Shown: positions 1 to 64,000 of the stretch, one piece after another | Layout: each line of letters opens with the position of its first letter | Position numbering within the stretch: position 1 is the first letter of the stretch | Sequence record: PX930852.1 | Direction: 5' to 3' (one strand) | Length of the DNA stretch: 64,000 nt | Origin: a phage | Program-made: the position numbers and the translations under genes | Notes under the pieces: generated by a model | Databases searched by the model: none | What the model was told of the DNA's origin: nothing | What the model saw: the letters and a program-made list of their open reading frames with translations, nothing else

Positions 1-55
1 TTTATTTAAACTTTTTTCTTCAAAGAAGGGTGTGAACCCCTCTCTTTTATAGCTA

Positions 56-2047
56 TCACTCAGTTTCGAACGGGCAGTCATCTGCATCCTCACTTAATAC
101 AGGTGGAATCGTTGAGCTTTGACGCTGCTCTTCAGTATAGACTTCACCAGTCTCACGGTCAAACACTTCATCCTCATAATGTGGCAAAGAGTCATCGTAA
201 TGGTCTTCAGCTTCACCAATACCAAACTGTTGGCGAATATTTTCTGCTGCACCATCAATGTCAACTCCACAACCAGAGGCTTTAATGAGACGTCCTGTAT
301 CTGGATTGTACCAAGTATGACCAGCAATGCCTGTTGACTTACCGTGACGACGGCATTTAGTTAACTTGATTTTTGTCAAGTTTTTCTTAACAGGGTCTGG
401 GTCAACCTTGTTACGCATTAACAGAATGTTGTTCATAGAAATCTGGAAATACGCACCAGAACCTTTAATATCCTCTTCAGAGATATCTCCACCTTCGGAG
501 TTAGCCTTCTGACCACCTGCACTCTTACGAACGTGACAGACGTTCACCTGTGCATACTGGTAGCGTTTGCAACGACGCAATAGCTCAGATAAAACTTCCT
601 CTTCATCCGTATCTGAACGTGACAGAGCCAACGTAATAGGGTCAAGAATAATAATCTTACAGTCTAAGCTGTTAACAAGATAGTCAACAAACTCCAGCAA
701 GTTATCTTGGTCAATTGCCCCTTGATGGTCAACGATGTGGATACGACGACCTTTAGACAGTTCTGCGTGTGCCTTCTTCAATTCATCCCAATCACGTTCG
801 TCATAAGGAATCTCAGAAATCTGCTTGCTCAGGTGGATTGCACAGAGCATCTCCATCAACTCTTCATAGGTATCTTCTACAGGAATTACACCAATATTGT
901 AATCGGTATCTTTCCAAGCAGTATAAATCATTTCACGAGTGTATGCAGATTTACCCACTGAAGATGGTGCTGCCAGAGTTGTAATCTCACCTAAACCGTA
1001 ACCACCATAAGTCAGTCTGTTCAAATCCCCGAAAGATTCTGGGAAAGGAATCAATGGAATCTGACCACGATTCTTCATTGCCTCAAAACCATCTGCAAAG
1101 TTCTTGATACCAGCAGGGCAATAACGAGGTGCGTTGTAGATACGCTGCTTAAATCCTTCCAGAACTGTGTCTTTCTCTTTATAGAACTTTGTCCACCATT
1201 CGTTAAGGTCTTTTACACCCTCTGGATACTGGAATAAACGAACCTTCTCGATAGGTAAGATACCAGCAGCCTCTTTGGTAGCTTTAGCACCTGCTTCATC
1301 GTTATCAAAGCACAAGTAAATTTCATCAAATGATGTGATGTACTGATAGTTATCTTTGATAGACTTGATGTTTGCACCTGACGGAACAGATACATGACAG
1401 TAATTCTTACGACGAGATTTGTCCTTAATCGCAAGAGAAGTCATATAGATTGCTGTCGCACATTCCATCTCACCTTCCCAGATGAATAGACGGTTACCAC
1501 CTTCTGGAGCAATCCATGAACCGAACATTGCCAGTTCACCTTTAATGTCTCCAACACCACCTGAGAAGTCTTTTAGCTTACCTCGTAGGTGTTCTTTTGG
1601 ATGGTCTTCTGGATAACGATGACGTACACGGTAACCGACGTGCTCTAGCTTACCATCTTCATTACGTTTGTAAGTTGGATAGAAATGCGCATCAATTTCA
1701 CCGTCACTGTCAATGTCAACCTTGATACCCAAACGCTCAAGAACTTTTGCAGGAATCTTCCTGTCCTTTAAGTCCATTGCTTCAAGGTTTTCTTTCACAT
1801 CGTCTAAATCCATTCCACGGAAAGTACGGTTTTTATTGTCTGAACCAGTAGAATAAGTGCTCACGATTTGTCCTTTATCAAAATCCCACTCTGGGAAACC
1901 TTTGTTACAACTAAAGCAAGTCATTGAATAAGAATCATCGTCATGGTGATAGATTGAACCAGCATCTGATGAACCACAACGTGGACATGCGCAATGACCA
2001 ACAAACTGACCAGCCTCTTTCAATTTACGACCTTTAGACATTAGCAC
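56..2047 (-). CDS. bifunctional DNA primase/helicase (T7 gp4-like)
   Basis: 663-aa ORF; N-terminal CxxC..CxxC zinc ribbon (CACPRCG..CFSCNKG), acidic TOPRIM-like motifs (WEGEME, FDNDE), DnaB-type Walker A (APSSVGKSA) in C-terminal half. Confidence 0.8.
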   Translation of the reverse strand: MLMSKGRKLKEAGQFVGHCACPRCGSSDAGSIYHHDDDSYSMTCFSCNKGFPEWDFDKGQIVSTYSTGSDNKNRTFRGMDLDDVKENLEAMDLKDRKIPAKVLERLGIKVDIDSDGEIDAHFYPTYKRNEDGKLEHVGYRVRHRYPEDHPKEHLRGKLKDFSGGVGDIKGELAMFGSWIAPEGGNRLFIWEGEMECATAIYMTSLAIKDKSRRKNYCHVSVPSGANIKSIKDNYQYITSFDEIYLCFDNDEAGAKATKEAAGILPIEKVRLFQYPEGVKDLNEWWTKFYKEKDTVLEGFKQRIYNAPRYCPAGIKNFADGFEAMKNRGQIPLIPFPESFGDLNRLTYGGYGLGEITTLAAPSSVGKSAYTREMIYTAWKDTDYNIGVIPVEDTYEELMEMLCAIHLSKQISEIPYDERDWDELKKAHAELSKGRRIHIVDHQGAIDQDNLLEFVDYLVNSLDCKIIILDPITLALSRSDTDEEEVLSELLRRCKRYQYAQVNVCHVRKSAGGQKANSEGGDISEEDIKGSGAYFQISMNNILLMRNKVDPDPVKKNLTKIKLTKCRRHGKSTGIAGHTWYNPDTGRLIKASGCGVDIDGAAENIRQQFGIGEAEDHYDDSLPHYEDEVFDRETGEVYTEEQRQSSTIPPVLSEDADDCPFETE

Positions 2048-2246
2048 CTCTTCGTTGTAGTTCTGCCTTCAATCCATTTTCAATCTTGTCCAGTTCATGA
2101 ATTTCATCTGCAATCTCTTTCCTTCGTGATTCAACTCTCTTAAGACGTTCAATCATTACCTCATTGGAAAGAGATGAGAGTTCCACTAAACGGTGGTCAA
2201 TAACTTTAAAATTGTCTTTTACTCTCATCTTCATTATCTCTTTCAA
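2034..2246 (-). CDS. hypothetical protein (70 aa, coiled-coil)
   Basis: ORF overlapping flanking genes by a few nt (coupled arrangement). Confidence 0.4.
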   Translation of the reverse strand: MKEIMKMRVKDNFKVIDHRLVELSSLSNEVMIERLKRVESRRKEIADEIHELDKIENGLKAELQRRGANV

Positions 2247-2986
2247 ACTTTAATGATGGCTCTTAGCTTGTTCTCAAGGTCTGCAAGAGTACCATTATTA
2301 TGAATAATGTCACGCTCATATTTTGTAGAAATCCCATTTTCTGAAACATGTGATGAAACTTTGTCCACATTGTCTCTTTTTACTTCAATAGTTTGGTGTG
2401 CAAATCTACTCAGCCATTCAGCTTCAGAGTCAAATCTTAAATCACTGATTAAGACAAAACCATATTGATTTCTAAGTGAGCACATTTCATGGAATCTAAC
2501 CATTCTTTTTTCAAGGTCTTTAGACCAGAACTTGTCGCCCATTACTTTACGGACAACTTCAGTACCCCAAATCTGTTGAATTTGTCTTGATGAGAATTTA
2601 TACTTTTTACTAAACCCCAGACGTGTCAATAGAGTCGGTTTAGCAACCTTCTTAAGCTCCATGATTAATCGTCCGGTTAACTCTGACATAAGCTTGAAGT
2701 CCATATGGTAACGTTCATCCCTGAAGGTGAACTCCATAGCTTCCGTAACTTTAAACATCAGTTCATGATATGATAAGTCAAATACCTGCGGAGTCTCTTT
2801 AGTTTCACCGTACAGGTCATTCCAAGTCAAGTCAAATATCTTTGATGCAGATAGTTTAAGGTTGTCTGCAAAGGCCATTACTGCAACATTGTAGCCGTGC
2901 TCATCCTCTAAGATGTTCTTCACAATAGAACATGAGGTGTCTTTTCCAGAACGCGCCTTTCCAGTAAATGCTATAATATTACTCAT
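2243..2986 (-). CDS. P-loop nucleotide kinase, dNMP kinase-like
   Basis: 247-aa ORF with N-terminal GKARSGKDT P-loop resembling phage deoxynucleoside monophosphate kinases. Confidence 0.55.
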   Translation of the reverse strand: MSNIIAFTGKARSGKDTSCSIVKNILEDEHGYNVAVMAFADNLKLSASKIFDLTWNDLYGETKETPQVFDLSYHELMFKVTEAMEFTFRDERYHMDFKLMSELTGRLIMELKKVAKPTLLTRLGFSKKYKFSSRQIQQIWGTEVVRKVMGDKFWSKDLEKRMVRFHEMCSLRNQYGFVLISDLRFDSEAEWLSRFAHQTIEVKRDNVDKVSSHVSENGISTKYERDIIHNNGTLADLENKLRAIIKV

Positions 2987-3003
2987 TTTATCTCCATTAA
3001 TTA

Positions 3004-3029
3004 CTAAAAAGCCCCCAACTAAGGAGGCT
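3004..3029 (-). terminator. rho-independent terminator-like hairpin
   Basis: minus-sense AGCCTCC-loop-GGGGGCT followed by U-run. Confidence 0.45.
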
Positions 3030-3047
3030 TGTAAGATTTATAAAGAC

Positions 3048-3848
3048 TTAGTGCAGTTGGTCAGCAGACTCTTTTTCAGCCATAGCTGAGATTTGCTTCA
3101 CAAAATCATCACCAAAGTTAATGCGCAGCTTCTCTTCAATGATTGAAGCACCAATGCTCACCAGAACATCATTGATTGCTTGCATACTCACACCACCAGT
3201 CATACTCTCAATGAACTCAATGCTTGTGCCCATCATCTGTGAAAGCTGGATTAGTGCAACGATATTCATCATCGTAGAGATGGCTGGAATCATCAATGCA
3301 ACTTTCACCTGAAGTGGTTCAATGTCAGCTACAGAATCATTTTTTACAGCTTCTTCCAAAGAATCTTTGGTTTGCTGGATAATCTCTTTGATTCGTGGGT
3401 TTAATTCCTCTACACCCCAATCAAGCTTTTCATATCGTGACAGCTTCTCTTCCATTCGCTTCTCAAGAGCAGCCATAACAGCACTCGTTGATGAGATAAG
3501 CGTATCAATAATGAAATCAGTGTCCTTAGTCAGCAACAGTTCCTTATCTTCGTCTGACATCCTGATATAGTCATTCTTTTGCATTTCATAAAAAATGAAC
3601 TCAGCAAGTGCATCAACACCAACCGCAATAGATGCCAGAGCAAGTGTAGTGTCTGTCAACATCATATTAACCTGTTCTGCAAAAGCACCGTTATCAGACT
3701 TGTCTTCAGGCAAGTTATAGCTTGCAGGCATAAACTGTTCTGTGTAGTTATTACCACGAAGAATCATAGCCATGCTTTCTACGGCATTGATTAAGAATGC
3801 TTCATCAACACCTTTCTCTTCAAGCATCTTTTCTACATCGATATTCAT
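3048..3848 (-). CDS. hypothetical protein (266 aa)
   Basis: long ORF, coding-like composition, abuts next gene. Confidence 0.5.
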   Translation of the reverse strand: MNIDVEKMLEEKGVDEAFLINAVESMAMILRGNNYTEQFMPASYNLPEDKSDNGAFAEQVNMMLTDTTLALASIAVGVDALAEFIFYEMQKNDYIRMSDEDKELLLTKDTDFIIDTLISSTSAVMAALEKRMEEKLSRYEKLDWGVEELNPRIKEIIQQTKDSLEEAVKNDSVADIEPLQVKVALMIPAISTMMNIVALIQLSQMMGTSIEFIESMTGGVSMQAINDVLVSIGASIIEEKLRINFGDDFVKQISAMAEKESADQLH

Positions 3849-3849
3849 A

Positions 3850-4272
3850 TTATTTCTCTCTCAGTTGGTTAAGTTTCTTTCTAGAACATTTTAAGTTTTC
3901 GGATGAAGAAAAGTCAAGTGTCTTTTCAGAACGTGGATAATAGTGCCTATCCCAAGAAGTTTCAACATCGTTAATCAGTGACGCTAGATTACACAGGTCT
4001 GTACCACTTTGCAACCTCTTTTTAAGAGAATCTAGTAAAGCAACTGTGTCTTTAGCTTTACGTCTCGCTGTAGCAACATCTTTCATATGCTCAAATACAG
4101 AGCATTTTAAGTCATCTTCATAGTTTTCAGACAACTCTATTTCATGTTGTATATCAACCATTCTCCTGTGATGGTGAGCATATTCCCGTTGAGCAGCAAT
4201 GTCAAGTTCTTCCAACTTCTGCAAAGCTCTAACAAAGTCAGCTATGTCTGGGTGAACAAACATTTTCTGCAT
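3850..4272 (-). CDS. hypothetical protein (140 aa)
   Basis: ORF immediately upstream of 3048..3848 on same strand. Confidence 0.5.
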   Translation of the reverse strand: MQKMFVHPDIADFVRALQKLEELDIAAQREYAHHHRRMVDIQHEIELSENYEDDLKCSVFEHMKDVATARRKAKDTVALLDSLKKRLQSGTDLCNLASLINDVETSWDRHYYPRSEKTLDFSSSENLKCSRKKLNQLREK

Positions 4273-4436
4273 GTAAGCCTCTTTTAAGTAACTATTAAGT
4301 TTTAATCTTTTATCTTAACGTATTCTATACGTTATACTTTAAAGCTTTTTAAAAGCTATTAAATAATCTTTTAAGAATTTTAAAGTATCTGTATAGTTAA
4401 ACTGTTAAGTAACCTTTTAAGTAAAAACCCACTTCG

Positions 4437-4470
4437 CAAAGATTAACACCTTGTCAAGTGCATTGTCAAC
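4437..4470 (+). promoter_or_regulatory. conserved tandem TTGTCAA promoter-like element (copy 1)
   Basis: ACCTTGTCAAGTGCATTGTCAACTTGCTTTTTATA upstream of DNA polymerase; near-identical copy at 47188. Confidence 0.45.
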
Positions 4471-4529
4471 TTGCTTTTTATAATTTTTTGCAGTAATGTA
4501 TGAGGTTAATGATTTTAGAGGGAGTAAAA

Positions 4530-7229
4530 ATGGAAAACGTAGATTTTAAAAACTTACATTTAGTTGGTGATACAGAAACTGATGGTTTACTCCTTGAGTT
4601 CACTAAAGTGCACGTAATGGCTTTCGCAGACTATAAATCTGACGATGAAGAGCCACCTGTATGGGTCTTTACGGATGAACCTATCCTCGGTCACAAGTAT
4701 ACCAAGTACATTAAGGGTGGCTTACGTGAAGGTGTTGAATTTGCGTTAAAGGCAAAACGTCTTTGCATCCATAACGGTCTCGGTTATGACTGGTGGGTTT
4801 TTAATCACATTGCACCTGATTTATGGAACTTTGATAATCCAAAGTGTAAGCCGTGGAGTAATTTCTTTCAGGATTCTCTTATCCAGTCTCGTGTTCAGTG
4901 GATGGATAGACCAACTCCAAAGGGTTATAAAGGTGCTCATGGCTTGGCTGCATGGGGTGCTCGTGTTGGTGTTCGTAAGCCAGAGATTGAGCATTGGGGT
5001 GTGTGGAATGCAGAAATCTTCACTCGTGTTGTAGAAGATATCCGTATTAACGCCAAAACTAAACGGGCACTTGATAACGAGTATCTCAAGCTTAAGAAGT
5101 GTGGCATAGACACTTATGAAACTTACATGCGAGCTAAAGAAACATCTTTCTGGATGAGTCAACAAGCTATCAATGGTTGGAAAGCTGATAAAGAGCTTAT
5201 GGAGTTCCATGTAAAGGAGCTTGACAAGTTGACTAATGAGCTTGCTTCAGAGGTTGAACCACATCTACCTCCAACTATTAAGACCAAAGGTAAAGTCACT
5301 GGAGAAGAGTTTGCAAAAGCTTGGAATGAGTATGTTGAAACATTTGGTCATGCAGATGGACTGAAAAGAATTACCAAGTACCCTAAGACAAAGTATCGTC
5401 AGCAGGTACGTAATGGTGAGATGCAGACATACGAAATCAAACCATTTGGTAAGCCAACTACAAAGATTTTTAACATTGAAAAGAGAAATTGCTATACACC
5501 AACCAACTCTGTAACTGGTGAAGAGTACAAGGAAGGCTTTGTAGCAATGAAGGATGCTCGTGCAATTTGCAATGAGTTGAACGCAAAGATTGGTAAGAAA
5601 TGCAAAGACTGGAAGCCAGTAAAAACAGTCAAAACTGTGAAGTACTATAACAGCCACGTTGTTAACCACTTTGAACTTGAGTCAAGTCGCTACACAGGTT
5701 TGATTGATGCACCATATACACCAATTGAGTTTGAAGTTTCTCGTATGACTCAGGTAGCAGTTGTTAAAGACTACTTGAAATCAGTTGGTTGGATTCCAGA
5801 TGACTGGAACTACAAGAAAGACTCAGATGGTCGCCCTGTCAAAGTTTGTCGTTTCAAAGACAATAAAAAGATGATTACAAAACATCCTAAGTGGCAGGAG
5901 ATGGTGGAACGATGTGGTTTAAGTTATGTTGAACATGAAGGTGTCCAGTACATTGAGCATAACTGGTCTGTGAAGAAGTACACAGATTTGCTTGAGCCTT
6001 GCTTAATCCGTACTTCACCAAAACTTACTGAATCATCTTATGATACGATTGAAGGTGAGCTTGGACAGAAGATTGCTAAGTACTATACTTTGATGCACCG
6101 ACGCAGAACTATTGAGAACTCAAAGGATGATGAAAAAGGTTGGTTGAACCAGATTCGTCCTGATGGTCGCCTTAGTGCTGGTGCAATGGTGTTCGGTACT
6201 TCAACTGGACGTATGACGCAATATGGTATTGTAAACGTACCGTCTGGTGCTGCTGTCTATGGGGAACCAATGAGGGCAGTGTGGATTTGTGAGGAAGGTA
6301 CTAACGTTGTCTCTGTAGATATGAACTCTGCCCAGCTAGTTCTTCTTTGTAACTTTATGGGTGATAAAGACTTCACCAAAGCGGTAACGCAAGGTAAAGA
6401 AGAAATTGAGTTCATTCGTCAAGAAGATGGACGCTATTACTGCAAACACTTTGATGAGTACCTCAACCCAGAGATTGATAAGTACCTTCGCTATGACTCT
6501 GAGAATGACCTGTACGTTGTTTATTCAGGGACTGATGCACATACACTGAACAGTATCTACTTTAGCTTGAATGATGAGCAGGATATCTTGACTTGTCGAG
6601 CTACTCAGGATGAGAATCTTCTTCATGAGATTAGCAAAGGTCGTAAGAAAGCTAAGAATGGTATCTATGCACTACTGTTCGGTGCAGGGGATGAGAAGTT
6701 TGCTAAGACGATTAAAGCTGCAACTACTCAGGAAGGCGCACTGACTAAACAGACTTATTTTATTCGTTTGCCTAAAATTAAGAAGCTGTTAGATGACTTG
6801 GAAGCTGACTACAAAGCAACTAAAAAGGCACTTGAAGAGGTGTTTGGTAAGACTGCTGCAATCTCTAAAGGGGGTTTTGTAAAGGTTGCTGGAGCTTGGT
6901 TGTGGTGTAAATCTCCACACAAACTGTTGAACTACCTTTTGATGGGTTCAGAGGCCCAGATTCAAAATGAGGCAATTAACCTTGCTTGTCGTCGCATGAT
7001 TGACGAAGGGTTGATGAAGCTAAATGGGCGTAAACCAGCTATAGGTGCTCGTTTGCTCTGCGCATATCACGATGAAACAAGTTGGGAATGCCCAGAAAGT
7101 ATGACGGCAGAAGTGAAAGCAGTTACTGACTGGTATTATGGACAAGCTTCTAAAAACTTAGGTCTTAAGAAAGAAACACTTGTTACAGGTACTGGTAAGG
7201 TTGGTAAAAGCTGGCTTGAAGTACACTAA
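4530..7229 (+). CDS. DNA polymerase, family A (Pol I/T7-like) with 3-5 exonuclease domain
   Basis: ORF 4500..7229; start chosen at ATG 4530 preceded by GGAG; DTETDG exonuclease motif, motif B-like K..IYALLFGAG, motif C YHDE. Confidence 0.85.
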   Translation: MENVDFKNLHLVGDTETDGLLLEFTKVHVMAFADYKSDDEEPPVWVFTDEPILGHKYTKYIKGGLREGVEFALKAKRLCIHNGLGYDWWVFNHIAPDLWNFDNPKCKPWSNFFQDSLIQSRVQWMDRPTPKGYKGAHGLAAWGARVGVRKPEIEHWGVWNAEIFTRVVEDIRINAKTKRALDNEYLKLKKCGIDTYETYMRAKETSFWMSQQAINGWKADKELMEFHVKELDKLTNELASEVEPHLPPTIKTKGKVTGEEFAKAWNEYVETFGHADGLKRITKYPKTKYRQQVRNGEMQTYEIKPFGKPTTKIFNIEKRNCYTPTNSVTGEEYKEGFVAMKDARAICNELNAKIGKKCKDWKPVKTVKTVKYYNSHVVNHFELESSRYTGLIDAPYTPIEFEVSRMTQVAVVKDYLKSVGWIPDDWNYKKDSDGRPVKVCRFKDNKKMITKHPKWQEMVERCGLSYVEHEGVQYIEHNWSVKKYTDLLEPCLIRTSPKLTESSYDTIEGELGQKIAKYYTLMHRRRTIENSKDDEKGWLNQIRPDGRLSAGAMVFGTSTGRMTQYGIVNVPSGAAVYGEPMRAVWICEEGTNVVSVDMNSAQLVLLCNFMGDKDFTKAVTQGKEEIEFIRQEDGRYYCKHFDEYLNPEIDKYLRYDSENDLYVVYSGTDAHTLNSIYFSLNDEQDILTCRATQDENLLHEISKGRKKAKNGIYALLFGAGDEKFAKTIKAATTQEGALTKQTYFIRLPKIKKLLDDLEADYKATKKALEEVFGKTAAISKGGFVKVAGAWLWCKSPHKLLNYLLMGSEAQIQNEAINLACRRMIDEGLMKLNGRKPAIGARLLCAYHDETSWECPESMTAEVKAVTDWYYGQASKNLGLKKETLVTGTGKVGKSWLEVH

Positions 7230-7290
7230 TTAGTATTGACAAGGTGCTCATGGAAGAGTACCTTATACTGTATCTTATATAGGAGGGCTT

Positions 7291-7500
7291 ATGAGCCATC
7301 GTGGAAGAACCCATGCAGCGATGATGAAAGGTGCTTCAAAGGAGACTATCAAAAATCGTAAGCAGAAGTTGTTTGAGAGAATGAACAGGTTAATTGACAA
7401 TTCATCTCTTTCAGGTTCTGAGAAGGTTTTCTTGAAAGGTAATCTGAAAAGCATTGCACAAGAACTTATTGACATTGAGTATTGGAGACATCAAAAATGA
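7291..7500 (+). CDS. hypothetical protein (69 aa)
   Basis: ATG preceded by GGAGGG RBS. Confidence 0.45.
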   Translation: MSHRGRTHAAMMKGASKETIKNRKQKLFERMNRLIDNSSLSGSEKVFLKGNLKSIAQELIDIEYWRHQK

Positions 7501-7715
7501 CACTTGCAGACGTTATTCAGCAACTTCACGACAACTGCTATACTCCAGAGTTGATTCAGGAGATGTGTATTGTAGTGATGCCTAGCAAGTTCGTAAAAGC
7601 CTTTAACAGTGACACTTTAAGGTCTGCACACATTCTTATTGTTGAAGGTAAGATTGCAAAAGACCGTACTGGAGTACTCAAAGGTGAGCGTATTGATATT
7701 CTGGAGTTGCTATGA
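7497..7715 (+). CDS. hypothetical protein
   Basis: ORF 7482..7715; internal ATG 7497 has GGAGA RBS and ATGA overlap with upstream stop. Confidence 0.4.
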   Translation: MTLADVIQQLHDNCYTPELIQEMCIVVMPSKFVKAFNSDTLRSAHILIVEGKIAKDRTGVLKGERIDILELL

Positions 7716-7981
7716 AGAAAATGTACAGTCTCTGGGGAAGTATTATGTGGAAAGCAGTAATTGCGCTTGGTGTTGTTTTTCTATCTGGCTGCAACCCTTC
7801 TTATGAAGATAAAAATGCTTCTTACAGTCTCCCACCAGAGATGCAAGATTGCAGAGTATACAAGTTACATGGTGATGCTATAAGCAGAGATATTGTTGTT
7901 GTCAGATGTCCAAACTCCCAAACAACAACATCTTATAGCTATGGCAAAAATGGTCAATCACACACTACGGTTATTGAGTGA
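7712..7981 (+). CDS. putative lipoprotein
   Basis: signal peptide with lipobox-like FLSGC; GGAG RBS; ATGA overlap with upstream gene. Confidence 0.5.
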   Translation: MKKMYSLWGSIMWKAVIALGVVFLSGCNPSYEDKNASYSLPPEMQDCRVYKLHGDAISRDIVVVRCPNSQTTTSYSYGKNGQSHTTVIE

Positions 7982-7991
7982 GGGTTTCACG

Positions 7992-8198
7992 ATGGAAGTC
8001 CTAGTAAACTATATCTATTGTTATGATGTTGTTCACTCTACTACAACGGTAGCTCAACGTAACCCAATCGTCCCACGAGAAGGTGAGTTGGTTCGCATTG
8101 ATGGTTGGACTTACACTGTGGAAAGCATCATTCATAAGTTTGATGTTGCTGGTGATGTTCAAGTTATTGACGTAGAAATTGGTGGTAAGAGAAAATGA
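7992..8198 (+). CDS. hypothetical protein
   Basis: ORF 7893..8198 trimmed to ATG 7992, which follows GAGGG RBS and avoids overlap with 7712..7981. Confidence 0.4.
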   Translation: MEVLVNYIYCYDVVHSTTTVAQRNPIVPREGELVRIDGWTYTVESIIHKFDVAGDVQVIDVEIGGKRK

Positions 8199-8548
8199 AA
8201 TCTAAGCAAACAATGGCAGATGCAATCTTCACAGTACACAGTTTCGAAAGGTTGCGCATCAAAGATGCAAAGGATACCCCAAAATGCGTTGTACATTTTA
8301 TTAAAAGGCGTAGTAACATGTCCTATATGAAATCTGACAAAGGCAATAGCACAAATGAATAAAGAAGACAAGCATAAAAATGCTGTATGAACTCCTGATG
8401 GAAAGGTTCAATCCTTCATTCTGACAGTTGGTGGAAAACCATTTCGTTGTCACTGCGGAGCGAACTGTTTTCATAAACCAGATAAAAATGACTTAGAGCT
8501 TTACGCATGTAATGCTTGCAACACTTGGTATCACTCAGAGGATTGATT

Positions 8549-9073
8549 ATGATTGACAATAGGCGCAGAAATATAATCATCAAAAACTTCCGCGAAGTGT
8601 CTCAAAATTTAAGGTTAGATGATGTCAGACTTAGGAAATCTTGGTATGACATAAAGGTATTAGAATATTCTAAAAATCAGCCAATTAAGTTATCTATCTT
8701 AGAACATTGGTATACAAACTTTGCAACACCTGAAAATCATAATAAATTATACAAAAACTATGTAGATATTTGTAAAAAGTTTGGTGTAGCAATAGTCGAC
8801 GACAGTATTGGATTGCTTTATGACCTGTACACAAGGTTCTCTGAATATGCTTTTAATGTTCAGTTCAAGAACTACTTAAAGTATGATGATGGTTCATTAA
8901 AGTTGTACAACTATGGTTATGGAAAACTAGCCTGCAAACAAGATGATGGTTCTTTTATAGACTTCTACACAGGGGTTTTTGTGTACTTACCTGAACAGTG
9001 TATGTCACTATCTGGGTTAGCAGTCTCACAATTTGGTATCTTTATTCCAGTAAAATCACACATGCTAAGGTAA
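8549..9073 (+). CDS. hypothetical protein
   Basis: ORF 8516..9073; ATG 8549 preceded by GAGGA RBS. Confidence 0.5.
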   Translation: MIDNRRRNIIIKNFREVSQNLRLDDVRLRKSWYDIKVLEYSKNQPIKLSILEHWYTNFATPENHNKLYKNYVDICKKFGVAIVDDSIGLLYDLYTRFSEYAFNVQFKNYLKYDDGSLKLYNYGYGKLACKQDDGSFIDFYTGVFVYLPEQCMSLSGLAVSQFGIFIPVKSHMLR

Positions 9074-9078
9074 TTTGA

Positions 9079-10179
9079 ATGACAATTCTGTACAAACAAA
9101 ATAAAGACGGTTCCTTCAACGTCTGGTCATGCGTTGCTGTAGGTGACAAAGTTATTACAACCTACGGTAAAGAAAATGGCAAGATGATGTTTGAAGAGTA
9201 TACAGCAGAGCCTAAAAACATCGGTAAAAAGAATGAGCGTAACGCTGAACAGCAAGCCCTCTTTGAAGTTGCTGCTAAGTATAAAAAGCAAGTTGACCGC
9301 AAAGGTTATGCTTACACAAAAGAGTCTGCACAGAATACTGAGAAGGTAGGTGTACAGCTTGCTCATGATGCTGCAAAGGTTAGTCATGCAAAGTATCTGA
9401 AGTTCCCTGCTGATGCTCAACCAAAACTTGATGGTGTCCGTTGTAGAATTTCAAGAGATGCTGATGCAGTCAGTTTCACAGCTTATTCTCGTGAGAATAC
9501 TGTTTACAACGTTCCAACAGAACTAATCCCAGATTTGCTTTTGTTGCTTAAATTACATCCGCAAGTTGAAGACTTTGACGGAGAGATTTATGCTCATGGT
9601 TGGGACTTAGAAGATATTGTATCTATGATTAAGAATGCTGACAATCCAGACCGTCACCTTCTTAAATTCTACTGGTATGATATCTGTGACAATTCAAAAT
9701 CTTGGCCTGAGCGTCGTGAAGTTATTGATAACTCACCTATTGTTGAGCTTGGGGATACCTGTAGAGTTGTTCCTGTACAGACTATCCGTGTAAATTCTTG
9801 GGAAGAGTTTGATGAAGCTCATGATAAGTGGGTTGAAGCTAAGTTTGAAGGTGCAATGTACCGTTCAATCTCTGAAGACTCCTTCTATGAGTGTTGTCAC
9901 CGTTCATACTTCTTGATTAAGCACAAGAAGATGCACACTGAAGAGTTTAAAGTGACTGGTGTAAAGACCGATAAGCGTGGTCATGGTAAGTTCGTTGTAG
10001 AGACTCTTCCTAACGTCTTTGTAGATGTTTCATGGAAAACTACACACGAGAAGAAACAGTATCTTGCTGAACATCCTGAAGAGTTTATCGGGAAACCTTT
10101 AACTGTTCAGTTCCAGAAGATGACTCGTAAAGGTTCTTTACAGTTTCCTGTAGGGCTAGTTATTAGGGATTATGAGTAA
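9079..10179 (+). CDS. ATP-dependent DNA ligase
   Basis: 366-aa ORF with nucleotidyltransferase motif I KLDGVR (KxDG) and phage-ligase-like size. Confidence 0.7.
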   Translation: MTILYKQNKDGSFNVWSCVAVGDKVITTYGKENGKMMFEEYTAEPKNIGKKNERNAEQQALFEVAAKYKKQVDRKGYAYTKESAQNTEKVGVQLAHDAAKVSHAKYLKFPADAQPKLDGVRCRISRDADAVSFTAYSRENTVYNVPTELIPDLLLLLKLHPQVEDFDGEIYAHGWDLEDIVSMIKNADNPDRHLLKFYWYDICDNSKSWPERREVIDNSPIVELGDTCRVVPVQTIRVNSWEEFDEAHDKWVEAKFEGAMYRSISEDSFYECCHRSYFLIKHKKMHTEEFKVTGVKTDKRGHGKFVVETLPNVFVDVSWKTTHEKKQYLAEHPEEFIGKPLTVQFQKMTRKGSLQFPVGLVIRDYE

Positions 10180-10182
10180 ACT

Positions 10183-10329
10183 ATGTTCAGTACAGTCATT
10201 CTATTTATACTGGTTGTCTTTGTATTGTCATACGTTGCAAGTAAGCTTTTGGACACATCTTTTGCAATGGGTGTCTTGTTTACAATCTTTTGTTTCGTGA
10301 CGCATATAGCTATCAGAACTTTTTTATAA
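10183..10329 (+). CDS. small hydrophobic peptide (48 aa), putative membrane protein
   Basis: short ORF MFSTVILFILVVFVLSYVAS.. directly after ligase stop; not in the 60-aa ORF track; weak RBS. Confidence 0.25.
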   Translation: MFSTVILFILVVFVLSYVASKLLDTSFAMGVLFTIFCFVTHIAIRTFL

Positions 10330-10335
10330 AAGTTG

Positions 10336-10363
10336 TTGACATAGGAAATTTGGTGAGTATACT
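10336..10363 (+). promoter_or_regulatory. sigma70-like promoter
   Basis: TTGACA-16 nt-TATACT immediately upstream of first GT-rich repeat array. Confidence 0.5.
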
Positions 10364-10379
10364 GAGCATCATAAACCAA

Positions 10380-10700
10380 CGGGTACTCACCAGCATCACT
10401 TAAGAGTCTTTGAAAAGGGTTTTTAAGTGATGTAATGCGTGGCTCGGTGCAGTGAAGTATGGTGGGGTAGGGTATAATATGGTGCGGTAATGTATGGGTA
10501 GTTAGTCTCAGCTACATTAAAATGAGACTTACCTTTTTAAAAGGTCTTTGGAGAGGGTCTTTTAATAAGGTCTGGTGTAGTAGGGTTGGGCATGGTACGG
10601 TCCGGTGTGGTGTGGCACGGTATGGGTGGATGGTAGTATCCACGTTAAAAATCTACCAAGTTTCTAAAGAGTCTTCTGTTGAGGGTTCTTTACAAACAAC
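10380..10700 (+). repeat. GT-rich tandem repeat array 1 (about 2 units)
   Basis: units contain leader CCTTTTTAAAAGGTCTTTnGAGAGGGTCTTTTAATAAGG, about 65-nt (GGT)-rich tract, and hairpin GTAGTTAGTCTCAGCTACATTAAAATGAGACT plus T-run. Confidence 0.7.
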
Positions 10701-10715
10701 TTAACAATCAACTAA

Positions 10716-11321
<606 letters not shown>

Positions 11322-11323
11322 TT

Positions 11324-11764
11324 ATGAATACAAAAGCATTAGCAGCAAAGTTTAGTTACGGTGACACTGTATCACATTCTGAGATGGACACCTTCTTAGG
11401 TATTGTGAAGCCAACTTATCAAGGTGACATTGTTAAGTACGAAGATGAAATGAAGGCTTATGCACTTACACGTCTAAACCGACTTGAGAAGTTTATTGAA
11501 AAGCTTCTTAAAGAAGAGAAGATTTATCTGGTTGCTTCAATGGGTGTTGGTTATCGTGTGGTTGAACCTAAGCATCAAGCAACTATTGCAAAACGTAAAA
11601 TGTCTGGTAAGATTGGTCGTGCTTTAAAGCAAGCCACTCAAGCGATTGAGAATGTGAATACTATGGCACTTAGTCATCAAGAACGTTCACGACTGATTGA
11701 ACAGCAAAACCATTTAGCTGCTATGAAAGCTAACATTAACAAGCAACGTAGAAAACCTTTCTAA
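11324..11764 (+). CDS. hypothetical protein (146 aa)
   Basis: coupled to upstream ORF; followed by terminator hairpin at 11776. Confidence 0.55.
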   Translation: MNTKALAAKFSYGDTVSHSEMDTFLGIVKPTYQGDIVKYEDEMKAYALTRLNRLEKFIEKLLKEEKIYLVASMGVGYRVVEPKHQATIAKRKMSGKIGRALKQATQAIENVNTMALSHQERSRLIEQQNHLAAMKANINKQRRKPF

Positions 11765-11775
11765 GTTGACTAGGT

Positions 11776-11798
11776 AGCCTCTTCGGAGGCTCCTTTTT
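11776..11798 (+). terminator. rho-independent terminator
   Basis: AGCCTC-TTCG-GAGGCT hairpin followed by CCTTTTT. Confidence 0.6.
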
Positions 11799-12195
11799 AA
11801 AAGGTCTTTAAGAGGGTCTTTTAATGAGGTACGGCGCGGTTAGGTAAGGTCTGGTAGGGTAGGGTGAGGTTTGGTAAAGTGCGGGTAGTTAATCGGAGCT
11901 ACATAAAAATTCGATTACATCACTTAAGAGTCTTTAAATTATAGTCGATAGAGTATCTCATAGGGTTTTTAAGTGAGGTGTGGTAAAGCGCGGTTAGGTA
12001 TGGCGCGGTCAGGTCAGGTGAGGTTCGGTGCGGGTAGTTAGTCTCAGCTACATTAAAATGAGACTTACCTTTTTAAAAGGTCTTTAAGAGGGTCTTTTAA
12101 TAAGGTATTGTATGGTGTAGTTTGGTTAGGTATGGTTGGGTGTGGTAAGGTAGGGTATGGAAGGATGGCAGTAGCCTTATAAAAAATCTGCCAAA
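11799..12195 (+). repeat. GT-rich tandem repeat array 2 (about 3 units)
   Basis: same leader, GT-rich body and hairpin modules as array 1; exact 31-nt hairpin at 10498-10530 and 12033-12064. Confidence 0.7.
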
Positions 12196-12284
12196 TAAGC
12201 TATAAAATCTGTTGACAAGTCAGGTGTTATAGCTTATTTTTATACTCAATGTAATACAAAATTTAATATAACTTTGAGGTCATT

Positions 12285-12668
12285 ATGAAAAAGGTTTTAT
12301 TAGCTGCTGCAATGGTTATGGCAATGAATTTACCAGTTAATGCAACAGAACTTCCAAATGTGGACTTATCAGGTGTTCCAGAAGACACTTGTCAGATTGT
12401 TAAAGGTGTTGCTCTATCTAAAGGTGAGCTACTTAAACCAATCTCTGAAGAGTCTTTGACAGAGATGACTGATAAGGTAACTGACTATCAATATCGTGTT
12501 CTTGCAGAGTATTTCCTGCAATCTGCAAATATTAAAGATAAACACCATGACGATATTGATGTACAAACTATGCTCAACCACCGTATCCAGTTTAAAGAAG
12601 ATTTGATGCAAAAAGCTATGTATGGTGTTGAGTATTTCTTAGAAAACAGAAGCTGCACAGGTATTTGA
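12285..12668 (+). CDS. putative secreted/periplasmic protein
   Basis: N-terminal signal peptide MKKVLLAAAMVMAMNLPVNA; GAGG RBS. Confidence 0.55.
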   Translation: MKKVLLAAAMVMAMNLPVNATELPNVDLSGVPEDTCQIVKGVALSKGELLKPISEESLTEMTDKVTDYQYRVLAEYFLQSANIKDKHHDDIDVQTMLNHRIQFKEDLMQKAMYGVEYFLENRSCTGI

Positions 12669-12669
12669 T

Positions 12670-12882
12670 ATGGCTCTTAAAAAGTTACATCCCAGAAGCG
12701 GTTATGGTAAGATAATTGACGATACAGACGGATTTACAGTCTTTACAGTCATCTGTCAAGATGATTCACAGATTGAAAAGGCTCTTGACGATTATCTTAA
12801 CGATGAACGTGAAAAGGTTAGGGCTACAAACATAGATTCATTGATTGACACTTCACGCAAACGGAAGAAGAAAGATGAATGA
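12670..12882 (+). CDS. hypothetical protein (70 aa)
   Basis: ORF adjacent to 12285..12668; lysine-rich C-terminus. Confidence 0.4.
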   Translation: MALKKLHPRSGYGKIIDDTDGFTVFTVICQDDSQIEKALDDYLNDEREKVRATNIDSLIDTSRKRKKKDE

Positions 12883-13174
12883 GATTTTTGACCCTTATGC
12901 TCCACAAGATGATTGGGAGGCTGATAGAGAGGCTGAAATGGAGAGTTATATTTGTCCAATGGATGTAGATGAAATGAGAGATTTCGTTGCACATCGTTTT
13001 AAGAGAGAGATTAAATCCAGAGGTCTTTCTCAAGAGCAAGTTGCTAAAATTTGTGGTATCTCTCAGGCTCGTGTATCCAACATAATCCATCTCACTGGTA
13101 ACGTCTCCCTTGAGTATATGTTGGAAGTATGTGAAAAATTTGGTGTTAATTTTAATTTAAGGTTGGCAGATTAA
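12875..13174 (+). CDS. HTH DNA-binding protein
   Basis: ORF 12845..13174 trimmed to ATG 12875 (ATGA-type overlap with upstream stop); helix-turn-helix-like LSQEQVAKICGISQARVSNI. Confidence 0.5.
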   Translation: MNEIFDPYAPQDDWEADREAEMESYICPMDVDEMRDFVAHRFKREIKSRGLSQEQVAKICGISQARVSNIIHLTGNVSLEYMLEVCEKFGVNFNLRLAD

Positions 13175-13175
13175 T

Positions 13176-13535
13176 ATGAAACGTGAAAACATTATCCACT
13201 CTGAAAACTTCGCATTAGGCTTTTATGGCGTACCCACTCACCTTGAAAAGTATTATGGTGTGAAGATTCTCTCCAATCTCATTATGGCTTACAAAGATGG
13301 TAAGATTAAGCATACTGAGAAGAAACGTGTCATGGGCTATATGGCTGTAGGTTCAGCAATCTCGAACATTAAGCTGGAAACAACTAGCAGTCAGCTTGTG
13401 AAAGACCACTTCATCAAAGAGCTTTACCAGAATCTTGATGGTGTAGATGTTCAGGCTGTTTGGTTGGATGTTGATGGTCATAACTACACAAGTTTTGTTT
13501 TTAAAAACGACGACATTAAGTGCTTGTTCCCATAA
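13176..13535 (+). CDS. hypothetical protein (119 aa)
   Basis: ORF in tight operon arrangement. Confidence 0.5.
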   Translation: MKRENIIHSENFALGFYGVPTHLEKYYGVKILSNLIMAYKDGKIKHTEKKRVMGYMAVGSAISNIKLETTSSQLVKDHFIKELYQNLDGVDVQAVWLDVDGHNYTSFVFKNDDIKCLFP

Positions 13536-13542
13536 TAGGTGA

Positions 13543-14064
13543 TTGATTATGATTGATATCTACTTACAAGATGCTCATGCAGATTTCCTTAAAGAGATGC
13601 TTAAAAAGTTTATGGCTTCACATTATGAGAATGAAGCATCTTTTAAAATAGTTACATGTGGCGACGAAGCTGGTTTTGTTGAGATTGAACATGAAGGTAC
13701 TGGAAAGACTGTTTGTAAGCTACCTGATAGCATGTTCTCTAAAACGTTCTTAACAAAGACTAGTATAAATGTTAAGCTTGTGCCTCAGATTGAAACATAC
13801 TCTGGTACAGATTACCCTAAAGGTTTCAAGTCACTAATGAAGCACTTCTTAGATGACTTTGTGGGTAATCTTCTGAGGGAGGTAACAGAAAGCCGTACAA
13901 TATTAACTGTAGAGAATATAGGGAACACTATCAGGGTTACTTCTGACCGATATTCTATGAGCCTCTTCGACTTTGTACCTAAGAACTTTGATGGTATTCT
14001 GGATGAAGAAGATGACTGTGTAGACTTTATATTGGTTCTTGAACCAGTTTTTGAGGTTAAATAG
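13543..14064 (+). CDS. hypothetical protein (173 aa)
   Basis: ORF in tight operon arrangement. Confidence 0.5.
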   Translation: MIMIDIYLQDAHADFLKEMLKKFMASHYENEASFKIVTCGDEAGFVEIEHEGTGKTVCKLPDSMFSKTFLTKTSINVKLVPQIETYSGTDYPKGFKSLMKHFLDDFVGNLLREVTESRTILTVENIGNTIRVTSDRYSMSLFDFVPKNFDGILDEEDDCVDFILVLEPVFEVK

Positions 14065-14325
14065 ATGAAAATTGAACACTGCTATGAGTCTGATGGGGCA
14101 CCTATCCGATGTCCACATTGTGGGTGTACAGACTTACAAGGTGAAGTTCATGTGATTGTTAATGGTCATATAGCTGAAGAAAGTACTACATGTGTTGGTT
14201 GTGGTGAGCATCTATCATTCTGGGCTTATGGTTCATACCAACCTACACCACACCTAATATACCATAGCAATAAAGCCGTGAAGAATGTTATCAACTGGTT
14301 CATTAAGAAAGGATTTACAAAATGA
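14065..14325 (+). CDS. zinc-ribbon protein
   Basis: CPHCGC..CVGCG cysteine pairs. Confidence 0.5.
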   Translation: MKIEHCYESDGAPIRCPHCGCTDLQGEVHVIVNGHIAEESTTCVGCGEHLSFWAYGSYQPTPHLIYHSNKAVKNVINWFIKKGFTK

Positions 14326-14867
14326 TTAAATTAATCTTTGCAAGTGGTGAAAATGGGGAGTTTGGTACTCCAACTGGTATGCCGTGGCCTCGACATAAAC
14401 AGGACATGCAAGAGTTTAAGAGACTCACTAAAAATAACTTAGTAGTCATGGGTAATGAGACTTTTAAGACTCTGGGTAGTAAACCTCTACCAGAACGTGC
14501 AAACCTAATCTTAACAAATTCTGTACCATACTTAGGTATAGATTTTGGCAAAGATGGTGTAATGTATGCTAAGGCCAGCAAAGAATCCTTTGGAGCATTT
14601 TTGAAGTATCTTGATAGCTCTATTGATGAAGATGTCTTTGTAATTGGTGGTGCAGGTGTCCTTGTCAATGCTTTACCGTATGCTGGTGTGGTGTTCCATA
14701 CAGTCTTCCATAAAGTTACTGAAGAGGCTACTGTGCATTTACCTTTTGAAAACTTCTTTGAGAAGCTGTATGATAACCGTGTATTTACAAAGGTACAGTC
14801 AAAACCATCAGAGGATGGTAAAGCAACTTTTGAAATTTATGTTCCACAAGTAAAAGGACACTTTTGA
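14322..14867 (+). CDS. dihydrofolate reductase
   Basis: 181-aa ORF, N-terminal MIKLIFA..G..G.PW motif typical of DHFR; immediately upstream of thymidylate synthase. Confidence 0.7.
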   Translation: MIKLIFASGENGEFGTPTGMPWPRHKQDMQEFKRLTKNNLVVMGNETFKTLGSKPLPERANLILTNSVPYLGIDFGKDGVMYAKASKESFGAFLKYLDSSIDEDVFVIGGAGVLVNALPYAGVVFHTVFHKVTEEATVHLPFENFFEKLYDNRVFTKVQSKPSEDGKATFEIYVPQVKGHF

Positions 14868-14868
14868 T

Positions 14869-15768
14869 ATGTCACAAGCAGATTCAAGTTACAAAAATAT
14901 CCTGAACCATGTTTTATCCGTTGGTGAACTGCGTACTACACGAACTGGAGATGTTATCTCTGCATTTGCTCCACCTCAGTTTCGTTTTGATATGCGAACT
15001 GGTTTCCCGCTCTTAACATCTAAACAGGTGTTTACACGGCAAGTCATTGGGGAAGCTTTATGGTTCCTGAATGGTGAGAATAAACTTAGTGAACTCCGTT
15101 ATCGCACTTGGGGTGAAAATGATGGAGAACGTTGGACTATCTGGTCAGATGATTTTAAACGTTGGTTAAGCTCTAACTATTCTTCTGAGCAAGACTGGTT
15201 AGAAGATGCAGGTGGGAGAATCTACGGGGTTCAGTGGAGAAACTTCGAAGGTCATAATGGTTGTGTTGTAGACCAGTTAGAGGCCTTAGTAACGAAGATG
15301 AAGGGTGATATCACAGACCGTTACATGCTTGTTAATGCTTGGAATGCAGCAGATATTGCAGCAAACTCAATGGCTTTAGCACCTTGTCATGTTCTGTTTC
15401 AGATTTATATCACTAATGAAGGTGAAGTGGATTTGCAATGGTATCAGCGTTCTGTAGACACCTTTTTAGGACTTCCATTCAACATTGCGTCTTATGGCTT
15501 CATCTTAGAAGTTCTTTGCAAGATGACTGGATACACTCCACGGTACTTGATAGGTGTCTTTGGAGATACTCAGATTTATCAGAACCATATGAAGCAGGTT
15601 TATGAACTGATAAACAATGAAGAGTTCCATGCACCTACTTTTGAGATTGGTGTACAGCTTAACACTCTAAGTGATTTAAAACACCTTACTGCAAGTGATT
15701 TTATTGGCGGCATTAACAACTACCAACATGCAGGGAAGATTGAAGCACCTCTGTCAGTAGGTAAGTAA
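14869..15768 (+). CDS. thyA: thymidylate synthase
   Basis: 299-aa ORF with catalytic-cysteine context LAPCHVLFQ and typical ThyA length. Confidence 0.85.
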   Translation: MSQADSSYKNILNHVLSVGELRTTRTGDVISAFAPPQFRFDMRTGFPLLTSKQVFTRQVIGEALWFLNGENKLSELRYRTWGENDGERWTIWSDDFKRWLSSNYSSEQDWLEDAGGRIYGVQWRNFEGHNGCVVDQLEALVTKMKGDITDRYMLVNAWNAADIAANSMALAPCHVLFQIYITNEGEVDLQWYQRSVDTFLGLPFNIASYGFILEVLCKMTGYTPRYLIGVFGDTQIYQNHMKQVYELINNEEFHAPTFEIGVQLNTLSDLKHLTASDFIGGINNYQHAGKIEAPLSVGK

Positions 15769-15776
15769 AACAAAAA

Positions 15777-15798
15777 AGGCTCCCGTAAAAAGGAGCCT
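15777..15798. terminator. bidirectional terminator between convergent genes
   Basis: AGGCTCC-loop-GGAGCCT hairpin flanked by A-run and T-rich tract. Confidence 0.55.
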
Positions 15799-15804
15799 TA
15801 AACT

Positions 15805-16176
15805 TTATTTTTCAGTATTCTTTGTGTTCTTCTCAGTAATAGCTTGCAAGGCTGATACTGATTGAGCCAGATTGTTCACACTGTCAGAGAATTTATCAAG
15901 AGTTTTGGTAAGTTTTGCGTTTTCACCCTTAACATTCTCTAACTGAACTTTCTGGTTCTCCATCCCTAGCTGAATCAGTCTCATGTCAGACTGTAAATCA
16001 CGAATAGCTGAATAGTTACTTTTGGAATAATTATCTAGCTGCTGTAACTTTGTTGTGACAGACACTTCTTGCTTACCACTTGAAACTTGCATAGTGGTAT
16101 ACATCCCAATAACACTAAAAATACCAACTACAATTGCACCAATATTGTTTTTAAAAGCTTCCTCTAGCCACTTCAT
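15805..16176 (-). CDS. membrane-anchored coiled-coil protein (possible spanin/holin-like)
   Basis: N-terminal TM segment IGAIVVGIFSVIGMY followed by coiled-coil; sits downstream of the tail fiber genes. Confidence 0.45.
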   Translation of the reverse strand: MKWLEEAFKNNIGAIVVGIFSVIGMYTTMQVSSGKQEVSVTTKLQQLDNYSKSNYSAIRDLQSDMRLIQLGMENQKVQLENVKGENAKLTKTLDKFSDSVNNLAQSVSALQAITEKNTKNTEK

Positions 16177-16371
16177 TTATTTCTCCCCCTTAAAAGCTTT
16201 TTCTAAGTTATCTACGAACTCATCATCAATAGGCGTGTCTGTTTTACTCGCAAGGTATCTTGCAAGCTTAAAGAACACTTTCTCAATCATGTATTCACTT
16301 AGAAGGGATAAAATGAGTTTCCAGAAGAAGCTACCTAGATTTTTTAGAAGAATTGCTAGGATTGTAGGCAT
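16177..16371 (-). CDS. small membrane protein (64 aa)
   Basis: hydrophobic N-terminus; abuts 15805..16176. Confidence 0.4.
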   Translation of the reverse strand: MPTILAILLKNLGSFFWKLILSLLSEYMIEKVFFKLARYLASKTDTPIDDEFVDNLEKAFKGEK

Positions 16372-16450
16372 TTAATCACCTCATCAGCCAAGATGGTGAG
16401 AATACCCATAAAGAATATTAACACCGTCTTAACAATCAGTCAACAAGGGA

Positions 16451-18835
16451 TTAAGCAGTTCTTACCCAAGCCATTAACTTGTAGAACTGGTTAGTAACAC
16501 TGAATGCTGAACCAGAACCTGTACCACCAGTGTTACCACTAACTGTATGAGTGTGAGCACCGATACCTACAGAGTGGGTGTGAGCACCAGTGTTACTTGT
16601 AGTACCAGACCATGTGTGTGTATGGTTACCAGTTGTGTTAGTGTTAGGGAATTTGTTATCTTTTCTATCAAGCCAGTCAAGAGTTCTTGTCTTGCTGTTG
16701 CTAACAGTTGTGTAACCATACTGAGCATCACCACCATTAACCAATAGCAGACCTAAGTGGTGAGCATGGTTACCCGCAGCACTTGTTGTACCACTTACAG
16801 TGTGGGTGTGACCACCAGTACTATTAGTGCTCTTCGTACCATAATCAAAAGATGAAGTGGTAGCAGAGAAGCTGTGAGTGTGTGATGGTAAGTTACCAAC
16901 AGCTAATGTTACAGAATCTGAACCACCAGTTGTAGCAACATCTGAACCGTTAGCTGCTGCGATTCTGATAGTTCTACCAACACCATTGTTCAGGTACGTC
17001 CAAGTTAACCCAGGCAACGCTGTGTTAGGGTCAACATTACTGTTAAACCACGTTACAATGCCTACTGGATAGATTTTATTAAGGTCTGTAGAGTCACTAA
17101 TTGCTGTTGCAATTTTCTGGTCAGTTTCAGCTTTAGTGTATGCACCAATATCTGAAGGGGTTGGTTTAAAATCAGTTGTATAAAGTTGTGCTTCTCCGGC
17201 ATAGTCACCATTTTTGTCATAGGCATAGGTGAATGTTGCCAGACCGTTTGAACCGTATACAAAAGAGATACCCCTTGCATGTGCAGCAGACTTACTAGAG
17301 TGAGCAACATGAATTGCCAACTCTTTCAGACCACTAGTCACACTGTTGTTTCTGACAAAACCTGAATATCCAAGATTAAATGCTGAAGGGTTTTCAAGGT
17401 TATCTACAGAGACAGTCATTAAGGATTGATTTAATAACTGAGTTTTAACAAAATATCTAGCATCTAAGTTAGACCAATCAGAAGGTTGTACTTGACCAGT
17501 AATTGTTAGATTCTTATTAGCCTTAATCGCTGAGGACATAAGAGTAATTTGAGTCCCAGAGTAGCTGTTGTTTAATGCTACATCAGTAGAATTTGTGCCA
17601 CCCACACCTACCCACCACCTAGATACATTCTGGGTATCAACACCACGGATATATTGTGGCTGTCCCTGTGTTAAGTTTCTTAATACTACGCCTTCATTAT
17701 TTGATACAATAGTTTGCACATTCACAAATGTGTTAGCAACATTAAGTTTAGGTAGGTTACTCAAAGTTGCTGCTGGGATGTATCTAGAGTCAATGTTAGC
17801 CCAATCTGAAGGTTGAACTTGACCAGTGATTCTGAAGTCCTTGTTTACTGCGACATGACCATTGTCAAGTCTAAGATAAGAACCATACACATAGTTGCTG
17901 ATGAATACAGCAGGTGTATTATCACCATTTCCTACATACCACTTACCAGAACCATCATTAGCTTCGGCTTTAACGTATAGTGCAGCATTTGCTACAGTAT
18001 TTTTCAACCTTAAAGCAGCACTGTCACTAATAATAAGTAGGTTTCTGCTAAACGTGTTAGTGCCAGTGAAATTGTTATTAGCAGCTAACTGTGCAAATCT
18101 CTGATTAGCAACTGTCTGTGTGAAGTATCTAGCATCTAAGTTAGAGAAGTCAGAAGGTTGGACTTGACCAGTGATTCTAAGTGTTTTACTGATAGCAGCA
18201 ACACTAGACAGATTCACTTCACAACCTGTCTTGTAGTTGTGGATAATAACATCATCATTCCCTGAACCATTACCTACATACCACCTATTAGCACCAGTGC
18301 TGTCCTGACCTCTAATATACAACGGTGAGTTCTCAGAAGAATTTTTTAGTCTAATAGCTTCGCCATTTGCTTGAATAACCTGTTGGAAGGTAAAGATGTT
18401 ATTTGCAGCTAATCTTGAGTATCTTGCATCATTCTCTTCATTAGTTCTCATCCCAAGCTCATTAGGACTTGGCTTATTCAGGGTATGATAAACAGTTGCC
18501 GACCTTGAAGCATCTGCAATAGTTAGCTTAAGACCGTTTGCGTTAATTTTAAAAGTCTTTAAAACATCCCCAATATTAATCTCAGAAGAGCCTGTAGGGT
18601 CAAATACTGTCTTACCACCATAAAGTAACTTAACAATACCTAAATCACCCGTCATGGTACTACCAATAATCTGAACAAATCTCTCAAGCTTAAAAGATGC
18701 TAAGAAATCTTGATAGGTCATTCGACGGTCTTCATCACCCAGCATTTCAGGTCTCTTTTTAACTCTGACATGAAGAAGGTCATCTGAACGGATTGTATCG
18801 ATTGAGTTTAATTCACTCAACTTGTAATCTGCCAT
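16451..18835 (-). CDS. tail fiber protein
   Basis: 794 aa; repeated segments ending SDWSNLDARY; His-rich C-terminal HxH repeats (HTHTVSG, HTHSVGIGAHTHTV) as in T4-type fiber tip domains. Confidence 0.75.
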   Translation of the reverse strand: MADYKLSELNSIDTIRSDDLLHVRVKKRPEMLGDEDRRMTYQDFLASFKLERFVQIIGSTMTGDLGIVKLLYGGKTVFDPTGSSEINIGDVLKTFKINANGLKLTIADASRSATVYHTLNKPSPNELGMRTNEENDARYSRLAANNIFTFQQVIQANGEAIRLKNSSENSPLYIRGQDSTGANRWYVGNGSGNDDVIIHNYKTGCEVNLSSVAAISKTLRITGQVQPSDFSNLDARYFTQTVANQRFAQLAANNNFTGTNTFSRNLLIISDSAALRLKNTVANAALYVKAEANDGSGKWYVGNGDNTPAVFISNYVYGSYLRLDNGHVAVNKDFRITGQVQPSDWANIDSRYIPAATLSNLPKLNVANTFVNVQTIVSNNEGVVLRNLTQGQPQYIRGVDTQNVSRWWVGVGGTNSTDVALNNSYSGTQITLMSSAIKANKNLTITGQVQPSDWSNLDARYFVKTQLLNQSLMTVSVDNLENPSAFNLGYSGFVRNNSVTSGLKELAIHVAHSSKSAAHARGISFVYGSNGLATFTYAYDKNGDYAGEAQLYTTDFKPTPSDIGAYTKAETDQKIATAISDSTDLNKIYPVGIVTWFNSNVDPNTALPGLTWTYLNNGVGRTIRIAAANGSDVATTGGSDSVTLAVGNLPSHTHSFSATTSSFDYGTKSTNSTGGHTHTVSGTTSAAGNHAHHLGLLLVNGGDAQYGYTTVSNSKTRTLDWLDRKDNKFPNTNTTGNHTHTWSGTTSNTGAHTHSVGIGAHTHTVSGNTGGTGSGSAFSVTNQFYKLMAWVRTA

Positions 18836-18854
18836 TATAAATTTTCCTCTTAAA

Positions 18855-18872
18855 AGGGGCTATAAAGCCCCT
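18855..18872 (-). terminator. terminator/attenuator between tail fiber genes
   Basis: AGGGGCT-ATAA-AGCCCCT hairpin; U-run in minus sense. Confidence 0.5.
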
Positions 18873-18881
18873 GTAAAGAAA

Positions 18882-20069
18882 TTAAGCTGTTCTCTGCCAT
18901 ACATACAGCACGAATGATGGCTGCTCAATGTTGAAAGCTTGTCCACCACCAACACTATTAGTGTTTCCACTATGTGTATGCTCAGAAGAAGAAACTGCCA
19001 CAGTACCATTGTGTGTGTGTGAACCAATACCAACTGTATGGCTATGAGCACCAATACCCACCGTATGATTATGGTTACCAGTTGTGTTAGTGGTAACGCT
19101 AAAAGAGTGGGTGTGCGAACCAGCGACTTCACAGACAGCATCTGCTGAGTACCATGATTGGTCATTTCTTGTAGACCAAACCATTGCAGGTCTCTCCGAT
19201 AGGCCACCACCCGCTTCATAGGTCAATCTGTGGTTGTGAGCACCAGCAGCACTTGTTGACCCACTACCAACGTGATTGTGGTTACCAGTTGTGTTAGTAG
19301 TCTTTGTTCCATAGTCAAAAGAGTTGGTAGTCTTAGTCCCATAGTCAAAAGCTGAAATTGAAACAGTTGCATTATGAGTGTGACCACCACCACTAAGAGA
19401 TACAGAGTGTGAGTGTTGAGGCATGTTATTAACTGACAAAGTGACAGTCGAAGCACCAAATACAGAACCTGCTGGCCTTGTATCAGAGTCATAGCCAACC
19501 AATGCCCTACCTTTTGAAACCAACTCCCAAGTACCTCCACAAATTAAGTATGTAGAAGGGTTTGCAGAGTTCATAGAAAGATGGATAGTACCTACTGGAT
19601 AAGAAGCCTGAACAGCCTTGTACAAGTTATTTACTGCTCTTGCTGTAGCATACTTATCTGCATCTTCATTATACAGGTTAGATGTTGTCCAGTTCTGAAC
19701 ATTACTTAAACCAACCTGTGCCTTAGTTGTATTGTGTGGGTTACTCTTGTCCTTGATATGTTGCTGAACAAGGTTATTAACCTCTTCTGAAGACATAATC
19801 TGTAGATTTGCTCTTGCCTCAGCTACATTAACAATATCTGATAAGTTATTTGCAGCGACTAACTGAAGAGCATTAATAACGTTATCTAAACCAATTTGTG
19901 TTTTAGTCACACCATGAGGGTTATTTCTTAGGCTTGAGTGTGGAGCAAGTAATTGCTCAAGAGTACATCTCTTATCCTCAATACCCTGCTTAAGATGGAA
20001 GATATCACTAAGGTCAATTGGTAAGGCTGCTTGAGGCAAGGCACTAATTTGAATTTCACCTACCGCCAT
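18882..20069 (-). CDS. tail fiber protein (paralog)
   Basis: 395 aa; same HxH-rich C-terminus and shared terminal motif (W.RTA) with 16451..18835. Confidence 0.7.
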   Translation of the reverse strand: MAVGEIQISALPQAALPIDLSDIFHLKQGIEDKRCTLEQLLAPHSSLRNNPHGVTKTQIGLDNVINALQLVAANNLSDIVNVAEARANLQIMSSEEVNNLVQQHIKDKSNPHNTTKAQVGLSNVQNWTTSNLYNEDADKYATARAVNNLYKAVQASYPVGTIHLSMNSANPSTYLICGGTWELVSKGRALVGYDSDTRPAGSVFGASTVTLSVNNMPQHSHSVSLSGGGHTHNATVSISAFDYGTKTTNSFDYGTKTTNTTGNHNHVGSGSTSAAGAHNHRLTYEAGGGLSERPAMVWSTRNDQSWYSADAVCEVAGSHTHSFSVTTNTTGNHNHTVGIGAHSHTVGIGSHTHNGTVAVSSSEHTHSGNTNSVGGGQAFNIEQPSFVLYVWQRTA

Positions 20070-20071
20070 TA

Positions 20072-28093
<8,022 letters not shown>

Positions 28094-28094
<1 letters not shown>

Positions 28095-28333
28095 TACATT
28101 TTTCCTGCTCTTCTAAGTTCGTTGTAAGCAATTTCCTCTTTATACGACCTCTGAATCTCAAGAAATTGTCTCAATGATAATAAATCAGAGAATGTCATAG
28201 CAAAGAGTTGGTCAAGTGTTTCTTTACACCCTTCCATACCATAAATAGCAAGCACAAATTTCATCTCGTCTGCTTCTTCATAGGTTGCCTCTACAGCAGC
28301 ATCAGTTAGTGGTGTCTGTAGAGTGTTACCCAT
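28094..28333 (-). CDS. tail assembly chaperone, frameshift-extension ORF (T-like)
   Basis: 79-aa ORF in -1 frame relative to 28336..28734; TTTTTTC slippery heptamer about 40 nt before upstream stop. Confidence 0.5.
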
Positions 28334-28335
28334 GT

Positions 28336-28734
28336 TTACTGAGAAGTTAGGCTTTTGAAAATGCTTGCTTCGAAAAAACTTCCGAAGTTTGCCTCCAGCG
28401 CAAATGCTAAGTAATCAATAAATTCACCATAGTTTGCTTGGAAGTATGTATCAATATTAAGTGGGAAGTCATCAACAGTTGCCCCTTGAAATAACAGGGT
28501 AGCCATTTCTTCAAGGTTAATTTCTTCAATTCTGTCAAAACAAGCTTCAACAAGTTCTTTAAATGGAACCATTGGAGCTTCTTTCTTACCCTTGTCAGTC
28601 AGACTTGACAGCATCTGTGCAAAAGTTGGAACAACAATTTTACCCAACTTCATAGACATCTTAATACCATCTCTTGCCCCAAGCAGAACGATATTTACTT
28701 TCTTACCATTAATTACTCTAGATTCTGTTTTCAT
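28336..28734 (-). CDS. tail assembly chaperone (G-like)
   Basis: 132-aa ORF between tail tube and tape measure genes. Confidence 0.55.
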   Translation of the reverse strand: MKTESRVINGKKVNIVLLGARDGIKMSMKLGKIVVPTFAQMLSSLTDKGKKEAPMVPFKELVEACFDRIEEINLEEMATLLFQGATVDDFPLNIDTYFQANYGEFIDYLAFALEANFGSFFEASIFKSLTSQ

Positions 28735-28760
28735 TGTGATTCCTTAATACTTTTAAAAGA

Positions 28761-28795
28761 AACAAAAAAGGGGAAGACCTTTTAAAGTCTCCCCC
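28761..28795 (-). terminator. rho-independent terminator after tail tube gene
   Basis: GGGGGAGAC-loop-GTCTTCCCC hairpin followed by TTTTTTGTTTCTTTT in minus sense. Confidence 0.6.
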
Positions 28796-28807
28796 TTATA
28801 GGATTTA

Positions 28808-29254
28808 TTAAACACTTGACGCTGGAATTGTAGAAGTGTAGTCTAGCTTCTCACAACCAAAAATCCAAGTTTTAGAGTTCTGGTCACGACCAAGTTCAAT
28901 CTGCGGTAATTCCTGCAACCAAGCATTAATACCAGTTGCCAGAACAGAGCCTGATGGGTCGTAGATTACGAAGTTAGAAGAGATATCTTCTTCAAGTTCC
29001 ATATTGTCTTGTTTAGCTTGAATTGCAGAAAGCATCTGGTTAGAGAGAGAAGTCTGCATTAACTCAATCTCAATAGTACCTGTCTTGTCTGCATTTCTTG
29101 TCAGAGCAACTTGACCACCTGCACCAACAACTGGTGTCACAAGTGGTGATGTTCTCTGTAGACGCAAGAATGAATCTGGGGCAAAGCCTTCAATGGCAAT
29201 ACCATTCCAGCTACATACAACGTCTTTAGGGGAATATTGCTGATACATAGCCAT
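28808..29254 (-). CDS. tail tube protein
   Basis: 148 aa directly downstream of sheath gene; followed by strong terminator. Confidence 0.6.
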   Translation of the reverse strand: MAMYQQYSPKDVVCSWNGIAIEGFAPDSFLRLQRTSPLVTPVVGAGGQVALTRNADKTGTIEIELMQTSLSNQMLSAIQAKQDNMELEEDISSNFVIYDPSGSVLATGINAWLQELPQIELGRDQNSKTWIFGCEKLDYTSTIPASSV

Positions 29255-29269
29255 TCCAATTTACCTCTA

Positions 29270-30622
29270 TTATTCGTAAGCCACTGTACCTTTCAAGTCA
29301 ACATCCAAGATAGCCCCTGCTAAGATACCTGCGAAGGTAACGTCTTTCAGGATACGTGCTTTCTTGTCTGCTAAAGCAACTTGAGAGGCTTTAGGAACAT
29401 TAACTGTGTAAGATGACAGGAAGTTTCTGTTGACTGCTCTTTGCAGAGAGGTTTCAATGACTTGACGAATACGAGTAATACCAGTATCATCATAAGTAAT
29501 CTTACCACCCTTCTGGTTAATTAGCAAGTCTCTCAGAGAAGTTTTCAGGTCTGATTCTAACCAGTCAACACCACGGATGATATCAATCCATTCCCCACCA
29601 GAAGTAATCCCTCTACGAACCACTGGAACACCACCATCAAGGTCAATAAAGTTACAGTGACGTGCATCTAAAGCAGACTTCTGAATACTTGTCAGAGGTC
29701 TCTGATTAGATGGTTGTAGAGAAGCTGCTACACCAGTTAGCTGAGCATTACCCCAAGCAATCGAACCTGCGTCATATGGAGCACCATAAGCAATGTATGC
29801 CATCTCTGGATAATCTTCTGCTGCTGTGTGATGCCACAAGCAAACTGTACGAGTGTACATATTCTTAGCAAGCTGTGCTGGAACATCATTTGCACTGGCT
29901 AATTCTGTGCCTTGCAGTGCTGCTACATCTGAGTTAGCCGTAAAGAAGATTTTCTTGCGAGCCTGAATCTCAGAAGCCATTGCTAAGACAAACTGTTGAG
30001 TTCTGTCTTCTGCTGCAATGAAATACCAGTCAGTAGAATAAGCTTCGATAGCTGCCAGAGCAGTTGATGCTGTATCGGCAGTTGTACTTGCAATGTATAC
30101 AGTCTGTGCTGTGGTTGTTACTTTCACAAAGTCATTATCACCAGCTTTGGTAATAATCATTGTGGCAGAGCCATTGCTACCAGTTACATTCACAGAAACC
30201 TTATCTTTGATTGTTGGGTCAGCTTCAATCTGTGTTTTAAACTGTTGCAACACTACCTCAGCAGTGTCTGAGTCTTGTGCTGTGTACTGGTATGGTTGAG
30301 AAATTCCACCGCCAGCAGCTACAGTAATTGAGTAGTCTGTACTTTCGGTAACGGCATCAGGAATTGATACAGTGTACTGCATAGCACGTCTACCAATATA
30401 AAGCTGAGTTACTTTAGGAGTCTGACTCCAAAGTTGTTTAGCAGCCTTATATGCAGCAGAGTTTTCATCGAAATCTTCAGCAACTTCAGTTAAGGAAGTG
30501 TAACCACGTACTCTTTCTTCAAAATTATCTGTTGAAGCTAAGAATAGTGGCAAACCAAAACCTTCTCTTGTAGTTCCTGCGGTGTTCAATGTAATATCTA
30601 CATTAACAATTGGATTCCACAT
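29270..30622 (-). CDS. tail sheath protein
   Basis: 450 aa; sheath-tube-chaperone-tape measure gene order of contractile-tail phages. Confidence 0.65.
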   Translation of the reverse strand: MWNPIVNVDITLNTAGTTREGFGLPLFLASTDNFEERVRGYTSLTEVAEDFDENSAAYKAAKQLWSQTPKVTQLYIGRRAMQYTVSIPDAVTESTDYSITVAAGGGISQPYQYTAQDSDTAEVVLQQFKTQIEADPTIKDKVSVNVTGSNGSATMIITKAGDNDFVKVTTTAQTVYIASTTADTASTALAAIEAYSTDWYFIAAEDRTQQFVLAMASEIQARKKIFFTANSDVAALQGTELASANDVPAQLAKNMYTRTVCLWHHTAAEDYPEMAYIAYGAPYDAGSIAWGNAQLTGVAASLQPSNQRPLTSIQKSALDARHCNFIDLDGGVPVVRRGITSGGEWIDIIRGVDWLESDLKTSLRDLLINQKGGKITYDDTGITRIRQVIETSLQRAVNRNFLSSYTVNVPKASQVALADKKARILKDVTFAGILAGAILDVDLKGTVAYE

Positions 30623-31222
30623 TTATTTTACCCCTTTGGAGTCTACATCTAGATGGATAGTATATTCTGGTGGCTCTTGTCCTTCTTCATAAACCAACTC
30701 ACCATCAACAATGACACGCTCAATAATACTTCCACGTTCATCCTTCAGGACTGAGTTTTTTACAAGAGTTACAACAAGAGGTGCAGAATTTTCGAAATCT
30801 GTATTGAGATAAGTGTAATCATTTGGGATTGCTCCAGTGTCCAGTACTGTAGCTCCTGTTTCTTCAAGGATTAAATCTCTGACTGAACTCATCTCTAATC
30901 GTTGTTTAAGCTCAAGCATAATACTGTGAGCACCTTTACCATTCACCGTAATTAACACTGGAATCTGAAAAGCAATTCTGTAGCAAACTACATCATCCTC
31001 AACAAACTTATCAAGAACCCAACCATAAGGTGTTGCAGCATCTTGACAGTATACGGTGATAAATGGCTGGTCAGGTTTTAAACCTTTGTCATTTGAGTTA
31101 TCAGAAGGGTAAGCTCTAATTACATTTGGTCTATTATTCTTATCACGAGCTAGTCTGTGACCAATAACATCCACTAAGGTTCTAACTAGACCTTTTTCAA
31201 GTTCTGCTGTTTCTAACTGCAT
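30623..31222 (-). CDS. putative head-tail joining/tail completion protein
   Basis: ORF between capsid and sheath genes. Confidence 0.4.
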   Translation of the reverse strand: MQLETAELEKGLVRTLVDVIGHRLARDKNNRPNVIRAYPSDNSNDKGLKPDQPFITVYCQDAATPYGWVLDKFVEDDVVCYRIAFQIPVLITVNGKGAHSIMLELKQRLEMSSVRDLILEETGATVLDTGAIPNDYTYLNTDFENSAPLVVTLVKNSVLKDERGSIIERVIVDGELVYEEGQEPPEYTIHLDVDSKGVK

Positions 31223-31598
31223 TCATTTTATCCCTTCTAATAATGATATATTCATAATGGGACGTATGGGCTAATTGCTGTGACCAATCCATAGTCATAA
31301 ATACTTCATACTCATGACCATCAATCATAACAATGTCAGACTCATTCCACTCTACATCATCTGAAGTTCTAAGCTTATATGTGGTATACAGGATTCTTGT
31401 ATCAGTAAGCCTAATACCTTCCGGTAAAGCAATCTGTGTACCATTCTTTACAGAACCTTTGATATATGGCTGGATATTACCTTTACAGTTGACCTCTACA
31501 ATATCTTGCGAAGCTACCCAATCACCATCATCGTTATAATAACCGTCTTCAGAGACTTTACGCTTTACTACAAAGCTGTGTCTGTTTAAGAGTCTCAT
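31197..31598 (-). CDS. putative head-tail connector protein
   Basis: ORF between capsid and sheath genes. Confidence 0.4.
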   Translation of the reverse strand: MRLLNRHSFVVKRKVSEDGYYNDDGDWVASQDIVEVNCKGNIQPYIKGSVKNGTQIALPEGIRLTDTRILYTTYKLRTSDDVEWNESDIVMIDGHEYEVFMTMDWSQQLAHTSHYEYIIIRRDKMNAVRNSRT

Positions 31599-32077
31599 TT
31601 CTTAATACCCTTCTTAGTAGAAATTTTATAAGCAAGGTTATCTCTTAAGTCACCTGTCTCAACAAGAGGTGCGTTAAAGCCTTTTTTCTTGACTGTGGAA
31701 GGTGCGTTAGGAGGGAGGATAGCAGAATTACCAAAACCCCTTTTAATTGCCTTTTGAGCATTCTTTGCAAATGCTTCTAAGGTATTTGAAGGGTCTGTGT
31801 TGAGACTGCTAAGTTGCTTATATAGATTCTTCTTAGTCTGCTCTAACAAGGTCTGTTTGTTTAGCATCATAGTGATTTCAAACAACCTACGATATACTTT
31901 ACCAGAAGCTGAAGGAACCCCAATAACTTCTTGTAAATACATTAAAGCAGGATAAGAAAAACCAGAGCTATGTTGACCTTGTTCTTGAAAATACCCAACT
32001 TGAGCATTAGCCGTTTGCAAGTTCTTCATAGCCCCGACTAATTTTGCTCTAGCGGGGTGAATAACCCTTTTAACCAT
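31595..32077 (-). CDS. putative head completion protein
   Basis: ORF between capsid and sheath genes. Confidence 0.4.
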   Translation of the reverse strand: MVKRVIHPARAKLVGAMKNLQTANAQVGYFQEQGQHSSGFSYPALMYLQEVIGVPSASGKVYRRLFEITMMLNKQTLLEQTKKNLYKQLSSLNTDPSNTLEAFAKNAQKAIKRGFGNSAILPPNAPSTVKKKGFNAPLVETGDLRDNLAYKISTKKGIKK

Positions 32078-32526
32078 TATTCATCTCGCTCGATAATAAA
32101 TACGCCATTAACACGGTTGCAGTAATCTCTGCCTTCGTATCTGGCAGCATCACCATATTCTGTGTATTTCTTGACAGAGCAAGGATTCTGACGACGCATG
32201 TCAATATCACACTGATTAATACCACCTGCATAGGGTAGTCCTGAAACAGAGCTTTTAACAAGGTCGTCATAAACAGCTTTCAGAGATTTGAATCTGGAAG
32301 AGTTACGTAAATAGACACCACCAACTTTCTCATCTCCCATCTTGGCTACTTGAAAGAGTAAATATTTAAGAGCTTTGATGGCTGCTTTCTTTTCATCCTT
32401 TCCAGATTCTAGATAGAACCACTCTAGCACAGACTGTTCAATAAGAATTTCATCATTATTGGTGTCTGTGCAGAGGATTCTTACTCTATCAAGAGGGTTA
32501 TTGGCTGGGTCGCCTGTATAGCACAT
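32077..32526 (-). CDS. putative head-tail adaptor
   Basis: ORF immediately downstream of major capsid gene. Confidence 0.4.
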   Translation of the reverse strand: MCYTGDPANNPLDRVRILCTDTNNDEILIEQSVLEWFYLESGKDEKKAAIKALKYLLFQVAKMGDEKVGGVYLRNSSRFKSLKAVYDDLVKSSVSGLPYAGGINQCDIDMRRQNPCSVKKYTEYGDAARYEGRDYCNRVNGVFIIERDE

Positions 32527-32547
32527 TTATAACCCTCCTTAAGAATA

Positions 32548-33654
32548 TTAGTCTGGTTTAGCGTCAGAACGAACGTCTACCAGCAACTGAGGACGAGTAC
32601 AGTATGGCAGCATGTAAGAGTGAGCTTCAAAGTCGATACCTTCGTCACGGTCTTTTTCGTATTCGAATACGTACAGTTCCTGACCAAGTGTATTTGCATA
32701 ACCCATCTTAGGACATGGACCATATGCAACTTCGAAGATGTTGTTTGCTTCACCCAGCATAGAAACGTTAGGGAAAGCATGACCAACACCAACAGTTGCT
32801 GCTGCACCATCAATGCTCACCAGAGTGTGAACCTTACCACGCTTGTCTTTGAACTTACCGTTGTACTGGACAAACTTAACACCACCGTAGTAGAAAGTGT
32901 TCATGTGGGCCTGAACGCCGTCAGTACCACCAGTTCTCAGAGAACCAGTAATCTGCTGCCAAGCCAGTGGAGTCTGCTGTGCAAGATAAGCGTCACGAAT
33001 CTTAGGATGCTTAACCAGTTTGCTGAAGAACACACGGTCAACAACTACGTGAATTTCTTCACCGTTGATTACAGTGCCAGTCTTAGCTTCGTCTTCCATG
33101 TGCATACGCAGTTCTTCAATAGAAGCGTCGATGTCAGCATTAGGGTTGTCAAGGTCGAAGTAAACAGTCTTCTTCTCAACGTCGAACTGCTTGTACAGGT
33201 CAGCGTACAGAGTACCACGAGCATCAACAACTTTACCCTTCAGAGCTTGCATAAACAGGAACTCACGAGTAATATCGAACTTGGTACGAATCTTCATCAG
33301 CTTCTTAGCACGTACTACAGCTTCAGTAGTCAGTTCGTTTGCAGTGCCTGGCTGACGTACACCCTGAATTTCATCAGGAGTGATGCTTTCAACTTCTTTG
33401 AAGTACATCATTGGGAAGCTGATTTGACGAACACGCTCAGGTGCGCTAGTCTCTGCTTTACGGCTATCACGGTCTACCGCATCAAGCAAGCTAACATCCC
33501 AATCAGTCAAGTCCATAAGGAAAGTAGTTTGGGTGATTGGTGCTGAACGGAACAGACCTAAGTTGGAAATATACCCATAAGTATTTGGGATAGACTGGAC
33601 TTCACCAGTCAGGTCAGCAAGGAAAAATCTGCTTTTTTCAGAATTAGTCAACAT
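32548..33654 (-). CDS. major capsid protein
   Basis: 368 aa; downstream of protease/scaffold gene; strong RBS; expected high-expression position. Confidence 0.7.
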   Translation of the reverse strand: MLTNSEKSRFFLADLTGEVQSIPNTYGYISNLGLFRSAPITQTTFLMDLTDWDVSLLDAVDRDSRKAETSAPERVRQISFPMMYFKEVESITPDEIQGVRQPGTANELTTEAVVRAKKLMKIRTKFDITREFLFMQALKGKVVDARGTLYADLYKQFDVEKKTVYFDLDNPNADIDASIEELRMHMEDEAKTGTVINGEEIHVVVDRVFFSKLVKHPKIRDAYLAQQTPLAWQQITGSLRTGGTDGVQAHMNTFYYGGVKFVQYNGKFKDKRGKVHTLVSIDGAAATVGVGHAFPNVSMLGEANNIFEVAYGPCPKMGYANTLGQELYVFEYEKDRDEGIDFEAHSYMLPYCTRPQLLVDVRSDAKPD

Positions 33655-33687
33655 TGTAAAATTCTCCAGAATGTCTTATTATTGTTA

Positions 33688-34065
33688 TTACAGGCCAGTT
33701 GGTACGAAATCAATACCTTTAGCAGCCAGAGCTTTCTTGACGTTCTCAGCATTAACACCAGACTCAAGAGTAAGCATGTCTTTCAGTTCTGCGTCGCGGT
33801 AAATACCAACGACTTTCAACTGACCGTGGTAAGACAGTTGCAGGTCTGCATAAAAGTTAACGATACATACAGAATCAGCCTGAGCTTCTTCCCCTGCTGC
33901 AACTTTAGTACCATCTGCTTTCAGGACTTCACCTACACGGTATTCTGTTGAAGCAACTGGAGTGTACTCTTTGCGAGAGTGACCTGTTGGGGTAACCTGT
34001 TCCCAAAGAATGATATCATTCAGAGGTTCTCTTTTACCTAAGTGAGTAAAACCTTCATATGCCAT
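33688..34065 (-). CDS. putative head decoration/capsid-associated protein
   Basis: 125-aa ORF between protease-scaffold and capsid genes. Confidence 0.4.
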   Translation of the reverse strand: MAYEGFTHLGKREPLNDIILWEQVTPTGHSRKEYTPVASTEYRVGEVLKADGTKVAAGEEAQADSVCIVNFYADLQLSYHGQLKVVGIYRDAELKDMLTLESGVNAENVKKALAAKGIDFVPTGL

Positions 34066-34076
34066 TATTGTGTTCC

Positions 34077-35423
34077 TTATTTGATAAGAGATTTTAGAGC
34101 ATTCTGGAGAGCCAGTTTGCGTTGTTCAGCGGTGTCTTCGGAAGCATTCTTAGCTGGTTCTTTTTCTTCTTCAACCAAATCAGCTTCGCCGTCATTACCC
34201 ATTTCTTCCATAGCATTAGAATGTTCAAGAACAGCACCAGCAGTTTCTTTCAGCTTGGTAATTTCTGATTCTTTTTCTTCCATTGCAGAAGCATGGGACG
34301 CGATAGTTTCATTAAGTTTCTGGTTAGCACCTTCCATAGCATTCATAAACAGAACGCTCAGAGGGTTATCAAGACCAGCACCTAAAATAGTCGTTGCAGC
34401 TTCTTTTGCATCAAACCCAAAAGCTTCAGCAGAAGCAGAAATCTTATTAGTCAAATCTGACAAAGCAGCTTCCTGTTCTTTAGCTTTCATTTGAGCAACC
34501 TGAAGACGCAAAGCTTCTAGTTCTTGCTTTTCTTGTTCAGTCATTTCTTCACCTGAATTGTTAACGTTTAAACTTACAGGAGCCTCTTCAGAACCTTGTA
34601 AGTAATTTAAGAAATCATCTTGAGACATGATTGAGTTAATTAAACCAAGTTCAAGAGCTTCCTGAGCAGAATAAACATTCGCCTCAGTATTCTTTACAGC
34701 TTCTTCAGAGAGATTACGCGATTCAGCTACAAAGCCTGTAAAGGTTGAGTAGGTATCATTAATTCTCTTTTGAAGTCTTTCTTTGCTTTCTTCTGAAAGT
34801 GCTTGGAATGGTGAACCCATACCTTTAAACTCACCAGCTTTGATGACGTTAATTGTTACGCCATTCTTTTCAAATGCCTTAGTTAATTCCTGATGAACCA
34901 TGATTACACCAATAGAACCAACATCTGCATCTGGTGATGCAATAATTTCTTCAGCAGAAGATGCAAGAGCGTATGCAGCGGAACAAGCGAACTCATCTAC
35001 ATAAGCAATAATTTTCTTTTGGCCTCTTGAAGCCATAATGTGACGTGCTAATTCAAAGCAACCTGAAGCTTCACCACCACCAGAATCGATGTGCAGAACA
35101 ATAGTCTTGATTGACTCATCTGCTAAAGCTTCGTCAAAGCCTCTACGCAAACCTTCATAAGAACTTAATCCACCTGTACACATTGCATCAATGAATGTCA
35201 TACGATGGGTTAAACCACCCATAATAGGGATAATAGCAATGTCATCTTTCACTTTTAAAAGACTTCTTGCTTCACCTTTGGGTTTATCAAAGTTTACTGC
35301 TGCTTGGACATCACCCAGCAATCTGTTATTCACATAAGTTGCTGCTGAGTGAGCTAATGATTCAGTGGCTAGTAAAGGTTGGTTGAATAATCTATCAGCA
35401 AGTCTGAAGATATTCGAACTCAT
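34077..35423 (-). CDS. prohead protease fused to scaffold-like domain (S49/ClpP-fold)
   Basis: N-terminal serine peptidase-like block (IDSGGGE..SIGV), C-terminal acidic coiled-coil region. Confidence 0.65.
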   Translation of the reverse strand: MSSNIFRLADRLFNQPLLATESLAHSAATYVNNRLLGDVQAAVNFDKPKGEARSLLKVKDDIAIIPIMGGLTHRMTFIDAMCTGGLSSYEGLRRGFDEALADESIKTIVLHIDSGGGEASGCFELARHIMASRGQKKIIAYVDEFACSAAYALASSAEEIIASPDADVGSIGVIMVHQELTKAFEKNGVTINVIKAGEFKGMGSPFQALSEESKERLQKRINDTYSTFTGFVAESRNLSEEAVKNTEANVYSAQEALELGLINSIMSQDDFLNYLQGSEEAPVSLNVNNSGEEMTEQEKQELEALRLQVAQMKAKEQEAALSDLTNKISASAEAFGFDAKEAATTILGAGLDNPLSVLFMNAMEGANQKLNETIASHASAMEEKESEITKLKETAGAVLEHSNAMEEMGNDGEADLVEEEKEPAKNASEDTAEQRKLALQNALKSLIK

Positions 35424-35434
35424 TTTTACTCACC

Positions 35435-35767
35435 CTATTTGTTTAAATCTACAGAGACTGAAGAGATAACATAGATACCTTCTTCAGCAAAGAATTGAGG
35501 TTTGCTAAGAGCACCAGTTGCCACGCATTTATCGTTAGCATCCCACAAGCTATAGTGTGAGACCGTTGCAGAAGCTGGAACAGTGATATTAACTGTGTCT
35601 TCTGAGGCAATTAAGCCATTATCCGGTTCAGAAAAATAAATAGCCACTGGCTGAGTAACCTTATTTGCTGTAGGGTCTGCCGTTGGGTCTACATTGTGTA
35701 AAATAATAGTCGTTGGGGTTAGCGTGGCGAGGATTTTATTCTTACCATCAATAGTTAATGTTCCCAT
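35435..35767 (-). CDS. hypothetical structural protein (110 aa)
   Basis: ORF between portal and protease genes. Confidence 0.4.
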   Translation of the reverse strand: MGTLTIDGKNKILATLTPTTIILHNVDPTADPTANKVTQPVAIYFSEPDNGLIASEDTVNITVPASATVSHYSLWDANDKCVATGALSKPQFFAEEGIYVISSVSVDLNK

Positions 35768-36267
35768 TAATTAAACCTTACTTTTTGTTTAAGGACTGTT
35801 GAATGGTTACCAGATTCATCTACCACATTTACAATCATATCATATACTTTGCCTTTGACAAGTACTTTGTAATCATTTTGTGAAAAAATGTATTCAAGTC
35901 TGTTTGTTTCTTTATTAACTGTCATTGGAGATTGAAATGCAGTGTCGAGGGTAATGAAAGCGGCTTCAATGCTATTAACATTGATACGTTTATTCTCGCA
36001 GTTATATAACTTTACACCCAAAAGGCATGAACTGTCAAATGGAATTTTAACAATTTCACTACAATTTCCTGAAATAAACGGTTTTCCACTCATTGGAGCA
36101 TCAAGTAACCTACAAATAGTGAAAACGTCAGAGGTTCCACCATCACTTACATAACCTGAAAGGCTGACCCTTGAGCCAGCCTCTACAGATAATTTGTCAG
36201 TGATAATAAGAACACCTCTATACGAATGCACTCGTGTAGCATTTGAAATAGAGATAACTTCAGCCAT
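35767..36267 (-). CDS. hypothetical structural protein (166 aa)
   Basis: ORF between portal and protease genes. Confidence 0.4.
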   Translation of the reverse strand: MAEVISISNATRVHSYRGVLIITDKLSVEAGSRVSLSGYVSDGGTSDVFTICRLLDAPMSGKPFISGNCSEIVKIPFDSSCLLGVKLYNCENKRINVNSIEAAFITLDTAFQSPMTVNKETNRLEYIFSQNDYKVLVKGKVYDMIVNVVDESGNHSTVLKQKVRFN

Positions 36268-37742
36268 TATTTATTTGCCTTATTTGCTGTGCTTGGGTCT
36301 TTCGCTGAAGGTGTCTTTGCAGTACCTTCTCCAGCGGTCTTATAACCATCTCCTGAGCGGCTTTGACTATTTGGAGAAAGCTTTTCAGATACTGGCTGAG
36401 ATTCATCAGCAGGAGGAAGACCAATATGCTCTCTAAGCTTGTTAGATAGCTCTTTGTCAACTTCCAAAGCACCTACTGCAACAGTCTTCTGAATATAAGA
36501 ACCAATTGCTTCAAGGTCTGGAGTTTCGATATCATCATATGTGATTTGTACATGTTCTTCATCATCCCACATATTAAGAGCATAAGTCTGTGCAACTAAG
36601 TCACGGTTAATTACGTTCTTAATTTGCTTAAGCAGAATATCTACTGACATCGCTAGTAAGCTTGTCTTAGAATCTGCAAGAGAGAATGAACCGTATTTTG
36701 ACTGACCCATAGCAAGAACATCTGACATAAATGCCATCATAATCTGCTTGGAATATCTGTCAATAATAGAACCTGTATCGTATGCTTTAGCACCCTGTCT
36801 AGAAACTAATGAGAACTCGAAAATATCCTCTTTAGTTTCTGGGTCGATATATCTAGGCCAGATTAAACCCGCTCTATCATTAGCAATCATATCGTTAACA
36901 ACAGTTTTGCAGTATTGTACGAAAGCTTTCTTTTCAGGTTCTGCATTTTCATCCAGATAATCTGGTGGTAAACCAATCTTTGGCATACCTACTAAATCTC
37001 TTGAGACACCAACAGCTTCGTACTCTTCAATCTGAACTTTATACTTCCACGGTACATAAGCATTAAGTAATGGTGAGCGACCTTCTGGGTTTCCATATTC
37101 ATCGTCATACTTAAACAGCATGAATTTAGCTCGTGGAAGTTTTCTTGTTAGTGGTCTTTCTCCGAGATTAATTGCTCCAGCAATATGTGAAACATTTCTC
37201 AGATTCTGCCTAACACCAGTAACTTTTCTAAAGTCTTCGTCAAAATACCACTTATCAAGTGTTGATTGGTTTCTAATTGGTAATTTAGCCCATCCAATTA
37301 GACCATCATCAAATTTAGACTGATACTTTCCTTTTTTACCCTGACGCTTCTTATAAACTTTCTCGTTAACACAGAACCCATAAGTGCAGAATGACATTAC
37401 AGAATTAATAAAATCTGCCCAATCATGCTCCATGTCATCCATTAAAGAATTAAAGAAGTCTGCTCTTTCAAGCATTTTAGGGTCTTGCTCTTTTCCCTTT
37501 GGAGGTACGAATCTCCAGTTGACTTTTCTGACAAACATCTTAATAATATTTACAGATGCTGCTACAGCAGGGTCACGCATCATTAATTGGAAAGTTTTAA
37601 TACTTTCAGGGAACCTTAGTGCCTGACGAGGTTCTTCATAGATTCTTCCATTCTTAACCTTCAGACCCAAAGAACCTACTTCACCCATTCTAAATGGTGG
37701 TAAGCTTTCTTGTGTTTCTGTAATATCTGCCATTCTTCTCAC
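36267..37742 (-). CDS. portal protein
   Basis: 491 aa directly downstream of large terminase; typical size and position. Confidence 0.6.
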   Translation of the reverse strand: MRRMADITETQESLPPFRMGEVGSLGLKVKNGRIYEEPRQALRFPESIKTFQLMMRDPAVAASVNIIKMFVRKVNWRFVPPKGKEQDPKMLERADFFNSLMDDMEHDWADFINSVMSFCTYGFCVNEKVYKKRQGKKGKYQSKFDDGLIGWAKLPIRNQSTLDKWYFDEDFRKVTGVRQNLRNVSHIAGAINLGERPLTRKLPRAKFMLFKYDDEYGNPEGRSPLLNAYVPWKYKVQIEEYEAVGVSRDLVGMPKIGLPPDYLDENAEPEKKAFVQYCKTVVNDMIANDRAGLIWPRYIDPETKEDIFEFSLVSRQGAKAYDTGSIIDRYSKQIMMAFMSDVLAMGQSKYGSFSLADSKTSLLAMSVDILLKQIKNVINRDLVAQTYALNMWDDEEHVQITYDDIETPDLEAIGSYIQKTVAVGALEVDKELSNKLREHIGLPPADESQPVSEKLSPNSQSRSGDGYKTAGEGTAKTPSAKDPSTANKANK

Positions 37743-37749
37743 CTAGCTA

Positions 37750-39366
37750 TCAACGTCTAAGCCCCTCATATGGGTTTCCTCTCACTAAATCTGTGTGAGC
37801 ACCCATTGATGGTGGCTTGAATAATTTAACTTCGTTAAGACTGTTGAAAGCATCACTGGTAGCATCCACTTGGTCATCTTTAGTTTTGCCATCACCACAA
37901 AAGCCTTCAAGCTCTTGAAAGTAAGCTTCGTTCCAACTACCTCTCAAGACTTTCACAAGTCCAGCTTCAGAAGCAGCAGAAAACCCCGCAAATCGGGTAA
38001 CTTTATCTTTATTTGTTGGTTTGGCTCTTGCACGATAACCTTTCTCGGCAAGTTTCCTGATGAGGGATGTTGCGTAGGATTTACCAGCAGCGCCTGGGTC
38101 TTGAGGGATAAAAATACCAGTTCGCTTACCGTCACTTTCAGCAGTCAAATTAATTTGTGTTTCGACTCCAGAGGGTCTATCTCTAAATCTTACTACATCA
38201 ATGATATAATAGCAACCGTCTTTTTTAGATTTACCCATCTTAACACCTGCTGTCCAGTCTGGATTAGGGTTAATCTCAGATGGTAAAGTTGCTGCTAAGT
38301 CCCATGCTCTAACATCAAATACATCTTCTGGGAGTGAATCAACAATCTCACACCACTGTCTTTGCCAATAGTTTGAACCTTCTGCACGAGCCTTCCAGTT
38401 ACCGAAACGAAGTCTTGCAACGTTTACAGGGGTGTTGTTTTCCAACTTACCACGGTACTTAGGTTCTAAGAAGTCAAGGATTGGGTTATCATCAATCGTA
38501 CCAGAGATGAATGTGTATGTTTGAGGAATCTCAAGAGGGAACATTTCAAGAATCTTATCCCTTTCCCAATCAGAAACCATCACACCATCATTCATTACAT
38601 ACCATCGAATACGACCACACTTTTCAGGGTCTGGATAGCCTTCTTCATCTAAGAATGGCTCTACCCAATCGTAAATAAAGTGGTCTCTGTCTGGGTTCAT
38701 GGAAATCTTCATGTATGAATCGCCTTCAGCACCAGAACGTAGACGGGTTTGTAGGTATGAAATCTGTGAAGCAGAGAAGTGTGTACCTTCGTCAAAGTAA
38801 ATAGCTGAGTATTCAATACCCTGATGACCTTCAGCGTGCTTTTCAAGTTCTAGGTAGGTAAACTTGATAGTTGCCCCAGAAGGGAATGTGATAGTCATTT
38901 TCTGCTCGTGAGGAATCCCACCAAACTTACCAAATAGTTTCTTTGCAGCAGGCCATAAACCACCTTGTAGCTGTGTTGTATTTCGACGGAAATATACAGC
39001 ATTATAGTTAGGGTCTTCAATAAATCTTAGAGAGTCCATTAACAATGCAGCAGTTTTACCAGCACCAGCAGCACCACCATAAAGAACCAAGTCAGCATTA
39101 GTATTTAAAAAGACCTCTTGAGAACCCGGCTGAGGGGCTACATAGTTCTTATCAGTCATCAATTTGAAGATAAGTCTAACTTGGTCTGGTGTGTATCTTA
39201 ATAAAGTCAGAATTTGAGTTGGAAGGAATTTAGAGGGGTCTTTACCGAATGATTTGATAATTTCTTTTACTTCATCAGAAAGCCCCAACTCTCCAGCTAG
39301 GACTTTCCTAACATCTTCCACTCGCTTCTGCTTAACAGCATTTAAGTCCATTAAGCGCCTCCGCAA
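37750..39366 (-). CDS. terminase large subunit
   Basis: 538 aa; Walker A GGAAGAGKT near N-terminus; C-terminal nuclease-like acidic residues. Confidence 0.8.
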   Translation of the reverse strand: MRRRLMDLNAVKQKRVEDVRKVLAGELGLSDEVKEIIKSFGKDPSKFLPTQILTLLRYTPDQVRLIFKLMTDKNYVAPQPGSQEVFLNTNADLVLYGGAAGAGKTAALLMDSLRFIEDPNYNAVYFRRNTTQLQGGLWPAAKKLFGKFGGIPHEQKMTITFPSGATIKFTYLELEKHAEGHQGIEYSAIYFDEGTHFSASQISYLQTRLRSGAEGDSYMKISMNPDRDHFIYDWVEPFLDEEGYPDPEKCGRIRWYVMNDGVMVSDWERDKILEMFPLEIPQTYTFISGTIDDNPILDFLEPKYRGKLENNTPVNVARLRFGNWKARAEGSNYWQRQWCEIVDSLPEDVFDVRAWDLAATLPSEINPNPDWTAGVKMGKSKKDGCYYIIDVVRFRDRPSGVETQINLTAESDGKRTGIFIPQDPGAAGKSYATSLIRKLAEKGYRARAKPTNKDKVTRFAGFSAASEAGLVKVLRGSWNEAYFQELEGFCGDGKTKDDQVDATSDAFNSLNEVKLFKPPSMGAHTDLVRGNPYEGLRR

Positions 39367-39372
39367 ATAGAA

Positions 39373-39573
39373 TTATTCAGAGTCTGTAGCAGTCTCTTCT
39401 TTCTTAACTTCGAACTTTGCATCAACAGCATCAAGAAGTGCATCCATAGATGCTTCTTTAATATCAATACCTGTTGCTACAGACAATCTGTCTGCAATTG
39501 CCATGATAGTATTCTGCATAAATTCTAGCTTCTTATTAGCTTCATAAAGTTCTTTATAAATGGTCTCGCTCAT
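39373..39573 (-). CDS. hypothetical protein (66 aa), possible small terminase-associated
   Basis: small ORF immediately upstream of large terminase. Confidence 0.35.
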   Translation of the reverse strand: MSETIYKELYEANKKLEFMQNTIMAIADRLSVATGIDIKEASMDALLDAVDAKFEVKKEETATDSE

Positions 39574-39609
39574 TATGTTTTCTCCAAATAGTTAATCATG
39601 TTTCCCCTT

Positions 39610-45189: not shown

Positions 45190-46605
45190 TTACCAGATAT
45201 AACGGTCAATCATTACTGCTTTGAGCATTACGCTGATTGGGTCAAACTTCTCACCACCAAGCAGAGCTTTTAAAGTAGCTGGAGAAAAACCAGATACCAT
45301 TGCTACACCGTTATCCTTAACAGATACTTCGCAAGTACCATTACGGTTTGCTAAGTACCAGAATACCAGTTGAGGCATTTCGTATCCAGCTTTTTTGTAC
45401 TTACTACGAATTGCTTCAAAGTTTGTACGACCGTTAGCTCCATCAACCTGATTGAACTCCATATCGGAGAAGATGATAAGCTTACTTGGCATATCTTTCT
45501 GAGTCAAGTTGTTTCTTTTACCTGTTTCAAGAATACGGTCAAAAGCTGCTTGTAAGTTAGTTGAGCCATATTCAACGTGTCGCATCACCTGACGATGACG
45601 GTTTCGTAAATCACCACTCAGTTCGATGAAGTGAGGGTTTGTTGAATAAACCATCAACTCATTCTTAAAGCAACCTGTATTACGTTCTGCTACATACAAT
45701 GCAAGTGAAACACCAATATCAAGAGCAGTAATTGAACCAAAATTCACCCAAGACATTGAGCTTGAAACATCAGACATACACAAGATGTTTTCACCCTCTG
45801 CCATCCAGTTTGGTAGTGCTTTCCACTGCTCATTAGCAACATCTGCATTACCATGCTTAACAGATTTAATTACATCGTATGGGTAAACAGCGCCAGCATT
45901 AATCTTAGCCTCACCCTTTGATAAGGACTCGATGTAAGCTTTGTAGCGTTCTCCATCTTTGCGGTTAAACAGTTTTTGGTAACGTGCAGCAGCAAGTGAA
46001 GGAATCTTACTGTAGTCAATCTTACCAAACTCATTAGCAGAGATTTTTTGCTCAACTGTATCAGATAGTGCAGACAACAGTGTGCGGTACTCTTTCTCAC
46101 TCAAGTTGGCAAACTTGCAGAAACGTTTTACAAACTGCTTATGACGTGGTTTGACTCGTGGTAACCACTTAGCCGCCAAACCTGCTGTTGCAGGGTCTAG
46201 TAATGCTGCTTCTAGATGTTTGAAGGCATCTGTCTCGAAACGAGTACCTACGAAGATTTTGAAGTCATCAAAACGACCAAGTTCTGCAATCTTATCCATA
46301 ATGCGAAGAACCTGCGTAGGCTCTAAAACTTTGTCTTCAATCGCTTGAAGTAAAACAGTTCTGAAGGCTTTACGCTCACCCATACCTTCTCGTACATCTC
46401 GCATATGAAGCAAAATACGAACTGCAACATCAACATCCTCACGCAAAGCTTTGTAGAACAGGTCTGGTAAGATTTCTACATTGCTACGGCTTGAACCAGC
46501 AGCTTTGTAAAAGTCTACAAGAGCAGACATTGATGAAGTATGGTTTACAGCACCATTTTCAGTTCGACCTGCATGAAGGTGCGCATGTTTAAATAATTCG
46601 CTCAT
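45190..46605 (-). CDS. von Willebrand factor A (vWA) domain protein, possibly Ro60/TROVE-like (Rsr-like)
   Basis: 471 aa; MIDAS motif DVSSS (DxSxS) at about residue 285; helical N-terminal half; lies directly upstream of the tRNA array. Confidence 0.5.
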   Translation of the reverse strand: MSELFKHAHLHAGRTENGAVNHTSSMSALVDFYKAAGSSRSNVEILPDLFYKALREDVDVAVRILLHMRDVREGMGERKAFRTVLLQAIEDKVLEPTQVLRIMDKIAELGRFDDFKIFVGTRFETDAFKHLEAALLDPATAGLAAKWLPRVKPRHKQFVKRFCKFANLSEKEYRTLLSALSDTVEQKISANEFGKIDYSKIPSLAAARYQKLFNRKDGERYKAYIESLSKGEAKINAGAVYPYDVIKSVKHGNADVANEQWKALPNWMAEGENILCMSDVSSSMSWVNFGSITALDIGVSLALYVAERNTGCFKNELMVYSTNPHFIELSGDLRNRHRQVMRHVEYGSTNLQAAFDRILETGKRNNLTQKDMPSKLIIFSDMEFNQVDGANGRTNFEAIRSKYKKAGYEMPQLVFWYLANRNGTCEVSVKDNGVAMVSGFSPATLKALLGGEKFDPISVMLKAVMIDRYIW

Positions 46606-46686
46606 ATTTTACTCTCTTCTCTCATTTGTTGTTTGATGTGACAGACTTTAGAGCAACTTTATAGAGTCTGTCAACACCTTTTAAAA

Positions 46687-47058
46687 TTATTTTTTAAGAG
46701 TCGCTACAGCAGAGAACGTTGGTTTGTTATCTGTCTGTTGTTGACCACCATTATCAGGAGTCTTCTTAGTGTCTGCTGCAAGTGCTTTCATCTCACCTGC
46801 TGAGTGAGTAAAGATAGTTTTACCGACCTCAATCATACTCTTGATGGTTACGTCATCTGTGTTTAACCCGAACTCTGCAAGCTTAGCAGCATCCCTTGTA
46901 ACAATCGCTTCAAATAACTTTGCAGCAAACTCAGCAGAATTGTCAATGGTCAGTTGAGCTTTTACAAGTGAGCTTTTGTTGCGAGAGCCTTTTGGTCTTC
47001 CAGATGGGTTTCCAGATTGGCCTTTTTTAAACTGGCCTTTGTTTGTTCTGTTTTTCAT
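46687..47058 (-). CDS. hypothetical protein with GNPSGRPKG motif
   Basis: 123-aa ORF; basic N-terminus with Gly/Pro-rich motif. Confidence 0.45.
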   Translation of the reverse strand: MKNRTNKGQFKKGQSGNPSGRPKGSRNKSSLVKAQLTIDNSAEFAAKLFEAIVTRDAAKLAEFGLNTDDVTIKSMIEVGKTIFTHSAGEMKALAADTKKTPDNGGQQQTDNKPTFSAVATLKK

Positions 47059-47187
47059 TGGTATGCCTCTTATAAGACCTCTTAAAAGGCTTTTAAGATA
47101 AAAGATAGATATCCAGAAAGATATCTGTTTAAATAGCCTTTTTAGAGGAACCTTTTAAGTAATCTTCTAAGTATTTATAAGCCTACA

Positions 47188-47222
47188 CCTTGTCAAGTAC
47201 TTTGTCAACAACTTTTTTAACT
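47188..47222 (+). promoter_or_regulatory. conserved tandem TTGTCAA promoter-like element (copy 2)
   Basis: ACCTTGTCAAGTACTTTGTCAACAACTTTTTTAAC upstream of plus-strand operon starting 47308; shared upstream AACCTTTTAAGTAA box. Confidence 0.45.
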
Positions 47223-47307
47223 TGCAATAGTTCTTGACTTGTTGTATGGATTACTGTACCATCTTACTTAAAGCTGTAGGTCTGCCTTGTTCTACAAAGG
47301 AGACTTA

Positions 47308-47469
47308 ATGAGAAAATCAAATAAACCGAAGAAAGGTAAGAATACCAATCACTGTAAGGAATCAAAAAGGGTAGAGTCAATCTACTATTCATCCTCTGAA
47401 ATTGGTCTGTACCTGTTCTTTCAAAATTACAGAAGACAAGAGGATTATCTATGTGTAGTTCCCAATTAG
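47308..47469 (+). CDS. small basic protein (53 aa)
   Basis: ORF 47287..47469 trimmed to ATG 47308, which follows AAGGAGA RBS. Confidence 0.4.
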   Translation: MRKSNKPKKGKNTNHCKESKRVESIYYSSSEIGLYLFFQNYRRQEDYLCVVPN

Positions 47470-47684
47470 AAATCGCAGATATTATAGATTTATATCAAAC
47501 TGCAAAGAGTCATGGCTATATAACCTCAATTGGAAAGAATAGTCACTATGATGCTTTGACTGGAATGTATTTCAGGGCAATGGCTCAATCTAGTGAACAA
47601 CACTTAATGGTTTCTTCCAGTGAGTTTACTTCGTTTCTCTATTGCAGCAAAATCATAAATCGCAGGAGAACTGAAAAATGTTAA
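47451..47684 (+). CDS. hypothetical protein (77 aa)
   Basis: GAGGA RBS. Confidence 0.4.
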   Translation: MCSSQLEIADIIDLYQTAKSHGYITSIGKNSHYDALTGMYFRAMAQSSEQHLMVSSSEFTSFLYCSKIINRRRTEKC

Positions 47685-48268
47685 CAGTAAGTTTTAATTA
47701 CAATAGTGATGGCTCTGTATCAATTAATTCACCATATGCAAATGACCTACTTAAAGAGCTAGTCAATCAGTGTGATAGAGGTCTTCACTATGTTCAAAAT
47801 TCTTTTAAACAGAAGACTATCGCTAATAACTTGATGCGTGTAACAGTAACGGCATCGAATCAAAATTATGACTTTGATAGTGAAAGTCCGTACTCATTAG
47901 TTGCGCTTGGAGAGAGCAGCCAATTCAAACTTGTTTGCCACGACTCAGAAACATTCCTTAAGGTATTTTCCAACCTTATCCATAATAATAAGTACAGCTA
48001 CGTTGATGGTAGTGTAAACTTCTATCCAGCAAATTATACATGTTTGTTGGTTGATAACATGAGAAAGAGTAAGCAAGAGCCTACAGAAATTTCATTTGAT
48101 GTGAACTCTAGTCCAGACGCAGAAACAAGTAAGAACTTTGATATGAGTTACGCATTGTCGCTCAGTAAGAAATCCGAGTTCATTGATTATGTCAATGGAT
48201 TTGGTTTTAAGTTTGATGAGAGTATGAATCTTAAAAAACTTAAAAACCTACTTAAGACCAAAGCTTAA
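47678..48268 (+). CDS. hypothetical protein (196 aa)
   Basis: GGAGA RBS; followed by terminator hairpin at 48277. Confidence 0.5.
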   Translation: MLTVSFNYNSDGSVSINSPYANDLLKELVNQCDRGLHYVQNSFKQKTIANNLMRVTVTASNQNYDFDSESPYSLVALGESSQFKLVCHDSETFLKVFSNLIHNNKYSYVDGSVNFYPANYTCLLVDNMRKSKQEPTEISFDVNSSPDAETSKNFDMSYALSLSKKSEFIDYVNGFGFKFDESMNLKKLKNLLKTKA

Positions 48269-48276
48269 GTGTGAAT

Positions 48277-48300
48277 AGGGGCATCAGCCCCTTTAACTAT
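48277..48300 (+). terminator. rho-independent terminator-like hairpin
   Basis: AGGGGC-ATCA-GCCCCT followed by T-rich tract. Confidence 0.5.
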
Positions 48301-48315
48301 TTATAAGGATATTTA

Positions 48316-48687
48316 ATGAAAGCTAAGAGTGCAAAAGACTTTTATTGCTTCCTACAATCCTATATCAATTCCGTGCAAAATGGTGAAAGGTACAACCTTA
48401 ATGATGTTATCCCAACACCTTTGACATGGAGACTCAGTAAATGGCCTGAAGAAGATATTACACCAACAAGCAAACAACGTACCTACAAACCTGAAATCAA
48501 TATTCCAGACTCTGAGAACCTATTATATCCAATGTTCCATATTGTTGGTCTTGGGAGATTCCTTATGGATATTCAGTATGTAATTGGTAAAGGTTATAAG
48601 GTTAAAGGCATTGTTGTTGGTGATGTATCTCCACACCACAAAGGTTATTTTAGACTAAACGCACATTTAGAGGCTAAAAAGAAATGA
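48316..48687 (+). CDS. hypothetical protein, homologous to N-terminal domain of 48684..49817
   Basis: shared motifs with next gene (GERYNLNDVIPTPLTW.. versus GKRYDFRTYQEAILPLTY..; FLMDIQYVIGKGYKVKG versus FFMDLQYAIINGKDV). Confidence 0.5.
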   Translation: MKAKSAKDFYCFLQSYINSVQNGERYNLNDVIPTPLTWRLSKWPEEDITPTSKQRTYKPEINIPDSENLLYPMFHIVGLGRFLMDIQYVIGKGYKVKGIVVGDVSPHHKGYFRLNAHLEAKKK

Positions 48688-49817
48688 TTAAAGCAAAGAC
48701 TTACCCAGACTTTAAAGAGTTTGTGAAGGGCTTCATTGCAAACGTAAAGGCTGGTAAGAGATATGATTTTAGAACATATCAAGAGGCTATTTTACCACTT
48801 ACCTATAGTTCATATTGGCCTGAAGCTGATATTGCAGAAGTTGAGAAGTTTGACTACAAACCAGACTACAAAGTTCCATTTAGTGATGAATTGCTTTACA
48901 GTGTTGGTGCACAGATGAGAACTGCTGATTTCTTCATGGATTTGCAGTATGCAATCATCAATGGTAAAGATGTTGACACAATTTACTGTGAATGGTTGGC
49001 AAGAGTTAAGCCGTTCTCAATGTTGAATGCTAAGTTGAAGGATGCTATTAAGCCACCAGCAATTACTCAGCAACCAACAGGTCAAACAGTCAATGAGGGT
49101 GGCACACTTACTCTAAGCATTCTAGCAACTAACGCCACTGGATATCAGTGGAAGAAGGATGGTGAGGATATCCCTAGTGCCAATTCTGCAACTTACACAA
49201 AACAGTCAGTAGCACCTTCTGACGCTGGTTCATACACTTGTGTTGTATCTGGAGAGGGTGGAACAAGTGTTACCTCAGATGCAGCAACAGTGACTGTGAA
49301 CGCACTACCTGTGATTACCAAGCAACCTTCTAACCAGACTATTAATGAAGGTGGAAACATCAACTTAGCAGTTACTGCAACTGGTGCAACTGGTTACCAA
49401 TGGAAGAAAGATGGCTCTGACATTCCTTCAGCGACAAATGCTACCTATAGCAAGTCTGGTGCTCTGCCAGCAGATGCAGGTTCATACACTTGCGTTGTAA
49501 CAGGTGCAGGTGGTTCTGTCACTTCTAGCCCTGCAACGGTTATTGTTAACGCACTTCCGGTAGTCACTCAACAGCCAACCAATCAAGAAATCACTGAAGG
49601 TGAGACTTTAACACTGAATGTTGTGGCAACAGGTGCAACAGGTTACCAGTGGAAGAAAGGTGAGGAAGACATCCTCGATGCAACTGCTGCAACTTACACC
49701 AAAGAAGGTGCAACCACTGCTGATGCAGGAAGCTACACTTGTGTAGTTACTGGTGCAGGTGGCTCTGTAACATCTAATGCGGCAACAGTTACAGTTAACC
49801 CAGTAGGAGGGGCATAA
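48684..49817 (+). CDS. Ig-like repeat protein (three tandem Ig-like domains)
   Basis: three about 80-aa repeats each with YQWKKDG..DIPSA..ATY..AGSYTCVV (I-set-like) signature. Confidence 0.6.
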   Translation: MIKAKTYPDFKEFVKGFIANVKAGKRYDFRTYQEAILPLTYSSYWPEADIAEVEKFDYKPDYKVPFSDELLYSVGAQMRTADFFMDLQYAIINGKDVDTIYCEWLARVKPFSMLNAKLKDAIKPPAITQQPTGQTVNEGGTLTLSILATNATGYQWKKDGEDIPSANSATYTKQSVAPSDAGSYTCVVSGEGGTSVTSDAATVTVNALPVITKQPSNQTINEGGNINLAVTATGATGYQWKKDGSDIPSATNATYSKSGALPADAGSYTCVVTGAGGSVTSSPATVIVNALPVVTQQPTNQEITEGETLTLNVVATGATGYQWKKGEEDILDATAATYTKEGATTADAGSYTCVVTGAGGSVTSNAATVTVNPVGGA

Positions 49818-50281
49818 TGCAACTCTCAAGAAAAGGATTAGAAGCTATTAAGTTCTTTGAAGGTCTTAAGCTTGAGGCTTACGAAGATTCTGCTGGAATC
49901 CCCACAATTGGGTATGGGACAATTCGTATTGGTGGGAAGCCTGTTAAGATGGGTATGAAGATTACCGCTGAACAAGCTGAACAGTATCTTCTCGCAGATG
50001 TTGAAAAGTTCGTTGCAGCAGTGAACAAAGCCATCAAGGTTCCAACTTCTCAGAATGAGTTTGATGCACTTGTAAGTGAAACATACAACATTGGTATCAC
50101 AGCTATGCAGGACTCTACATTTATCAAGCGCCACAATGCTGGTAATAAGGTCGGTTGTGCAGAAGCTATGCAGTGGTGGAACAAGGTTACAGTAAAAGGT
50201 AAGAAGGTCACTTCAAACGGCCTGAAAAACAGACGTAGAATGGAAGCTGACATTTATCTTGACAGTGTATACCCAAAGTAA
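49817..50281 (+). CDS. endolysin, GH24 (T4 lysozyme-like)
   Basis: 154 aa; catalytic E..D..T context EGLKLEAYEDSAGIPTIGYGT; followed by strong terminator. Confidence 0.8.
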   Translation: MQLSRKGLEAIKFFEGLKLEAYEDSAGIPTIGYGTIRIGGKPVKMGMKITAEQAEQYLLADVEKFVAAVNKAIKVPTSQNEFDALVSETYNIGITAMQDSTFIKRHNAGNKVGCAEAMQWWNKVTVKGKKVTSNGLKNRRRMEADIYLDSVYPK

Positions 50282-50290
50282 TATCTTCAT

Positions 50291-50320
50291 AGGCTCCTTC
50301 GGGAGCCTTTTTTATTTTCT
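50291..50320 (+). terminator. rho-independent terminator after endolysin
   Basis: AGGCTCC-TTCG-GGAGCCT followed by TTTTTTATTTT. Confidence 0.7.
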
Positions 50321-50332
50321 AAGGAGAAAACT

Positions 50333-50731
50333 ATGAAACTTTGGGCTGATGATGTTGGGACTTTTAAGTACACTCGTAATGGCTCAATGGTGAGAATCAT
50401 TGGGAGTAACATTGTCACAATTGGCGATAGGGTACACACAATGTTCACTGTTGAGTTGGCTGAACTCTCACCTATTGAATCTGCTAACAACGGCCTGTTC
50501 AAGTTTGAGACTTACCATGTAAATGAACACGGGCAGTTTAATACTCTAGGGGAAAGTGGCCTTGATATTATTTCAGAACACCCCTTGACAAGAGAGCAGC
50601 TTGCGAGTTACTATAAAACAGTTCTTGAAAGGACTTTGGCAACACATGAGCATGAGGCCAGATATCACATAGAACGTTGTGAAGTTTTAAGAGCAAAAAT
50701 CGAACAAGCAGAGAGAGGTTTTTATGAATAA
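50333..50731 (+). CDS. hypothetical protein (132 aa)
   Basis: first gene of overlapping plus-strand operon. Confidence 0.5.
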   Translation: MKLWADDVGTFKYTRNGSMVRIIGSNIVTIGDRVHTMFTVELAELSPIESANNGLFKFETYHVNEHGQFNTLGESGLDIISEHPLTREQLASYYKTVLERTLATHEHEARYHIERCEVLRAKIEQAERGFYE

Positions 50732-51113
50732 AGAGATTCAAGTAAAAGTTGACACTTTTGGACATGATGGTCGAGAAGATGCTGGACTTGCCGACGCAGT
50801 GATTTTTGAGTGTAATGGGAATATTAGTCTTCGCTTTACAGGCTCAGGTAGCACCCTTCGCAGAATGCGAGATGATGAAGATGGTTGCCCTGTATTTGGC
50901 TGGTATGATATGGAGTTTCCTCGTTACGCCATCCATTATCCAGATGGTGGAGAAGACTGGACAACTCAATCAATCCGCGATGAGCTTAATGGCATTCCAG
51001 TTGAGCAAGAAGAGCAAGAGCCTGTTGAACTCACCTTCACTTTTATCAAAGAAGAGAAAGTAGGTGATTTGTCAGTAACTGAAGCAATTCAAGTCTCACA
51101 GGTTATTCGTTAA
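50724..51113 (+). CDS. hypothetical protein (129 aa)
   Basis: start overlaps upstream stop. Confidence 0.5.
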   Translation: MNKEIQVKVDTFGHDGREDAGLADAVIFECNGNISLRFTGSGSTLRRMRDDEDGCPVFGWYDMEFPRYAIHYPDGGEDWTTQSIRDELNGIPVEQEEQEPVELTFTFIKEEKVGDLSVTEAIQVSQVIR

Positions 51114-51406
51114 TGAGTAAAGTACAGGTTGTTTTCCCTATTTGTGACTTCTCACTAGAGCGTGAACTTGACCTGTACGAAGAAATTACTGACGAAATTA
51201 TCTGGTCTGTTGTAGAAGAGGCTATCAAGAAGCTATATGGTGGCCTCTTAAACCCATCAAGTAAAAAGCTCAATACTAAACAAGTAGCTGACTCATATGT
51301 TTCATATGATGCCTACAACAAACCTTTTGAGAATACCTGCTTTGACCTTATGGTAGGTAATAACAAAGTCAACTATTTCTTCGTCAGAGAGTTTAACGAT
51401 GAGTAA
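51113..51406 (+). CDS. hypothetical protein (97 aa)
   Basis: coupled ORF. Confidence 0.45.
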   Translation: MSKVQVVFPICDFSLERELDLYEEITDEIIWSVVEEAIKKLYGGLLNPSSKKLNTKQVADSYVSYDAYNKPFENTCFDLMVGNNKVNYFFVREFNDE

Positions 51407-51743
51407 GCTCCATGTCACAGTGTACAAAAACTTCTCAGATATCAAAGAGTCTTTAACAAATAAGCTTGACTTACAACGTAAAAGACTCTTTTTAATGTAC
51501 GACATAGATAACTACAACCATCCTAAAGAGTTTAACTACAAAGATGGTACAAAGGTCGTTGAATTTGAAGATTCTGTGACGGTGTATGTCAAGCATGACT
51601 TACCAGCAAAGTACATAGGGATGTTAGAGTACTACATATTCAAACATACAGGTATGCGTGGTGAAGCTGTTAAGATATCTTCTATAGAAGTTTTTGAGAA
51701 ACCTAACACACAACTTAAAAAGTATTTAATGAGGAAACTGTAA
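51399..51743 (+). CDS. hypothetical protein (114 aa)
   Basis: coupled ORF. Confidence 0.45.
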   Translation: MSKLHVTVYKNFSDIKESLTNKLDLQRKRLFLMYDIDNYNHPKEFNYKDGTKVVEFEDSVTVYVKHDLPAKYIGMLEYYIFKHTGMRGEAVKISSIEVFEKPNTQLKKYLMRKL

Positions 51744-52333
51744 TGTCCGAAGAGCAACAGAATATCACTCCACAAGTAACACTAGTCCAACATTTTGGAA
51801 ACATTGAAGGGTGTATTGCACTTTTTCAACCAAGTATCAACTCTCCTGCAAAAGTTTGCAAGTTGACTATGAATGTTAACAATATCAGTGTTTGCCTTGT
51901 TGATGAAGTCCAGTACTTCAAGTTTAATGACAGAGAGGTTGATGCTGCACTATTGAAGTACCGAGCAAATCTCGAAAAAGACATCGACCACAAAGAACTT
52001 GTAACACTGTTTGGTGACCTTCACAAGCTTCTTGAAAAGGTTATGAAGCGTACATACTACATGAACAATGGTTCAATCATCACCACTTTGATTTCACCAT
52101 GTATCTCAGAGCCGATTCTGACTGATGAAGGTGGATACTACGTAGTGGCATCAGCAGATTCTGATTGGTGGATGAAAAATACAGCACTTAAGACGGTTAT
52201 TGAGGCTATTCGTGAGCATATCCCTTCATTCAGCCCGTGGAAAGGTAAAGGTGATGACTTTATCGCATTGTTGAGCGAAGAAAGTAGCAAACGTAGTGCA
52301 TTAATGCCTAAGAAATACTCTTGCCGAGTATAA
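51743..52333 (+). CDS. hypothetical protein (196 aa)
   Basis: coupled ORF. Confidence 0.5.
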   Translation: MSEEQQNITPQVTLVQHFGNIEGCIALFQPSINSPAKVCKLTMNVNNISVCLVDEVQYFKFNDREVDAALLKYRANLEKDIDHKELVTLFGDLHKLLEKVMKRTYYMNNGSIITTLISPCISEPILTDEGGYYVVASADSDWWMKNTALKTVIEAIREHIPSFSPWKGKGDDFIALLSEESSKRSALMPKKYSCRV

Positions 52334-52395
52334 AATATTGACTATAATGGGAGCTATCGAGAGGTAGTTCCCTTTTTAGTTTCTGGAGAATAGAT

Positions 52396-52941
52396 ATGCC
52401 TAAAGTAAAAGAACACGATAAAATTATTCTGTATGTTAAACAAAACCCTTTGAAGAGTGTTGAGGCTGTTGTGACATATGTCTCACACAATGGTACAGTC
52501 TATTTTCGACCACTGAAGAACTTAGACTTTGATACTACACCAAACCACACATTTAGTACTTCTGCAAGACTGTGTGCAGGAACTGTATACTCAACCGCTG
52601 AGATTGAGTCCTTAGCTTTCACAGGTGCTTACAAGAACTTTATAGGGATTGCTTTAAAGGACTCTGAAGAAACTTTTAAGTTTTTCATGGAAACTAATAA
52701 AGGCTGTTATGAACATACCATGCCAGTTTTTAAGAGGGTTGGTACAGAGCTTGCTAGTAAGTGCGAAGAAATTAGCAGCGACCTGAAGGAACTTAAAGCA
52801 TCGGTGCAGAATGCTGTTTACATCATTGAAAGGAACCACTTAGAAGCTCTTTTCAGAGATATGTTGAAAGCAGGGTTTACTCCAAACGAAATTACAAGAG
52901 AGACTCAACGACAGTTCAGAAACGCTATGGTGAAAGAATGA
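52396..52941 (+). CDS. hypothetical protein (181 aa)
   Basis: ORF with upstream RBS. Confidence 0.5.
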   Translation: MPKVKEHDKIILYVKQNPLKSVEAVVTYVSHNGTVYFRPLKNLDFDTTPNHTFSTSARLCAGTVYSTAEIESLAFTGAYKNFIGIALKDSEETFKFFMETNKGCYEHTMPVFKRVGTELASKCEEISSDLKELKASVQNAVYIIERNHLEALFRDMLKAGFTPNEITRETQRQFRNAMVKE

Positions 52942-53156
52942 AAAAGTTAACTACAGTTGAAGATTACTACAAACTATCCCTGTTAGAGCAGTATCGTAGG
53001 AGCCAGAATATCAGAAAATGCTATGGTAAACACGCTGAAGGTGACTTTTACCGTTGCTACGATGCAGATTTAAAAGGTGTAACACCTAGAGGGAAAGTCC
53101 TGCAAAGGCTTGTTGACCTTGAGTGGAACAAACGATTGAGAGGGGTTGGGAAATGA
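52938..53156 (+). CDS. hypothetical protein (72 aa)
   Basis: ATGA overlap with upstream gene. Confidence 0.4.
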   Translation: MKKLTTVEDYYKLSLLEQYRRSQNIRKCYGKHAEGDFYRCYDADLKGVTPRGKVLQRLVDLEWNKRLRGVGK

Positions 53157-53656
53157 TTTACGAAGAAAGATACAAGATAGATTATCAGAAGACTGGTCAT
53201 CATACTTCACTAAGAGTAACCAAACCAAATGGGGATACTGGTATCATAGCACATTTTGGTGGTGATTATTGGTACGGTACAGGTTGCTTTGAAGGCTACA
53301 CTCAAGAATACTTGAAAGCTTTCTACAGAGACTTTACAAATGACTACAACAGTGTTGTTGAAGAGAAGAATAAGTGCATTAAGCATGAATACCATGCCAG
53401 AGGTTGTCTGAATATTGCTATGATACTGGTTTTCTTCTTAGCAACATTACTAGCCGTATCAGCAATCAGCTACATAGCTCAAGACTTGACTATTACACAG
53501 ATTACTGCAAAGGTATATGATGTTTGGTACTTGTATGTTGTTCCTTTAGCTGGTATCATCATCTCACTAATGAGGTTCAGAGTTCATAAGAAACGACTTA
53601 AGGATTCTGAGGTTAAACTTGAAGAGGTAAGTAAAGAATGCAACCTACAATTATAG
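53123..53656 (+). CDS. putative membrane protein (177 aa)
   Basis: two predicted TM helices (ILVFFLATLLAVSAISYIA, WYLYVVPLAGIIISLM). Confidence 0.45.
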   Translation: MEQTIERGWEMIYEERYKIDYQKTGHHTSLRVTKPNGDTGIIAHFGGDYWYGTGCFEGYTQEYLKAFYRDFTNDYNSVVEEKNKCIKHEYHARGCLNIAMILVFFLATLLAVSAISYIAQDLTITQITAKVYDVWYLYVVPLAGIIISLMRFRVHKKRLKDSEVKLEEVSKECNLQL

Positions 53657-53732
53657 CTGTATGTGTTCGTTTTGCAATCGCTGAAATGATTAACAAGGCA
53701 ATCTTAAAAGATGCCTATGGAGAGACTAAGTA

Positions 53733-53957
53733 ATGATTAAGACACCTGTACCAATTTTTGGATTTCCTTCTATAGAAGAGTTCAAAGTTTATCTTGACAA
53801 AAACTTCTATAATGAGCAGCCTGTAACGCTTCTGAAGAGTGACTTATCAGAGCTTCTTGATATGGTTATCAAGGCAACTTCTGAGAAGGAACCTGAGCAG
53901 AAAGCTGAGAAGAAGACTAGCAAGAAATCCGATAAGAAGACTGAAAAGTCTGAGTAA
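53733..53957 (+). CDS. hypothetical protein with Lys-rich tail (74 aa)
   Basis: ORF followed by hairpin at 53964. Confidence 0.4.
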   Translation: MIKTPVPIFGFPSIEEFKVYLDKNFYNEQPVTLLKSDLSELLDMVIKATSEKEPEQKAEKKTSKKSDKKTEKSE

Positions 53958-54009
53958 TAACTTAGGGGTTACTTGATAGCCCCTTTGTAGGAACTTAGAA
54001 GGTAGCGAA

Positions 54010-54432
54010 ATGAAAGAGCTTATTGGTAAAAGATTGACAGTTTACTGCTCTAAAACAAAGAAACCACTTACTTCTGTGAAGGTCTTTGATGTTGACACCA
54101 CTGGTGTAGAGTACCCAATCCAATGCACAATAATTACTCCATTCCATGCAGATGATATGGATTTTAAAGAGTGTGAAGTGATATCTTTTAATGCTGATGG
54201 GTATTGGAGAGGTAAGTTAAACAAGCAATCAGAAGATTTTGATATGCAAATCCTTATCAATGAAGGCTATATCGGTGTAAAAGATATCCTTGTAGAAGCC
54301 TATGCAGAAGGTATAATAGATGTTGTGAATGATGTTGAAAAAGCTTTAAAACTCATCATGCCACATTTAGAATCTGGAAAGCTGACTTTAGAGATGCTTA
54401 ATAGGGTTATTCGGAGAGCTTATGAAAATTAA
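54010..54432 (+). CDS. hypothetical protein (140 aa)
   Basis: ORF with RBS. Confidence 0.5.
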   Translation: MKELIGKRLTVYCSKTKKPLTSVKVFDVDTTGVEYPIQCTIITPFHADDMDFKECEVISFNADGYWRGKLNKQSEDFDMQILINEGYIGVKDILVEAYAEGIIDVVNDVEKALKLIMPHLESGKLTLEMLNRVIRRAYEN

Positions 54433-54886
54433 AGAAGTAGTGCAAAGAGCAATGCTTGACAATTCTACTAAAGATGAGATGTACACAGAAATTTGTGATA
54501 AGTTGAACTGCTCAAGACATGCTGCTAAGGTTCTTGTACATTGTTTTATCTGGGAATGCTCAGAAGCTTATATGAAACACGTAGCTTTTGAGAGTTCTCA
54601 TTTACTCGGTGATGCAAAAATAGGTGTAGCACTAAAAGAGCCTGAGATGAAAACAGTACCTAAAGTTGGTAATGTGTATAAACTAAAAAATTTTATTACA
54701 GGCGAGATTGTTGCAGAAGGTGAAGTGCAACAGGTTTATCATGATGGTAAATATCTGTTTAAGATATTCGAGTATGATAGTCGTTACAGACACTTATGTG
54801 GGATTACATTTTTAGTTTCAGAAGATGACCTCATCAAGAACAATAGTAATAAATTCGCAGTACCAGAATATCAAGTTTTACGATAA
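54422..54886 (+). CDS. hypothetical protein (154 aa)
   Basis: overlaps upstream stop. Confidence 0.45.
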   Translation: MKIKEVVQRAMLDNSTKDEMYTEICDKLNCSRHAAKVLVHCFIWECSEAYMKHVAFESSHLLGDAKIGVALKEPEMKTVPKVGNVYKLKNFITGEIVAEGEVQQVYHDGKYLFKIFEYDSRYRHLCGITFLVSEDDLIKNNSNKFAVPEYQVLR

Positions 54887-54899
54887 TGGTGTGATATCT

Positions 54900-55448
54900 A
54901 TGGAAAAAGATAACTTAAAAGAAGTTGAAGGTAACTACCTAGTACTTGACTGGAGTGATGTTCGAGAAGCACTCTCCGAAGAAAATCTTGACTGGTTCGA
55001 ACAAATTATCTTTGCAGTACGGCATAACAGAGAAGTTGAAAATGGTAAAGAGCCACTTGAAGGAATCTTTGTAGAAAGGTCTTATCCGTTCTATGAAGAC
55101 ACTTTGCAGAAAGTTAAGATGTACTTTAGACAGAAGAACCGTAAAGTGGTCACTATGGTATCTCTTGGTGGACAGAGTATGTCTGTGATGGAAGATATCA
55201 ACCCTAAGAGACCGAGTAAAGGTATTTGTATAAAAATCACAGGACATGAAGAGTACATCTCAGTAGACGATTTTAGTTCATTCTGTAGTGGTTCTTGTGT
55301 CTTTAATGGTTTTCACTATGATATCCGAGTGTACCCAATCAAGGGAGATGATATCATGATGCAGATATTCGATAACAACAATGGATTCACTCATTTTTAT
55401 CAGACAACTAAGTCATCCCTAAAAACAGTTCTGGAAACACTGATTTAA
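54900..55448 (+). CDS. hypothetical protein
   Basis: ORF 54825..55448 trimmed to ATG 54900 to avoid overlap; followed by terminator. Confidence 0.45.
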   Translation: MEKDNLKEVEGNYLVLDWSDVREALSEENLDWFEQIIFAVRHNREVENGKEPLEGIFVERSYPFYEDTLQKVKMYFRQKNRKVVTMVSLGGQSMSVMEDINPKRPSKGICIKITGHEEYISVDDFSSFCSGSCVFNGFHYDIRVYPIKGDDIMMQIFDNNNGFTHFYQTTKSSLKTVLETLI

Positions 55449-55459
55449 AATATCTTAAG

Positions 55460-55490
55460 AGCCTCCTTAATCGGGGGCTTTTTAATTTTT
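55460..55490 (+). terminator. rho-independent terminator closing plus-strand operon
   Basis: AGCCTCC-TTAATC-GGGGGCT followed by TTTTTAATTTTT. Confidence 0.65.
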
Positions 55491-57064
55491 ATAAAATTTT
55501 ATCGGTTGTCCCAACCTCTGGGTCACCATCATATGTGAATAAAATATCTATCCTTCTTAACAACCTTCTTAATCTTACTCTCTATATAGTTATATAGTAC
55601 TATATAGTATCTTAGTAACTATCTAGTGGTCTTAATAGCCCCTCTGTATAACCCTTCTAACAAGCCCTCTAACAAGCCTTCTTAACAACCTATACAATCA
55701 CCTTAACCATCCCTCTACACCTTCTTAGAAGCTCCTATACACCTCTTAATCTCTATGTCAGCTATGATAATCTCTATAGGTGTTCACTAGGTATTACTAA
55801 GCCTCTATATAGACTGTTTTAATAAACTTAACAGGAATATCTTTACAGGCCTTATCTCACAAGGTCTAACACGGTACTAACAAGGTATCTTATAAGCCTG
55901 TTATTACCTGTATTTTTAAAAGGCTGTATAGGTAATTATTCAGAATCTTAAAATTTTTATAAAATAGGACTGTCAAGTCATTTTTTAGGGTCTTTGAAGG
56001 AACTCAAAAATATCTGATTAGGATGTATATCTGCTTGGTAGCCCTTAACAGCTCCCTTACAAGTACTTTGCAAAATTTTAAAATATCCTTAACAATTTCT
56101 TAACAGTTCTAACACCTTCTTAACAACTCTTCAAAGGTCTTAACAGATTCTTAACAGAACTAACAAGGCTGTAACAGATTTCTAACAAGTACTGAATAGG
56201 CTTTACAGAATCTTAACAGATGACTAACAAGAGCTAACAAGTTAATTTTTAAGAGTTATTTTGTTAAGATAATTAACAAGTTTCTAACAAGTGTTTAATC
56301 TTTTTAACAAGCTATTAACATGGTCACTATCTCTTTTCTTATCGTTCCCTTTCCTTTCTTAGTGACTTCTTAAACATACCTCTTAAAAGCCCTCTATAGC
56401 TCCTTGTAAGCCCTTTTAAGCCTCTTCCTAGTATCTATCCCCCAACTGTACAGATAGCTCTTTATAGGGCTTTACAGGAGCTTATAAGGCTATGTCAAAG
56501 ACTCTTACAAGGCTTTTACGTGGTCTTAACAGAGATTTAACAAGGGGCTAACAAGTTGCTAACAAGTGCCTTAAAAGCATAACTATGTAGGGATTGTTAA
56601 GAAATTGTTAAGAAAATGTTAAGGGGGCTAGCATTTACGTAACTTTATAGCCTCTTTTACGTAACTTTGAAGTAACTTTATAGCCCCTATAACATACTTT
56701 TAAGACACTACCAATAGGATTCGATAGATTCCTATCTCATAGCCCTTTTTAATAGTTCACAAGAATACTAACGAGATGATAAAGCTTACACCCTTATAAG
56801 ATTCTTTTAAGGCTCTAGGAAGTTTTATAAAGGGATTTTTAGGGTGAGTTAATGCAATCCCTTAAGTTAGGTTGATAAGGCTGTTATAGAGCTTTATAGA
56901 GCGTTTTAGTGGTTGCCCTTCCCTTTCGGGTTATGGGCTTATATTTAAGTTGATTTGATAAGAAGATATAGAGTAGACTATAGAGTTATTGCTTTTAAGG
57001 TCTGGTAAGATTCTAACTTGTTAGGGGAGTCTGGGAAGATTCTGGGAAGGGATTGGATAGACGT
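55491..57064 (+). repeat. ORF-free region dense in TAACAAG/TAACAGA-type motifs
   Basis: no ORF of 60 aa or more in any frame; tens of CTTAACAA/CTAACAAG/TTAACAGA copies almost all on plus strand; secondary repeats TTACGTAACTTT and GTAACTTTATAGCC. Confidence 0.7.
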
Positions 57065-57094
57065 AAAAAAGCCCCTATGAGAAGGAGCTTTTCA
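57065..57094. terminator. terminator closing minus-strand early array
   Basis: AAAAAA-AGCCCCT-loop-AGGAGCT-TTTT; second hairpin GGGGCTAAATAGCCCC at 57102-57117. Confidence 0.5.
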
Positions 57095-57127
57095 GGTATC
57101 TGGGGCTAAATAGCCCCGTTGCGTCGA

Positions 57128-57376
57128 TTAGTTGTAACCTTGTTTGCTGTAGTATAGGGAGACGATTTTTTCTCCCCAGTAGTGGTAGTGATATTCCTCG
57201 TTTATGGCTTCTTTTACAGCGTCCTTCCAAAAGTCATCGGTAGGGTTATAATCTGGTAGCACCTGCTGAATCAGCATTTTGATAAGGTCAAAGGTGTTAT
57301 CTGTTCCACCGATATCGAATTTTGCATCAAGTTCGTGGCAGCCATAAGCATTAACAGTTACGCGGATAGTTGACAT
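57128..57376 (-). CDS. hypothetical early protein (82 aa)
   Basis: preceded by type-A cassette and GGAGA RBS; followed by terminator at 57065. Confidence 0.5.
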   Translation of the reverse strand: MSTIRVTVNAYGCHELDAKFDIGGTDNTFDLIKMLIQQVLPDYNPTDDFWKDAVKEAINEEYHYHYWGEKIVSLYYSKQGYN

Positions 57377-57441
57377 AATTTAGATTCTCCAGTTTAGGAC
57401 TTTACTTAGTGGGGGGAGGTCATCCCCCGTTAATTAGTAAT
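57377..57441 (-). promoter_or_regulatory. type-A early-gene cassette (hairpin plus RBS)
   Basis: minus sense GGGGGATGACCTCCCCCC stem-loop then ACTAAGTAAAGTCCTAAACTGGAGAATC and ATG. Confidence 0.55.
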
Positions 57442-57705
57442 TTACTGCATATTGGCGTATGTTGCAAGCCTTTTTTCGTTGTATTTTGTAAGAATCTCAC
57501 AAGATACAACATCATACTTTGTAACAGCGTTGCCTTTATCGAGGTCAAAAAAGCCAAACGCTTTACCATCTTTGAATCCGACAACTTCGTAAGATTCTTT
57601 GATGATTTCACCATTGAACAAATCACTTTCGATACGGTGAAATAATGCTACATCTTCTTTGTCGGTTGCAATTTGTAAAAGTGTGGTTAATTCTACGTTT
57701 TCCAT
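57442..57705 (-). CDS. hypothetical early protein (87 aa)
   Basis: preceded by type-A cassette and RBS. Confidence 0.5.
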   Translation of the reverse strand: MENVELTTLLQIATDKEDVALFHRIESDLFNGEIIKESYEVVGFKDGKAFGFFDLDKGNAVTKYDVVSCEILTKYNEKRLATYANMQ

Positions 57706-57771
57706 CTTGATAACTCCAGTTTAGGACTTTATTTAGTGGGGAAGGTCATTCCCTCCCCGTTGATTGACAAT
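57706..57771 (-). promoter_or_regulatory. type-A early-gene cassette
   Basis: conserved TTGTCAATCAACGGGGAGGGAATGACCTTCCCCACTAAATAAAGTCCTAAACTGGAG. Confidence 0.55.
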
Positions 57772-58302
57772 TTACAGACTTTTAAGTGTCTCGTCAATAT
57801 CTTTTTCAATGTCTTTTAAAGTTTTTTCTAAGTTCTTGATATTGAAGGATAAACCTTCACCGAGAGTCTTAGAGTAACCACTAGGACGTAAATTATACAG
57901 TTTAATTTCTTCCACTTTAAAGAGACTAACTAACTCACCGTTTACATCATAAGCCATTGAAACAGTATTTGCAGGTGCATTGTAAAACTTGTTTAGTGAC
58001 TTGATAGAACGTTCATAAGCCATTTTATAACCGTTTAAAAGGTTTTTAACGTGGTTGTGAACGTTTTTACACTCATCTAAGTAAATCTCTAAGAATAACG
58101 GTAATAATTCCGCTACAGCTTGCATAAAGTGAGAGACTACAACGGTTGCAACATTACGACGATGTACATAATAAGCCCCGTTTTCTGACTTAGTGATGGT
58201 TGCAAAGTGTACCCCATTACAACGAAATTCATATGTATCTTTTACAGGCTTAGACATTACAGCATTTGAACGAATGAAGTTGATAGCTTTAAACTTGTTC
58301 AT
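57772..58302 (-). CDS. hypothetical early protein (176 aa)
   Basis: preceded by type-A cassette and RBS. Confidence 0.5.
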   Translation of the reverse strand: MNKFKAINFIRSNAVMSKPVKDTYEFRCNGVHFATITKSENGAYYVHRRNVATVVVSHFMQAVAELLPLFLEIYLDECKNVHNHVKNLLNGYKMAYERSIKSLNKFYNAPANTVSMAYDVNGELVSLFKVEEIKLYNLRPSGYSKTLGEGLSFNIKNLEKTLKDIEKDIDETLKSL

Positions 58303-58375
58303 TTTGACTCTCCTAGTTTAAGGATTTTACTTAGTGGGGAAGGTCATTCCCTCCCCGTTGATTAGTAATTTACTT
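58303..58375 (-). promoter_or_regulatory. type-A early-gene cassette
   Basis: same conserved hairpin and RBS module. Confidence 0.55.
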
Positions 58376-58462
58376 GTTTTGATAGTTGATTGCAAGTAAT
58401 TTTTTGAGCTTATCTATAAAGAATCTTTTAAGTTAATCCCTTTTAGATAAACCCCCTCGAAC

Positions 58463-58492
58463 AAAGTTACCAATGTCAAGGGGTATTGTCAA
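58463..58492. promoter_or_regulatory. tandem TGTCAA element (copy 3), orientation ambiguous
   Basis: ATGTCAAGGGGTATTGTCAACACTTTTTTA in plus orientation inside a minus-strand gene array. Confidence 0.3.
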
Positions 58493-58524
58493 CACTTTTT
58501 TAAAAGTTTTTTGTAAGTCATTGA

Positions 58525-58866
58525 TTAACTGATGAATATTTTTTCAGGTTTTACATAGCTGATACGCTGACTTTTTAGCAGGTCATCCCAGATTAACGCG
58601 GCGATATGGGTATAACCGGATTCACGTAAAAGTTTCATTGTTTTACTTCTCGTTTCAAAACGGCTTGCATAGTACTCACTATTCAGCGTCGTTTTATTCC
58701 CTTCGTTGTCTACATGGATAATCTGCATCACTTGAAAGGGGCTTGTGTCCTCGCCTTTATTCCACTGTTCAAAGTATTTTAGGCACTGCATAGGTGACAT
58801 CTTATCACTGACCTGAGTTGACCAAGATGCGCCAGCTTTATCGGTAATTACGGTTACATAAGCCAT
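58525..58866 (-). CDS. hypothetical early protein (113 aa)
   Basis: preceded by type-A cassette and RBS. Confidence 0.5.
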   Translation of the reverse strand: MAYVTVITDKAGASWSTQVSDKMSPMQCLKYFEQWNKGEDTSPFQVMQIIHVDNEGNKTTLNSEYYASRFETRSKTMKLLRESGYTHIAALIWDDLLKSQRISYVKPEKIFIS

Positions 58867-58956
58867 TTTTAGATTCTCCAGTTTAGGACTTTATTTAGTG
58901 GGGAAGGTCATTCCCTCCCCGTTGATTGACAATTTACAGATTTTTATCAGGCTTGT
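58867..58956 (-). promoter_or_regulatory. type-A early-gene cassette
   Basis: same module; upstream TTGAAA-17-ATAAAA candidate promoter. Confidence 0.55.
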
Positions 58957-59190
58957 CTAGTCTTTTTCAATGATAATTTCATACTGACCATCTACGCTGT
59001 CAAAATAGACACCTTCTTCATCTTCTGTCTTAAAGTAACATTGTATATCATCACTGGCGGGATAGTCTTGCCTTGCTATCTGGCACACTTGAACAGCATT
59101 TTCTTTACTCCCTGTAAACTCCTCAAGCCCTTTAAAATCGCATGAATGACCGTTACAAATAGAAAGGATGAGGTAAATGGTTGTAAGCAT
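58957..59190 (-). CDS. hypothetical protein with N-terminal signal-like segment (77 aa)
   Basis: MLTTIYLILSICNG hydrophobic N-terminus; AAGAGG RBS. Confidence 0.45.
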   Translation of the reverse strand: MLTTIYLILSICNGHSCDFKGLEEFTGSKENAVQVCQIARQDYPASDDIQCYFKTEDEEGVYFDSVDGQYEIIIEKD

Positions 59191-59203
59191 GATTTAAGCC
59201 TCT

Positions 59204-59224
59204 TAAAAGCCCCTTACAGGGGCT
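59204..59224 (-). terminator. intergenic terminator/attenuator
   Basis: AGCCCC-TGTAA-GGGGCT followed by TTTTAAG in minus sense. Confidence 0.5.
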
Positions 59225-59256
59225 GAATAGTGTTTATAAGGTGATTGCATAGGTTT

Positions 59257-59799
59257 TTAGAAAAAACCCTTTAAATCCTCTTCTGCGATGTTTCCTGTCA
59301 GTGTATCCATGATGTCACAAAAAACCTGAATACTGTCCGACTGTTGAACACTTTTAGCAAGTAGTTCTAATGTCTCATCAAGATAGTTTAAATTTGGGTT
59401 ATCCAATGAAGGAAGACAAAAAGGTGAATACATAGCGTTAAACTCTGTTGTATAGACCTTTTTAATCCAATTTATATCAAAATACTCTGTAAAACTTGCT
59501 ACACTCGACATATTATCACAAGAATAATCATCGTTTAGTTCATCCTCTGGAATATCAAGTTCTAGGATAACAATATTTTGTGTCTTCATCTGGAAAGCTG
59601 CGGTGATAGTGGCATTGCCTAAAGCTTGCTGGATACCTTCAGAGATTATTTCTTCCTCATCGTCGCCATAGATTTTATTTTCTGGATACACGTAAAAATT
59701 GCCGTCCATATCCGAACAATTCCATGCGCCTGATGGTTTATCACCGTTATTAATCAGGTTGAGGAAATTTTCTTGAGTAGTTCCGTGATAGCATTTCAT
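59257..59799 (-). CDS. hypothetical early protein (180 aa)
   Basis: preceded by type-B cassette; followed by terminator hairpin 59204. Confidence 0.5.
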   Translation of the reverse strand: MKCYHGTTQENFLNLINNGDKPSGAWNCSDMDGNFYVYPENKIYGDDEEEIISEGIQQALGNATITAAFQMKTQNIVILELDIPEDELNDDYSCDNMSSVASFTEYFDINWIKKVYTTEFNAMYSPFCLPSLDNPNLNYLDETLELLAKSVQQSDSIQVFCDIMDTLTGNIAEEDLKGFF

Positions 59800-59886
59800 T
59801 TTTGAATCTCCTAGTTTAAGGATTTAGTGGTAAAGCTCTTTATCTGGGGCTTACTTTATCGAACTATAAGCCCCTTGTAAAGTACT
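59800..59886 (-). promoter_or_regulatory. type-B early-gene cassette (promoter-like)
   Basis: minus sense TTTACA-17 nt-TATCTT inside GGGGCTTA..TAAGCCCC inverted repeat, then RBS. Confidence 0.55.
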
Positions 59887-60135
59887 TTATTTAACTTTCT
59901 TTGAGAAAATTAGTTTAACTGCAACCGTAGGAACCTCGTCAGCGATTGTAACCAGCATCACTTTTTGAGTGACCAACTTATAACCGTTCTTTGCAGCGTA
60001 TGCGGTAAAACGGTTGACATTGTAACTATAAGTTTTTGGTGTGTTATCTGGCATGTGGTAAATGAAAGGTTTACCCAAATTTTCTTCTTGTGTCAATAAT
60101 CTACAGGTATCGGGAATGTTAAAGTAGTTCATCAT
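59887..60135 (-). CDS. hypothetical early protein (82 aa)
   Basis: preceded by type-B cassette. Confidence 0.45.
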   Translation of the reverse strand: MMNYFNIPDTCRLLTQEENLGKPFIYHMPDNTPKTYSYNVNRFTAYAAKNGYKLVTQKVMLVTIADEVPTVAVKLIFSKKVK

Positions 60136-60221
60136 TTTTAGAATCTCCAGTTTAGGATTTAGTGGTAAAGCTCTTTATCTGAGGCTTAAGTTATCAACTT
60201 TTAAGCCCCTTGTAAAGTACT
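60136..60221 (-). promoter_or_regulatory. type-B early-gene cassette
   Basis: same module (GGGGCTTAAAAGTTGATAACTTAAGCCTC). Confidence 0.55.
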
Positions 60222-60425
60222 TTATTTGTTATTTTTGACAACTTTTAAAACTGCAAGATAGCCTAAGCAATAAGAATCACCGAAGAGAGTCCTACCCATG
60301 AAAGAATCCTCTTTGATATCCTTTGCAGTGACAGTTTTTTCTACGCCGTGGGAAAGGACTATATCACCAACTTTGATATCTTTGATGTGTGTAGTTTCAA
60401 TGGTTAAACCATTAATAATAGCCAT
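60222..60425 (-). CDS. hypothetical early protein (67 aa)
   Basis: preceded by type-A cassette. Confidence 0.45.
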   Translation of the reverse strand: MAIINGLTIETTHIKDIKVGDIVLSHGVEKTVTAKDIKEDSFMGRTLFGDSYCLGYLAVLKVVKNNK

Positions 60426-60527
60426 TTTTAGATTCTCCAGTTTAGGACTTTATTTAGTGGGGAAGGTCATTCCCTCCCCGTTGATGTGTAATTTAATCTA
60501 TCTAAAAACCAGTGTCAACAAAATTTT
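60426..60527 (-). promoter_or_regulatory. type-A early-gene cassette with upstream TTGACA-17-TAAATT
   Basis: minus sense GTTGACAC..TAAATT followed by conserved hairpin GGGGAGGGAATGACCTTCCCC. Confidence 0.55.
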
Positions 60528-60932
60528 TTAGAGTTCTGCATAAATTGCATCACAGACATCACGAAAATCGTGATTTGTCAAATTACGTTGTAACCAAGTG
60601 GCAAAGAAATCAGCGATTGCAAAATTAGCGTCATACTCGACGGATAGCCATACTTTAACAGCAAATCGGAACATCTTTAAATCAAGCTCTTTATTCATTA
60701 CCTTTGATTTGCCTAACATGTCGGACATTTCATATTGCGCACCGTCTAGCGTGATACCTGCTGCAACGTCAGCCAATGAACTTTTTACGTTTTCAACGTC
60801 TAAAATAACGCTTTGAATCTTTCCGATAATGTTGTGCAATGTCTCATCAGGCGCTGATGATGTCATAATGTTGATTCGATTAACGGTCAAACGTGCTTTT
60901 AACATTGATAATTCACGGTTATTAATAGCCAT
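60528..60932 (-). CDS. hypothetical early protein
   Basis: ORF 60528..60947 uses a TTG inside the conserved cassette; true start taken as ATG 60932 after GGAGAA. Confidence 0.45.
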   Translation of the reverse strand: MAINNRELSMLKARLTVNRINIMTSSAPDETLHNIIGKIQSVILDVENVKSSLADVAAGITLDGAQYEMSDMLGKSKVMNKELDLKMFRFAVKVWLSVEYDANFAIADFFATWLQRNLTNHDFRDVCDAIYAEL

Positions 60933-61018
60933 TTTTAAGTTCTCCAATTTAGGATTGAGTGGTAAAGCTCTTTATCTGGGGCTTAAGATATCAACTTCCA
61001 AGCCCCATGTAAAGTACT
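60933..61018 (-). promoter_or_regulatory. type-B early-gene cassette
   Basis: same module. Confidence 0.5.
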
Positions 61019-61291
61019 TTACATTAAATGCAGTTTTTTGCCTTTTACTATAATGTAACTCGATGCGCTATTGCTTTGCACATCCTGATAAATTCTGCGC
61101 AAACGTCCTTCGTAGTGTACTTTCCAACTGGTTGGAATCTTTTTACCGTATCCCGTAGCAGTTTTTTGGAGTCCTGCTACTTGCCAATCTAAGATATGTT
61201 GCTCAGCTTGTAAGTCTTCAAAGTGCATGACACCATCTACATAGTGACGTAGTGTGACATTTAAAGTGCGACCGTTGTTAGTAGTATACAT
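61019..61291 (-). CDS. hypothetical early protein (90 aa)
   Basis: preceded by type-A cassette. Confidence 0.45.
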   Translation of the reverse strand: MYTTNNGRTLNVTLRHYVDGVMHFEDLQAEQHILDWQVAGLQKTATGYGKKIPTSWKVHYEGRLRRIYQDVQSNSASSYIIVKGKKLHLM

Positions 61292-61381
61292 TTTAGAATC
61301 TCCTAGTTTAAGGACTTTATTCAGTGGGGAAGGTCATTCCCTCCCCGTTGATGTGTAATTTAATCTATCTAAAAACCAGTG
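61292..61381 (-). promoter_or_regulatory. type-A early-gene cassette with upstream TTGACA-17-TAAATT
   Basis: near-identical to 60426-60527. Confidence 0.55.
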
Positions 61382-61714
61382 TCAACAGTTTTGTTTTCGT
61401 TTGCTCAATTCTTGAACAATTACAGCGTAGTAGTCTTTTAAGTCACTGATATTTAAAGCATTTATTAGTGAATTATAATCATCGATTAACTGAAAATCAT
61501 CTTTGAAGATGTCACTTATCTGATAGGTTTTCGCTTTGTATCTGAAGCTCATCTCTAGCCGCTTTATTTGCTCATCACTGAGACGCCCTAGAAAGCTCTC
61601 TACAAGGTTATTGCTGACCTGCTGTGTGATTGCCTTATTTGCTAGATTATAGGCTTTATATGCCTTATATAGCGCGAAAATGGCAATGATTGCAGTGATA
61701 CCAGTCATTAACAT
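61382..61714 (-). CDS. putative membrane protein (110 aa)
   Basis: N-terminal TM helix MLMTGITAIIAIFALY; coupled to upstream gene. Confidence 0.45.
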   Translation of the reverse strand: MLMTGITAIIAIFALYKAYKAYNLANKAITQQVSNNLVESFLGRLSDEQIKRLEMSFRYKAKTYQISDIFKDDFQLIDDYNSLINALNISDLKDYYAVIVQELSKRKQNC

Positions 61715-62004
61715 GGTGTTTCCTCTTTACGTGATACTTTGCCATTTACAGTTATCTCATAGGATTCTAATAAATCGCTTTTAGACTTTACAGGACTTTT
61801 AAAAGTATCATCATAAATATTAACTTGCAATACAGGTTTTTTATACTCCCTGCAACTGTTCCATAAGCAAATCACTACACGACGGCCTTTTATTTTGCCG
61901 TGTAACCATTCCATAACATCATGATTATTCCTTGATGTTTCAATGAAATCAATTTTGTTGAGTAATTTGCTTAGATTTTCACGCACTTGATTTGATAATT
62001 TCAT
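61708..62004 (-). CDS. hypothetical early protein (98 aa)
   Basis: preceded by type-B-like cassette. Confidence 0.45.
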   Translation of the reverse strand: MKLSNQVRENLSKLLNKIDFIETSRNNHDVMEWLHGKIKGRRVVICLWNSCREYKKPVLQVNIYDDTFKSPVKSKSDLLESYEITVNGKVSRKEETPC

Positions 62005-62096
62005 TTTAGAATCTCCTAGTTTAAGGGCTTTATTTGATAAATCTCTTTATCTGGGGCTATCCTACCAGCTTGATAACCCCGTGTAAAGAAATCTAT
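62005..62096 (-). promoter_or_regulatory. type-B-like early-gene cassette (variant)
   Basis: shares RBS-proximal block and GGGGCT hairpin arm. Confidence 0.45.
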
Positions 62097-62609
62097 TTAG
62101 TTCTTAAAGATATTCATCACTGAATCTTTTAGTGATTCCAAACGTTCTAATACTTCAGATTCTGCGTCTGAATTGTTCACCTCTTCTTTTAGTCTATCCT
62201 CTAAATCATCGCCGTCACTATAGCACCAATCAAAAGCGTAGCCAATATAAAAACTGTCTAAAATTGTTTGACCATTTGCATCGACAACTTTCGCGGCAAG
62301 GTTGTATTCTGAAGCCTCTAAATCTCTTTCTAATTCTTTCTGTAAGCTTGTGTAAGCCTCTTTTGATGGATTTTCCCGGCCTTGTTTTGCATAGTCACTT
62401 GAAAGCTGTTTAAGGCTGTAATGCAAAGGGATTGCATATTTAAAATCATTACGCTGACAGTTGGGGTTTTTAATAGTCACGCCGCCCTGATGGGTGTCTG
62501 TAAACTCCCAATTATCAAGATTATGGCTTGCTTCAAAGCAATTGACAGCTTCATAAATAATAGTGAATTTTTCTTTTACAACTTCAAAGGTAGCGTCTAC
62601 AGTTTTCAT
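62097..62609 (-). CDS. hypothetical early protein (170 aa)
   Basis: preceded by type-B cassette. Confidence 0.5.
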   Translation of the reverse strand: MKTVDATFEVVKEKFTIIYEAVNCFEASHNLDNWEFTDTHQGGVTIKNPNCQRNDFKYAIPLHYSLKQLSSDYAKQGRENPSKEAYTSLQKELERDLEASEYNLAAKVVDANGQTILDSFYIGYAFDWCYSDGDDLEDRLKEEVNNSDAESEVLERLESLKDSVMNIFKN

Positions 62610-62697
62610 TTTTGAATCTCCAGTTTAGGACTTAGTAGTAAAGCTCTTTATCTGGGGCTTAAGATATCAACTTTTAAGCCCCTTGTAAAGTACTTTA
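62610..62697 (-). promoter_or_regulatory. type-B early-gene cassette
   Basis: same module. Confidence 0.55.
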
Positions 62698-62955
62698 TCA
62701 GATTAAATTGCCAGTTAATGATAAGTGCATTTTGTAACCTTGTTTAGTGAAAACATTCACTTTACCGAGTGTTTTTACACCTTTAAAAAGGTTATTTGAA
62801 CTGCGTTTTAGGTTTAACTGTTTATCAACCTTCACGCCCCACCTTACAGCAGATTGTTTTCCGTTGTCAACCACTTTCCCGCATAACTTTTTAGCCATGA
62901 TACGAGCGTCATCACGAGTCTTTGCGGTAATTACAACGTTTTTGATAATAGCCAT
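62698..62955 (-). CDS. hypothetical early protein
   Basis: ORF 62698..62970 uses TTG in cassette; start taken as ATG 62955. Confidence 0.45.
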   Translation of the reverse strand: MAIIKNVVITAKTRDDARIMAKKLCGKVVDNGKQSAVRWGVKVDKQLNLKRSSNNLFKGVKTLGKVNVFTKQGYKMHLSLTGNLI

Positions 62956-63041
62956 TTTTAAGTTCTCCAATTTAGGATTTAGTGGTAAAGCTCTTTATCT
63001 GGGGCTTACTTTATCGAACTATAAGCCCCTTGTAAAGTACT
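62956..63041 (-). promoter_or_regulatory. type-B early-gene cassette
   Basis: same module. Confidence 0.55.
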
Positions 63042-63425
63042 TTATTTGTTAATTTTGAAGATAGTTACATAACCATCGCTCCCGATGATTTGCGATACCC
63101 CAGCTTTTTCTACTTTATAGCCCATATTTTCAAGATGATAAACAGCATCATCATAACCATATGCGCCACCCTGATAACGTCGCTTATCACATCTTACTAA
63201 TACTTTTCCGCGTCCTGCTAGTGCATTCAGTACGGCTTTTTCACTTGATAGTGTACCGTCTAACATGGTTGCCGTGTAATGGTTGATTCTATTCCCGTTT
63301 ACATCATACTTAAAATTGAATGCGTGAACAACAATAATGTTGCCTTTAAAATTCTCATCAAGTGACTTCTCCAGTACTTTGCGAAAGTTGTCTTTGTTGA
63401 TGAATTTCGGTGCACGATATGCCAT
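63042..63425 (-). CDS. hypothetical early protein (127 aa)
   Basis: preceded by type-B cassette. Confidence 0.5.
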   Translation of the reverse strand: MAYRAPKFINKDNFRKVLEKSLDENFKGNIIVVHAFNFKYDVNGNRINHYTATMLDGTLSSEKAVLNALAGRGKVLVRCDKRRYQGGAYGYDDAVYHLENMGYKVEKAGVSQIIGSDGYVTIFKINK

Positions 63426-63515
63426 TTTTGAATCTCCTAGTTTAAGGGTTAATTTGGTAAAGCTCTTTATCTGGGGCTTACTTTATCGAACTATAAGCCC
63501 CATGTAAAGTACTTT
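63426..63515 (-). promoter_or_regulatory. type-B early-gene cassette
   Basis: same module. Confidence 0.55.
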
Positions 63516-63737
63516 TTATTTATCGTAATAGTAAATCGCTGTTTGCCTTGTAAAATTCTTAGTATTTCTTGTAAGGTAGCAATTAGAGTTTATAGCTGTT
63601 TCTACATAGTTGCAATAGTCAGCTTCTGATATTCTAGACCATACGCCACAAATTTGCATGTAAAAACGTTTTACCTTTGTGTTAACGTTAGTTGTAACCA
63701 TCAATTCACGACTGTAAAGCATTATTTCGCGCTCCAT
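63516..63737 (-). CDS. hypothetical early protein (73 aa)
   Basis: overlaps upstream gene. Confidence 0.4.
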   Translation of the reverse strand: MEREIMLYSRELMVTTNVNTKVKRFYMQICGVWSRISEADYCNYVETAINSNCYLTRNTKNFTRQTAIYYYDK

Positions 63738-63910
63738 TTCTCAAAGAGTTCAGCAGGGAAACGTTCGCTATACCCTTTTAAGGAAAAAGTATTATCTTTG
63801 TGGATAGCTTCCACCTGATAAACCTTATAAGAGCGTATAGTTAGCATTTTGTAAGAGTATTCGTGCTTAATGTTAACCTCATCGCCAACTTTAATTTTTC
63901 TTGATGCCAT
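63722..63910 (-). CDS. hypothetical early protein (62 aa)
   Basis: preceded by type-A cassette at 63911. Confidence 0.4.
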   Translation of the reverse strand: MASRKIKVGDEVNIKHEYSYKMLTIRSYKVYQVEAIHKDNTFSLKGYSERFPAELFEKWSAK

Positions 63911-63970
63911 TTTTGAATCTCCAGTTTAGGATTTTATTTAGTGGGAAAGGTCATTCCCTCCCCGTTGATG
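63911..63970 (-). promoter_or_regulatory. type-A early-gene cassette
   Basis: GGGAAAGGTCATTCCCTCCCC hairpin and RBS module. Confidence 0.5.
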
Positions 63971-64000
63971 TAAATATTAGATAACCACGTTCAAAGAGTC

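Follow-up and report, generated by a model that had tools for sequence, protein, structure and literature searches.

The window analysed here, a stretch of 64,000 nucleotides of sequence record PX930852.1, belongs to Felixounavirus, i.e. to a Felix O1-like phage. The region bearing the element described below is 98% identical to Felixounavirus genomes and is contained in 259 phage records; the plus strand of Felix O1 corresponds to the minus strand of the window. GU169904 (labelled Staphylococcus phage SA1, 147 kb) and two records labelled Campylobacter also hold this Felix O1-like sequence in the 97-99% identity range, which suggests that these records are mixed or mislabelled.

The genome has only two divergent intergenic regions. 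One of them (4273-4529) separates the minus-strand ORF97 homologue, with its ATG at 4272, from the plus-strand DNA polymerase gene, with its ATG at 4530; the other (47059-47307) separates a DUF5681 gene, which is the ORF41 homologue (minus strand, start at 47058), from the plus-strand ORF40 homologue, whose ATG is at 47308. Each region holds one copy of the element. Over about 105 nt (4382-4486 versus 47117-47223) the two can be aligned with a score of 46, compared to 20.7 +/- 2.8 in shuffles (z of about 9).

A repeated TTGTCAA element

The 25-nt element ACACCTTGTCAAGTnCnTTGTCAAC is found twice, at 4446-4470 (copy A, ACACCTTGTCAAGTGCATTGTCAAC) and at 47185-47209 (copy B, ACACCTTGTCAAGTACTTTGTCAAC), and has the consensus ACACCTTGTCAAGT[G/A]C[A/T]TTGTCAAC. 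The tandem TTGTCAA motif with an upstream box, which the initial annotation had reported at two sites, is real and is only slightly shifted by these coordinates. A window-wide search with the pattern TTGTCAAGTNCNTTGTCAAC (18 specified bases) returned exact matches at these two positions only, while 0.13 matches with up to three mismatches are expected from shuffles; the agreement between the two copies is far above chance. The same search in the complete Felix O1 genome gave the same two exact copies and no further ones. One match with three mismatches (35855) lies inside a coding gene and was treated as chance. The box AACCTTTTAAGTAA has only two exact occurrences, 4411-4424 and 47149-47162, which precede their respective copies by 23-24 nt, and each copy is followed by a T-run (CTTTTTA at 4474-4480 in copy A, CTTTTTTA at 47212-47219 in copy B). 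As annotated, both copies precede plus-strand genes, with the polymerase starting at 4530 and not at 4500. However, minus-strand genes begin at the opposite border of each region, so that the arrangement is divergent.

Candidate sigma-70 promoters on the minus strand

TTGTCAA is the reverse complement of TTGACAA. Read on the minus strand, copy A gives AAAAA-GCAAG-TTGACA, followed by 18 nt that include a second TTGACA and end in GGTGT, and then TAATCT. Copy B correspondingly gives AAAAAA-GTTG-TTGACA, 17 nt including a second TTGACA, and TAGGCT (Table 1). The CTTTTTTA box of the initial annotation becomes the A-tract upstream of the minus-strand promoter candidate. The annotation had further stated that no TATAAT-like hexamer stands at the spacing of a standard sigma-70 promoter; this holds for the plus strand only, whereas on the minus strand the standard geometry is present. 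A looser copy, absent from that annotation, lies on the same strand as A and B upstream of the homologue of Felix O1 ORF22 (57772-58302, minus strand) and is referred to as copy C.

In copies A, B and C the minus-strand -35 hexamer matches TTGACA at six of six positions, and the paired -10 hexamers (N18 TAATCT, N17 TAGGCT and N17 TAACTT, respectively) each match at three of six. All three copies are intergenic, and each is aimed at the next minus-strand gene (starts at 4272, 47058 and 58302). We consider it likely, at a probability of roughly 0.7, that the element represents the core of a promoter which the host sigma-70 RNA polymerase reads leftward, on the minus strand; by itself, it would most likely be an ordinary host-type promoter.

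Table 1 Features of the three element copies and of the adjoining plus-strand promoter candidates. Promoter and leader assignments are predictions.
Feature	Position	Strand	Basis or remark
Copy A, A-tract AAAAA (about -42 to -46)	4475-4479	-	sequence; resembles UP-element proximal subsite
Copy A, -35 TTGACA (second TTGTCAA unit of the initial annotation)	4464-4469	-	top minus-strand PWM match, 11.9 bits
Copy A, second TTGACA in spacer (about -24 to -19; first annotated unit)	4452-4457	-	invariant in 23 distinct sequences
Copy A, GGTGT (TGn extended -10) and -10 TAATCT	4440-4450	-	spacer 18 nt; predicted start near 4433
Copy A, tandem leader boxes TTACTTAAAAGGTT and ACTTAACAGTTT, including AACCTTTTAAGTAA	4399-4424	-	box family enriched in region
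Copy B, A-tract AAAAAA (-40 to -45)	47213-47218	-	sequence
Copy B, -35 TTGACA	47203-47208	-	PWM 13.0 bits; P41 of the Felix O1 paper
Copy B, second TTGACA within spacer	47191-47196	-	invariant in 15 distinct sequences
Copy B, -10 TAGGCT	47180-47185	-	spacer 17 nt; predicted start near 47173
Copy B, tandem leader boxes ATACTTAGAAGA and TTACTTAAAAGGTT (about +12 to +25)	47149-47174	-	sequence
Copy C, AAAAAA-GTG-TTGACA-ATACCCC-TTGACA-TTGG-TAACTT	58464-58501	-	unit period 13 bp; PWM 13.1 bits
DNA polymerase promoter candidate TTGCTT-N17-TAATGT	4471-4499	+	weak; abuts element
47308-operon promoter candidate TTGACT-N17-TACCAT	47234-47262	+	12.6 bits; invariant in three genera

Both element copies have previously been called as minus-strand promoters by computation. 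P41 of Felix O1, a computational call of TTGACA(N15)TATAGG at 21515-21541, has the distal unit of copy B as its -35 (Whichard et al. 2010, PMC3185647), and the AYO145A record (NC_028825) carries copy A as a computationally annotated promoter TTGACA-N18-TAATCT on the same strand. The -35 hexamers and the strand of these two features are those of our copies B and A. For P41, the paper chose TATAGG at N15 as -10, while we choose TAGGCT at N17. Nothing similar was found in the 96-97 region by the authors of the Felix O1 paper (PMC3185647); there and in the AYO145A record the two sites are unlinked, and the doubled hexamer and the third copy are unmentioned. What is new here is the third copy at 58464-58501 and the invariant second TTGACA in the spacer of all three.

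Conservation in related phages

To follow the element in relatives across the Ounavirinae, nine polymerase-side and nine ORF41-side regions were compared from Felixounavirus, Suspvirus, Mooglevirus, Pectobacterium phage Arno18, Kolesnikvirus and three IMG/VR lineages, which are related by descent and do not represent independent trials. Scanning used an approximate sigma-70 PWM based on consensus frequencies, whose scores are rough. In all 18 regions, the minus strand carries a -35-type unit with TAnnnT 17 or 18 nt downstream. The unit reads TTGACA in 15 of the 18 and TTTACA, TTGACT or TTGACG in three. The promoter based on this unit is the top minus-strand match in 16 regions; on the polymerase side of lineage L043 and on the ORF41 side of Kolesnikvirus phi63_307, another TTGACA promoter outscores it. 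Ten different -10 hexamers were seen (TAATCT, TAGTCT, TAGGCT, TAGCCT, TACATT, TAATGT, TACCCT, TACACT, TACTCT and TAAGCT). The TAATCT of copy A is TAGTCT in Mooglevirus, so that TAnnnT is kept, and copy B has TAGCCT in both Suspvirus and Mooglevirus. A polymerase-side region was sought and not found in the two most distant lineages (L079 and L080).

A fine footprint was drawn from 23 distinct polymerase-side and 15 distinct ORF41-side sequences. Both units are invariant throughout, while the intervening 4 nt in copy A and 5 nt in copy B vary freely; in the minus-strand -10, the T, the A and the final T are kept and the middle positions vary. The period of the units is 12, 12 and 13 bp in the window and 10 and 11 bp in IMGVR_UViG_3300045988_028620, a lineage in which the units are doubled as well and the polymerase is 56% identical. 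In every doubled case, unit period and gap to the -10 combine to a spacer of 17-18 nt for the distal unit. Since period and gap compensate, the constrained quantity is the distance between -35 and -10, as would be required of a sigma-70 promoter. A single unit is present in Arno18 and Kolesnikvirus. In the ORF40/41-equivalent region of Kolesnikvirus phi63_307, three 10-bp direct repeats CGGTCAAAA(T/A) lie between divergent promoters (L016, 33165-33200); a different repeat thus occupies the same position.

Three promoter candidates with a doubled TTGACA

The window contains three perfect pairs of TTGACA with a distance of 9-14 nt, compared to 0.07 in shuffled sequence and 0.29 expected from the observed TTGACA density, and the whole Felix O1 genome also contains exactly three. 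All of them are intergenic, lie on the same strand and have an A-tract as well as TAnnnT at 17-18 nt from the distal unit. Because the pairs share location, strand, A-tract and TAnnnT, we regard them as a three-member promoter subclass with a second TTGACA in the spacer. The subclass is also marked by tandem ACTTAAAAGRTT-type boxes in the predicted transcribed leader. In copy A, the AACCTTTTAAGTAA box would be located at about +10 to +23 of the minus-strand transcript, and the leader of copy C carries boxes similar to those of A and B (TCTAAAAGGGAT and ACTTAAAAGATT). Mooglevirus keeps both TTGACA units of copy C. For the proximal TTGACA within the spacer, the PWM scan of the 18 regions revealed no consistent -10. 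The second TTGACA in the spacer of all three copies may be an operator, and together with the leader boxes it may form a regulatory layer.

Other promoters and repeats of the phage

Across the window, 43 PWM matches of at least 11.5 bits were obtained, in comparison to 19 in shuffles. About fifteen of the 43 are intergenic, with intergenic sequence making up 14% of the total, and nearly all of these are aligned with the local direction of transcription, which makes the intergenic matches informative. The early promoters (57-64 kb) show the layout of the element, namely an A-tract, TTGACA or TTTACA, N17, and TAAATT or TAAAGT.

The minus strand of the early region (57300-64000) consists of repeated promoter modules that match the repeat families D1-D3, D11 and D12. 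One module family has TTTACA-N17-TAAAGT with the -10 between GGGGCTT and AAGCCCC arms, and the other has TTGACA-N17-TAAATT followed by a GGGGAGGGAATGACCTTCCCC hairpin. Between convergent operons, a non-coding stretch of 1.7 kb (55449-57127) is rich in CTTAACA(R), CTAACAAG and CTTAAAAG boxes, spaced by about 10-11 bp, with 17 matches within 1 kb, compared to 0.7 per 500 nt elsewhere. Boxes of this family also fill both divergent regions, and the array could be an origin or a regulatory array. In the plus-strand replication operon, three or four copies of a 70-125-nt repeat (D4, D10, D15) are found at 10401-12194, one of which begins with GGTGCGGTAATGTATGGGTAGTTAGTCTCAGCTACATTAAAATGAGACTTACC.

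Plus-strand promoter candidates

In the initial annotation, the element had been interpreted as a possibly phage-specific or middle-type promoter of the two plus-strand operons. A promoter element does appear to be present, and the neighbouring genes were indeed scored middle by RT-PCR (PMC3185647), but the strand and the type find no support, with sigma-70 geometry on the minus strand. As a plus-strand operon promoter the element is not borne out: it points at the minus-strand operons, and separate conserved plus-strand candidates adjoin it. Most likely, it is a promoter that is not phage-specific and does not serve the plus-strand operons.

For the polymerase gene, the hexamer TTGCTT (4471-4476) and the TA..GT positions (4494-4499) of the candidate are invariant, with a variable sequence in the 17-nt spacer; the Mooglevirus version, TTGCTT-N17-TAGGGT, scores 7.4 bits. 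The candidate of the 47308 operon has its counterpart in Arno18 as TTGACA-N17-TACCAT. A consensus TATAAT (4479-4484), 10 nt after copy A, is lost in Suspvirus and Mooglevirus (TGAAAC or TGAAGA), and the matching hexamer of copy B is not kept either.

Alternative explanations and known systems

One alternative is that the tandem TGTCAA repeats are the site of an activator, either phage-encoded or a host protein of the OmpR/PhoB winged-helix type, which serves the polymerase and 47308 operons. We consider this quite improbable, even if such an activator could conceivably act through the repeats, above all on the weak polymerase promoter candidate that abuts them. Relative to this candidate, the repeats would lie around -40 and -52. 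In favour of an activator, direct repeats of TGTCA spaced by about 11 bp are reminiscent of a Pho box, copy A has the consensus TATAAT downstream of its second unit, both units are invariant and the flanking genes were scored middle. However, neither this TATAAT nor its equivalent in copy B is conserved, and the distance from the repeats to the strong plus-strand promoter candidate of copy B exceeds that of copy A by 25 bp, which would place the repeats on a different helical face. In addition, the period ranges from 10 to 13 bp, and from 10 to 11 within one genome, Arno18 and Kolesnikvirus manage with a single unit, and copy C has no divergent plus-strand gene.

Short direct repeats over the -35 region are also known from the Pho box of PhoB and from lambda CII sites (TTGC-N6-TTGC). 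Those repeats replace or flank a poor -35, keep a fixed period of 10-11 bp and act on the strand on which they are read. In contrast, the repeat of the element is the consensus -35 itself, its period varies between 10 and 13 bp and a -10 on the same strand is not conserved. The units do contain TGTCA cores, with periods of 12, 12 and 13 bp in the window and 10 and 11 bp in the other lineage versus 11 bp in a Pho box. A reading as Pho box plus TATAAT was rejected, as the -10 about 10 nt downstream is conserved in neither copy A nor copy B.

Another explanation accepts the minus-strand promoter and takes the spacer TTGACA as an operator or decoy that throttles or times the three leftward promoters. 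This we regard as doubtful. The unit would be occupied by a protein of phage or host origin, or by sigma region 4 bound in the wrong register. The spacer unit is invariant although its position floats, with 4-7 nt separating it from the -10 and 10-13 nt from the -35; the genome has no more than three promoters of this kind, all with tandem leader boxes, and ORFs 41 and 97 were scored middle despite a consensus -35. On the other hand, ORF22, downstream of copy C, was scored early, and the search for a binding protein gave no candidate. The HTH_3 protein encoded at 12845-13174, the only Cro/C1-type HTH seen, was rejected as unit binder because it does not occur together with the repeats: Arno18 lacks it, and so does the pol-to-td operon of the tandem-bearing lineage L187. 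We know of no citable precedent for an operator or decoy within the spacer.

Finally, the similarity might be a functionless by-product of recent duplication or gene conversion, or the repeats might be iterons of a replication origin. Paralogy of the two regions extends over about 105 nt, and both are AT-rich and filled with repeats. It is highly improbable, however, that this explains the element, as the units are invariant across three genera while adjacent bases vary and the same architecture recurs with different spacing in the lineage with the 56%-identical polymerase. Each site has just two units, and an iteron-like array lies elsewhere, at 56.0-57.0 kb.

The closest parallel to the minus-strand sigma-70 reading is offered by phage T4, whose early promoters are of the E. 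coli sigma-70 type with a UP-like A-tract and an extended -10. The element shares with these and with E. coli sigma-70 promoters an A-tract near -42, a TTGACA-type -35, a spacer of 17-18 nt and TAnnnT, together with TGn in copy A; as in T4 early transcription, the host polymerase would be used by a phage without RNA polymerase of its own. It differs from T4 early promoters by its weak -10, by the second perfect TTGACA in the spacer and by the repeated boxes in the predicted leader. In T4 middle promoters, the MotA box (TGCTTtA) near -30 replaces the -35 at 11-13 nt from the -10. The RT-PCR timing class and a TGCTT-containing stretch of copy A (4472-4478) are reminiscent of this MotA/AsiA system, but the TGCTTTT in question lies 15 nt from TAATGT rather than 11-13, and copy B has no such box. 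On its minus strand, copy B contains a T4 late-type TATAAATA (47173-47180) that copy A lacks and that Suspvirus and Mooglevirus do not keep. By-eye comparison with the consensus sequences of IHF, CRP, ArcA, sigma-54 and LexA gave none that fits both copies. A promoter for a phage RNA polymerase was discarded because there are only 2-3 copies per genome and Felix O1 encodes no RNA polymerase (PMC3185647).

Proposed function and timing

In the proposed mechanism, the A-tract (about -40 to -46) would probably aid binding of the polymerase alpha subunit, followed by the consensus -35 TTGACA, a spacer of 17-18 nt and a weak but valid -10 (TAATCT or TAGGCT). From copy A, transcription would proceed into the ORF97 homologue, dNMP kinase and primase/helicase, and from copy B into the DUF5681 gene, the tRNA cluster and morphogenesis genes; copy C, with a predicted start near 58457, would serve an early-region gene. 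Our best guess is that timing or strength is set by the second TTGACA and the leader boxes, either through binding of a regulator or by placing the polymerase in the wrong register.

Several observations count against a plain promoter. At about 160 and 115 nt, the leaders predicted for copies A and B are long, the -10 hexamers are poor matches, and the invariance of the spacer TTGACA is left unaccounted for. A consensus -35 also predicts early firing, but ORFs 38, 41, 42 and 96-99 were scored middle with a peak at 25 min, and ORF22 early (5 min), all by crude end-point RT-PCR (PMC3185647). The temporal control of transcription in Felix O1 was described as not understood, with no polymerase-modifying genes seen and no MotA or AsiA reported (PMC3185647). 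The literature searched yielded no usable start mapping or RNA-seq of Felix O1-like phages, Bas63 among them, and no in vitro transcription with any of the group. It is a speculative and rather unlikely idea, derived from sequence comparison, that the three doubled-TTGACA promoters with their leader boxes act as a temporal switch of Felix O1-like phages, with a phage or host factor or mis-registered sigma region 4 on the spacer TTGACA. If true, this switch would act as a gate on the operons of tRNAs and morphogenesis as well as on those of replication and nucleotide metabolism, and would time transcription independently of any known polymerase-modifying protein.

Felix O1-like phages are widely used in typing and biocontrol of Salmonella and E. 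coli. The likely promoters of two large leftward operons are located here, and a three-member promoter subclass with an extra conserved box is identified; together they offer defined targets for the mapping of starts, for mutagenesis and for the engineering of phages.

Features of the predicted leaders

Rfam searches of both divergent regions gave no credible match. The predicted leader of the ORF97 transcript contains the palindrome AACGTAT-TCT-ATACGTT (4317-4333), which in Mooglevirus reads ATGTAT-GTT-ATACAT; both arms are changed and the pairing is kept (2/7 pairs, among four sequences compared). In the ORF41 leader region (47080-47126), a perfect 19-bp palindrome, TCTTAAAAGGCTTTTAAGA, is followed by the inverted repeat AGATATC-N6-GATATCT. 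As both are invariant in three genera, covariation is uninformative for them. The first gene downstream of copy B (46687-47058, minus strand) encodes the DUF5681 protein, which has a conserved basic motif at its N-terminus, KGQSGNPSGRPKGSRNKSS, that is AT-hook-like; this protein is a possible DNA binder beside the AT-rich boxes.

Follow-up and report, generated by a model that had tools for sequence, protein, structure and literature searches.

Two adjacent genes at positions 16451-20069 of a 64,000-nucleotide stretch of phage DNA (sequence record PX930852.1; the whole stretch is called the window here) encode proteins that carry repeated H-x-H motifs (HxH), and they raise the question of what these proteins are, which part of each would meet the host cell, and whether a phage with two of them recognizes its host once or twice. 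They are standard tail-fiber genes, one for the long and one for the short fiber, of a Felix O1-like coliphage. We consider it very probable that their products are two Felixounavirus baseplate fibers whose metal-stapled tips have the collar-needle-head architecture of T4 gp37.

By its sequence relationships, the window is a Felixounavirus genome, that of a Felix O1-like myovirus of E. coli. The best DNA match, Escherichia phage EF202P1 (98.2% identity, 100% of the region covered), belongs to Felixounavirus and has counterparts of both genes annotated as tail fibers. Nearly all of the 239 phage records matched are named Escherichia, Salmonella, Felixounavirus, Enterobacteria or Shigella phage, every matched record examined is classified as Felixounavirus, and the window also encodes about 25 tRNAs in an array. 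The original prediction of two tail fibers agrees with the annotation of relatives and with the orthology of both proteins to fibers in the virion of phage Bas63 (PMC12609058). The genes are two intact minus-strand reading frames, 16451-18835 (794 aa) and 18882-20069 (395 aa), with 46 nt between them, and they lie beside genes for baseplate proteins:

16451..18835, minus strand: long tail fiber (LTF) gene, 794 aa; phrog_4277 tail fiber, full length, 1241 bits; orthologue of Bas63 gp27
18882..20069, minus strand: short tail fiber (STF) gene, 395 aa; phrog_2097 tail fiber, E 6.5e-138; orthologue of Bas63 gp26
20072..20374, minus strand: LTF platform protein, 100 aa, the long-fiber attachment point; phmmer match to PDB 9NDY chain S, "LTF platform protein (gp025)", E 1.6e-65
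20374..21231, minus strand: baseplate wedge protein 1, 285 aa, on which the LTF platform sits; match to PDB 9NDY chain J, E 5.5e-182
21234..22703, minus strand: baseplate wedge protein 2, 489 aa, the short-fiber attachment point; PDB 9NDY chain H, E 0; Pfam Baseplate_J

The histidine motifs are far more frequent than composition would give. The LTF has six HxH and the STF nine, as against means of 0.47 (maximum 4) and 1.40 (maximum 6) in 2000 shuffles of each protein, and 15 of the 20 HxH in the 41 window reading frames of at least 150 aa fall in these two fibers. All of the motif strings quoted in the original prediction are present: HTHTVSG at LTF residues 676-682 and again at 761-767, GNHTHTWSG at 736-744, and HSHSVS at STF residues 219-224. 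The predicted common terminus is equally evident, the LTF ending in ...MAWVRTA and the STF in ...YVWQRTA, with the two C-termini aligning at 35% identity over 255 columns (BLASTP, E 6e-23). Across 53 STF homologues, W391 and R393 are invariant, and H219/H221, H342/H344 and H351/H353 show little or no variation in the same number of sequences.

Comparison with the T4 gp37 tip (PDB 2XGF, residues 785-1026) gives these motifs a structural context and bears out the predicted likeness to T4-type metal-binding tips. Both proteins match 2XGF by sequence (phmmer): STF residues 146-366 align with chain residues 18-227 (E 7.3e-26) and LTF residues 645-773 with chain residues 92-218 (E 5.6e-19). Six HxH columns, at T4 H883/885, 915/917, 929/931, 966/968, 980/982 and 989/991, are common to all three proteins and in register, and the seventh T4 motif (998/1000) is shared with the STF. 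The numbers differ, T4 gp37 having seven HxH, the LTF six and the STF nine: the LTF lacks one T4 segment in each needle strand, whereas the STF has two extra HxH, each within an insertion relative to T4, one in the outgoing strand (219 or 230, depending on the alignment) and one in the returning strand (364). Nine is also the commonest count among STF homologues, and we rejected the idea that a nine-motif STF is unusual. Beyond the histidines, the proteins have in common with T4 a collar, the FDYGTK motif, a predicted head loop between the two needle strands and a C-terminal ...AF...V/W-R-x-A strand, and each is 40-43% identical to T4 gp37 over 204-232 aligned residues. These correspondences indicate that both C-termini are tips of the T4 gp37 type. 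Their order along the chain fits a hairpin topology, with a variable loop of 34-58 residues between two runs of HxH and a C-terminal strand that aligns with that of T4, and it allows each fiber to be divided into parts.

Long tail fiber:
18416..18835, minus strand: residues 1-140, conserved N-terminal baseplate-binding region; 96-99% conserved in 120 relatives, near-identical to Bas63 gp27
17450..18439, minus strand: residues 133-462, three gp37_trimer (beta-helix) repeats; three matches to Pfam PF20744, E 1e-69
17096..17449, minus strand: residues 463-580, further shaft before the collar; Pfam gp37_C at 500-583, E 0.002, below cut-off
16886..17095, minus strand: residues 581-650, collar domain (YPVGI...GNLPS); aligned with the T4 gp37 collar, 96-100% conserved in relatives
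16757..16885, minus strand: residues 651-693, outgoing needle strand with HxH at 652, 676 and 690; within the phmmer match to 2XGF
16631..16756, minus strand: residues 694-735, head domain, predicted receptor-contacting loop; flanked by the two HxH runs
16532..16630, minus strand: residues 736-768, returning needle strand with HxH at 738, 752 and 761; motif positions and three-way alignment
16451..16531, minus strand: residues 769-794 and stop, C-terminal return segment ending AFSVTNQFYKLMAWVRTA; aligned with the T4 gp37 C-terminus NIAFNYIVRLA, identical in Bas63

Short tail fiber:
19635..20069, minus strand: residues 1-145, N-terminal baseplate-binding region; 79-95% conserved, near-identical to Bas63 gp26
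19422..19634, minus strand: residues 146-216, collar domain; Pfam Gp10_C PF21939, E 1.1e-18, above cut-off, aligned to the 2XGF collar and the T4 gp10 C-terminus
19224..19421, minus strand: residues 217-282, outgoing needle strand with HxH at 219, 230, 264 and 278; motif positions and three-way alignment
19122..19223, minus strand: residues 283-316, head domain, predicted receptor-contacting loop; the least conserved stretch
18966..19121, minus strand: residues 317-368, returning needle strand with HxH at 319, 333, 342, 351 and 364; motif positions and three-way alignment
18882..18965, minus strand: residues 369-395 and stop, C-terminal return segment ending AFNIEQPSFVLYVWQRTA; three-way alignment

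Several of these parts have features of their own. The STF N-terminus contains two NPHxxTKxQ[IV]GLxNV helix-turn motifs, at residues 50 and 110, and FDYGTK is duplicated in its outgoing needle strand. The LTF repeat units (133-239, 240-353 and 354-462, each about 107-114 aa) are 31-43% identical in pairs and each close with ITGQVQPSD[FW][SA]N[LI]D[AS]RY, a stretch that appears in the DNA as three copies of 66 nt with 76-83% identity; the region also matches the T7 gp17 fiber (4A0T/4A0U) weakly. The internal repeats of the original prediction are thus real, with three units ending in QPSD[FW]xN[LI]DxRY, but the exact ending that it quoted, SDWSNLDARY, occurs in the third unit only. Such a shaft would consist of beta-helix cassettes joined through conserved QPSDWxNLDxRY linkers, and the Bas63 LTF shaft has five beta-helix domains (PMC12609058). 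The collars are not equally well marked. That of the STF belongs with the collar-type domains of T4 gp10 and gp12 (PF21939; PDB 2FKK; Gp10_C E 1e-18), whereas the LTF collar falls below the Gp10_C cut-off (E 4e-4, score 21.7 against 27) and is the weaker case. T4 gp10 chains match the STF directly (E 2e-5); this likeness is limited to the collar (STF 143-220), while that to gp37 runs through the HxH needle.

In a single-chain AF2 model of the full STF, built from an alignment of 53 sequences, pLDDT averaged 64.5, with the collar at 80-87 and alone confident, and the needle and head at 42-62. A Foldseek search of this monomer against the PDB gave nothing significant and did not recover 2XGF, the best match being a non-significant one to the T4 gp10 C-terminal domain (E 0.17). 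This outcome is expected for one chain of an intertwined trimer, and we do not count it against homology; the needle fold consequently rests on sequence homology together with the published work on Bas63 and T4.

We suggest the following architecture. Each fiber would be a homotrimer whose conserved N-terminus plugs into the baseplate, the STF on wedge 2 and the LTF on the 100-aa LTF platform. Beyond the collar, each chain would run outward along the needle, form a small head and run back, so that three chains build a six-stranded beta tube. The HxH of the three chains would face inward and probably hold one metal ion per motif on the three-fold axis, giving six predicted sites in the LTF and nine in the STF. 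The metal in the T4 needle is Fe2+, and the structure of the T4 gp37 receptor-binding tip, described by Bartual et al. in 2010, reportedly has iron coordinated by histidines. By analogy, the HxH motifs appear to make up the shaft of the needle and not its actual tip, with the histidines acting as structural staples and not as receptor contacts, and the terminal W-x-RTA would mark the return of the chain to the collar end. If HxH is shaft, the receptor-contacting part is the variable loop of 34-58 residues between the HxH runs, and a receptor would be expected to touch the loops at LTF ~694-735 and STF ~283-316. The original description of histidine-rich "tips" is apt in that these are receptor-binding domains of the gp37 type, but within such a domain the HxH motifs would be the shaft. 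Conservation follows the same division: identity in the STF falls to its minimum, 0.29-0.35, at residues 286-315, inside the head. The spacing that spans the head is the longest between HxH; it is 34-58 residues in most homologues with the 4+5 pattern and up to 80 residues in STF tips of the Bas63 type.

The receptor in Felixounavirus is lipopolysaccharide, and the heads may accordingly bind LPS. The T4 fiber is jointed and built from four proteins, gp34-37, of which gp37 is the most distal and depends on the chaperone gp38, whereas here each fiber is one polypeptide that is attached directly to the baseplate. A tblastn search of the window (E up to 1) found no homologue of T4 gp34, gp35, gp36 or gp38. 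Two small reading frames downstream of the LTF were considered as candidate chaperones; Pfam and PHROG searches yielded for them nothing beyond families of unknown function and coiled-coil noise. The need for a dedicated folding chaperone, gp38 or gp57A, is a property of the T4 system and not of the fold.

Much of this architecture can be compared with that of Bas63 (Escherichia phage JohannRWettstein, MZ501086), whose gp26 is 80% identical to the STF and gp27 62% identical to the LTF in global alignment. Gene order is alike (wedge 2, wedge 1, LTF platform, STF, LTF) and remains so beyond the LTF, through two small reading frames to a convergent thyA and dhfr. The N-termini, the collars and the C-terminal 35-40 residues are identical or near-identical, and the LTF of Bas63 also has six HxH. 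Its STF differs in having seven HxH (two outgoing, five returning) and a spacing of 80 residues across the head, compared with nine (4+5) and 41 residues here. In the LTF tip, divergence is confined to ~678-755, the distal needle and head, with identical sequence on either side; these residues and the beta-helix cassettes are other alleles in Bas63, which accounts for the overall identity of 62%. An extra histidine adjoins the third HxH, after the motif here (HAHH) but before it in Bas63 (HHNH). The cryo-EM study of Bas63 (Sci Adv 2025, PMC12609058) describes both fibers with a collar, an HxH needle and a head in which the chain doubles back, with the N-terminal part of gp27 bound to the LTF platform and gp26 bound to wedge 2A; side chains could not be modelled in the fiber density, and a PDB sequence search returned no Bas63 fiber chain. 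Phage vB_EcoM-VpaE1, with 88% DNA identity to the window over 84% of the region, likewise carries the Felixounavirus fiber pair (gp74 and gp75) with conserved N-termini and variable C-termini, and differs in its tip alleles. Both of its fiber C-termini were recognized as homologous to the T4 gp37 adhesin (Viruses 2015, PMC4690856), and the phage is specific for the truncated LPS core of E. coli B (PMC4690856).

We considered two ways in which labour might be divided between the two fibers. It is plausible, although short of probable, that the fibers act one after the other, like T4 gp37 and gp12, the LTF binding reversibly first and the STF then binding the LPS core irreversibly and triggering contraction. 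The two differ in length and in baseplate attachment point (wedge 2 as against the LTF platform), both are on the same virion, and LTF occupancy varies in Bas63, whose STF is well ordered (PMC12609058). However, both tips are of the gp37 type and not of the gp12 type, and in the Bas63 map both fibers are folded up along the sheath. Any short-fiber role in Felix O1 relatives was regarded as unexplored in the BASEL work. It is possible, if somewhat unlikely, that the fibers instead provide two alternative receptor specificities, as the original prediction suggested, either of which is enough on a given host, and so broaden the host range. The heads show no sequence relationship to each other, and relatives differ in both tips, whose alleles combine independently with the remainder of the gene; the sequential model, however, expects the same variability.

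The LTF shaft also varies. Among the 120 closest relatives, cassettes 1 (141-220) and 2 (261-340) occur as discrete alleles that are either at least 90% or only 30-50% identical to those of this phage. The cassette alleles combine freely, both mutually and with the allele of the head, whereas the QPSDWxNLDxRY linkers do not vary. One might suppose that the shaft is more than a passive spacer and that its cassettes are additional lateral surfaces for host recognition (e.g. of O-antigen or LPS), swapped by recombination at the linkers; we think this doubtful, and the authors of the Bas63 study raised a recognition role of the cassettes among several possibilities (PMC12609058). If true, there would be at least four independently exchangeable specificity modules across the two fibers.

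It is very improbable that the HxH repeats themselves form the receptor-binding surface, with histidine-held metal contacting the receptor at the fiber end, as the wording "His-rich HxH repeat tips" would imply if taken literally. The motifs do occur in the last quarter of both proteins, adjoining the specificity region, but the HxH columns are conserved across T4, the LTF, the STF and homologues from phages of different hosts, the variable part is the sequence between the two runs, and in published descriptions of T4 and Bas63 the histidines hold ions inside the needle while the head touches the receptor (PMC12609058). The supposition that one gene is a decaying duplicate, either a pseudogene or a gene for a non-virion protein, can be set aside almost entirely, since we found nothing in its support, both reading frames are full length and conserved at 99-100% in many independent contigs, orthologues of both are in the Bas63 virion map (PMC12609058), and the VpaE1 study names both fiber proteins by reference to its Figure 5, the virion proteins found by mass spectrometry (PMC4690856).

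With the two tips read as gp37-type modules on intact fibers, their common origin can be stated more narrowly than in the original prediction, which called the proteins paralogous. Paralogy holds for the C-terminal 210-250 residues, but similarity between the N-termini, compared by profile-profile alignment of the first 60 residues of both fiber families, is marginal (hhalign E 0.005, probability 7%) and too weak to claim from sequence. We also rejected a recent duplication: LTF and STF tips are 44% identical, and each is 40-43% identical to T4. The two tips are thus about as distant from each other as either is from T4, which suggests a long-standing module common to both fibers. Neither copy is a pseudogene, as both reading frames are 99-100% identical to database proteins (100% for the LTF, 99% for the STF), and full-length homologues span 792-796 aa for the LTF and 388-402 aa for the STF.

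The fiber architecture set out here was already published, for VpaE1 in 2015 (PMC4690856) and by cryo-EM of Bas63 in 2025 (PMC12609058). The discovery value of the locus is accordingly small: the fibers, their gp37-like tips and the HxH needles are known in the genus, and proteins 99-100% identical to those encoded here are public. Its value is in annotation. The likely host-range determinants are LTF ~694-735 and STF ~283-316, possibly together with LTF cassettes 1 and 2, and the conserved scaffolding around them is mapped as well, which serves the engineering and prediction of host range in Felix O1-like therapeutic phages.

The region from 16451 to 20069 is filled exactly by two co-oriented ORFs, whose identity follows from gene order and from comparison with Bas63 (Escherichia phage JohannRWettstein). 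The three genes upstream match Bas63 baseplate chains in PDB 9NDY, and in the Bas63 genome (MZ501086) gp026 and gp027 come next after gp025. In global alignments the 395-aa protein is 80% identical to Bas63 gp26 and the 794-aa protein 62% identical to gp27, which the Bas63 cryo-EM paper (PMC12609058) identifies, respectively, as a short tail fiber (STF) of 430 Å and a long tail fiber (LTF) of 630 Å. We therefore assign the two ORFs as STF and LTF genes.

Features of the fiber locus and its flanks
21234-22703, wedge protein 2 (gp023), 9NDY chain match, E 0
20374-21231, wedge protein 1 (gp024), 9NDY chain match, E 5.5e-182
20072-20374, LTF platform protein (gp025), 9NDY chain match, E 1.6e-65
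18882-20069, minus, STF ORF, 395 aa
16451-18835, minus, LTF ORF, 794 aa, 46 nt downstream of the STF ORF
15805-16371, minus, two small conserved ORFs (64 aa and 123 aa) after the LTF gene
flanks 16415-16443 and 15776-15799, promoter-like TTGACT-17-TAATAT ahead of the two small ORFs, and bidirectional terminator hairpin between these ORFs and the convergent thyA

Over its full length, the 3.6-kb fiber region is 98.2% identical to that of EF202P1, an Escherichia phage of the genus Felixounavirus (subfamily Ounavirinae). Matches were found in 239 phage records, of which nearly all bear Escherichia, Salmonella, Felixounavirus, Enterobacteria or Shigella phage names; the annotated ones label both genes tail fibers. 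Proteins nearly identical to STF and LTF are already in public databases, and publications of 2015 and 2025 already describe the feature in close relatives. The idea that one copy might be a pseudogene can be set aside for both genes, because their orthologues are real virion parts in relatives.

The His-x-His (HxH) motifs are found at residues 652, 676, 690, 738, 752 and 761 of LTF and at residues 219, 230, 264, 278, 319, 333, 342, 351 and 364 of STF, in each case as an outgoing run (three and four motifs) followed by a returning run (three and five). These counts of six and nine exceed every value in 2000 shuffles of each protein (mean 0.47 and maximum 4 for LTF; mean 1.40 and maximum 6 for STF), and of the 20 HxH motifs counted over all 41 ORFs of at least 150 aa in the window, 15 are in these two proteins. 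LTF also carries a unit of roughly 110 aa three times (133-239, 240-353 and 354-462; mutual identity 31-43%), each copy ending in ITGQVQPSD[FW][SA]N[LI]D[AS]RY, and at the DNA level these ends form three 66-nt copies with 76-83% identity. All of the motif strings quoted in the original prediction occur in the two proteins, as does the shared terminal W.RTA (MAWVRTA in LTF, YVWQRTA in STF). Motif, shuffle and repeat counts thus confirm, far beyond chance, that the HxH and internal repeats are real. Pfam finds three gp37_trimer domains and a 14-residue 'phage tail fibre repeat' across one HxH in LTF, and Gp10_C (collar) in STF. Two ORFs of 119 and 105 aa (18860-19219 and 19223-19540, minus) overlap STF out of frame and span the needle-coding half of the gene; they are probably not genes, and we take them to have arisen from the repetitiveness of the HxH-coding sequence.

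The proposed resemblance to T4-type fiber tips is borne out by sequence alone: STF and LTF both match the T4 gp37 receptor-binding tip (PDB 2XGF), with E values of 7.3e-26 and 5.6e-19. In a three-way alignment of the two C-termini with T4 gp37 residues 785-1026 (from AF158101), six HxH columns are in shared register (T4 H883/885, 915/917, 929/931, 966/968, 980/982 and 989/991), and the C-terminal strings AFSVTNQFYKLMAWVRTA and AFNIEQPSFVLYVWQRTA line up with NIAFNYIVRLA of T4. The seventh T4 motif (998/1000) is present in STF but missing in LTF. STF has two additional HxH motifs, each within an insertion relative to T4: one on the outgoing strand (219 in one alignment, 230 in another) and one on the returning strand (364). 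Relative to T4, LTF lacks one segment per strand and STF has one extra segment per strand; such paired loss and gain is what a hairpin-shaped needle of differing length would require. A single-chain AlphaFold2 model of STF has a mean pLDDT of 64.5 with only the collar confident, and Foldseek found no PDB structure that matches this model significantly. No homologues of T4 gp34, gp35, gp36 or gp38 were found within the window.

The original prediction called the HxH repeats fiber tips; they do lie near the C-terminus in primary sequence, but in the fold they would form the needle shaft, the chain turning back at the head and returning to the collar, so that the actual tip would be the loop that joins the outgoing run to the returning one. 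Bartual et al. reportedly found in 2010 that each ion is held octahedrally by HxH motifs of all three chains. The number of ions would thus equal the number of motifs per chain, and by inference we predict six per LTF trimer and nine per STF trimer. The distribution of sequence variation fits this picture. Over the N-terminus and collar, 48 STF homologues are 0.85-0.95 identical to the STF described here, and at residues 286-315 the value falls to 0.29-0.35. The HxH motifs, W391 and R393 show little or no variation among homologues. The head lies in the longest gap between consecutive motifs, which measures 34-58 residues in most homologues with the 4+5 pattern. In LTF, the tip matches Bas63 exactly through the collar and first HxH, differs only at about 678-755, and is identical again over the last 40 residues; divergence between identical flanks is the signature of a putative swapped specificity cassette.

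The Bas63 STF has seven HxH motifs according to its authors (two outgoing, five returning), whereas the STF described here has nine (4+5), owing to a T4-like allele of the distal needle. Nine is the commonest count among the retrieved STF homologues, which rules out regarding this STF as unusual. Both LTFs have six motifs, but an additional histidine beside the third motif stands after it in this phage (HAHH) and before it in Bas63 (HHNH).

The claim that the two fibers are paralogous holds for their C-terminal 210-250 residues, which share 35% identity (BLASTP, E 6e-23), but not as a recent duplication, which is ruled out since the tips are about as distant from each other as from T4. In the three-way alignment, identities are 44% for LTF-STF, 43% for LTF-T4 and 40% for STF-T4, and these near-equal values imply that both tips are about as old as the split from the T-even tip. 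On these alignments the common part is an apparently ancient shared module. Similarity between the N-termini is marginal (BLASTP E 0.045; hhalign E 0.005, probability 7%); the Bas63 authors describe the baseplate-binding domains of STF and LTF as structurally alike (PMC12609058).

We also considered variation in the LTF shaft, using the 120 relatives closest to this LTF. Their tips appear well conserved, in part as a selection effect, since overall similarity was the ranking criterion. Identity to this phage is bimodal in beta-helix cassettes 1 (141-220) and 2 (261-340), at least 90% in some relatives and 30-50% in the others. The alleles of cassette 1, cassette 2 and the head assort freely, each of the eight possible combinations being present. 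This pattern indicates that the two cassettes have probably been exchanged inside the LTF gene. The QPSDWxNLDxRY linkers that separate the cassettes (conservation 0.94-0.96) are plausible recombination anchors, being both conserved and repeated in the DNA. Unexpected variability of these shaft domains was already noted by the Bas63 authors, with host recognition among the possible explanations (PMC12609058). The KhF2 record (KT184314) annotates a 10-nt 'cos site' inside the LTF coding sequence (positions 1340-1349 of the KhF2 locus), which looks like a motif-match annotation and not a real packaging site.

The STF-LTF spacer contains a hairpin (18846-18881, minus; GGGGCU-UUAU-AGCCCC), in whose outer stem UUCUU pairs with AAGAG of the LTF ribosome-binding site. 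Its stability (-16.5 kcal/mol, z = -3.7) was reached by 0 of 200 shuffles. Bas63 and EF202P1 have exactly this spacer, and KhF2 has it with a single base change and an annotated Rho-independent terminator at this position; these sequences offer no covariation. The hairpin may serve to attenuate transcription or to gate translation of LTF. Downstream, where the dhfr-thyA pair converges on the fiber genes, the 64-aa and 123-aa ORFs each have a hydrophobic N-terminal segment, the latter also a coiled coil. Pfam and PHROG searches gave no functional match: the hits were PHROG families 402 and 4038, both without a known function, and one faint Rz-like spanin hit. These ORFs may act in fiber assembly or in lysis. 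Elsewhere, a tRNA array (39799-45025, minus) comprises about 25 genes (25 by ARAGORN, 24 Rfam hits), with a weak tRNA at 43300-43378 called by Rfam alone and Tyr (44374-44461) and Met (44696-44772) by ARAGORN alone; the Felix O1 genome paper gives 22 tRNAs. Within it lie ORFs at 39973-40770 (265 aa, its end overlapping a tRNA-Phe call) and 41159-41716 (185 aa), which may be mobile endonuclease-type inserts.

The original interpretation is essentially right, with three corrections: the histidines would mark the shaft and not the tip, the common part is an ancient module and not a recent duplication, and dual specificity is one of two possible readings. The fibers may give alternative specificities, or they may engage two receptors one after the other in the manner of T4 gp37 and gp12; the role of the short fibers in Felixounavirus is described as unexplored (BASEL). 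The receptor class for the genus is LPS. Given the pattern of variability, the predicted receptor contacts are best read as the heads, at about 694-735 in LTF and 283-316 in STF, with the histidines as structural staples.

Follow-up and report, generated by a model that had tools for sequence, protein, structure and literature searches.

[quoted passage not shown] Next to a 132-aa product (the G equivalent), low-level −1 ribosomal frameshifting at U_UUU_UUC would yield a minor 213-aa fusion with a C-terminal T segment, and both would form a chaperone pair of the G/GT type. The window, by which we mean the whole analyzed stretch of 64,000 nt (record PX930852.1), has a GC content of 38.9%. The 1.5 kb around the slip site share 99.7% identity with KhF3 and skuden, two phages of E. 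coli, and match 295 phage records, nearly all of which belong to Felix O1-like myophages with hosts in Escherichia, Salmonella, Shigella, Citrobacter, and Erwinia. The best-match taxonomy is Ounavirinae, Felixounavirus, and judged by these matches, the source of the window is a Felix O1-like E. coli phage of this genus.

A candidate −1 frameshift had been proposed in an earlier sequence-only reading, which described a G/GT-type layout between the tail tube and the tape measure gene. Matches to Pfam and PHROG models now fix this gene order: together with the ORFs, they place sheath, tube, 132-aa chaperone, 79-aa ORF, and tape measure one after the other on the minus strand. The tube homologue in Erwinia phage Harbringer carries the label ‘tail tube protein’. 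All positions are summarized in Table 1.

Table 1. Tail genes and proposed frameshift elements in the window.
Feature	Position	Strand	Basis or remark
Tail sheath gene	30622..29270	−	DUF3383; phrog_205 ‘tail sheath’
Tail tube gene (upstream neighbour)	28808..29254	−	Pfam KPP10_Orf10; phrog_280
Tail assembly chaperone gene (‘G’ equivalent), 132 aa, TAA stop	28336..28734	−	ORF, Pfam, PHROG
Shine-Dalgarno-like GGAGG, candidate stimulator	28392..28396	−	13 nt 5′ of the heptamer
Slippery heptamer T_TTT_TTC	28372..28378	−	Zero-frame codons AGT TTT TTC (Ser119 Phe120 Phe121)
T segment of the predicted fusion	28094..28372	−	92 residues, RSKHFQKPNFSVN plus the 79-aa ORF, then stop
79-aa ORF, 3′ part of the T segment	28094..28333	−	phrog_4963 ‘tail assembly chaperone’, E=2.8e-55
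Tape measure gene (downstream neighbour)	25866..28094	−	Pfam TMP_3; phrog_4036, 1529 bits

Two features stand at the borders of the chaperone pair. The stop of the T segment and the ATG of the tape measure gene overlap as TAATG (28092..28096, minus strand), with an AGGA 8 nt upstream of this ATG, an arrangement that would suit translational coupling of this gene. In addition, a strong terminator-like hairpin (28768..28797, minus strand; 13 pairs, 6 of them G-C, followed by a T run) is situated in the 73 nt that separate the chaperone gene from the tail tube gene, and a terminator is annotated at the equivalent position in the records KhF2 and KhF3. The chaperone and tape measure genes may consequently be transcribed less than sheath and tube.

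The 132-aa ORF was assigned by its matches to PF21822 Phage_TAC_15 (E=1.7e-19, 71 bits at a cut-off of 22), in which residues 9–124 correspond to model positions 1–124 of 127, and to phrog_1613 ‘tail assembly chaperone’ (E=2.9e-48). An AAGGA ribosome-binding site (28745..28741) is located 6 nt ahead of the chaperone ATG, and the TAA stop occupies 28338..28336. Just as the sequence-only reading had stated, a 79-aa ORF starts 2 nt beyond this stop; its ATG at 28333 is offset from the chaperone start by 401 nt, which places it in the −1 frame. The PHROG model listed for it in Table 1 matches end to end, and the usual label of this ORF is ‘putative tail tapemeasure chaperone’.

No stop codon interrupts the −1 frame between 28414 and its end at 28094, and its overlap with the chaperone gene amounts to 76 nt. 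Within this overlap, T_TTT_TTC is the sole canonical heptamer. It covers the last base of Ser119 together with Phe120 and Phe121 in the X_XXY_YYZ register, and the codons confirm that it stands in the zero frame. The distance to the upstream stop, previously given as about 40 nt, is 40 nt from the first base of the heptamer to the first base of the stop codon. Reading after the slip proceeds through CGA AGC AAG and onward for 92 open codons, so that the downstream ORF is indeed reached without an intervening stop. The predicted GT protein would accordingly comprise G residues 1–121 and the 92 residues of the T segment, that is, 213 aa. A sequence search of the PDB with profiles of the G part and the T part returned no solved relative.

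A slippery heptamer alone is weak evidence. The window contains 73 in-frame X_XXY_YYZ heptamers in 15,988 codons (67 long ORFs), or approximately one per 220 codons, and the chance expectation for the 25-codon overlap is about 0.11 heptamers. Only one of the 73 is followed by a long open −1 frame, namely the slip-site heptamer with its 92 codons, while the runner-up reaches 35. What places the site well beyond chance is that it is conserved between genera and that synonymous change around it is suppressed.

With regard to conservation, which supplies the decisive evidence, the 82-nt slip region is identical in about 200 deposited Felixounavirus genomes, including Felix O1. T_TTT_TTC is likewise found in frame within the −1 overlap of Moogle (Mooglevirus), mistaenkt (Suspvirus), Erwinia phiEa21-4 and SE5 (both Kolesnikvirus), and Yersinia phage P778, and the chaperones of these phages are 41–82% identical to that of the window. 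In relatives at 24–50% protein identity, the heptamer becomes T_TTT_TTT. Using blastn at low stringency, only a 41-nt island (28349..28389, 92.7% identity) was found in common with the Erwinia phages, the rest of the chaperone gene having diverged past blastn detection. Further relatives were picked from IMG/VR by peptide patterns upstream of the site, with the site itself excluded. In their alignment, Phe-Phe at the slip site forms an invariant column, and it is encoded within T_TTT_TTY in 28 of 32 distinct loci. The loci L065, L067, and L069 have lost the T run; three codons further downstream, their conserved TGKG motif contains G_GGA_AAR. Several IMG/VR lineages possess both heptamers. L047, L048, L062, and L064 were grouped with the three loci in the G_GGA_AAR observation. 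As judged from these alignments, the replacement of a lost T run by G_GGA_AAR indicates selection for a slip site as such and suggests that the site turns over within one protein family.

The synonymous positions show a corresponding pattern. In a test on codon-aligned genera, in which the Fisher P is inflated by non-independent pairs and which, like the other conservation statistics, ignores phylogenetic kinship, synonymous codon identity amounted to 0.89 for residues 116–128 versus 0.54 for the rest of the gene, with a peak of 0.95 just 3′ of the slip site. Suppression of this kind is the signature expected of a stretch that is putatively dual coding. Ounavirinae also conserve a second, weaker tetramer, U_UUC at Ile125-Phe126, which could add to slippage; since distant relatives lack it, the parsimonious choice of site is the heptamer.

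The part of the −1 frame beyond the slip site was also compared. The −1 extension measures 83–112 codons across the family, and the alignment shows its peptide to be conserved between genera even ahead of ATG 28333 (FFR-K-FQKP). In Kolesnikvirus and most of the distant lineages, the first ATG, GTG, or TTG of the −1 ORF appears at codon 55–62 of approximately 92, and therefore the conserved N-terminal two thirds can be reached only from the upstream frame. In the records of these genomes, the region is unannotated or a 37-aa fragment is called.

These data bear directly on an explanation without any recoding, by which the 79-aa ORF would be made separately from ATG 28333 through termination-reinitiation, and which we regard as unlikely. 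It draws on the ATG 2 nt past the G stop in Felixounavirus and Suspvirus, on the Mooglevirus ATG, which follows a few codons later and is accompanied by a Shine-Dalgarno (SD)-like motif, and on the two distinct CDS listed in most GenBank records. However, ATG 28333 has no SD-like motif in the 12-nt window upstream, and it is predicted to lie within the base of a hairpin. Moreover, separate initiation is at odds with the missing starts in the first 55–62 codons in Kolesnikvirus and most of the distant relatives and with the conservation of the peptide ahead of the ATG, including its synonymous sites. Termination-reinitiation could coexist with a frameshift, but it leaves the conserved heptamer unexplained, and independent initiation at ATG 28333 is possible in Felixounavirus only. 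The hairpin in question (28279..28334, minus strand) has a predicted energy of about −22 kcal mol−1, with z = −1.8 for the 110-nt segment, and its basal stem CAUGGGU/ACCUAUG holds the ATG; according to this folding, separate starts on the 79-aa ORF might be held back by it. Mooglevirus and Suspvirus have a comparable hairpin that differs in sequence, whereas Kolesnikvirus and the Yersinia phage have none. Taken together, the conserved heptamer, the missing start codons, and the suppressed synonymous change support the candidate −1 frameshift of the sequence-only reading.

A second explanation retains the fusion protein and shifts its origin to transcription. RNA polymerase would occasionally add a U on the T6 run, and the resulting U7 mRNAs would encode the same 213-aa fusion. 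The slip site is a homopolymer, and with an extra U it would read AGU UUU UUU CGA (S F F R), which makes the protein identical under both mechanisms. T7 is found in distant relatives, and it also occurs in one deposited genome, that of CL1 (L045, OK040806.1, locus 345..986), as a sign that polymerases or sequencers slip at the run. Here, T7 in place of T6 at the slip site creates a single 642-nt ORF, which is exactly the predicted 213-aa GT and is labelled ‘tape measure chaperone’. The T7 form was present in 1 of 255 records and the identical T6 form in 197 of 255, and the T7 of CL1 probably reflects either a rare mutant or an error in sequencing the homopolymer.

Penno et al. 2015 reportedly described transcriptional slippage on a short run with a strong nascent-RNA hairpin upstream. 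In the window, the upstream hairpins are negligible. The hairpin AACUU-NNN-AAGUU at the start of the U run reaches −1.2 kcal mol−1 and does not surpass shuffled sequences (several lineages show it again, at 0 to −3.4 kcal mol−1), and the terminator-like element at 28398..28382 consists of a weak 6-pair stem with two G-U pairs, whose match count is within chance. Bacterial RNA polymerase is described as slipping productively on runs of about 9 A/T (PMC5009743), compared with which T6 is short. Furthermore, the lineages without the T run carry G_GGA_AAR, which is a ribosomal heptamer and not a homopolymer, and every lineage keeps the run in the X_XXY_YYZ register, although polymerase slippage needs no register. 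Transcriptional slippage is thus considered rather improbable as the source of the fusion. Finally, the idea that the heptamer is a by-product of Ser-Phe-Phe in an AT-rich genome and the downstream ORF unrelated can practically be dismissed, despite the background frequency of heptamers given above, since keeping the wobble T and TTT for the first Phe has a chance of at most about 1/4 per independent lineage and yet both persist in nearly all IMG/VR loci, a lost heptamer was replaced by another, no other heptamer in the window opens a long −1 frame, and synonymous variation is suppressed around the site.

For ribosomal frameshifting, the question of stimulatory signals arises. The search for a downstream stimulatory structure, put forward together with the frameshift candidate, came out negative: folds of 40, 60, and 90 nt in 11 lineages showed no structure at the canonical spacing of 5–9 nt, and neither the five-genus consensus nor Rfam supplied one. 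The first 40–60 nt 3′ of the heptamer fold with −1.0 to −3.2 kcal mol−1 and z above 0, the consensus structure of the five-genus alignment reaches −1.6 kcal mol−1, and the Rfam scan of 27900..28900 (E up to 1) gave only two sub-threshold chance matches. The search covered pseudoknot-free secondary structure by folding, dinucleotide shuffles, and alignment. Two hairpins described above were also rejected as stimulators. The one at 28334..28279 starts 38 nt downstream and is not conserved outside three genera, and AACUU-NNN-AAGUU would be within the ribosome during the slip.

Upstream of the heptamer, the SD-like GGAGG is a plausible candidate for a stimulator of the frameshift, based on its predicted pairing and its distribution. 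The predicted anti-SD duplex has an energy of −9.3 kcal mol−1, and only 3.5% of random 30-nt windows of the genome reach −7.5 kcal mol−1. Its spacing of 13 nt falls within the range reported as stimulatory (6–17 nt upstream of the motif, PMC4066793). SD-like motifs show a modest enrichment, being found in 10 of 14 representative lineages versus 5.5 expected (P about 0.01) in a synonymous randomisation that assumes uniform codon use and ignores phylogeny; they are absent from Kolesnikvirus, Yersinia P778, L041/L055, and L102. The motif of the window sits in CTG-GAG-GCA, and distant lineages have theirs 11–14 nt upstream in other codons (AAG-GAG, CGG-GAG, AGG-GAG).

It is conceivable, if on balance doubtful, that these elements represent a compact frameshift cassette of the chaperone family around Phage_TAC_15, consisting of a U-rich heptamer fixed on the invariant Phe-Phe and a dnaX-like internal SD stimulator 11–14 nt upstream, with no downstream structure. 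Equally tentative are its two extensions, namely that the SD sequence would be kept through CTG-GAG-GCA, AAG-GAG, or the rare Arg codons CGG/AGG followed by GAG, and that G_GGA_AAR three codons downstream would replace the heptamer in some lineages. To our knowledge, a family-level frameshift cassette around Phage_TAC_15 has not been reported previously. If true, it would provide a family-level account of how frameshift efficiency is set.

In the course of translation that we infer for the ribosomal frameshift, most ribosomes would complete the 132-aa chaperone and terminate at 28336. A minority would slip backward by one nucleotide with two tRNA-Phe on UUU-UUC of U_UUU_UUC (28378..28372), the pair (anticodon GAA) moving from UUU-UUC to UUU-UUU with pairing preserved at every position. 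The slipped ribosomes would then enter the −1 frame at CGA and translate 92 more codons to give G(1–121) plus T. As is the case for dnaX and IS911, GGAGG may pair with the 16S rRNA and thereby raise the efficiency. If the pair works like lambda gpG/gpGT and P2 gpE/gpE+E′, G and GT would coat the tape measure protein via their common G part, the T extension of the rarer form would recruit the tail tube protein, and the slip efficiency would determine the G:GT ratio.

Regarding this efficiency, a survey in E. coli found UUN and AAN codons to be most shift-prone, and all-pyrimidine ZZN codons and homogeneous X/Z motifs to shift better than mixed ones (PMC4066793). As U-rich heptamers fall well short of A_AAA_AAG (PMC5009743), a low efficiency like that of lambda is to be expected, and frameshifting in the window phage is probably of low efficiency. 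In the literature searched, no experimental test of the frameshift was found for any Ounavirinae phage.

The frameshift in Felix O1-like phages is already known by annotation and publication. In the RefSeq record of Moogle (NC_027293), the orthologous pair is covered by one joined CDS named ‘tail assembly chaperone’, and a −1 frameshift of the tape measure chaperone was published for the Citrobacter phages Moogle, Michonne, and Mijalis of the genus Mooglevirus, these reports being sequence-based predictions. The Moogle G protein is 76% identical to that of the window, with T_TTT_TTC at the same codons and with the same overlap and neighbours. However, Moogle belongs to another genus, its G ORF has three additional codons, and the closest in-frame ATG in its −1 ORF lies further downstream. 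Modestly new are the family-wide fixation of the Phe-Phe site, the occasional switch to G_GGA_AAR, and the candidate SD-like stimulator.

A closely similar layout is known from phage P2, where Christie et al. 2002 demonstrated a −1 frameshift for gpE/gpE+E′. As cited in PMC3091744, the shift occurs at TTTTTTG without a downstream hairpin, and the extension ORF lacks its own start codon. P2 is a myophage as well, with a small chaperone ORF beside the tape measure gene and a U6N heptamer. The P2 heptamer ends in G, whereas that of the window ends in C, and the two systems are likened by layout, not by sequence homology. The P2 frameshift is established by experiment, in contrast to that of the window, which is predicted from sequence.

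The best-known G/GT pair is gpG/gpGT of phage lambda (Levin et al. 1993; Xu, Hendrix and Duda 2004, 2013, 2014), for which PMC5009743 gives a summary. Relative to the major tail and tape measure genes, the lambda pair is placed as in the window, a single start codon is used, and the longer, minor product results from a −1 shift near the 3′ end. In addition, some distant relatives of the window chaperone carry the lambda-type G_GGA_AAR. Lambda differs in being a siphovirus with G_GGA_AAG, and the window chaperone belongs to another Pfam family, Phage_TAC_15. The product ratio of roughly 30:1 and the binding partners are known for lambda only. A G/GT system further implies a fusion made at a low percentage, with both products required for tail assembly yet missing from the virion. 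Of the features used as G/GT criteria by Xu, Hendrix and Duda 2004, the location, the −1 overlap, the zero-frame heptamer, and the conservation were all found here.

With dnaX and IS911, the window site has in common an internal SD-like sequence upstream of the heptamer at a stimulatory spacing. dnaX, on the other hand, combines A_AAA_AAG with a strong downstream stem-loop and shifts at approximately 50% (PMC5009743). Compared with both systems, the window site has a U-rich heptamer and no downstream structure, and not all genera possess the SD-like motif.

For this pair, the entries inspected in Felixounavirus, among them that of Felix O1, give either two small, separate CDS or proteins labelled ‘unknown’. 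In skuden, Sl26, and BPS17L1, the 79-aa ORF is annotated as a CDS of its own. According to the authors of PRFect, under-annotation of this kind is common. Felixounavirus records should carry a joined tail assembly chaperone CDS, like that of Moogle. In a knockout screen of the Felixounavirus Bas63, positions 0 to about 21,000, which mainly encode structural proteins, scored as uniformly essential at the level of regions. While the frameshift site of the window leaves the current understanding unchanged, it adds a further group of virulent phages with contractile tails to those in which the G/GT rule holds. The family also offers a natural variant series for low-level −1 efficiency in enterobacteria, comprising U6C, U7, and G_GGA_AAR as well as lineages with or without the SD-like motif.

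Two observations were made elsewhere in the window. A cluster of 25 tRNA genes lies on the minus strand (39799..45025) and contains a tRNA-Phe(GAA) (40724..40799), the decoder of both slip-site codons, as well as a tRNA-Arg(ACG) (41974..42049), which would read CGA, the first codon in the −1 frame. On the plus strand, a 308-aa ORF with a GTG start (32620..33546) runs antisense to the major capsid gene (32548..33654, minus strand) and is most likely a non-coding shadow ORF.

Follow-up and report, generated by a model that had tools for sequence, protein, structure and literature searches.

A predicted Ro60-fold protein of the DUF2828 family and Y-like small RNAs in the tRNA array of a Felix-O1-type phage

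The gene, its family and its predicted fold

The window analysed here is the whole 64,000-nt stretch of the phage record PX930852.1; the phage is of the Felix-O1 type. The gene under study (45190..46605, minus strand, ATG start) encodes a protein of 471 aa, as had been read from the sequence. In the hmmscan search at E<=1 the protein matches PF25043 (DUF7788, 148 bits) and PF11443 (DUF2828, 104 bits), both above their cut-offs; its match to phrog_850 (PHROG 850, ‘RNA-binding protein’) spans residues 1-471 with an E of 2e-184. Homologues are found in 710 phage records. A sigma-70-like promoter match, TTGACA-18-TAAAGT (46645..46674, minus strand; consensus match only), is located 40 nt 5' of the gene. 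The ORFs adjoining the gene belong to DUF5681, DUF7338 and DUF7217 and are uninformative.

In the AlphaFold2 model (pLDDT 91.6, pTM 0.90) residues 1-263 are all-helical, in agreement with the helical N-terminal half proposed earlier, and residues 274-455 form an alpha/beta vWA fold. The predicted architecture is of the Ro60 type: HEAT-like alpha-helices form a ring, and a C-terminal vWA domain carrying a MIDAS closes it. The MIDAS motif DVSSS, also noted earlier, is present as D279-V-S281-S-S283 (codons at 45757..45771, minus strand) and aligns with DVSGSM of the Ro60 proteins; the further MIDAS residues are T349 (codon 45559-45561) and D381 (codon 45463-45465, both minus strand). All of these positions are invariant columns of the 72-sequence alignment A1, in which D279, S281, S283, T349 and D381 are unchanged across the homologues. 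Ro60 binds Y RNA on the outer surface of its ring and, in the central hole, the single-stranded ends of RNAs; conservation of Ro60–Y RNA particles extends from bacteria to humans, and they are a major autoantigen with only partly understood functions.

At the sequence level the DUF2828/DUF7788 family is distinct from TROVE. The sequence-only reading had suggested a TROVE HMM search, and this returned DUF7788 and DUF2828 only: neither TROVE (PF05731) nor vWA_Ro60 (PF25045) was matched by the protein in the Pfam scan (hmmscan, E<=1), which detected both domains in 6/6 genuine phage Ro60 proteins. Using hhalign, the C-terminal 244 columns align with the TROVE profile (six sequences only) at E 2e-5 and a probability of 77%; here the block ‘VSGFSPATLKALL’, previously considered TROVE-like, is placed on the Ro60 C-terminal block ‘VGFDSAAPQLL’. 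The N-terminal halves, compared using the same six-sequence profile, give an E of 0.39, which is not significant, and the second block considered TROVE-like, ‘EGMGERKAFRTVLL’, aligns elsewhere, so that its likeness was not verified. Because the N-terminal half has no significant sequence similarity to Ro60, the evidence for the ring is its predicted structure. A phmmer search of the protein against the PDB gave no match, and the best match of a profile hmmsearch had an E of only 0.4, at the MIDAS site of the phiLo Ro60. Compared with Ro60/Rsr (TROVE + vWA_Ro60), the protein thus shares the predicted helical ring, the C-terminal vWA domain with its MIDAS and a C-terminal GF(S/D) block, but belongs to other Pfam families and has no detectable N-terminal sequence similarity.

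The tRNA array and its four small RNAs

The gene lies directly upstream of a co-oriented tRNA array (39799..45025), as previously described, with all the tRNAs on the minus strand. The array contains 25 tRNAs found by ARAGORN and one found by Rfam (43300-43378), and Y1 to Y4, the small RNAs presented here, are embedded in it, 330-1180 nt downstream of the gene and on its strand. Two sigma-70-like promoter matches (45171-45143 and 45081-45052, minus strand; consensus matches only) are found between the stop codon of the gene and tRNA-Pro, so that the array of tRNAs and Y RNAs is probably transcribed from promoters of its own.

Three of the RNAs are short Y-like forms. Y1 (44779..44860, minus strand) fills the spacer between tRNA-Glu and tRNA-Met; it consists of a UGAC/GUCA outer helix, an AGA bulge, an AGACCAA/UUGGUCU helix, a GCAGCAA motif and a bulged G, and scores 41 bits with covariance model R1, 46 bits (E 1e-5) with model R2 and, below threshold, 16.5 bits with Dicty_Class_I_RNA of Rfam. 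Y2 (44616..44693, minus strand) fills the spacer between tRNA-Met and tRNA-Asn, and orthologues have UUGC/GCAA in place of its outer helix UUAC/GUAA; it scores 51.7 bits with R1, 51.6 bits (E 7e-7) with R2 and 21.5 bits, end to end, with Dicty_Class_I_RNA. Y3 (44151..44233, minus strand; R2 37.1 bits, E 7e-4) has the outer helix GAGC/GCUC and is located directly 5' of Y4.

Y4 (44006..44146, minus strand) is a long, YrlA-like form which has its basal module in common with Y1-Y3. This module encloses a UUUCU/AGAAA hairpin, a T arm of the sequence GAAGG-UUCGAUU-CCUUC, a loop-closed acceptor-like stem (ACUCGGC-agau-GUCGAGU), U8-G9 and the D arm GUGU-AAUGGUA-GCAC. Its fold has a z of -2.3, it scores 167 bits with R1 and 127 bits with R2, compensatory changes are seen in the orthologues, and a descriptor scan agrees. 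Y4 was rejected as a canonical tRNA: ARAGORN makes no call in 44006-44146, the Rfam tRNA score is 17.7 bits against a threshold of 29, and a loop closes the acceptor-like stem. In one Felixounavirus, L005, Y4 has been lost.

All four modules adopt one common fold, with compensatory changes in both paralogues and orthologues, and the 5' motif AGAAGACCNNNNNCAGCAA occurs in four exact copies in the 64 kb, all in the array and on the strand of the gene. A terminal stem which opens with A-AG and closes with CU-G, together with a single-stranded UNCAGCAA directly 3' of the 5' strand of the stem, is the probable protein-binding module common to Y1-Y4. A reversed polarity, in which GGUCUGG...CAGAAGACC stems would flank tRNAs such as tRNA-Met, was also considered and rejected: the outer helices (UGAC/GUCA, UUAC/GUAA, UUGC/GCAA and GAGC/GCUC) covary within each module and not across the tRNAs.

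Concerning the four non-canonical tRNA-like intervals listed by the sequence-only reading, 43866-44140 holds most of Y4 and 43297-43378 is a tRNA according to Rfam (31.7 bits); 42209-42304 (flagged as 42214-42300) and 44462-44530 are conserved, structured spacers which R1 and R2 leave unmatched and which do not belong to the RNA family. Y1-Y3 were absent from that list. Small RNAs interspersed with phage tRNAs are also known from T5, where RNAI, RNAIII and the ‘tRNA-like’ RNA1 and RNA2 are stable non-tRNA RNAs of the tRNA cluster with unknown function.

An RNA family beside DUF2828-type genes and its relatives

The RNA family is linked to a DUF2828-type protein in many unrelated phages, and no Rfam model reaches it at its gathering score. 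Model R1 gives 58 hits and model R2 103, of which 57/58 and 100/103, respectively, are on the strand of the gene. A same-strand hit is found <=1 kb from the gene in 39/65 non-Ounavirinae loci, and 49/77 same-strand hits are within 300 nt of it; about 21/65 distant loci lack any RNA hit at E<=1 within 6 kb. Among the phages with a hit beside the homologue are those of Mycobacterium (59 bits), Bacillus (50 bits), Sinorhizobium, Staphylococcus and Listeria. A 148-kb phage has four tandem copies, and the maximum per locus is 4-6. The phage short forms are 51-94 nt long, and long forms make up 28 of the 74 distinct family members. Across these 74 RNAs, the column frequencies at the 5' end are A.78, A.87 and G 1.0, followed by the stem; after the stem they are U 1.0, N, C.99, A.89, G.97, C 1.0, A.99 and A.94, and after its 3' strand C.90, U.87 and G.86. 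A search for repeated 9-mers in the distant loci was uninformative.

The family alignments are model-guided and lean towards structure; in these alignments, fitted to the models, the share of paired cells is 92% and 87%, compared with 41-48% after sliding of the partners, and covariation scores are 0.40 and 0.31, compared with <=0.07. Plain MAFFT alignments of divergent members (A2 and A6) had misaligned 3' strands and were excluded from the models. Covariance-model hits at 43590-43701 and 42580-42718 of the window, and at L096 2118-2258, L013 9785 and L011 10617 in other loci, proved to be tandem or single tRNAs and were rejected. Tandem tRNAs can mimic T-AS-D modules (Chen 2014), as the false positive in L096 did. 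Together with the lack of a TROVE Pfam match and the non-significant N-terminal hhalign, this would fit a generic helical-repeat and vWA protein with no RNA function and a superficial likeness to Ro60, the modules being decayed tRNA genes or tandem-tRNA artefacts. We consider this account very improbable. The Ro60/Y RNA explanation draws on the predicted fold, on covarying RNA structures and on the close linkage between protein and RNA in the genomes.

Several features of the loci are those of Rsr–YrlA/YrlB and of Ro60–Yrl1/2 of the Thermus phage phiLo, where several small RNAs also lie beside the gene on the same strand: Y1-Y4 share the strand of the gene, and the RNAs of other phages are typically <=300 nt away from theirs. 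As in Ro60–YrlA loci, tRNA and RNA-repair genes are found in the neighbourhood, the latter (T4 Rnl1 with a Metallophos phosphoesterase, or RtcB) near some loci. Y4 has the layout of YrlA, a permuted tRNA-like domain with the order T arm, closed acceptor stem and D arm within a 5'/3' stem, and all its helices show compensatory changes. In covariance-model searches of the kind proposed earlier, R1 and R2 find Y1-Y4, and Rfam YrlA (RF02553) matches long relatives at E 5e-6 to 6e-5 (38-42 bits in L089, L019 and L094, against a gathering threshold of 69); Y4 itself has no YrlA hit at E<=10. The 5' GNCGAAN0-1G motif of YrlA is absent, and UNCAGCAA is aligned over the GNCGAA position instead. The phage candidate for protein binding, AAG-stem-UNCAGCAA...stem-CUG, thus differs from the known Ro-binding motifs GGUCCGA/GNCGAA, and true TROVE loci give no significant R1 hit.

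A second likeness is to the Class I RNAs of dictyostelids (RF01414), which are 42-65 nt long, with AAG at the start and CUG(U) at the end, the 5' G being paired to that C; their short terminal stem is conserved in structure and variable in sequence, and is followed by a single-stranded (CC)UUACAGCAA and a variable, A/U-rich remainder (Kjellin et al. 2021). The phage RNAs share the covarying terminal stem, the AAG start, the CUG(U) end and the ..UUACAGCAA motif. Seven phage short forms fit Dicty_Class_I_RNA end to end with 16.5-28.8 bits (best: L034, 28.8), always on top of an R2 hit on the same strand; all phage scores are under the gathering threshold of 41.5 bits. The phage RNAs differ from the Class I RNAs in that many of them possess an additional outer helix and that they lie beside a DUF2828 gene, whereas the amoebal RNAs are encoded by dispersed Pol II/III genes. 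Class I RNAs have been reported as unique to Dictyostelia, with the RRM protein Rnp1A/CIBP as their only proven binder (Kjellin et al. [quoted passage not shown] We tentatively suggest, as a possibility somewhat short of even, that the phage and dictyostelid RNAs are one class in which AAG-stem-UUACAGCAA...stem-CUG binds DUF2828-type paralogues of Ro60. If so, DUF2828 proteins and these RNAs would be a second, unrecognised Ro/Y-RNA-like RNP system spanning phages and eukaryotes, and the Class I RNAs, known since 2004 and without an assigned molecular function, would be the ‘Y RNAs’ of an amoebal DUF2828 protein, for which DDB_G0281243 is a candidate. This is an unexpected lead on the function of Dictyostelium RNAs formerly thought unique to social amoebae.

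A possible phage RNP and counter-defence

We propose that the protein is probably a divergent Ro60-type ring protein and that Y1-Y4 are its likely, phage-encoded RNA partners, with which it would form RNPs; taken as a whole, the earlier reading of a Ro60-like protein near Y-type RNAs is supported. Y1-Y4 would share the transcript of the tRNA array and probably leave it through the processing of the tRNAs, a step which would free Y1 and Y2 as spacer fragments. The protein may then bind the basal RNA module to give small RNPs, as Ro60/Rsr does with Y RNA. The ring could be gated by the RNA bodies, variable or tRNA-like, or be tethered by them to host factors which recognise tRNA or degrade RNA, and the RNP could serve in RNA surveillance or counter-defence during infection. 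These findings suggest that DUF2828, which is widespread in phages, is a second Ro-like family distinct in sequence.

The modules could also be cis-acting elements of the transcript, either signals for RNase processing of tRNA precursors, as the exact fit of Y1 and Y2 in the inter-tRNA spacers might suggest, or 5'/3' UTR regulators of the DUF2828 gene, since in many distant loci the element precedes the start codon by 9-67 nt or follows the stop codon by 23-57 nt. We regard this as improbable: up to 4-6 tandem copies occur per locus, promoter-like sites and tRNAs lie between the gene and the RNAs in Ounavirinae, the long forms have a complete tRNA-elbow mimic as in the trans-acting YrlA, and canonical rsr–yrlA pairs are equally adjacent. 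Also, model R2 has no credible match in the T5 tRNA region (40 kb); T5 has many tRNAs and is absent from the homologue-bearing phages listed.

Concerning function, the 471-aa protein is the orthologue (98% identical) of Bas63 gp130, the published anti-Ppl counter-defence protein of Escherichia phage JohannRWettstein. Bas63 without gp130 is sensitive to the Ppl defence system and the gene complements the defect, while gp130 alone, on a plasmid or inserted in T7, restores growth of T7 on Ppl hosts (PhageMaP preprint). Therefore, at least the anti-Ppl activity needs no phage RNAs. The same preprint identified no RNA, and its proposed mechanism for Ppl, DNA degradation, is speculative. The rescue of T7 plaquing on the ppl strain in the absence of the Bas63 RNAs favours a protein which inhibits Ppl on its own at the protein level, for example through the vWA/MIDAS surface, with the RNAs employed otherwise or merely modulating; the MIDAS is invariant, vWA domains are classic protein-interaction modules, and vWA-only hits were seen. 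However, host RNAs could stand in during the T7 experiment, and this explanation, which we think rather unlikely, accounts neither for the retention of a whole predicted Ro60 RNA-binding ring nor for a covarying, same-strand RNA family tens of nt from the gene in dozens of unrelated phages. Under the preferred Ro60-type RNP, the family would supply the missing RNA component of an experimentally validated counter-defence gene, and UNCAGCAA with the AG/CUG pairs would be a precise target for mutagenesis.

Y1-Y4 also account for unannotated or mis-annotated spacers in the tRNA arrays of Felixounavirus; in the Bas63 record, two small CDSs annotated as ‘hypothetical protein’ lie antisense in the Y3/Y4 region.

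The Ro60-like protein and its locus

The open reading frame at 45190..46605 (-) encodes a product of 471 aa, in agreement with the sequence-only reading. The phage is a Felixounavirus (Ounavirinae), and counterparts of the protein are found in Escherichia phage garuso (99.8% identity) and JohannRWettstein/Bas63 (bas63_0130, 98.1% identity). Gene order is conserved, with a DUF5681 protein followed by the Ro60-like gene, a co-oriented tRNA array and the terminase. Homologues are present in 710 phage records; among the hosts are Escherichia/Salmonella, Mycobacterium, Listeria, Staphylococcus, Enterococcus, Bacillus, Campylobacter, Vibrio and Aeromonas, and the proteins of Mycobacterium phages are often annotated as 'Ro-like RNA binding protein'.

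Pfam assigns the protein to DUF2828 (PF11443) and DUF7788 (PF25043), and PHROG 850 ('RNA-binding protein') matches it over its full length. The DUF2828 name reportedly occurs in papers on plants and on a tardigrade genome. The TROVE and vWA similarity proposed from the sequence was not recovered by the Pfam models, neither of which matched at E<=1, and the protein lies outside the TROVE Pfam family. The MIDAS motif noticed in the same reading was borne out: D279, S281, S283, T349 and D381 are invariant in an alignment of 72 homologues. The AlphaFold2 model, for which 72 sequences were aligned, is confident (pLDDT 91.6, pTM 0.90), with helices to about residue 263 followed by a vWA fold. In the Foldseek search against the PDB, the first 11 places are all taken by Ro60 structures with full-length alignments (E 2e-8 to 1e-6), including Xenopus, human and Thermus phage phiLo Ro60; vWA-only structures rank after them, from E 2e-3. 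We also compared the DUF2828 alignment with six genuine phage Ro60 proteins, in each of which TROVE and vWA_Ro60 were confirmed. Residues 187-453 matched by hhalign (E 2e-5, probability 77%), a stretch containing the C-terminal GFS/GFD block that the sequence-only reading had likened to a Ro60 signature; the N-terminal halves alone gave no significant match to the six proteins (E 0.39). Judged by its predicted structure the protein is a Ro60-fold protein, and profile comparison indicates that it is a remote Ro60 homologue, at least in its C-terminal half. Its Ro60-like nature and counter-defence phenotype had already been recognised, in annotation practice, in PHROG and in the PhageMaP preprint.

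Y-like RNAs in the tRNA array

A repeated module is seen on reading the minus strand of the tRNA array. AGAAGACCNNNNNCAGCAA occurs in four exact copies in the 64 kb, all within the array and on the gene's strand, each with GGTCTGG 60-125 nt downstream. The four Y-like RNAs (Y1-Y4) have a common fold: a 4-bp outer helix, a 3-nt AGA bulge and an inner helix of 7-8 bp, in which AGACC.. is paired with ..GGUCU and the 3' strand carries a bulged G. A single-stranded (A/G)CAGCAA lies 3-4 nt past the 5' strand of the inner helix. Three are short forms: Y1 (44779-44860, -) fills the tRNA-Glu/tRNA-Met spacer, Y2 (44616-44693, -) the tRNA-Met/tRNA-Asn spacer, and Y3 (44151-44233, -) is directly upstream of Y4. 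Enclosed in the long form Y4 (44006-44146, -) are a hairpin and a tRNA-like domain, the latter with a canonical T arm, a 4-nt loop closing the acceptor-like stem, U8-G9, and A14, G18, G19 and A21 in the D arm. The domain is a tRNA elbow in circularly permuted form, with the T-AS-D order that has been described for YrlA. Y4 was rejected as a tRNA, being called neither by ARAGORN nor by the Rfam tRNA model.

Paralogues and Ounavirinae orthologues show compensatory changes both in the outer helix (UGAC/GUCA, UUAC/GUAA, UUGC/GCAA, GAGC/GCUC) and in the acceptor-like stem (ACUCGGC/GUCGAGU, ACACG/CGUGU, ACCCUUC/GAAGGGU). Promoter-like sites are found between the Ro60-like gene and tRNA-Pro, from which we infer that Y1-Y4 are probably made within the tRNA precursor.

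In one IMG/VR Felixounavirus (L005, 8440-8640), only a truncated Y4 remains, with the 5' half and T arm joined to the 3' end of tRNA-Lys; the remainder of Y4 and the following element are deleted, apparently through recombination between two T arms. Y4 is thus dispensable in at least one natural isolate. Concerning annotation, two small CDSs of the Bas63 record (L082, 4930-5204), bas63_0137 and bas63_0138, are called as 'hypothetical protein' antisense to the Y3/Y4 region and are probably spurious; most other Felixounavirus records have no feature or only 'hypothetical protein' calls there.

The RNA family in other phages and its relatives

We searched 80 viral loci with encoded homologues of 39-99% identity. 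A strict descriptor combining T arm, closed stem and D arm gave 17 matches on the gene's strand and none on the opposite one. The first-round covariance model (R1), derived from the Y4 sequences of eight Ounavirinae with the structure set by hand, gave 58 matches at E<=10 in 883 kb, 57 of them on the gene's strand; for the second-round model (R2) this was 100 of 103 at E<=5. Outside Ounavirinae, 39 of the 65 loci have a same-strand match within 1 kb of the gene, and 49 of the 77 same-strand matches are within 300 nt, typically 23-57 nt past the stop codon or 9-67 nt ahead of the start codon. Covariation is seen in all five helices in two alignments: paired cells amount to 91.9% and 87.0% (41-48% with slid partners), double-change cells to 311 and 530 (<=150), and the covariation score to 0.40 and 0.31 (<=0.07); the alignments were fitted to the model and are biased toward the structure, but the margin is large nonetheless.

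In distant annotated phages all 17 matches are on the gene's strand, among them those of Mycobacterium phage Krypton555 (59 bits, 100 nt past the stop codon), Bacillus phage Nate (50 bits, within the tRNA array upstream of the gene) and Sinorhizobium phiN3 (41 bits); phages of Staphylococcus, Listeria and Campylobacter have weaker matches, also on the gene's strand. A 148-kb phage (protein 48% identical) is a second example of the Felixounavirus layout: the gene lies within an array of 26 tRNAs, and four tandem RNAs come after it, of which two are short forms and two long (long forms 78-80 bits). As a negative control, the 40-kb tRNA region of T5 (25 tRNAs, eight annotated stable RNAs) gave nothing credible. 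Two of the eight 'stable RNAs with unknown functions' that lie among the tRNAs of this region (20000-60000) are described as tRNA-like; the Y-like model matches none of the eight, which thus represent other unexplained RNA classes in phage tRNA clusters.

The consensus of 74 distinct sequences begins with A (.78), A (.87) and G (1.0). The stem comes next and is followed by U (1.0), N, C (.99), A (.89), G (.97), C (1.0), A (.99) and A (.94); a variable body leads to the 3' strand of the stem and C (.90), U (.87) and G (.86). Members are 51-168 nt long, 28 of the 74 being long forms. No Rfam family matched the phage elements at its gathering score. With the YrlA model (RF02553) the long forms score significantly, yet below the gathering score of 69: L089 reaches 42.1 bits in a full-length alignment (E 4.5e-6), L019 reaches 38.2 bits and L094 reaches 38.3 bits. 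ACAGCAAAU of the phage RNAs aligns over the GNCGAA motif of YrlA. In true TROVE loci R1 found nothing significant, whereas R2 detects the tRNA-like domain of canonical YrlA (L084, E 6e-4); the tRNA-like module is thus common to the phage family and YrlA, while the basal motifs differ.

Unexpectedly, the short forms align end to end with Dictyostelium Class I RNA (Dicty_Class_I_RNA, RF01414). All listed phage scores are below its gathering score of 41.5 bits (L034, 28.8; the two of L089, 25.0 and 24.9; L036, 24.7; L080, 22.8; Y2, 21.5; Y1, 16.5), and every listed match falls on a same-strand R2 hit. The phage consensus agrees feature by feature with the published Class I definition: RNAs of 42-65 nt with a 6-bp terminal stem showing compensatory changes, an AAG start and a CUGU finish (the 5' G pairs with that C), the unstructured motif CCUUACAGCAA adjacent after the stem, and a variable remainder. 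Class I RNAs have been reported as unique to Dictyostelia and without known molecular function; their pull-down partners are GuaB, NdkC, the RRM protein CIBP/Rnp1A and the uncharacterised DDB_G0281243. Relative to Rfam and the literature searched, the partner RNA family with its conserved module appears to be new, as do its occurrence next to DUF2828 genes in phages of four bacterial phyla and its likeness to both YrlA and Class I RNAs.

Possible function and neighbouring elements

In published work on a true phage Ro60, that of Thermus phage phiLo binds two adjacently encoded Y-like RNAs and complexes with host PNPase. According to the PhageMaP preprint, deletion of the orthologue, Bas63 g130, gives tiny plaques on a host expressing the Ppl defence system and the gene complements; gp130 alone, whether encoded on a plasmid or by T7 itself, allows T7 to plaque again on that host. 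The authors of the preprint remarked on the resemblance to Ro60 and supposed some 'tRNA genes' to be Y RNAs, identifying none. The best reading is that the protein and Y1-Y4 would form Ro/Y-type RNPs, which may act on RNA or tRNA-recognising host factors during infection. The main caveat is that the phage RNAs are not required for the anti-Ppl effect, which implies either substitution by host RNAs or a protein-only activity. Also, some DUF2828 genes adjoin RNA-repair-type genes (L092/L093, 4279-8555; in L092 a T4-type RNA ligase 1, a Metallophos phosphoesterase and Band_7). Listeria phage LMTA-34 (L095, 4575-6455) has an HD phosphohydrolase and RtcB, annotated 'tRNA splicing ligase', beside the gene, and Krypton555 (L094, 1-904) a Band-7-like protein.

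Other elements of the array are conserved. The 96-nt tRNA-Val/tRNA-Thr spacer (42209-42304, -) has a strong fold (-30 kcal/mol, z -3.7) and is almost invariant in Ounavirinae, more so than many tRNAs; it does not belong to the Y-like family. The hairpin-rich 69-nt tRNA-Asn/tRNA-Tyr spacer (44462-44530, -; z -2.6), conserved across Ounavirinae, is not Y-like either. Directly after Y4, an element of about 140 nt (43862-44005, -; MFE -45.7 kcal/mol) has a closing stem of about 21 bp (UAUCUUUGUAGAUAAG.../...CUUAUCUACAAAGAUA); it is conserved in Felixounavirus and was not found in SUSP2- and Moogle-type relatives.

At 43498-43533 (-), downstream of a promoter-like site (43611-43583, -), there is a tmRNA-like tag frame, GCA AAC GAC AAT GTT TTT CTG GCA GTA GCT TGA TAG, encoding ANDNVFLAVA and two stops. 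The frame is conserved across Ounavirinae, where its changes are synonymous or conservative (ANDN[V/A]FLAVA; TGA to TAA). Scores of the Rfam models tmRNA and tmRNA_permuted in this region stay below threshold (15-28 bits), and no tmRNA is called there by ARAGORN. About 120 nt downstream of the frame, 43300-43378 (-) is a tRNA by Rfam (31.7 bits) that ARAGORN missed; the Bas63 record annotates it as tRNA-Arg(UCU). Its acceptor stem carries the alanine identity elements of tRNA-Ala and tmRNA: a G3-U70 pair, A73 and an encoded CCA. The frame and this tRNA might together be parts of an unusual tmRNA-like unit. In an uncultivated phage (L080, 8760-9252, +), a bona fide tmRNA (Rfam 80 bits) is found about 1.4 kb downstream of the DUF2828 gene and Y-like RNAs.

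Follow-up and report, generated by a model that had tools for sequence, protein, structure and literature searches.

RESULTS

Two overlapping genes upstream of the endolysin gene of a felixounavirus

We analyzed a 64,000-nucleotide stretch of phage DNA (sequence record PX930852.1), referred to below as the window, in which two open reading frames (ORFs) precede an endolysin gene. These ORFs, at 48316..48687 and 48684..49817, had been marked in a first-pass annotation of the sequence, and both were confirmed on the + strand. The stop codon of the short ORF overlaps the start codon of the long ORF (ATGA), and the stop codon of the long ORF overlaps the start codon of the endolysin gene (TAATG). 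When 2.8 kb around both ORFs was compared with other phages, the best match was Escherichia phage Andreotti (98.1%); by such matches, the source of the window is a Felixounavirus, a Felix O1-like myophage. The 2.8-kb locus matched 251 phage records with hosts or names in Escherichia, Salmonella, Shigella, Citrobacter or Felixounavirus, the sole exception being Staphylococcus phage SA1. The features assigned to the region, and the basis of each assignment, are as follows.

32548..33654, - strand: major capsid protein (MCP), the Hex-Dec partner (match to 9ncf_A, E 3.7e-247, ~99% identical)
47678..48268, + strand: ORF of 196 aa, phrog_4034 (unknown function), the upstream neighbor (same position in every complete related locus)
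48277..48292, + strand: GC hairpin AGGGGC-ATCA-GCCCCT with a T-rich run behind it, a short way upstream of the paralog (sequence and conservation)
48316..48687, + strand: predicted paralog consisting of the capsid-binding domain only, 123 aa, phrog_4463 (unknown function), without an Ig domain (BLASTP to Hex-Dec)
48684..49817, + strand: predicted Hex-Dec gene, encoding a Hoc-like hexamer-center capsid decoration protein of 377 aa (PDB sequence search; phrog_3995, E 2.3e-208)
48684..49043, + strand: capsid-binding domain (CapBD), aa 1-120 of Hex-Dec (near-identical to the modelled CapBD of 9ncf_S and 9c2d_S)
49053..49304, + strand: Ig-like (I-set/Ig_3) repeat 1, aa 124-207 (best Pfam Ig_3 stretch, 124-189)
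49305..49553, + strand: Ig-like repeat 2, aa 208-290 (Pfam Ig_2 and I-set stretches, 209-288)
49554..49802, + strand: Ig-like repeat 3, aa 291-373 (HMMER domain matching 9ncf_S 283-459)
49817..50281, + strand: endolysin, Phage_lysozyme (Pfam PF00959, E 6.7e-41; phrog_7 endolysin)
50291..50318, + strand: intrinsic terminator closing the paralog/Hex-Dec/endolysin block (stem of 7 pairs, 5 of them GC, then TTTTTATTTT)

In phage AYO145A, the orthologs of the three genes are annotated as hypothetical (AYO145A_042), "tail protein" (_041) and endolysin (_040).

The long ORF encodes an ortholog of Hex-Dec

A PDB sequence search with the long ORF returned full-length matches to 9ncf_S, the Hex-Dec protein in the capsid of phage JohannRWettstein/Bas63 (E 2.3e-293), and to 9c2d_S, gp20 in the capsid of Shigella phage Sf14 (E 8e-169). 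Both proteins have been described as monomeric, Hoc-like decoration proteins. Cryo-electron microscopy (cryo-EM) places them in the centers of the pentamer-proximal hexamers of a T=9 capsid, with the threefold-axis hexamers empty in both capsids; the Ig-like domains point outward and are unresolved in the maps (PMC12609058; PMC11821841). In Sf14, Arg79 and Arg107 of gp20 form salt bridges to Asp221 of three MCP subunits (PMC11821841). The window Hex-Dec keeps both arginines, and the window MCP keeps Asp221 and contains the KIRD-AYL motif. Among orthologs, Arg79 is invariant, and Arg107 is out of place in a single locus (L009, where the Arg is shifted in LVRVN).

The long ORF thus has every testable hallmark of the Hex-Dec family, namely, CapBD homology, the contact residues and C-terminal Ig domains, and we found nothing that contradicts the identification; by its full-length matches, it is an ortholog of Bas63 Hex-Dec and Sf14 gp20. 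The first-pass remark that Ig-like domains in phages usually decorate virions or bind carbohydrate agrees, as to decoration, with these ortholog structures (9ncf and 9c2d). Mass spectrometry of purified Felix O1 virions had already detected the ortholog gp36, the neighbor of the lysin gp35, in 2010. The remoteness of gp36 from the other morphogenesis genes was remarked on for Felix O1 in that year and again in 2025 by the authors of the Bas63 study, who also called the "tail protein" label wrong (PMC12609058). The unusual position beside the lysis gene, which the first-pass annotation had pointed out, is therefore real but not new. Since the two PDB entries and the published papers cover the Ig-repeat protein, the main object of the locus is already known and structurally solved, and the published structure, site on the capsid and unusual gene location call for no fresh explanation.

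Three diverged Ig repeats and whole-repeat variation

The three tandem Ig-like repeats noticed at first pass were upheld by Pfam profiles, which mark three stretches in the long ORF (Ig_3, E 7.6e-32; Ig_2, E 1.4e-26; I-set, E 1.5e-24). The repeats (aa 124-207, 208-290 and 291-373) are pairwise 67 to 71% identical as protein, with 67% identity between repeats 2 and 1, and ~67 to 71% identical as DNA over longer alignments. Tandem Repeats Finder reported nothing in 48300-49900 because the repeats are too diverged as DNA. In the second HMMER domain, query residues 200-376 align near-identically to 9ncf_S 283-459. Repeat 3 of the window protein thus corresponds to repeat 4 of Bas63, which points to the gain or loss of a whole repeat between the two. 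Hex-Dec proteins in related loci fall into length classes of 210, 294, 377 and 461 aa, and the number of Ig domains in felixounavirus Hex-Dec proteins ranges from one to four (PMC12609058); the window adds one further three-domain variant to this family.

The lysin-side block is old and conserved

The order 196-aa ORF, short paralog, Hex-Dec and lysin was found in all 29 Felixounavirus and Mooglevirus loci that have the pair, with 2 of the 29 cut off after the short gene and their order read as far as the sequence reaches. A divergent 87-kb metagenomic phage, whose CapBD is only 57% identical, has the same four-gene order. More distant contigs have a homolog of the 196-aa ORF, a CapBD protein and a lysozyme, without the short paralog. 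In one of these (L034), the 196-aa ORF homolog occupies the same position at 28% identity (E 2e-21), and a Big_2 display domain stands in place of I-set. In two others (L035 and L036), the sole CapBD protein (P0059, 153 aa) ends in a lysine-rich tail and lacks any Ig domain. Genes for DUF2828/DUF7788 and DUF5681 lie upstream in L035 and L038, as they do in the window. Because the order is kept even in distant relatives, the lysin-side arrangement represents an old conserved block; Hex-Dec adjoins the lysin because this block is old, conserved and outside the structural module. The sequence of Hex-Dec gave no sign of a lysis role (no membrane, signal or cell-wall-binding domain), and Hex-Dec probably has no part in lysis.

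The ATGA overlap and a GAGG Shine-Dalgarno sequence are kept among relatives, and translational coupling of the paralog and Hex-Dec is possible. The GC hairpin upstream of the paralog is kept in Felixounavirus, Mooglevirus and the divergent phage L032, with varying loops; in the window, this hairpin and a strong terminator behind the lysin gene frame the block. The AYO145A annotation places a rho-independent terminator at this hairpin and another terminator after the endolysin gene; a simple terminator scan of the window missed the hairpin at 48277..48292. The interval from the hairpin to the short ORF was searched for a sigma-70 promoter, and none was found; Rfam matches near the locus were confined to tRNAs. 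Late coexpression of accessory genes would be the simplest reading of the block.

The short ORF encodes a predicted CapBD without a display domain

The claim that the N-terminal module of the long ORF is homologous to the whole preceding ORF was borne out. In BLASTP, the short ORF matched the long ORF over residues 2-100 of the latter (38% identity; E 6e-17), and profile matches agreed in both directions (short ORF against phrog_3995, E 6.7e-15; long ORF against phrog_4463, E 2.5e-16), a similarity much too strong to be due to chance. Over its full length, the short ORF belongs to phrog_4463 (E 4.7e-80), a 123-aa family that includes Felix O1 gp37, wV8 gp042 and AYO145A_042. Its sole PDB matches were 9ncf_S and 9c2d_S (E about 1e-11). 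An AF2 model of the short ORF had a pLDDT of 65.7 and a pTM of 0.67, a moderate confidence that suffices to recover the solved CapBD chains and is too low for surface analysis. In a Foldseek search of the PDB with this model, only 9ncf_S and 9c2d_S were significant (TM 0.62; probability 1.00). Sequence, PDB and Foldseek comparisons thus agree in assigning the CapBD fold to the short ORF. It has no Ig-like display domain: its 123 aa end right after the CapBD, and it gave zero Pfam matches.

Only 12 clusters with a CapBD emerged when 1.84 billion representative proteins were searched exhaustively by profile, indicating that the family is very small; none of the 12 provided a functional annotation. 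When the short ORF was used as query in a word-indexed protein search, close family members alone came back, with no distant relatives. The proposed local duplication stands as a tandem duplication, its timing being ancient and not recent, since the paralogs are 30 to 38% identical and both are present in the divergent 87-kb metagenomic phage. By homology, the short gene goes back to an ancient tandem duplication of the CapBD of Hex-Dec alone. In the literature, we found no discussion of this upstream paralog: the Bas63 paper does not contain the word "paralog" and has "duplicate" in its methods only (PMC12609058), and the paralog is likewise unmentioned in a Felixounavirus comparative-genomics paper and in the UAB_Phi87 paper.

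The paralog is under selection and its contact surface has changed

In 233 of 253 phage records, the paralog is an intact ORF whose length does not vary, and it is also found in the divergent phage L032, where it is 45% identical. The median pairwise dN/dS was 0.126 for the short gene vs. 0.044 for the CapBD; among the more distant pairs, dS exceeded 1. These patterns mark the paralog as a real gene under purifying selection.

A joint alignment of the two families contained 35 columns that are conserved and identical in both, which we take as the fold core, and 44 columns that are conserved within each family yet different between them. Many of the 44 fall within the second half of the CapBD, the half that holds both capsid-contact arginines in Hex-Dec. 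At the Arg79 position, the paralog family has Gly without exception. At the Arg107 position, the window paralog has His and other members have Q, H, R or N (Arg in L032 and P0041), so that this position is variable in the paralog and not uniformly lost. The alignment indicates that the contact surface of the second lobe was remodelled in the paralog and then fixed, and a surface that is remodelled and then conserved argues for a changed binding specificity and against drift. Net charge and pI were spread widely across the short family (-4 to +6) and gave no clue. Since the short ORF lacks both the Arg79/Arg107 contact pair and Ig domains, we would not class it as a decoration protein on the present evidence.

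The paralog is missing from reported virions and has been lost naturally

The paralog (Felix O1 gp37; VpaE1 ORF40c) is missing from the reported virion proteins of Felix O1 and VpaE1, and also from the Sf14 table; this is negative evidence, and a protein of low copy number, e.g., 20 on the threefold hexamers, could escape detection. Natural loss was also observed. An internal deletion of 226 nt in the paralog, accompanied by loss of its start codon, is common to 19 records of Escherichia coli, Shigella and Salmonella phages, a lineage that includes REP8, Tf, mio, SP116 and others. In phage SP3_SHan-2021, a single chimeric gene has residues 1-48 of the paralog joined to Hex-Dec sequence for the remainder, the two having recombined at a shared WPE-DI motif. 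The natural deletion and the chimera indicate that the paralog is dispensable for propagation.

DISCUSSION

Taken as a whole, the locus is best explained as a co-oriented block in which Hex-Dec is a Hoc-like decoration protein and the paralog is an ancient duplicate of its CapBD, an explanation to which we assign a probability of about 90%. The block would run from the CapBD-only paralog through Hex-Dec to the endolysin, with overlapping start and stop codons, and would be expressed late. As in the orthologs, the CapBD of Hex-Dec would sit as a monomer in the centers of pentamer-proximal hexamers, held by Arg79 and Arg107 to Asp221 of MCP. The three I-set Ig domains would face outward and, by analogy with T4 Hoc, probably adhere weakly to surfaces, mucus or other particles.

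The closest known systems are Bas63 Hex-Dec and Sf14 gp20, which share with the window protein a near-identical CapBD, Arg79 and Arg107, I-set repeats, a lysin-side gene and an MCP that is ~99% identical; Bas63 Hex-Dec differs in having four Ig domains, compared to three here. T4 Hoc is alike in being monomeric, of a nonessential type and located at hexamer centers, with a string of Ig domains projecting from a small capsid-binding domain, and its role in adhesion or environment sensing is presumed to be the same. However, the capsid-binding domain is C terminal in Hoc and N terminal in the window protein, and the two domains have no sequence similarity and a distinct topology (PMC12609058). 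PHROG Hoc-like matches to the long ORF are confined to the Ig region (residues 120-293 and 296-370). The reversed domain order and the unrelated anchor domain exclude the long ORF from the T4 Hoc family. T5 pb10 shares the architecture and has a homologous Ig domain but has only one such domain and an unrelated binding domain. The pb10 chains 5lxk_A and 8zvi_a align to residues 131-207 of the long ORF only, and membership in the pb10 family is excluded by the absence of the pb10 N-terminal capsid-binding domain. To our knowledge, no binding-domain-only paralog has been described for Hoc.

For the paralog itself, our best guess, a tentative one that is favored over its competitors and still carries odds against it, is that it binds MCP hexamers or Hex-Dec transiently during head assembly. 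It might recognize the hexamer center of MCP or Hex-Dec itself, acting as a placeholder or loading modulator that is absent from the finished particle. Somewhat more doubtful is the proposal that the paralog serves specifically to regulate capsid decoration, as a display-less anchor acting on hexamers or on Hex-Dec in head assembly; such a regulator could, for example, plug prohead or threefold hexamers or set the number of sites that Hex-Dec fills.

We consider it unlikely, more so than either of these roles, that the paralog is an overlooked second decoration protein on the 20 threefold-axis hexamers or at another low-copy site. It does have the fold of a proven hexamer-center binder and adjoins Hex-Dec with overlapping stop and start codons. 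Its altered and conserved surface could suit the threefold hexamers, where Asp221 is shifted (PMC11821841), and icosahedral averaging would smear out a monomer placed exactly on a threefold axis; P0059, which lacks Ig domains and is the only CapBD protein of a distant lineage, suggests that a bare CapBD can work. Both cryo-EM studies, however, reported no density on other hexamers (PMC12609058; PMC11821841), and the paralog is unlisted among the virion proteins of Felix O1, VpaE1 and Sf14, where even smaller and rarer proteins were detected. That the short ORF is instead a decaying, functionless remnant of the duplication is very improbable. Its loss in one lineage (19 records), its recombination out of one phage and its evolution at two to three times the rate of the CapBD could be read as decay, but the remnant reading is contradicted by the intact ORF of constant length (233 of 253 records) and by the selection analysis (dN/dS of 0.13 despite dS > 1). 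Retention in a relative at only 45% identity and long family-specific invariant blocks, e.g., LLYPMFHIVGLG and HKGYFRLNA, also speak against it.

The two remaining alternatives concern Hex-Dec and carry still less weight. A programmed -1 frameshift at T-AAA-AAG (48675-48681) would fuse the two ORFs into one protein in which a tandem pair of capsid-binding domains precedes the Ig domains; relative to the short ORF, the long ORF is in the -1 frame, and a slip on AAA-AAG would read into the Hex-Dec ATG with no stop between. We regard this as highly improbable and reject it because the slippery site is not conserved: the hexamer is missing in Mooglevirus (gctaataaATG and gctaagaaATG) and in L032. 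Moreover, gp36 was found in Felix O1 virions at its unfused mass (31.6 kDa), and the solved chains begin at Met1 of Hex-Dec. The least probable reading of all makes the Ig-repeat protein a tail protein or, from its adjacency to the endolysin, a part of the lysis machinery. Most GenBank records do say "tail protein," and phrog_3995 carries that label, but the PHROG "major tail protein" matches are confined to the Ig repeats. Two cryo-EM structures (PDB 9ncf and 9c2d) place the ortholog in capsid hexamer centers and so refute the tail assignment, which the Bas63 authors also reject, and a lysis role is opposed by the lack of membrane, signal or cell-wall-binding domains.

The observation from which this analysis started was thus real and correctly read, and the only detail not described before is the anchor-only paralog upstream of Hex-Dec, which is modestly interesting. 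The paralog can now be linked to a solved CapBD fold, and its selection, remodelled surface and natural loss are described here. Nearly all Felix O1-like and Moogle-like phages keep this second, Ig-less putative capsid anchor directly before Hex-Dec, and the lineage with the REP8-type deletion and the SP3_SHan-2021 chimera represent ready-made natural mutants. If the regulator proposal is true, a decoration regulator would be a component not previously described for Hoc-like systems. Felixounaviruses are widely used in the biocontrol of Salmonella and E. coli, and Hoc-type anchors are used in display; in view of these uses, whether the bare anchor competes with or assists the loading of displayed proteins may be of some practical value.

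Genomic setting of the decoration genes

The decoration block comprises the short paralog, which consists of the capsid-binding domain (CapBD) only, Hex-Dec, which adds three Ig-like domains to CapBD, and the endolysin gene. Features of the window that bear on this block are as follows.

32548-33654, minus strand: major capsid protein, about 99% identical to 9ncf_A, the solved Bas63 protein
40728-45025, minus strand: cluster of 22 tRNA genes
45190-46605: DUF2828/DUF7788 protein, next after the tRNA cluster
46687-47058: DUF5681 protein, after the DUF2828/DUF7788 gene
47678-48268: 196-aa ORF (phrog_4034, unknown function), upstream neighbor of the CapBD gene
48277-48292: GC hairpin, directly 5′ of the short ORF
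48675-48681: T-AAA-AAG, 3′ end of the short ORF

The genes for the major capsid protein and Hex-Dec lie on opposite strands, about 15 kb apart. Distant relatives (contigs L035 and L038) likewise carry the DUF2828/DUF7788 and DUF5681 genes ahead of this block. Among relatives, the 196-aa ORF is found directly upstream of the CapBD gene without exception, with a counterpart in the distant contig L034 at 28% identity (E value of 2e-21); a functional link between this ORF and the decoration gene is possible.

The hairpin is kept across genera with differing loop sequences, and the record of the related phage AYO145A labels the hairpin upstream of the short ORF as a terminator. No sigma-70 promoter was recognizable for the genes 3′ of the hairpin. 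A −1 slip at T-AAA-AAG would lead straight into the Hex-Dec frame; this site is probably incidental, as it is conserved neither in Mooglevirus nor in the divergent 87-kb metagenomic phage L032.

Natural variants of the paralog pair

Arrangements that differ from the pair were found in other phages and in metagenomic contigs.

L030 2501-3379: single 292-aa gene in place of the pair, Salmonella phage SP3_SHan-2021 (MW296865.1)
L031 2306-2497: short-paralog pseudogene, Escherichia phage REP8 (OQ174507.1)
L035 5001-5462 and L036 952-1413: 153-aa CapBD protein P0059, metagenomic contigs

The 292-aa gene is a natural recombinant of the two paralogs: the short paralog supplies residues 1 to 48 and Hex-Dec the remainder, with the crossover at the WPE-DI motif common to both. 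No second chimera of this type was found in the phage records searched. In REP8, the short paralog has lost its start codon and carries a 226-nt internal deletion. This remnant is shared with 18 further records; its carriers include REP5-12, Shigella phages Tf and Z31, mio, SP116, fBSPA4, and others, and the lineage survives without the short paralog. The P0059 gene is flanked by a lysozyme gene and by a 185-aa gene, which occupies the place of the window's 196-aa ORF. P0059 has a lysine-rich tail only, with no Ig domain, and is the sole CapBD protein of this distant relative; the anchor by itself can thus be the only form.

What the first reader, a model, noticed from the sequence alone, without database searches (positions are those of the whole stretch)
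50333..55448. Twelve-gene plus-strand operon of unknown function between two strong terminators
Genes 50333..55448 are tightly packed with ATGA-type overlaps and bounded by terminators at 50291 and 55460. None has a motif I can recognise. It includes a two-TM membrane protein (53123..53656) and a Lys-rich tail protein (53733..53957). Clusters like this in virulent phages commonly hold host-takeover or anti-defence functions.
Basis: inference. Interest (0 to 1): 0.4.

Follow-up and report, generated by a model that had tools for sequence, protein, structure and literature searches.

The report
Felix O1-type block of unknown genes
This is the conserved run of thirteen small, non-structural genes that follows the endolysin gene in Felix O1-like phages. 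The genes are real and are already annotated as 'hypothetical' in hundreds of genomes, and no search here shows what any of them does.

Summary
The window is a Felixounavirus. Region 50333-55448 is Felix O1 ORF34 to ORF24. All twelve ORFs are real genes (dN/dS 0.03-0.37), and there is a missed 13th gene of 31 aa at 53638-53733. Both flanking terminators exist, but it is not one operon. The strongest terminator (Felix O1 't29', 52349-52372, -16.3 kcal/mol) lies inside it, and a conserved hairpin lies at 53964-53984. Conserved sigma-70-like promoters abut terminators 50291 and 52349, so there are at least two insulated units: g1-g5 and g6-g12. Pfam, NCBIfam, PADLOC, PDB sequences and two AlphaFold models gave no functional assignment. 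PHROGs lists every protein as 'unknown function'. Ten of the 13 genes are present in every Felixounavirus, Mooglevirus and Suspvirus locus examined; g6, g10 and g11 come and go. Published data show the Felix O1 products are absent from virions and that transcripts mostly peak mid-infection. All twelve SUSP1 orthologues were 'Not Fit' in a CRISPRi-ART screen. In a distant relative the same block carries the anti-Gabija gene Gad1. Best reading: lineage-restricted, non-essential intracellular accessory proteins. An anti-defence or host-modulating role is plausible but unproven. This is an ordinary, already annotated 'known unknown'.

The parts
50259..50287 (+). Sigma-70-like promoter (TTGACA-17-TATCTT). 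It overlaps the endolysin 3' end and ends 3 nt before the terminator stem.
   Evidence: It is retained as TTGACG-17-TAGATT or TATATT in Moogle, Sf14, SUSP1 and pEC-M719. Promoter function is inferred, not shown.
50291..50308 (+). Intrinsic terminator after the endolysin gene (Felix O1 't35')
   Evidence: -12.9 kcal/mol, z -3.5. Listed in Whichard 2010 Table 2. The sequence is identical in all loci.
50333..50731 (+). g1, 132 aa (Felix O1 ORF34; phrog_4266, unknown function)
   Evidence: dN/dS 0.10-0.16. Two allele classes within the genus, about 81% and about 98% identity.
50724..51113 (+). g2, 129 aa, acidic (pI 4.3; ORF33; phrog_4348). Orthologues are mislabelled 'D-Ala-D-Ala carboxypeptidase' in some records.
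   Evidence: dN/dS 0.05-0.17. An orthologue is present in the distant relative L023.
51113..51406 (+). g3, 97 aa, acidic (ORF32; phrog_4385). First gene of the old g3-g4-g5 triad.
   Evidence: Found next to g4 and g5 in Yersinia phage P778.
51399..51743 (+). g4, 114 aa, basic (ORF31; phrog_4040)
   Evidence: Distant homologues are adjacent to g5 in L057 and L060.
51743..52333 (+). g5, 196 aa (ORF30; phrog_4109)
   Evidence: Profile search found 15 representatives among 1.84 billion proteins. The AF2 model has pLDDT 66 and no PDB fold match. The SUSP1 orthologue agp119 scores -4.81.
52321..52348 (+). Sigma-70-like promoter (TTGCCG-16-TATAAT) that ends exactly at the first base of the next hairpin
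   Evidence: It reads TTGACC or TTGACA, N17-18, TATGAT in nearly all relatives although the spacers have diverged. Function is inferred.
52349..52372 (+). Internal intrinsic terminator (Felix O1 't29'), the most stable hairpin of the region
   Evidence: (-16.3 kcal/mol, z -5.1).
52396..52941 (+). g6, 181 aa (ORF29; phrog_5380). Optional gene, absent from about a third of the loci.
   Evidence: 44 clusters, all on Ounavirinae-sized contigs.
52938..53156 (+). g7, 72 aa, basic (ORF28; phrog_4459)
53153..53656 (+). g8, 167 aa from ATG 53153 (ORF27; phrog_4343). A soluble N-terminal domain of about 80 aa, two transmembrane spans and a charged C-terminus.
   Evidence: (profile begins at residue 11 of the GTG form). 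An orthologue is present in L023 and L025.
53638..53733 (+). g8a, 31-aa partly hydrophobic peptide. This is the 13th gene, not in the finding.
   Evidence: Annotated in Mushroom, Alf5, Sf14 and SUSP1. Conserved, with dN/dS 0.17-0.20.
53733..53957 (+). g9, 74 aa with a Lys/Glu/Ser-rich tail (ORF26; phrog_4457)
   Evidence: The tail is variable; the first 50 aa are conserved.
53964..53984 (+). Conserved hairpin without a T run, between g9 and g10
   Evidence: -13.2 kcal/mol. Its position and GGGG/CCCC stem are conserved in Moogle, Sf14, SUSP1 and P219. Annotated as a terminator in XTG1.
54010..54432 (+). g10, 140 aa (phrog_7193). Optional gene, absent from Felix O1 and from about half of the loci.
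54422..54886 (+). g11, 154 aa (ORF25; phrog_4713). Occasionally absent or truncated.
54825..55448 (+). g12, 207 aa, or 182 aa from ATG 54900 (ORF24; phrog_4330). The C-terminal half is a confidently modelled beta4-alpha-beta4-alpha domain.
55457..55482 (+). Intrinsic terminator that closes the plus-strand array
   Evidence: -14.5 kcal/mol. A terminator is conserved at this position, with a different sequence, in other genera.

Best explanation
Region 50333-55448 is the Felix O1 ORF34 to ORF24 block. It holds thirteen genuine small protein genes that follow the endolysin gene in Felixounavirus, Mooglevirus and Suspvirus.

It is organised as at least two terminator-insulated transcription units:
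- promoter 50259-50287, then g1-g5, then terminator 52349
- promoter 52321-52348, then g6-g9, a hairpin, g10-g12, then terminator 55457

Each promoter is of the host sigma-70 type and abuts the terminator of the preceding unit. A transcript started about 7 nt after the -10 hexamer would lack the 5' arm of that hairpin and so escape it. Read-through from upstream would be stopped.

The products are lineage-restricted proteins that are not part of the virion. They act inside the infected cell: eleven are soluble, and g8 plus the small peptide g8a are at the inner membrane. They are not needed for plaque formation on a laboratory host. The most likely role is accessory modulation of the host or of infection outcome (host physiology, exclusion or counter-defence), not replication, assembly or lysis proper. 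g3-g4-g5 is an old, always adjacent triad and probably works as one unit.

Shown: gene reality, conservation pattern, the hairpins, the promoter-like motifs and their conservation, and the lack of detectable homology.
Taken from the literature: absence from virions, transcript timing, and the 'Not Fit' status.
Inferred: promoter use, escape from termination, and the host-directed function.
For: - Identity with Felix O1 ORF24-34 and SUSP1 agp112-123.
- Purifying selection on all 13 genes.
- Ten genes are present in every Felixounavirus, Mooglevirus and Suspvirus locus examined; g6, g10 and g11 are optional.
- The families are confined to Ounavirinae-like contigs of about 82-93 kb: 17, 114 and 44 clusters for g5, g12 and g6. 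A profile search for g5 found 15 representatives among 1.84 billion proteins.
- There are no hits above threshold in Pfam, NCBIfam, PADLOC or PDB sequences. All 13 proteins match PHROGs of unknown function.
- gp24-gp34 are absent from the Felix O1 virion proteome, whereas their neighbours gp23 and gp36 are present.
- SUSP1 agp112-123 are all 'Not Fit'.
- Promoter-like elements scoring 10 of 12 abut two of about nine terminators in the window, against a background of 0.29% of positions.
- These elements are conserved, with diverged spacers, across genera.
- The same module sits at 6 of 20 terminators in the whole SUSP1 genome. The other four lie in the nucleotide-metabolism and rII arm.
- The full hairpins fold at -12.9 and -16.3 kcal/mol. 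Transcripts starting 7 nt after the -10 fold at only -4.5 and -4.3.
- Gad1 (PF25705, E 2.7e-65) lies in the same post-endolysin block of a distant relative.
- The g3-g4-g5 order is kept in Yersinia phage P778 and in metagenomic relatives.
Against: - No protein in the window has any detected similarity to a known host-takeover or anti-defence protein.
- The block is mostly fixed rather than variable.
- Felix O1 RT-PCR places ORFs 24-26, 28, 29 and 32-34 at the 25-min peak together with the endolysin, ORF30 (g5) at 60 min, and only ORF31 (g4) at 5 min. That table is noisy: it also lists the capsid gene as peaking at 5 min.
- The CRISPRi-ART screen has false negatives. The endolysin agp124 and the head protease agp005 were also 'Not Fit', so 'dispensable' is weak evidence.
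- Transcription start sites have never been mapped, so the insulated-unit model rests on sequence alone.
- Gad1 is guilt by association from a phage that shares only g2, g3, g5, g8 and g9 with the window.
Confidence: 0.5

Rival explanations
1. The block, or its proximal part g1-g5, is a lysis-associated module. It would tune when or how completely the endolysin-dependent lysis happens, acting as lysis timing or inhibition factors, with g8 and g8a as membrane partners.
For: - It sits immediately downstream of the endolysin in every relative.
- A very distant g5 homologue (E 5e-15) still lies three genes after a PF00959 lysozyme.
- In Felix O1 most of these ORFs peak at 25 min, as the lysin does.
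- g8 and g8a are membrane proteins.
- Knock-down of the SUSP1 g5 orthologue gives the most negative score of the whole screen (-4.81). That could mean faster or more complete loss of cells.
Against: - A strong terminator separates the endolysin from g1.
- Holin and spanin candidates are annotated elsewhere: SUSP1 agp028 and agp086/087, and Felix O1 gp79, 116, 118, 119 or 131.
- g8 has an N-terminal domain of about 80 aa and matches no holin family.
- Synteny within one phage lineage does not by itself show functional linkage.
- The -4.81 value could be a guide artefact. The tail fibre gene scores -4.59.
Confidence: 0.17
2. The distal genes (g10-g12, perhaps also g7 and g9) are DNA- or RNA-binding proteins. 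They would serve the adjacent 1.6-kb non-coding repeat region, which may be an origin, a packaging site or the genome ends.
For: - g12 ends 50 nt before a region packed with CTTAACA and CTAACAAG motifs spaced 10-11 nt apart.
- The g12 C-terminal domain is beta4-alpha-beta4-alpha. Its best PDB neighbours are Whirly/PUR-type nucleic-acid binders and SsgB: 2gje (prob 0.99, TM 0.47), 6suj (TM 0.46) and 5fgp.
- g4 and g7 are basic, and g9 has a Lys-rich tail.
- Many database records open about 1 kb past g12.
Against: - The fold matches are not significant (E at least 0.016, TM below 0.5).
- BFVD returns only uncharacterised proteins.
- The repeat motif is invariant across three genera, while g12 diverges to 47% identity and occurs as several alleles. 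There is therefore no co-variation.
- The SUSP1 orthologues agp112 and agp113 are 'Not Fit', which is unexpected for origin or packaging factors.
- g10 and g11 are optional.
Confidence: 0.1
3. The genes encode minor virion components or assembly chaperones. They would belong with the neighbouring Ig-domain virion protein (48684-49817).
For: They share a strand and a gene array with the Ig-domain protein (Felix O1 gp36, found in virions). Small proteins are easily missed by proteomics.
Against: - None of gp24-gp34 appears in the Felix O1 virion proteome, although the 9.7-kDa gp23 was detected.
- All SUSP1 orthologues are 'Not Fit', whereas most structural genes scored Fit or Semi-Fit.
- Two terminators with their own promoters separate them from the Ig-protein gene.
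- There are no PHROG structural categories among the matches.
Confidence: 0.05

Closest known systems
Felix O1 ORF34-ORF24 (Felix01p068 to p050), the distal part of 'transcripton 40-24' with terminators t35 and t29 (Whichard et al. 2010, PMC3185647)
   Same: It is the same genes in the same order, with 76-100% protein identity within the genus. Both terminators are identical. The genes are annotated as hypothetical, are absent from the virion proteome, and their transcripts were detected by RT-PCR.
   Different: The window carries g10, which Felix O1 lacks. Felix O1 does not annotate the 31-aa g8a. The 2010 paper left open how transcription passes the terminators. The abutting promoters described here are not in it.
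Escherichia phage SUSP1 agp123-agp112 (Suspvirus), screened by CRISPRi-ART (PMC11879866)
   Same: It is a syntenic block after the endolysin agp124 and matches the same PHROGs. Protein identity is 30-79% for the shared genes. The same promoter-terminator modules are present.
   Different: It has no g10, and its g6 is a longer form (228 aa). Functional data exist only for SUSP1: all twelve orthologues are 'Not Fit', and agp119 is a strongly negative outlier.
Accessory or anti-defence gene clusters of virulent phages, for example the Gad1-containing post-endolysin block of the metagenomic relative L023/L024
   Same: Both are strings of small, tightly packed, same-strand genes of unknown function at the same genomic position. 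They share g2, g3, g5, g8 and g9.
   Different: The window has no Gad1 and no other recognisable anti-defence gene. Its gene content is far more stable: 10 of 13 genes are fixed.
The small-ORF run e.1-e.8 downstream of the lysozyme gene e in phage T4 (from general knowledge, not tested here)
   Same: It is a run of small, largely non-essential ORFs of mostly unknown function directly downstream of the lysozyme gene in a virulent myovirus.
   Different: No sequence similarity was detected. PHROG, Pfam and PDB searches returned no T4 families. The resemblance is positional only.

Membership tests
Single operon bounded by two intrinsic terminators (the finding's description) | No efficient terminator between the first and the last gene | tested here: not met
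   A hairpin followed by a T run lies at 52349-52372 (-16.3 kcal/mol), and it is stronger than both flanking terminators. It is published as t29. A second conserved hairpin lies at 53964-53984.
Single operon bounded by two intrinsic terminators (the finding's description) | One promoter upstream of the first gene drives all the genes | tested here: inconclusive
   Two conserved sigma-70-like promoters, at 50259-50287 and 52321-52348, suggest two or more units. No start-site data exist.
Known phage anti-defence proteins (Gad1, Ocr, ArdA, Acr, Tad and the other families held in Pfam) | Sequence or profile similarity to a described anti-defence family | tested here: not met
   No Pfam hit reaches its cut-off for any of the 13 proteins or for the Moogle, SUSP1 and Sf14 orthologues tested. 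There are no PDB sequence hits. Gad1 is found only in the distant relative L023.
Accessory (variable) gene island | Gene content varies among close relatives | tested here: inconclusive
   g6, g10 and g11, plus one alternative gene of 90-103 aa, are present or absent. The other ten genes are in every Felixounavirus, Mooglevirus and Suspvirus locus examined.
Accessory (variable) gene island | Dispensable for growth on a permissive laboratory host | not testable with these tools
   The literature gives only this: SUSP1 orthologues agp112-123 are 'Not Fit' in CRISPRi-ART. The screen also missed the endolysin.
Early host-takeover genes | Transcribed in the first minutes from host-RNA-polymerase promoters | tested here: inconclusive
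   Host-type promoter motifs are present and conserved. However, Felix O1 RT-PCR peaks at 25 min for most genes, at 5 min for ORF31 only, and at 60 min for ORF30.
Holin, antiholin or spanin lysis proteins (considered for g8 and g8a) | A small membrane protein matching a holin or spanin family and forming a cassette with the endolysin | tested here: not met
   g8 matches phrog_4343, of unknown function, and no Pfam holin family. It lies seven genes and two terminators away from the endolysin. It does have two transmembrane spans and a charged C-terminus.
VanY / D-Ala-D-Ala carboxypeptidase (the label carried by g2 orthologues in several GenBank records) | A peptidase M15/VanY domain | tested here: not met
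   Pfam and NCBIfam return nothing for g2 apart from a chance PIG-H hit at E 0.19. The label traces back to other phage records.
Whirly/PUR-like nucleic-acid-binding fold (considered for the g12 C-terminal domain) | Two beta-beta-beta-beta-alpha repeats that superpose on Whirly, MRP or Pur-alpha with a significant score | tested here: inconclusive
   The model has beta4-alpha-beta4-alpha topology with pLDDT above 90. The best matches are 2gje, 6suj, 3cm1 and 5fgp, with TM 0.36-0.47 and E 0.06-0.19. These are below significance.
Virion structural proteins | Detected in purified particles | not testable with these tools
   The literature gives only this: the Felix O1 proteome lists gp23 and gp36 but none of gp24-gp34.

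The most novel reading that the evidence does not exclude
At least one part of the block is a new kind of effector. The best candidate is the ancient, always adjacent triad g3-g4-g5. Its family is tiny, and the g5 model has no match among solved structures. It stays in the post-endolysin block (in one distant relative three genes after a lysozyme gene), and knock-down of its SUSP1 orthologue gives the most extreme negative score in a genome-wide screen. The triad could be a previously unknown regulator of infected-cell fate or lysis timing, or a counter-defence complex. Separately, the 'promoter butted against the previous terminator' module could be a general insulation device of Ounavirinae transcription that has not been described.
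Probability: 0.2. Interest if true: 0.55.

Novelty: already known. Interest (0 to 1): 0.25.

Why it matters
Felix O1-like phages are widely used for Salmonella and E. coli typing, biocontrol and therapy, yet this 5-kb block, about 6% of the genome, has no assigned function. It matters for engineering to know three things: the block is real, it is mostly fixed across three genera, and it is non-structural and apparently dispensable on laboratory hosts. It is a candidate region for deletion or payload insertion. It also matters for predicting host range if some of the genes counter defences. The promoter-terminator arrangement offers a testable answer to a question left open in the 2010 Felix O1 genome paper: how transcription gets past the many terminators. 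The finding itself does not reveal a new system.

Tried and rejected
- Pfam on all 13 proteins and on divergent orthologues gave only sub-threshold chance hits: DUF5092 at 5e-4 for g5, and Poly_export at 2e-4 for SUSP1 g6.
- NCBIfam and PADLOC gave nothing.
- PDB sequence searches, by profile for g5 and g12 and by single sequence for eight others, gave nothing below E 0.009 and nothing coherent.
- The AlphaFold2 model of g5 has mediocre confidence (pLDDT 66) and no PDB fold match, with the best TM about 0.2.
- The AlphaFold2 model of g12 has a well-modelled C-terminal domain, but Foldseek found only weak Whirly/PUR/SsgB-like neighbours in PDB and only uncharacterised phage proteins in BFVD.
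- All-against-all hhalign of the 15 orthologue alignments found no paralogy. The best was g10 against g11 at probability 22%.
- Rfam on 47000-58000 gave no hit.
- I tested whether the repeat motif downstream co-varies with g12 alleles. The motif is invariant, so the test is uninformative.
- The Erwinia phage FIfi106 'Macro domain' hit was only a 53-nt terminator-like match in a non-syntenic region, so I dropped it.
- GC and GC3 of the optional genes are unremarkable, so there is no compositional sign of recent import.
- Literature searches for Felixounavirus transcriptomics or anti-defence work found nothing relevant.

Full report
**What the window is.** Megablast of 50300-55500 against GenBank phages finds 249 records, and 177 of them cover at least 80% of the query. 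All are Felix O1-like myoviruses. The best is Felixounavirus LF82P9 at 96.8% identity, and wV8 is at 92%. A more sensitive blastn also finds Mooglevirus (Moogle, Sf14, Sf17) and related phages at about 69-72% identity. The surroundings fit this identification. There are 25 tRNA genes at 39799-45025 on the minus strand. A plus-strand array follows, made of two unknown genes, an Ig-domain (Hoc-like) virion protein at 48684-49817 and a GH24 endolysin at 49817-50281. The finding lies directly downstream of that endolysin. Against the Felix O1 reference, the genes are ORF34 (g1), 33 (g2), 32 (g3), 31 (g4), 30 (g5), 29 (g6), 28 (g7), 27 (g8), 26 (g9), 25 (g11) and 24 (g12). Felix O1 has no g10.

**Checking the observation.**
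- All twelve ORFs are present as described. Each has an SD-like sequence, and the junctions overlap by 1, 4, 8, 11 or 19 nt.
- Nei-Gojobori dN/dS against orthologues in wV8, radambza, Moogle and SUSP1 is 0.03-0.37 for every gene, similar to the endolysin at 0.05-0.10. They are therefore real protein-coding genes.
- A 13th gene was missed. The 31-aa ORF at 53638-53733 overlaps the end of g8 and shares one base with the start of g9. It is annotated in several relatives, is conserved in all three genera, and has dN/dS 0.17-0.20.
- g8 more probably starts at ATG 53153 than at GTG 53123. This start gives an ATGA overlap with g7, has a GAGAGGGG SD, and matches position 1 of the PHROG profile.
- g8 has two hydrophobic spans in its C-terminal half.
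- The terminators at 50291-50308 and 55457-55482 are real, at -12.9 and -14.5 kcal/mol.
- The region is not one unit. The most stable hairpin followed by a T run lies inside it, at 52349-52372 (-16.3 kcal/mol, z -5.1). It is the published Felix O1 terminator t29, just as the hairpin at 50291 is t35.
- A further hairpin at 53964-53984 (-13.2 kcal/mol) is conserved in position and stem across genera but lacks a T run.

**Transcription architecture.** A sigma-70-like promoter scoring 10 of 12 sits directly against each of the two terminators at 50291 and 52349. TTGACA-17-TATCTT ends 3 nt before the first stem. TTGCCG-16-TATAAT ends at the first base of the second stem.
- In the window, only these two of about nine terminators have such a neighbour. 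Only 0.29% of all positions would score as well.
- The second promoter reads TTGACC or TTGACA, N17-18, TATGAT in almost every relative, including Moogle, Sf14, pEC-M719 and SUSP1, although the spacer sequences have diverged. The first keeps a TAnnnT -10 after the endolysin stop codon.
- In the complete SUSP1 genome, 6 of 20 terminator-like sites carry the same module. Two are in this block and four are in the nucleotide-metabolism and rII arm.
- E. coli RNA polymerase normally starts about 7 nt after the -10 hexamer (established knowledge). Such transcripts would begin inside the 5' arm of the hairpin. The truncated RNAs fold at only -4.5 and -4.3 kcal/mol.
- My inference is that each hairpin stops transcription arriving from upstream, while the abutting promoter starts a new transcript that cannot form the hairpin. 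That would give at least two insulated units, g1-g5 and g6-g12. [quoted passage not shown]
- No start sites have been mapped, so this remains an inference.

**Search for function.**
- Every protein matches a PHROG that covers it end to end and is labelled 'unknown function'.
- None reaches a Pfam cut-off, and neither do divergent orthologues.
- NCBIfam and PADLOC give nothing.
- Sequence searches against all PDB chains give nothing credible.
- The families are small and lineage-bound. There are 17 clusters for g5, 114 for g12 and 44 for g6 among 5.8 billion proteins, all without Pfam domains, and the long contigs among them are about 82-93 kb.
- A full HMMER profile search with g5 finds only 15 representatives at E up to 1e-3 among 1.84 billion proteins.
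- The AlphaFold2 model of g5 is mediocre (pLDDT 66) and has no PDB neighbour.
- The model of g12 has a confident C-terminal domain (pLDDT above 90) with beta4-alpha-beta4-alpha topology. Its best PDB neighbours are Whirly/PUR-type nucleic-acid binders and SsgB, with TM 0.36-0.47 and E 0.06-0.19. That is a lead, not an assignment. BFVD returns only uncharacterised phage proteins.
- The thirteen proteins are not paralogues of each other.
- The 'D-alanyl-D-alanine carboxypeptidase' label on g2 orthologues in several GenBank records has no support.

**Conserved or accessory?** I examined 50 Felixounavirus, Mooglevirus and Suspvirus loci. Some are duplicates of the same genome held in two collections.
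- g1-g5, g7, g8, g8a, g9 and g12 are always present and in the same order.
- g6 is present in about two thirds of the loci, g10 in about half, and g11 in about nine tenths.
- One alternative gene of 90-103 aa appears in six loci.
- Within the genus, g3, g4, g7 and g8a are nearly invariant. g1, g2, g10, g11 and g12 occur as distinct alleles at 56-98% identity.
- Between genera these proteins diverge more (45-68% identity to Moogle) than the endolysin does (86-89%).
- In more distant relatives the block shrinks to an old core. L025 keeps g1-g5, g8, g9 and g10. L023 and L024 keep g2, g3, g5, g8 and g9. Yersinia phage P778 keeps g3-g4-g5 adjacent and in order. A metagenomic contig keeps a g5 homologue three genes after a lysozyme gene.
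- In L023 and L024 the block is expanded by about twenty more small genes. One of them is a clear Gad1 anti-Gabija homologue (PF25705, 221 bits against a cut-off of 27).

**Published experimental data.**
- In Felix O1, none of gp24-gp34 was found in the virion proteome, although the flanking gp23 (9.7 kDa) and gp36 were.
- RT-PCR gave maximal signal at 25 min for ORFs 24, 25, 26, 28, 29, 32, 33 and 34 and for the lysin ORF35. The peak was at 5 min for ORF31 and at 60 min for ORF30.
- The same table lists the major capsid gene as peaking at 5 min, so it is only a rough guide.
- In SUSP1, a genome-wide CRISPRi-ART knock-down screen classed all twelve orthologues (agp112-123) as 'Not Fit', with scores from -0.53 to +1.04. 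The screen also missed the endolysin and the head protease.
- The exception in value is agp119, the g5 orthologue. Its score of -4.81 is the most negative of all 138 genes. The tail fibre gene scores -4.59 and the next lowest gene scores -2.83. I cannot explain this.

**Interpretation.**
- The evidence fits a set of lineage-restricted, non-virion proteins that are not needed on a laboratory host. They are expressed from host-type promoters in two or more insulated units and act in the cytoplasm and, for g8 and g8a, at the inner membrane.
- A role in modulating the host or the outcome of infection is the most economical reading.
- That suggestion is still a prior and not a result. No protein here resembles any known takeover or anti-defence factor, and most of the block is fixed rather than variable.
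- Three rivals remain: a lysis-associated role, a nucleic-acid-binding role for the distal genes at the adjacent repeat region, and, much less likely, a structural or assembly role.

**Novelty and score.** The genes, two of the terminators and their 'hypothetical' status have been in the literature since 2010 and are present in more than 250 public genomes. As a feature this is already known, and a block of unassigned small genes is ordinary for a virulent phage. Four small additions come from this work:
- the internal subdivision of the block
- the promoter-against-terminator modules
- the 13th gene
- the ancient g3-g4-g5 triad with its unexplained screen outlier

Interest is 0.25.

Noticed in passing
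window 55500-57070: A 1.6-kb non-coding stretch (GC 34%) lies between the convergent terminators at 55457-55482 (+) and 57090-57069 (-). It is packed with CTTAACA(R) and CTAACAAG motifs, often 10-11 nt apart, with three inverted copies at 56594-56625. 14 of the 43 CTWAACAR matches in the whole window fall within 55556-56612. The motif array is conserved unchanged in Felixounavirus, Mooglevirus and Suspvirus. Several GenBank records open 0.9-1.2 kb past g12, so the physical ends, a packaging site or an origin may lie here.
   Followed up: partly
window 50259-50308 and 52321-52372; SUSP1 (L021+L022) positions 47867, 52507, 56573, 62766, 77502, 79577: There is a recurrent module in which a sigma-70-like promoter ends 0-4 nt before the stem of an intrinsic terminator. 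A transcript from the promoter would lack the 5' arm of the hairpin. The module sits at 6 of 20 terminators in the SUSP1 genome and at 2 of about 9 in the window. Background for a match this good is 0.3-1.3% of positions.
   Followed up: partly
L023:10993-11994 (metagenomic 87-kb Ounavirinae-like phage, ENA ERZ28599557) and L024:8967-9968: A Gad1 (anti-Gabija) homologue (PF25705, E 2.7e-65) lies in the expanded post-endolysin block of a distant relative, five genes after the g8 homologue. A weak metallophosphoesterase-like protein lies at L023:9947-10492.
   Followed up: partly
SUSP1 agp119 (L022:32535-33125, minus strand), orthologue of window 51743-52333: In the published CRISPRi-ART screen this gene has the most negative score of all 138 SUSP1 genes (-4.81). 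Only the tail fibre gene agp026 (-4.59) is comparable. The authors class it as 'Not Fit', and the cause is unexplained.
   Followed up: no
window 53638-53733: A conserved 31-aa ORF (MQPTIIAVCVRFAIAEMINKAILKDAYGETK) is translationally coupled to g8 and g9. It is annotated in only some relatives and is missing from the Felix O1 reference annotation.
   Followed up: yes
window 50724-51113 (g2) and its orthologues in radambza, heid, BPS17W1 and others: The GenBank product name 'D-alanyl-D-alanine carboxypeptidase' is propagated among Felixounavirus records for a 129-aa acidic protein that has no peptidase domain in Pfam or NCBIfam.
   Followed up: yes
window 48316-48687 and 48684-49817: The 123-aa protein upstream of the Ig-domain virion protein resembles that protein's own N-terminal ~120 residues (phrog_3995 and phrog_4463 cross-hits). 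The number of Ig repeats in the larger protein varies between relatives, with products from about 210 to 470 aa.
   Followed up: no
window 55485-55501 and 55949-55965: The near-palindromic AT-rich motif AATTTTTATAAAAT(T) occurs just after the g12 terminator and again about 460 nt further on. The first copy is conserved at the same place in Moogle, Sf14, P219, pEC-M719 and SUSP1.
   Followed up: no
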